A DNA stretch of 12,144 nt. Origin: Candidatus Thorarchaeota archaeon. GTDB taxonomy: Archaea > Asgardarchaeota > Thorarchaeia > Thorarchaeales > Thorarchaeaceae. Every line of letters begins with the position of its first letter. Within the stretch, counting starts at the first letter, position 1. The notes under the pieces are model-generated. The model had not been told where the DNA came from. It made no database searches and was given only the letters and a program-made list of their open reading frames with translations. The translations under genes were made by a program, and so were the position numbers. The DNA lies in contig PRDJ01000025.1 in NCBI GenBank assembly GCA_003345555.1, positions 1-12,144 on the forward strand, in the 5' to 3' direction. Of the stretch, positions 1 through 12,144 are shown piece after piece.

Positions 1-2
1 TA

Positions 3-746
3 TCAAGCTCCTTCGACTTCATTCAGTCGATTACCAAGCGGAAACTCATTGACGACCTCTTCGTGCTGAACTCGACAAGCTTGTCGTGTGCACTCGAAGC
101 AAGTCCCGCGAAGATTCAGAAAACGCGTGCCAGTTTGCCAAGTTGGATACTCACGTTGACCGTTTCGGGACACGGCATCCTAGCCACCGATGAGTTGGAG
201 TACAGATTAGCTGACACTCTTGATGTAAGCAAGGAAACTAGTGTAGAACTCATGGAGCAGATTGGTGGCGTAACCTCTGCTCGAGTTGGAGCTCTTCTTG
301 GAGTCCCAAGTGAAGAACCTTACTGGAAGCTCAGACTTCGAGGTGGATGTCAAGAAGTGTTCTTCATCACGACAATAGATCACACACCCGAGTTCTGCTC
401 AATCTTCGAGCAAACCGCGAAAGAGGAGGGCTTCCGTGACAGCGATATTGGAATCTATATACAACCGACGCTTCATGGCACGAATGCCCACTGTAATTTC
501 GACATTTACTTTGACCCAATTGACAAGGCAAGAGTAAGACTGGCACAGCGCCTATACTCTAAAGGCTGCGAAAGGCTCCTCGCAAAGGGCGCTTTCTTCA
601 GCAGGCCATGTGGCCCCGTGACTGAGGCAGTCTTCAAGAAGACGCCGCCTGAGAATGTCACTGCAATGAAGAAAGTCAAGGACATATTCGACCCGAAACA
701 TGTGCTCAATCCTGGCGCTTTGTGCTTTGAGGAGGCTAAGAAATGA
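3..746 (+). CDS. FAD-linked oxidoreductase (VAO/PCMH/GlcD superfamily), C-terminal part only; 5'-truncated by the window edge
   Basis: The frame is open from base 3 (SSSFDFIQSITKRKLIDDLFVLNST...), so the GTG at 63 is internal. The C-terminus AMKKVKDIFDPKHVLNPG matches the FAD-oxidase_C terminal motif (KxxFDPxxxLNPG), preceded by GAFFSRPCG. The stop overlaps the next start (ATGA at 743-746). Confidence 0.85.
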   Translation, partial: SSSFDFIQSITKRKLIDDLFVLNSTSLSCALEASPAKIQKTRASLPSWILTLTVSGHGILATDELEYRLADTLDVSKETSVELMEQIGGVTSARVGALLGVPSEEPYWKLRLRGGCQEVFFITTIDHTPEFCSIFEQTAKEEGFRDSDIGIYIQPTLHGTNAHCNFDIYFDPIDKARVRLAQRLYSKGCERLLAKGAFFSRPCGPVTEAVFKKTPPENVTAMKKVKDIFDPKHVLNPGALCFEEAKK

Positions 747-2014
747 CACTTGCTGATTACCAACAAATGATGGACCGCTGTGTCCGCTGTTCCAAGTGCA
801 AATTCCTTGATGGCATTCTAGTCAAGAGCAAGCAGTACTCCACCATTTGCCCATCGATTGAAAGGTACAATCTGCACGCCTACTCCGGAGGCGGCAGAGT
901 CATCATGGCCAACGCGATCCAGCGAGGCAGGGCGAAGTTCAGTGATGAGATGCTTGATGCTCTCTACAGGTGCACCAACTGCGGCGCCTGTGAGGTGGCC
1001 TGTAAGATGTACTACGACATCGAGCCGAACGAAGTCATCCATGAACTCAGAGTTGCGGCTGTCGAATCCGGAGTCGGACCGATGCCGAAGCACAAGAAGT
1101 ACATCGACTTGGTAGAAAGGACTCACAATCCGTATGGTGAGTCGCCCATGAACCGAGAGGCATGGCTGCCAGACGGCGTCCGGGTTGACGAACGCTCAGA
1201 CACTATCTACTGGGTTGGTTGCACGGCGGCCTTGCGGCGACAGGAGATTGCCCAAGCCACTGCACGAATCCTGAACGCTGCTCATGAGCCATTTGCCTTG
1301 CTAGGCTCAGACGAGTATTGCTGTGGAAGCCCTGTGTATCGCGTTGGTGACAGAAGCCGGGCCATTGAAATCATGAAGGAGAATGTTGAGAGATTCAAGC
1401 AGCATGGCGTGAAAAGGATCATCACCAGCTGTGCCGGCTGCTACAACATGTTGAAGGTCGAGTACCCTCGCTTTGTTGACCTAGACATCGAAGTGGTCCA
1501 CATATCACAACTGATGGAATCGCTTCTGGCAGATGGCAAGCTTAGGCTGACAAGAGAGGTCCCTATGAAAGTCACTTATCATGACCCGTGTCACCTCGGT
1601 AGGATGGCAGAGCCATATGAGAAATGGGAAGGACAAATGGTCGAGGTCCTTGCACTTGTCTACATGGCAGATCCCCCAAAACCGGTCAGGACTGGGGGGC
1701 ACGGAGTATATGATGCTCCCAGAAATGTACTCAAACAAATCCCCGGCGTTGAGCTCGTGGAGATGGAGCGAATCCGGGAGTATGCGTATTGCTGCGGAGC
1801 AGGCGGAGGTGTGAAAGCCGCCTACCCGGACTTTGCAGTCTGGACTGCAAAGAACAGAATGGAAGAGGCTGAATCAACCGGGGCGCAGGCACTCGTTTCA
1901 TGTTGCCCATTCTGCTCCACCAACTTCCACGATGGAATCGAAGAGCGAGGAAGTCAAATGGAGTATTATGACCTCACAGAGCTAGTGGCAAAAAGCATCG
2001 GAGGCGACGAGTAG
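743..2014 (+). CDS. Fe-S oxidoreductase of the GlpC/GlcF/HdrD type (two 4Fe-4S motifs plus two CCG domains)
   Basis: Ferredoxin-type motifs are CVRCSKC...CP and CTNCGACEVAC. CCG domain 1 has YWVGC/EYCCG/TSCAGC and CCG domain 2 has YHDPCHLGR/YCCGAGGG/SCCPFC. SD GGAGG at 731-735 lies 7 nt before the ATG. Confidence 0.93.
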   Translation: MTLADYQQMMDRCVRCSKCKFLDGILVKSKQYSTICPSIERYNLHAYSGGGRVIMANAIQRGRAKFSDEMLDALYRCTNCGACEVACKMYYDIEPNEVIHELRVAAVESGVGPMPKHKKYIDLVERTHNPYGESPMNREAWLPDGVRVDERSDTIYWVGCTAALRRQEIAQATARILNAAHEPFALLGSDEYCCGSPVYRVGDRSRAIEIMKENVERFKQHGVKRIITSCAGCYNMLKVEYPRFVDLDIEVVHISQLMESLLADGKLRLTREVPMKVTYHDPCHLGRMAEPYEKWEGQMVEVLALVYMADPPKPVRTGGHGVYDAPRNVLKQIPGVELVEMERIREYAYCCGAGGGVKAAYPDFAVWTAKNRMEEAESTGAQALVSCCPFCSTNFHDGIEERGSQMEYYDLTELVAKSIGGDE

Positions 2015-3604
2015 GTGCTCGAGGATAAAATCTATGCTGCACTGAAGAATATCGTAGGCCCTGAGAACATCAGTAGAGACCCAGCGATTCTTGAGACCTA
2101 TGCATACCAGTGGTGCAATGAAGTTGACAATACGCTCAAGGGCAGGGAGCCCTCAAGATTCGGACAGAGACCAGAGGCGGTCGTATTGCCCGGCTCAGCC
2201 GAAGAGGTGCAGGCGATTGTCAGACTCTGCAATGAACACGACATCAAGTTCAAGGCCCTGAGCACTGGTCAAGGAGCATGGGCAGGCGTTACTGTCCCAA
2301 GGGCCATCCAGATTGATCTGAGAAGAATGAACAGAATTCTGGAGATTAACGTTCAGAACAGGTATGCTGTAATCGAACCCTATGTGACCAACGCTCAGCT
2401 ACAGGCTGAACTCGTGAAGCACGGTCTCATTCACAATGCTCAGGGTGGCGGACCGCAGACTTCTCCTCTTGCTAGTCACACTTCATTTGTAGGTCCAAGC
2501 TTCACTTCATCTCATACTGGTTTCAGCGGACGGAATCTGTTGGGCGCCGAGTGGGTTCTTCCAACAGGCGACATTGTGCGAGTAGGTTCATTCAATTACA
2601 GCGGCGAATGGTTCTCTGGAGATGGACCTGCATTCTCACTCAGAGGTGTGTTCAGAGGAGGCTATGGTGCATACGGAGGCCTAGGTGTATTCACCCAATG
2701 CGCCATCAGGTTGTTCTCTCTGCCCATTCCGAAGGACTGGAAGTGGGAAATCAAAGGCACGGTTCCTGACTACGAGTGGAACCTGCCGCCATACTGGAAG
2801 ATGTTCGTTCTGAACTTCGCCGACTGGGACACTTTCACTGAAGCGTTCTATGAGGTCAATGACCAAGACATGAGCATGATGGCCATGGCGTCTTCCGCAG
2901 AGGGACTTGCGACCATGTTCACGAACACTAGAGAAGCCGCACTTGAAGCCATATTCGCTGGCTTGCTCGTGAAGACCCAGAGATACTTCGTCGTGATGGT
3001 CACGGCTCACACTGAACGCGAATTCGATTACAGAACCAAGTTCCTTCAGGCGATACTCAAGAAGTACGGCGGACAGGACCTGATTGAGGAAGGAGTGGTG
3101 ACCGCTCAGCCAATGCACTACGCCGAAGGTCTGCGGAACAGCCTCGGCAACCATGCGTTCCGATTCACCAGTTGCTTCCAGAGCACGCATGGGGGCCTAG
3201 ACACAATCGCAATGAGCGTCAAGATAGGAATCGTCAATCAGCCAATCAAACAGAAGTACATAGAGAAGCACGTCATCGGCGACGATCGTGGAGAAGGAAT
3301 TTGGATAACTGGGTATGAGGGTGGACACATGGCCCACTTGGAAGTTCCGACTGTGTACGATCCTTCTTCGCCCGAATCCTGTCGGGGCTACGCCTATTAC
3401 CAGGATGAGTGCAACAAGGCGGACATCTCGAACGCACTTGGAATTCCATTCTTCATAGTGGGTGATGCATTTCACGACTCATACGGGCCGAATGTAATGG
3501 ACTATCCCCGTTGGCTTCGCAAGATCAAGGCTGCATTCGACCCGAAAGGAGTCTCGGACCCGGGCCATTATGTCTCCTCAAAGCCACGCGAAGGTTCGAC
3601 CTGA
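2015..3604 (+). CDS. FAD-binding oxidoreductase (FAD_binding_4 / PCMH-type), substrate unknown
   Basis: The N-terminus has LKNIVGPENIS...RPEAVVLPGSAEEVQAIVRLCNE...STGQG...IQIDLRRMNRILEIN...IEPYVT and NLLGAEWVLPTGDIVRVGS. The C-terminus has LRKIKAAFDPKGVSDPG. The GTG start directly follows the upstream TAG, with SD GGAGG at 2000-2004. Confidence 0.9.
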   Translation: MLEDKIYAALKNIVGPENISRDPAILETYAYQWCNEVDNTLKGREPSRFGQRPEAVVLPGSAEEVQAIVRLCNEHDIKFKALSTGQGAWAGVTVPRAIQIDLRRMNRILEINVQNRYAVIEPYVTNAQLQAELVKHGLIHNAQGGGPQTSPLASHTSFVGPSFTSSHTGFSGRNLLGAEWVLPTGDIVRVGSFNYSGEWFSGDGPAFSLRGVFRGGYGAYGGLGVFTQCAIRLFSLPIPKDWKWEIKGTVPDYEWNLPPYWKMFVLNFADWDTFTEAFYEVNDQDMSMMAMASSAEGLATMFTNTREAALEAIFAGLLVKTQRYFVVMVTAHTEREFDYRTKFLQAILKKYGGQDLIEEGVVTAQPMHYAEGLRNSLGNHAFRFTSCFQSTHGGLDTIAMSVKIGIVNQPIKQKYIEKHVIGDDRGEGIWITGYEGGHMAHLEVPTVYDPSSPESCRGYAYYQDECNKADISNALGIPFFIVGDAFHDSYGPNVMDYPRWLRKIKAAFDPKGVSDPGHYVSSKPREGST

Positions 3605-3622
3605 CATCTGTGCACATCAGCA

Positions 3623-4198
3623 TCATCTAGCAGCAGTACAGCGCTCCATGCCGAGCCGTGCTCCAAGCTCAAAAGCTTCAACCATCTTATCGCGAGACGC
3701 AGAGGCTGGCGGATCCCCGCCTCCTTTGGGATCCAGCGAGCAGTATATCACAGTGTGCAGACTAATCCCATAGAATCTGCATATTCTCTCGAAGAATGCG
3801 GCTGCGGACTGGTAGTGATGTCGGTACCCCAGGATCACGACATACGTCTTTCCAACAAAGCTCCTTTCCGGTATCATGGCTAGAGCCTCCATCCGGTCAA
3901 GTACCGCCTTGAGCTGGGCCGTCAGGTAACCCCATATCATTGGGCTCGCCCAGACTATGAGCTGGGCCTCAATGAATGCCGGATAGATAGTCTGCATGTC
4001 GTCATCAATAGCGCATTTGGCATCTTTAGACCGGCCGCAGCTCTGACACATCTGACAAGGACGTACGTTGATTTCGTTGGTATAGACATGACGAATGTCA
4101 TGACCGCCAGTGGATTTGAGCCCTCTAACGAAGCTTTCAGCCAGTGTGTCTGTGTCACCATTTCTGCGCGGGCTGCCATGCAGAACAAGTACCTTCAT
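3623..4198 (-). CDS. Iron-sulfur flavoprotein (Isf-like, flavodoxin fold / NAD(P)H-dependent FMN reductase family)
   Basis: It begins MKVLVLHGSPRRNGDTDTL (FMN phosphate loop) and carries the compact Cys motif CQMCQSC-x7-C followed by DDDM and IVWASPMIWGYLTAQLKAVLDR. I prefer the ATG at 4198 over the ORF-track start at 4228 because homologs of this family start at MKVL. Confidence 0.88.
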   Translation of the reverse strand: MKVLVLHGSPRRNGDTDTLAESFVRGLKSTGGHDIRHVYTNEINVRPCQMCQSCGRSKDAKCAIDDDMQTIYPAFIEAQLIVWASPMIWGYLTAQLKAVLDRMEALAMIPERSFVGKTYVVILGYRHHYQSAAAFFERICRFYGISLHTVIYCSLDPKGGGDPPASASRDKMVEAFELGARLGMERCTAAR

Positions 4199-4205
4199 AC
4201 TGAAC

Positions 4206-4236
4206 CATCCTCTGAGGCGTGTGTCCACAGAGGATG
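4206..4236. repeat. Perfect 9-bp inverted repeat CATCCTCTG-N13-CAGAGGATG in the divergent intergenic region
   Basis: Arms read directly at 4206-4214 and 4228-4236. Two further G-C pairs are possible inside the loop (4216-17 with 4225-26). Confidence 0.8.
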
Positions 4237-4341
4237 TAGGACAGAGATATCAACAGTACCAACGCAGCAATCATGATAACAACTAATAACCCAGTAGTCT
4301 CTATCAAGGGCAAGCCCATGTCGAGGGAGGCGCACTTCCCT

Positions 4342-5508
4342 ATGACCAATTTCCAAGTTGATGAATCAACTCTTCTATCCACCTTGAAAGAGCTCATTGC
4401 TATCGAGTCTGTCAATCCCTCATTAGTGCCCAGCGGAAAAGGAGAGGCCGAGATTGCAGAATACATAGGCCATCGTCTGGAGGGTATAGGTCTTGAAGTG
4501 CAGTACCAACAACTCAGACACAATCGAAAGAACGTCGTCGCCATGATGAGAGGCCGAGAAAGCGGCGGCCAATCATTAATGCTCAACGGTCACACGGACA
4601 CTGTGGGTATAGCAGGAATGGAAACTCCTGCACTGACAGCCACTTGTAAGGAAGGCAAGGTCTACGGCAGAGGAGCATTCGACATGAAAGGAGGCCTGGC
4701 GGCAATGATATGCGCCGCAGAGTCGCTTGTGAAAGCTAAGACCAGAATGAAAGGCGATCTCACATTGGCTTTCGTAGCAGACGAGGAGTATGCCAGCCTA
4801 GGGACAGAGGAACTGGTAAAGGAGTACACGGCTAGTGCCGCCATAGTCACGGAGCCAACGAATCTTGACATAATCGTAGCACATCGCGGATTTGCTTGGG
4901 CCAGTGTGGATGTCTCCGGCAAGGCTGCTCATGGCAGCCGATATGACATTGGAGTCGACGCGATTGCGAAAGCCGGCAAGTTCCTTGTGGCGCTGGAAGA
5001 GATGGACATAGGATTCAATGCTTTGAAGCCCCATCGTCTCTTAGGTCGTCCGTCAGTCCATGCATCGCTCATAAGCGGAGGCACAGAACTCAGTACCTAT
5101 CCCGAGCATTGCAGAATTGAAGTGGAACGCAGAACTCTCCCCACCGAGAGCAAACAGGACGTTGAGGACGAACTCAGGAGACTGTTGGAAGGGATTTCAG
5201 CGACGGACAACGATTTCCGGGCCGAGTCCAAGGTCTTCCTTTACCGGTCAGCTCTTGAGGTGCCGCAGAACACCAATCTTGTGCGCATCCTCTCTCAGCA
5301 GACTCGGATAATCATTGGAAAAGAACCACATCTTGTGGGCGCAGGCTGGTGGACAGACGCCGCGTTGTTGAACGATGCCGGAATACCCACAGTCCTGTTT
5401 GGCCATTCGGGCGAGGGAGCTCATGCGCCAACTGAATATGCAGACTTCAACTCGCTTGTTCAAATGACGAAGGTACTGATCGGGACAGCTGTCTCATTCT
5501 GCTCATGA
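4342..5508 (+). CDS. M20 family metallo-amidohydrolase, ArgE/DapE type (acetylornithine deacetylase-like)
   Basis: All metal-ligand and catalytic motifs are present: LMLNGHTDTV, YGRGAFDMKGG, ADEEYASLG, IVTEPT, GKAAHGS, WTDAA, GAHAPTEY. SD GGGAGG at 4325-4330 favours the ATG at 4342; ATGs at 4273 and 4318 are in-frame alternatives. Confidence 0.9.
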   Translation: MTNFQVDESTLLSTLKELIAIESVNPSLVPSGKGEAEIAEYIGHRLEGIGLEVQYQQLRHNRKNVVAMMRGRESGGQSLMLNGHTDTVGIAGMETPALTATCKEGKVYGRGAFDMKGGLAAMICAAESLVKAKTRMKGDLTLAFVADEEYASLGTEELVKEYTASAAIVTEPTNLDIIVAHRGFAWASVDVSGKAAHGSRYDIGVDAIAKAGKFLVALEEMDIGFNALKPHRLLGRPSVHASLISGGTELSTYPEHCRIEVERRTLPTESKQDVEDELRRLLEGISATDNDFRAESKVFLYRSALEVPQNTNLVRILSQQTRIIIGKEPHLVGAGWWTDAALLNDAGIPTVLFGHSGEGAHAPTEYADFNSLVQMTKVLIGTAVSFCS

Positions 5509-5509
5509 T

Positions 5510-5546
5510 AAGCTGGGACTGTGGGCCAGCTTTTCCAGTTTCTTTC
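5510..5546 (+). terminator. Putative terminator: 7-bp hairpin followed by a T/pyrimidine-rich tract
   Basis: AAGCTGG (5510-5516) pairs with CCAGCTT (5526-5532), followed by TTCCAGTTTCTTTC. It starts 2 nt after the M20 stop codon. Confidence 0.45.
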
Positions 5547-5583
5547 ACGCATAGACTACAAATGCCCGATTTCATGCCTGCTT

Positions 5584-5604
5584 CGAAAGACTTAACTATA
5601 GTTA
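5584..5604 (+). promoter_or_regulatory. Putative archaeal BRE/TATA promoter of the SDR gene, overlapped by a 12-bp perfect palindrome
   Basis: Purine-rich CGAAAG (5584-5589) is followed by TTAACTATA (5592-5600), with palindrome TAACTATAGTTA at 5593-5604. The spacing leaves room for a short leader containing SD GGAGAGG (5633-5639). Confidence 0.5.
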
Positions 5605-5645
5605 TGTACAGAGGGGCTGCAAACAGAGTAGTGGAGAGGTTTACG

Positions 5646-6530
5646 GTGACAGACATGGTGGGTAAGGTGTGCATTGTCACGGGTAGTAATTCTGGCATAG
5701 GAAAGGAGACAGCCGCCGAGCTTGCAGGGATGGGTGCCACGGTGGTAATGGTTGTCCGCAATCGAGAGCGCGGTGAGGCCGCGATGCAAGAAATCATCCA
5801 GCGCCATCCAGCCGCAGTCCTTGATTTGCTGATTGCAGATTTATCTATCGTTAGCGAAATCAGAAGAGCCGCAGCAGAGTTCAAGGCAAGATACAGTAGG
5901 CTTGATGTTTTGATCAACAATGCTGGAGGTGTGTCGAGCAAGCGAACCCTGACACCGGATGGACTTGAGGAAACTTTCGCAATCAATTATATAGCTCCGT
6001 TCCTGCTGACCCATGAACTCATGGACACGCTGATTTCATCTGCACCGTCGAGAGTGATTGTTGTCAGTTCCACGGCTCATACTATGGGCAAGGTCGACCT
6101 GAACGATCTCCAGAGTGAAAACGGATTCAGTTCTCTGAGAACGTATGCGAATGCGAAGCTGATGAGCCTGATGTTTACTTATGAGCTAGCCAGACGACTC
6201 CGCGGCACCGGCGTGACTGTGAACGCTCTCCATCCGGGACTAGTAGCATCCAACTTTGGGAAAGGATCTCGCATCATCAGGTTCTTCTACAGGATTGCTA
6301 GACCTTTCGAAATAAGTTCACGCAAAGGTGCTGAGACCTCCGTCTATCTTGCATCGTCCCCAGAAGTCGAAGGAATGTCAGGGGAGTATTTCTACCGCTG
6401 CAAACCGAAGAAATCATCCGAGGCGAGTTATGACTTGGGCACACAAAGAAGTCTCTGGTTGGCCACCGAGTCGATTCTTGCTTCGATTGGAATTGAAATC
6501 AAAGAACAGACGTCCTCTCCCGTCAGCTGA
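5646..6530 (+). CDS. Classical short-chain dehydrogenase/reductase (retinol dehydrogenase/WWOX-like subgroup)
   Basis: Motifs are IVTGSNSGIG (TGxxxGxG), LDVLINNAG, RVIVVSS, catalytic YANAK (YxxxK), VNALHPGLVASNF and GAETSVYLASSPEV. SD GGAGAGG sits 6 nt before GTG 5646 (ATG 5655 is an alternative). The ORF-track start at 5505 is probably over-extended because it spans the terminator and promoter. Confidence 0.93.
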   Translation: MTDMVGKVCIVTGSNSGIGKETAAELAGMGATVVMVVRNRERGEAAMQEIIQRHPAAVLDLLIADLSIVSEIRRAAAEFKARYSRLDVLINNAGGVSSKRTLTPDGLEETFAINYIAPFLLTHELMDTLISSAPSRVIVVSSTAHTMGKVDLNDLQSENGFSSLRTYANAKLMSLMFTYELARRLRGTGVTVNALHPGLVASNFGKGSRIIRFFYRIARPFEISSRKGAETSVYLASSPEVEGMSGEYFYRCKPKKSSEASYDLGTQRSLWLATESILASIGIEIKEQTSSPVS

Positions 6531-6533
6531 GCC

Positions 6534-6681
6534 CTTAGTCCAATGTCGTTCGTCATGCGCTGCGGACCCGGGGATCAGGCCGTTTCTATCGTGCCACAGC
6601 AGAACGCGGTCCCATGGCATGACAGAGCATCATATGAAGCCACAGTAGACAAAGTCCTTCATTCGGTAAGACAGGACTAAG
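6534..6681. other. Intergenic segment with nested inverted repeats (candidate structured RNA or small non-autonomous element)
   Basis: Outer stem CTTAGTCC (6534-41)/GGACTAAG (6674-81) extends with TGTC (6544-47)/GACA (6670-73). Inner stems are GTCATGC (6552-58)/GCATGAC (6617-23), GGACC (6564-68)/GGTCC (6608-12) and ATGAAG (6634-39)/CTTCAT (6657-62). The function is unknown. Confidence 0.35.
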
Positions 6682-6706
6682 TAATTATGCCCATTTGCTA
6701 ACACGC

Positions 6707-8230
6707 ATGAACGTGGATGCAACGAGAACGAGGAGGCTAGCCAACATCGCAGTTGTGCTCAGCTTCTTGACCTTCATGGTGTTCAGTCTTGTACTGGACA
6801 TAAGTGGTCTGGCTTGGATTAGCCTTGGTGATGACGTCTTTCATTTCTGGGCTGTAATCTTGACTGGACTCACAATGGCTGTGTCCGGAGCAACTCTAAC
6901 GGACTCACTGTTGTACTACAGTCAGCTGAAAAACGTGCGACGTTTGGTCATTCTCTTCATGGCAGCAGATGCCCTAATTCTGGCGATGCTGTATATCCTG
7001 AGCCATCCTTCGAGCGTCGGTTGGTCTCCGATATTCGCAGACCGAGCACGTAACAGAACGATTACAACCACGTTCGGACTGGCATTAGCGCCTGGAGCAC
7101 TTCTCAGTTCCTTCGCTGGCAATGCTGCTGCGACTCGGAGAAACACAGTTCTATACAGTCTCTGGGGCGGACTCTTCATCCCGGTCTTCGGTCTCCTGTG
7201 TTTCTTCAGTCCCAGCCCCTTGCTAGTACTTACTTCACCTGAAGGAGGACTCGGGGGATTGACTATTGCGGGATGGGCTGTTGCCATTCTGGCGCCTCTC
7301 TTTATCGTTATTGCTTTTGTCAGACTGGTCGCGGAATACAGGCAATCGAGAGACCTCGTTGTCTTAGCATTCGCGCTGGCACTGTTGCTTTGGGCGACAG
7401 CTAGTCTGAATCTGAGTGTCCTCTGGAATCCTGATCAGGTAGCCGAAATACTCTACATGACAGATGCCATGGCAGGCATGACCTTGATAGGGATGGCCAT
7501 GGTAATGGACGCAATCGTTGAGCCCTTCAGGACACTTGAGACAGTTATCCACAAGCGGACGCAGGAGCTCGAAGATTCCAAGAGCGAGACCGAGTTCTTT
7601 CTCTCGGCTTGGACGCACAAGGTGGGCAACATGCTTCAGGGCATAACAACTTACTTGGACCTTGTTGGATATGCAACGACGAAGGGAGAGAGCATGGTGA
7701 GCTCTCAGAAAGAGGCAGCTCAGCTGAATTGGGAAGCAAAGATATTCAACCGCCAAGTGGCGTGGTTATCACAGGTCAAGTCGTCCTCCAAATCCACTCT
7801 CGTGCCTGTTAGCCTCGATCTTGCGATATCCAAAGCAGCCAGCTCGATCATGGAGTTGGCAGAAACCCGGAACATTCTCATTACTCCAAGTGACGAGGAG
7901 GTCAAGGTCCTAGCCGATGAAAATCTGGACCTCCTCTTTGCAGGTCTGTTCTCTCACTGCGTGCTTCCACCGAGGACTCACACTGCGAGTGTCGCTGTGA
8001 AGTACACCCGGGAAAAAGACAGCATCGCTGTTGAACTCAACGTCAAGACCGGCGCATCGGCAAGGGAGATGGCTGAGTTCCTTCGGAGCAGGAGCCTGCC
8101 TACTATTAGTAAGCTGGACTTGGACATGTACATGACACGGTTGCTGCTCAATCGATATGGTGTATTAGTTGAGAGCCGAGGCGGAAATGATCAATCGCTT
8201 GTTCTCAGATTCATGCCCTCAACCAAGTGA
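6707..8230 (+). CDS. Multi-pass membrane sensor (~8 TM, possibly MASE3-like) with a HisKA-like helix and a degenerate HATPase_c domain (histidine pseudokinase)
   Basis: About eight hydrophobic segments lie in the first ~275 aa. They are followed by a coiled linker (LETVIHKRTQELEDSK), an H-box-like FFLSAWTHKVGNMLQGITTYLDL, and VKVLADENLDLLF and YMTRLLLNRYG segments typical of archaeal kinase ATP-binding domains. The N, G1 and G2 boxes are lost. TTG 6695 is an alternative start. Confidence 0.75.
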   Translation: MNVDATRTRRLANIAVVLSFLTFMVFSLVLDISGLAWISLGDDVFHFWAVILTGLTMAVSGATLTDSLLYYSQLKNVRRLVILFMAADALILAMLYILSHPSSVGWSPIFADRARNRTITTTFGLALAPGALLSSFAGNAAATRRNTVLYSLWGGLFIPVFGLLCFFSPSPLLVLTSPEGGLGGLTIAGWAVAILAPLFIVIAFVRLVAEYRQSRDLVVLAFALALLLWATASLNLSVLWNPDQVAEILYMTDAMAGMTLIGMAMVMDAIVEPFRTLETVIHKRTQELEDSKSETEFFLSAWTHKVGNMLQGITTYLDLVGYATTKGESMVSSQKEAAQLNWEAKIFNRQVAWLSQVKSSSKSTLVPVSLDLAISKAASSIMELAETRNILITPSDEEVKVLADENLDLLFAGLFSHCVLPPRTHTASVAVKYTREKDSIAVELNVKTGASAREMAEFLRSRSLPTISKLDLDMYMTRLLLNRYGVLVESRGGNDQSLVLRFMPSTK

Positions 8231-8351
8231 CTATCTTACCTCGTTTTCGGTAATCGTCTCATCAATCCTCATTGGTCGTTCCCTGCGGTGCGATATCCGG
8301 TACAAACCCTAAAAGCGTACATATCTAATGTTTTGCATAGCACGAGAGGGC

Positions 8352-9227
8352 ATGAGATTGCGTAGCGTAGAGATAATTACAACAAAGAGCCCATACTCCG
8401 GAGGAGAATCGGTTGAAGGCCTAGTCATTGTCAGATGCAGCAGGGATTTCAAGTACAATGCAATCCATCTGACATTCGCTGGTCGAGAGCGAACAGAGAT
8501 TGTAGTCAGCGCCGGCGAGTATTCGACCACCTACAAAGATGAACGAGTGTACTTCACGACTAGGCAGCGTTTCGGCGGCGAAGGCGTCATTCCAGCCGGA
8601 GAAACTCGTTTCCCTTTTGCTTTCACTCTGCCAGAGAACATCCTCAGCAGCTATTCGGGCAAATGCGGATGGGTTGAGTACACGCTGAGGGCAGTTGTCG
8701 AAATCTCAAAGGCCATCGATCTCAAGAAGCAGATTGCGATTCGAGTGAAACAACCGACGAAGGAAGCTACATCTCAATCACAAACCGAGTCAGTAGAAAG
8801 AGATGGTCGCTCCATACTCGACGCAGAGATTCATGACGATTGCGTGTGTTTGGGTGATCCTGTCATTGTTAGATTCAGGGTATCCGAGGACCTGAAGATG
8901 CGGGGAATTCGTGTAGAGCTGAGGACAGAAGAGGATGCTATTGCGAAACGGCAGAAGAGCACGAAGACACGGACTCTTGTCAGCCTCGCCATTCCGCAAA
9001 GCGAGCTTGCGAGAGACCTCTGGACAGAACTGGAACTCAAGACCAACGATTCGATGCCATTAAGCTTCGAAGGACAGATTGTAAGTAACAGGTCATCTGT
9101 GAAATTGACGCTCGACATTCCCTGGGCACGAGACAAGTGGATTGTCATGCCTGTTAAACTGGGATACTATGCACCCCTTTCTGAAAGGGATACGACGACA
9201 TCAGATTTCCAATGGAGACTCAAGTGA
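8352..9227 (+). CDS. Arrestin-fold protein (Arrestin_N plus Arrestin_C-like tandem beta-sandwiches; arrestin/Vps26 clan)
   Basis: The N-domain pattern YSGGESVEGLVIV...IHLTFAGRERT...IPAGETRFPFAFTLPENILSSYSGKCGWVEYTLRAVVEISKAIDLK matches the alpha-arrestin pattern. A second beta-rich domain LGDPVIVRF...GIRVEL...MPLSFEGQIV...KLTLDIPWARD repeats the same fold pattern. ATG 8328 and TTG 8358 are alternative starts. Confidence 0.82.
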   Translation: MRLRSVEIITTKSPYSGGESVEGLVIVRCSRDFKYNAIHLTFAGRERTEIVVSAGEYSTTYKDERVYFTTRQRFGGEGVIPAGETRFPFAFTLPENILSSYSGKCGWVEYTLRAVVEISKAIDLKKQIAIRVKQPTKEATSQSQTESVERDGRSILDAEIHDDCVCLGDPVIVRFRVSEDLKMRGIRVELRTEEDAIAKRQKSTKTRTLVSLAIPQSELARDLWTELELKTNDSMPLSFEGQIVSNRSSVKLTLDIPWARDKWIVMPVKLGYYAPLSERDTTTSDFQWRLK

Positions 9228-9307
9228 CTGGGAAAACACTCACCGGGGTCGTCCAAAACTGAGGTCGTGGTTGGAAGGTTGCTCGTGGCTTCTTTCTGCG
9301 GGCGTCG

Positions 9308-10450
9308 CTAAGAGACTTGTTTTTCTTTCTCAATCTCGCGGATGCGTTTCTCCCGAGCGGCTTCAGCGTTCTTGATACGTTTTTTCTGATCCTCAATACG
9401 TTTCTCGGCATCGTCCACTTCCTTGTCTCTTCGGCTCTTTGCCTTGCGGTATTCCTTGTCAGCACCGCTCCACTCGTCCTTGGCGCGTCGGAGGTCATCG
9501 TCGAGATTCTCGGCCCGCGTCTTCTTGGCCTCTGCAACTGCACGATATCGCTCGACTTCGTCATCTAGAGTTGAACGGGTGGTCTCCATTTCTGTTTCGA
9601 GTTGGTGCAACTGCTGGCCGAAATGCGCCAGGTCGGATTCAATCTCCCTGATCCTACTATCGTCAGGGTATTTCGAACGGGAAATGGGTGTCTCAATCTG
9701 AGCCGGACGCATCGGTGGCCGCTGTATTGGTGCCGCCGCTGGACCTACGGTTGGAGAGACGCGAGGTACTACTTCTGGAGCGTTTCTTACCGAGGGCTTG
9801 CTCAGACCCGGAGGTTCGGCCTCGCTACCGGAGGACTCACTTCTGCGGATGGCAGGTCCCACAGCGGGAGAGACACCAGAGAGAGGCCTTTGCGCCATGC
9901 TTGGCCCCGAATCTCCCACCTTTGCGCCCCCAGGTCTTGATCCAATCGGGATGGTTGTTTGTTCAGTCTGTCTAACCGTCTTGGCCGAAGGCGTCACCGG
10001 AGGTTCTGCAGACTGCGGCACCCTCGGCGGAGCAGATGCTGGCAACTCAGGAGCGGCAGATACTTTCGCCATTAGCTCCTTCACCTCACTTGCTCTCATC
10101 ATGCGGCTCTCAACATCAGATTTGTCCGCTACAGCGAATGCTTCTCGGGCCTTCTCAAGTTCCGTCTTTTCTGTATGACGTTGGCCTGTTCTCAGGCGGT
10201 CTCGCTCGACCGAACTGGGACGTACCCACTTGTCTCCGGTTGATACGCTCGGCTTCTCTGGCGGCGCAGGGCCATTAGTGGTGTGGGATTTCTGTGCAAG
10301 AGGATGACCGACGGCAGTCCTAGTCTCTGGAGCTGGAGCAGGCGCCATCTGCTTGGGCGCCTCGGTCTTCATGAGCAAAGAGGACCCACAACGGATACAG
10401 AACTTGCGCGTAGGCTGATTGACCTTGCCACACTTGGCACAAGTTATCAA
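9308..10450 (-). CDS. Zinc-ribbon / Pro-rich disordered linker / C-terminal coiled-coil protein, function unknown
   Basis: The N-terminus is CAKCGKVNQPTRKFCIRCG (CxxC-x10-CxxC), followed by a P/A/S-rich middle and ~118 aa of charged heptad-like sequence (9308-9664). The SD-like GGAGTGAT (10464-10457) favours TTG 10450 (MITCAKC) or TTG 10456; the ORF track starts at ATG 10495. Confidence 0.8.
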   Translation of the reverse strand: MITCAKCGKVNQPTRKFCIRCGSSLLMKTEAPKQMAPAPAPETRTAVGHPLAQKSHTTNGPAPPEKPSVSTGDKWVRPSSVERDRLRTGQRHTEKTELEKAREAFAVADKSDVESRMMRASEVKELMAKVSAAPELPASAPPRVPQSAEPPVTPSAKTVRQTEQTTIPIGSRPGGAKVGDSGPSMAQRPLSGVSPAVGPAIRRSESSGSEAEPPGLSKPSVRNAPEVVPRVSPTVGPAAAPIQRPPMRPAQIETPISRSKYPDDSRIREIESDLAHFGQQLHQLETEMETTRSTLDDEVERYRAVAEAKKTRAENLDDDLRRAKDEWSGADKEYRKAKSRRDKEVDDAEKRIEDQKKRIKNAEAAREKRIREIEKEKQVS

Positions 10451-10592
10451 TGGCAAATCACTCCAGGAATTGTGGAACTGTGTATTAATGCTCATAATTG
10501 CTCATATGCCTTTGGCTCCTCTCTGCGCAGAAATCCCGCATTTACGACAAGAGAAGACTTGGTATAAGGAATCAAAGGCGCGTCGGATGCAC

Positions 10593-11813
10593 TTACGGTT
10601 CTGACTCTGAGGAAGACGGCACAGCTTTGCCCTGTTCTTCTATGTGCGTAGCCGACAGAACAGCTGTAGCCAACGCCTGAAGAGTGACGACAGACAGAAA
10701 TATTGTAATGAACGGAGCATTGAAATCGAGAAACATTCCAAACATGGCTCCACTGATCAGGAACCCAATACCATATGCCGTGTTGAAAATGCCATAAGCT
10801 CTTCCTCTGGACTGGATTGGGGCGAACTTCACGACCGCAGCACGGTAAGTCGATTCCTGCATGCCAAGCACTAATCCAAAGAAGACTGCGGAGTAAATGA
10901 TGAACTCCAAACTGACAGCAAGAGACAGATACAGAGCAGGGATTATTGACAGAATGAACGGTATGGCCATGAGCCTCACTCCGTACCTATCGAACGCGTA
11001 TCCCGCTACAGGAGCGACGACGGCATCCGCACCCTGGATTATGACAAAGACAATCGGCACAAACCACTCCAGGTTCTCTGGCTGGAGCAGAACCGAGGCT
11101 CGGAACAGAATAAGTGCAGCCGGAATGAGACCAATCGTGTTCAGAAACACTGCGAAAGTATACACATAGAAGGGCCTTCGAAGCTTTGTATGCTCTTGGT
11201 CGACTGCCTCAGTTCTTCTTACTCCGACAACGCCCACCTTCCTCCTTGTTATGCCTAGTGCAAGGACAAGTAGGAGAAAAGGCAAGAATAGAAAGAGAAA
11301 GCTCACTTGGTAGTTATTCAGAGTATAGAACATCAAGCCCGCCACGAGAAGGGGTCCTACGACTGCACCCACTTGGTCTAGCAGCTCATGCAACCCGAAT
11401 GCTCTGCCTGCGCCGACACCTTTGCTTACAATAGACAGGACAGCATCCCTTGAAGGCGCCCTGAGTCCCTTGCCAAGTCTTTCAAGTAGCACGAAGACGA
11501 CTGCGATCTCCCAGGTCCATGCAAAACCCAGAAGCGGAATAGCCACGATCAGTCCGTACCCAAGAAATATGAAGGACCAATATGCCCGTGTCCTGTCAGC
11601 AGCCTCTCCGCTGCCCAGTCTAATGACATAACCCAGAAACTCGCCGAGTCCACTAGCGACACCCACAACAAACGCGCTCGCACCCAAATAATACAAATAA
11701 TCCGGTACCAGCCCGCGAGCACCCTCGTAGACCGTATCACCCATCATGCTCACGAAACCTAGAAGGATGATACTAGTGTAGGCTGCCCTTGAGCTGATGT
11801 GTCCTTTCTCCAT
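10593..11813 (-). CDS. Major facilitator superfamily (MFS) transporter, substrate unknown
   Basis: There are about 12 hydrophobic segments in two halves. Motif A-like sequences are SGEAADRT and AGYAFDRYG, and family motifs include GDTVYEGARG, ERLGKGLRAPSRD, GRAFGLHELLDQVGAVVGP and RGRAYGIFN. ATG 11813 is preferred; ATG 11846 is an alternative. Confidence 0.92.
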   Translation of the reverse strand: MEKGHISSRAAYTSIILLGFVSMMGDTVYEGARGLVPDYLYYLGASAFVVGVASGLGEFLGYVIRLGSGEAADRTRAYWSFIFLGYGLIVAIPLLGFAWTWEIAVVFVLLERLGKGLRAPSRDAVLSIVSKGVGAGRAFGLHELLDQVGAVVGPLLVAGLMFYTLNNYQVSFLFLFLPFLLLVLALGITRRKVGVVGVRRTEAVDQEHTKLRRPFYVYTFAVFLNTIGLIPAALILFRASVLLQPENLEWFVPIVFVIIQGADAVVAPVAGYAFDRYGVRLMAIPFILSIIPALYLSLAVSLEFIIYSAVFFGLVLGMQESTYRAAVVKFAPIQSRGRAYGIFNTAYGIGFLISGAMFGMFLDFNAPFITIFLSVVTLQALATAVLSATHIEEQGKAVPSSSESEP

Positions 11814-11842
11814 ACAAACGCGAGGCCAGCTAAATGCCTTGT

Positions 11843-11857
11843 TCATATATTTGTATA
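11843..11857 (-). promoter_or_regulatory. AT-rich TATA-like element upstream of the MFS gene
   Basis: The minus strand reads TATACAAATATATGA about 30-45 nt upstream of ATG 11813, the most AT-rich patch in this intergenic region. Confidence 0.35.
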
Positions 11858-12069
11858 GGCATGACTACTCTCGGCAGCATACCACAAGCTGAACATCGCT
11901 TTGCTCCCTTCTGACACCAAACGGTGACCAATGCGACCTGCTGCGAATCGCGAACGACGTATTCGAATCATGTCGATTGCGTTCACGGATTTGGCGGAAC
12001 CGTTATTACCCCGGAGACTGGCCGCCGATGGATAGTCGACTCCTTGAGTGCAGTGTTAGAGGTGTTTAC

Positions 12070-12144
12070 TTGGCATTCTTACAGAAGAACAAATTCTTTG
12101 TCTGTGCAGTAGCAGCCACAATAGTTCTGACTGGAATGACTTTC
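12070..12144 (+). CDS. N-terminus of a probable exported or membrane-anchored protein, 3'-truncated by the window edge
   Basis: SD GAGGTG at 12059-12064 lies 5 nt before TTG. The frame is open to the window end and reads MAFLQKNKFFVCAVAATIVLTGMTF, a basic n-region plus hydrophobic h-region. It is absent from the ORF track, presumably because it has no stop within the window. Confidence 0.55.
   Translation, partial: MAFLQKNKFFVCAVAATIVLTGMTF

Follow-up and report, generated by a model that had tools for sequence, protein, structure and literature searches.

The arrestin and Vps26 folds are central components of the machinery by which eukaryotes carry out endocytosis and endosomal recycling. 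Together with Spo0M they define one protein clan (Alvarez, 2008), and arrestin domains have already been described from Asgard archaea. According to bioRxiv 10.1101/2021.04.02.438162, Zaremba-Niedzwiedzka et al., 2017 reported genes for N- and C-terminal arrestin domains in Lokiarchaeote CR-4. Arrestin_N (PF00339) and Arrestin_C (PF02752) proteins, Thorarchaeia included, are also tabulated among the ESPs of Eme et al., 2023 (PMC10307638), with Vps26 homologues sparse in Asgard archaea according to the same source. The protein analysed here, P0001, comes from a Thorarchaeota genome and thus from the same phylum, its best Pfam assignment is likewise Arrestin_N, and nothing essential sets it apart from these Asgard arrestin ESPs. 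Its family shares the C-lobe motif LKVTLDIPW-R-x-D with the Thorarchaeia entries in the table of Eme et al., 2023 (PMC10307638). In Lokiarchaeote CR-4, going by the citing preprint, separate genes encode the N and C domains, whereas both lobes of P0001 are joined in a single chain of 291 residues. Since the family already figures in published ESP catalogues, P0001 adds no new category, and its novelty was overrated in the earlier note on this DNA. Only two features go beyond these catalogues, an acidic-aromatic tail and an inverse pattern with respect to the ubiquitin E2, and both are correlative. Nevertheless, the occurrence of arrestin and Vps26 folds in Asgard archaea counts among the arguments that the building blocks of trafficking predate eukaryotes, and P0001 provides a clean, confidently modelled, single-chain example of an Asgard arrestin.

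The window, the whole stretch of DNA that was analysed, is 12,144 bp long and corresponds to the entire contig G000:C25; the genome has a size of 2.28 Mb and a completeness of 93%. A protein identical to P0001 is encoded on a 103-kb contig of another assembly. The gene and its surroundings comprise the following features:

8299..8316, plus strand: upstream box GGTACAAACC-C-TAAAAGC, ~42 nt ahead of the ATG and shared with orthologues, a candidate BRE/TATA element of archaeal type

8344..8350, plus strand: Shine-Dalgarno-like GAGAGGG, 1 nt before the ATG, as read from the sequence

8352..9227, plus strand: arrestin-fold coding sequence of P0001, 291 codons plus stop; an open frame with a Pfam Arrestin_N match, to which homologues align from residue 2-3 to about residue 290

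8358..8747, plus strand: beta-sandwich of the N-lobe, residues ~3-132

8643..8669, plus strand: N-lobe signature LSSYSGKCG, residues 98-106, with S100-Y101-x-G103; family consensus P-x-S-Y-x-G-x-x-G

8781..9164, plus strand: beta-sandwich of the C-lobe, residues ~144-271, placed by profile alignment, by model strands E144-E271 (pLDDT ~98) and by Arrestin_C matches in 61/64 family members

9057..9083, plus strand: C-lobe signature PLSFEGQIV, residues 236-244, with P236-x-S-F-x-G; family consensus P-x-x-F-x-x-x-L-I

9168..9224, plus strand: S/T-rich C-terminal tail, residues 273-291, modelled with low confidence (pLDDT 58-76)

Starting from an alternative in-frame ATG at 8328 would lengthen the protein by eight residues that are absent from every homologue, and because the homologues all align from residue 2-3 we place the start at 8352. 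The frame is free of introns, as had been noted before, and the gene layout is prokaryotic.

Arrestin_N is the top Pfam match of P0001 (residues 10-132; E 1.9e-21; 77 bits with a cut-off of 24.9), which is far beyond chance. Vps26 scores 27.6 bits, barely above its cut-off of 27, the single sequence has no Pfam match to Spo0M or Arrestin_C at E<=0.1, and no NCBIfam model matches. Among the 64 relatives of P0001 gathered in alignment A1, Arrestin_N is found in all 64, Arrestin_C in 61, Spo0M in 41 and Vps26 in 19. Against PDB sequences, the family profile matches ARRD-6 (1.5e-24), VPS26C (4.4e-24) and ARRDC3 (5e-20), followed by TXNIP (6e-18), VPS26B (3e-11), beta-arrestin (4e-11) and Spo0M (1.6e-8), and its alignments to TXNIP and VPS26C span the full length. 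An AlphaFold2 prediction from the single sequence was unusable (pLDDT 34); the model used here was built with the 64-sequence alignment (pLDDT 94.9, pTM 0.87) and consists of two all-beta lobes (residues ~3-132 and 144-271) followed by a low-confidence tail of 19 residues. Foldseek searches of the PDB with this model return ARRD-6, yeast and human Vps26, TXNIP and VPS26C as the best matches (E 1e-16 to 1e-14). By shape P0001 is nearest to Vps26, by sequence to alpha-arrestins and VPS26C.

Pfam, the confident model and the fold searches agree that a single chain forms two curved beta-sandwich lobes, one after the other, and the description in the earlier note of a compact two-domain member of the arrestin/Vps26 clan is borne out. 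So is its view that the protein is of eukaryotic type and neither Spo0M nor a generic Ig-like protein: the top matches are eukaryotic arrestins and Vps26, P0001 has no Spo0M match of its own, and the Spo0M profile is far weaker. That note would have given up its reading had the best matches been Spo0M or Ig-like folds, or had the contig been non-archaeal, and it can stand because the best matches are of neither kind and the genome is archaeal. We regard it as almost certain that P0001 is a eukaryote-type two-lobed arrestin-fold protein and a member of the Asgard arrestin-domain ESP family. The signature P-x-S-[FY]-x-G, said to occur in both lobes, needs a correction. Both quoted motifs are present, but the N-lobe copy reads L-S-S-Y-S-G and lacks the leading proline, whereas most relatives have P-x-S-Y-x-G at this position, often as PPSY. 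Within and just after this stretch, G103 and Y110 are almost invariant across the 64 sequences, and LSSYSGKCG aligns with the TXNIP segment 'SFKGKYG'. Judged purely from where they lie, the conserved E117/D123, R-G-V-R around residue 186 and D255/D261 are candidate members of an interdomain polar network.

A shared fold is no proof of shared function, and the literature that we searched contains no functional study of an Asgard arrestin. Taken as a whole, the observations are probably best explained by a stand-alone, probably cytosolic arrestin-fold adaptor or scaffold that operates without ubiquitin ligase or Vps35. How such an adaptor would work can be sketched by analogy, and we offer the mechanism tentatively. 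Judging from its fold and from eukaryotic arrestins and Vps26, P0001 would be non-enzymatic and would use its two lobes to hold a partner, which is most plausibly a peptide segment or a membrane protein's cytosolic part. The flexible tail, which here contains D-F-Q-W, might dock a second factor or else act as an autoinhibitory element by folding back on the N-lobe. Most likely P0001 would neither recruit a ubiquitin ligase nor work with a retromer-type Vps35 partner, since both machineries are undetected in the lineage.

The tail (residues 273-291) is indeed short, S/T-rich and devoid of PPxY, as the earlier note had it, and ends in S-D-F-Q-W-R-L-K, with F286 and W288 encoded at 9207-9215. Compared with visual and beta-arrestins, P0001 is ~70-120 residues shorter and lacks the long C-tail with clathrin/AP2 motifs; its 19-residue tail has no LIEF-type box, and we know of no GPCR/GRK system in this lineage. 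The C-lobe aspartate D261 is kept in 124 family members, 70 of which have tails of 8-40 residues. Net acidic tails account for 46 of these 70. Phenylalanine or tryptophan occurs within the last eight residues of 50/70 tails, compared with 38+-3 when residues are shuffled within each tail (at most 49 in 2000 rounds), a statistic that overstates independence because the counted sequences are related. The combined frequency of these two residues is 15.4% in the last eight positions, 3.9% in the remaining tail and 5.4% in the folded body, and typical endings are D-F-D-F, F-G-D-F, G-F-T-F, G-F-E-F, F-D-F-G-W-T-F and D-F-S-W. The acidic-aromatic pattern is seen in both main clades of Thorarchaeial copies, A and B, and in the many members that carry it the tail could be a docking motif. 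In P0001 itself just the aromatic half of this motif is present, the tail being net neutral (three acidic and three basic residues). The motif is absent from the paralogue on contig C57 of the same genome, and some relatives carry a C-terminal zinc ribbon or TPR-like extension instead.

A bolder and rather unlikely scenario is that the Thorarchaeial arrestins are ubiquitin-independent sorting or signalling adaptors whose tail is an undescribed archaeal short linear motif that recruits a downstream machine. The lobes would then bind a membrane-protein partner and the tail would recruit an ESCRT, Sec23/24-like or small-GTPase component, in the role that PPxY or clathrin/AP2 motifs play in eukaryotic arrestins. 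For the stand-alone adaptor or scaffold that we favour, a binding partner, if found, would give a first functional handle on an arrestin in a cell without GPCRs, clathrin and ubiquitin.

It is quite unlikely that P0001 is instead the Vps26 subunit of an archaeal retromer- or retriever-like cargo-selective complex, with its C-lobe binding a Vps35-like solenoid. A Vps26 subunit should have Vps26 as its best-scoring Pfam family, but Arrestin_N scores 77 bits in P0001 as against a marginal 27.6 for Vps26, which moreover is matched by just 19/64 relatives. Identity to Vps26A/B and VPS26C amounts to just 16-20%. Retromer gene context is lacking, with no conserved Vps29- or Vps35-like neighbour gene, and Vps35 (PF03635) has no Pfam match in the 93% complete genome, in a search without a positive control in that the control genomes were silent as well. 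Decidedly unlikely, too, is a prokaryotic Spo0M-type protein of the arrestin clan with a regulatory role in stress or differentiation rather than a eukaryote-type arrestin. In its favour, Pfam Spo0M is also matched by 41/64 relatives and by the C57 paralogue (27.7 bits), and relatives occur in Thermoplasmata and Thermoproteota MAGs. Yet bacterial and archaeal Spo0M combine a Pfam Spo0M match with an arrestin-like N-domain and a non-arrestin C-terminal part, and only the N-lobe of P0001 is comparable: the protein has no Spo0M match, and its C-lobe is arrestin-C-like.

Sequence profiles point most strongly to the alpha-arrestins (ARRDC1-5, TXNIP, yeast ARTs, C. elegans ARRD-6), which are the best match to the P0001 family. 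They share with it the Arrestin_N plus Arrestin_C architecture (Arrestin_C being below threshold in P0001 and matched by 61/64 relatives) and alignable P-x-S-[FY]-x-G strand signatures. Perhaps, then, P0001 is an adaptor of the alpha-arrestin (ART/ARRDC) type that brings a ubiquitin ligase to membrane transporters. The strongest profile matches (ARRD-6, ARRDC3, TXNIP), the animal ARRDC3-like proteins among the direct phmmer matches (~1e-10) and an MFS transporter gene two genes away (10593-11846) would fit this scenario, which we nonetheless consider very unlikely. The MFS gene does not lie beside the orthologues in the genomes G002 and G003. Unlike alpha-arrestins, P0001 has neither a long disordered tail nor the tail PPxY ([LP]PxY) by which Nedd4/Rsp5-type WW-HECT ligases are recruited. 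No PPxY occurs in the tail of P0001 or of its compact archaeal relatives; in the compact family P-P-S-Y is found solely inside the N-lobe strand signature, and tail PPxY only in distant, longer matches, at least one of them from an insect.

The ligase machinery is equally elusive. E2 (UQ_con), WW and HECT have no Pfam match in the genome (93% complete), a result backed for E2 by a positive control from other Asgard genomes and obtained for WW and HECT without one. E2 (PF00179) is detected in 108/125 Asgard genomes outside the GTDB family of P0001 as opposed to 1/26 inside it, where the one match is weak (3e-5). The arrestin family shows the inverse pattern, with 64/76 genomes inside and 28/224 outside, and thus clusters in the one Asgard family without a detectable ubiquitin E2; this pattern is correlative, as it concerns one lineage and is not statistically independent. 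With no PPxY in the tail and no E2, HECT or WW detected, an alpha-arrestin-style ubiquitin-ligase mechanism is therefore unlikely in this lineage, where any PPxY route would, from the gene content, find no partner. The idea in the earlier note that the protein predates PPxY-dependent recruitment of ubiquitin ligases is a conjecture about evolutionary polarity.

A further possibility concerns the gene directly upstream (window 6695-8230, plus strand), which encodes a 511-residue multi-pass membrane protein whose C-terminal half is soluble and which has just a weak Pfam match to MerC. Adjacent to the arrestin gene, on the same strand and 121 nt apart, it might be a degenerate histidine-kinase-like receptor that forms a receptor-arrestin pair with P0001. 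This pairing is very improbable and largely refuted by the missing conserved linkage. In G003 the arrestin gene directly follows the SDR gene with nothing between them, and in G002 the orthologue of the membrane protein (62% identity) is on contig C65 while the arrestin is on C126; no orthologue was found in G001 or G003. In addition, the membrane protein has no Pfam match to HisKA or HATPase_c, and the arrestin gene has its own conserved promoter-like box. The membrane protein has a 29% paralogue on contig C69 of its own genome and looks like a lineage-specific gene that sits between SDR and arrestin in this genome only.

The promoter-like box also bears on the operon context in which the earlier note had placed the gene, a claim that we do not uphold. 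A (C/G)TAAAAG(C)-type box lies at 8310-8315, inside GGTACAAACCCTAAAAGC, some 40-45 nt upstream of the start of P0001, and a (C/G)TAAAAG-type box at a similar distance is found at eight other clade-A orthologous loci; GGAG-type boxes then follow, ~7-12 nt ahead of the orthologues' starts. To judge from the letters, the box may be the arrestin gene's own archaeal TATA/BRE element with a short leader, its promoter function being putative. With this conserved box, an upstream gap of 121 nt, a convergent downstream gene 80 nt off and no neighbour conserved beyond the genus, the gene is more likely an independent transcription unit with a predicted promoter of its own. Its description as led by a Shine-Dalgarno sequence is plausible in view of the GGAG boxes of the orthologues, but the GAGAGGG found here is just 1 nt from the ATG.

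Over 27 Thorarchaeial loci the hypothesis of an operon or a functional neighbour was rejected, and recurrent neighbours are confined to clade B, where they comprise an EamA transporter, an M32 carboxypeptidase, a Ras-like GTPase and thioredoxin, at 6-9 related loci, and also TldD/PmbA. The pattern looks like local synteny that related genera have inherited. Nine Thorarchaeial genomes (L026-L044, e.g. L026:3441-6864) keep the order EamA transporter, M32 carboxypeptidase, arrestin on the same strand, with the Ras-like GTPase nearby in nine genomes and thioredoxin in six. TXNIP, a eukaryotic alpha-arrestin, binds thioredoxin; the proximity of thioredoxin in the clade-B loci may be coincidental. 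On the clade-A side, the G003 locus consists of SDR and then arrestin, and the G002 locus of SDR, a 126-aa ORF, arrestin and a zinc-ribbon/coiled-coil gene, while the arrestins of farther orthologues adjoin TPR, APH-kinase, GNAT-SCP2 or amidohydrolase genes. A clade-A paralogue in G003 (L015, G003:C16, 4472-7263) lies between an Arf/Ras-family small GTPase and a Roadblock/LC7 protein, a flanking not seen at the window locus, whose contig carries no GTPase gene. The family has diversified into paralogue clades without fixed gene partners.

Eukaryotic contamination or a mis-binned contig, for which the eukaryote-like domain speaks and nothing else, is virtually impossible and refuted by flanking genes (CCG, FAD oxidase, M20, SDR) that share synteny and 80-95% identity with another same-genus genome, by closest homologues in Thorarchaeota MAGs, by the presence of the family in 64/76 genomes of its own GTDB family and by the intron-free frame, so that the earlier note was right to argue against it and the contig is, by taxonomy, Asgard archaeal. 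Among named homologues the closest (51% identity) belongs to a Candidatus Thorarchaeota MAG, and G002, a genome of the same genus, represents Candidatus Thorarchaeota isolate OWC3. An exhaustive HMMER search returned 437 clusters (50% identity level) at E<=1e-3 and 92 at E<=1e-10, most matches being 270-330 aa long. Those with names are Thorarchaeota/Promethearchaeota proteins ('arrestin family protein'), and single proteins from Thermoplasmata and Thermoproteota MAGs are also among the relatives. A scan for related loci with the single protein gave three loci; the frequencies inside and outside the GTDB family given above come from the family profile, run over 301 genomes of the phylum.

Within that GTDB family the usual copy number is 1-4, often in tandem. 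The genome of P0001 has three arrestin loci, namely P0001, the full-length C57 paralogue (28% identity) and, on C1, a gene for the N-lobe alone. In a maximum-likelihood tree, two main clades emerge among 30 Thorarchaeial copies. Clade A (10 rows, support 96/90) holds P0001 and its orthologues in G002, G003, G015, G008, G153, G117 and G193, and clade B (14 rows, support 100/99) includes the C57 paralogue. P0001 thus belongs to one of two old paralogue clades of its GTDB family. A separate expansion is seen in a complete genome from another Asgard family, where four arrestin-family genes lie within 11 kb (G036:C1:2020284-2031511); these are longer (ORFs of 375-466 aa) and carry C-terminal extensions.

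Other genes of the window deserve brief mention. The convergent gene downstream of the arrestin (9308-10495, minus strand) encodes a protein that has a zinc ribbon, a long P/A/S-rich linker and a charged C-terminal coiled coil. It also lies beside the arrestin in G002 (54% identity) and is absent from the G003 locus. A zinc ribbon is also fused to the C-terminus of several distant members of the arrestin family, so that a link between this protein and the arrestin is conceivable. At the other end of the window (3-3604, plus strand), the C-terminal fragment of an FAD oxidase, a CCG/4Fe-4S protein and an FAD_binding_4 flavoprotein form a tightly coupled trio that is 93-95% identical to G003 and represents ordinary redox metabolism with no arrestin connection. 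Finally, the G003 orthologue of the M20 peptidase at 4273-5508 (L013, G003:C3, 3313-4495) matches in two pieces in different frames, which points to a frameshift or to faulty assembly of that genome.
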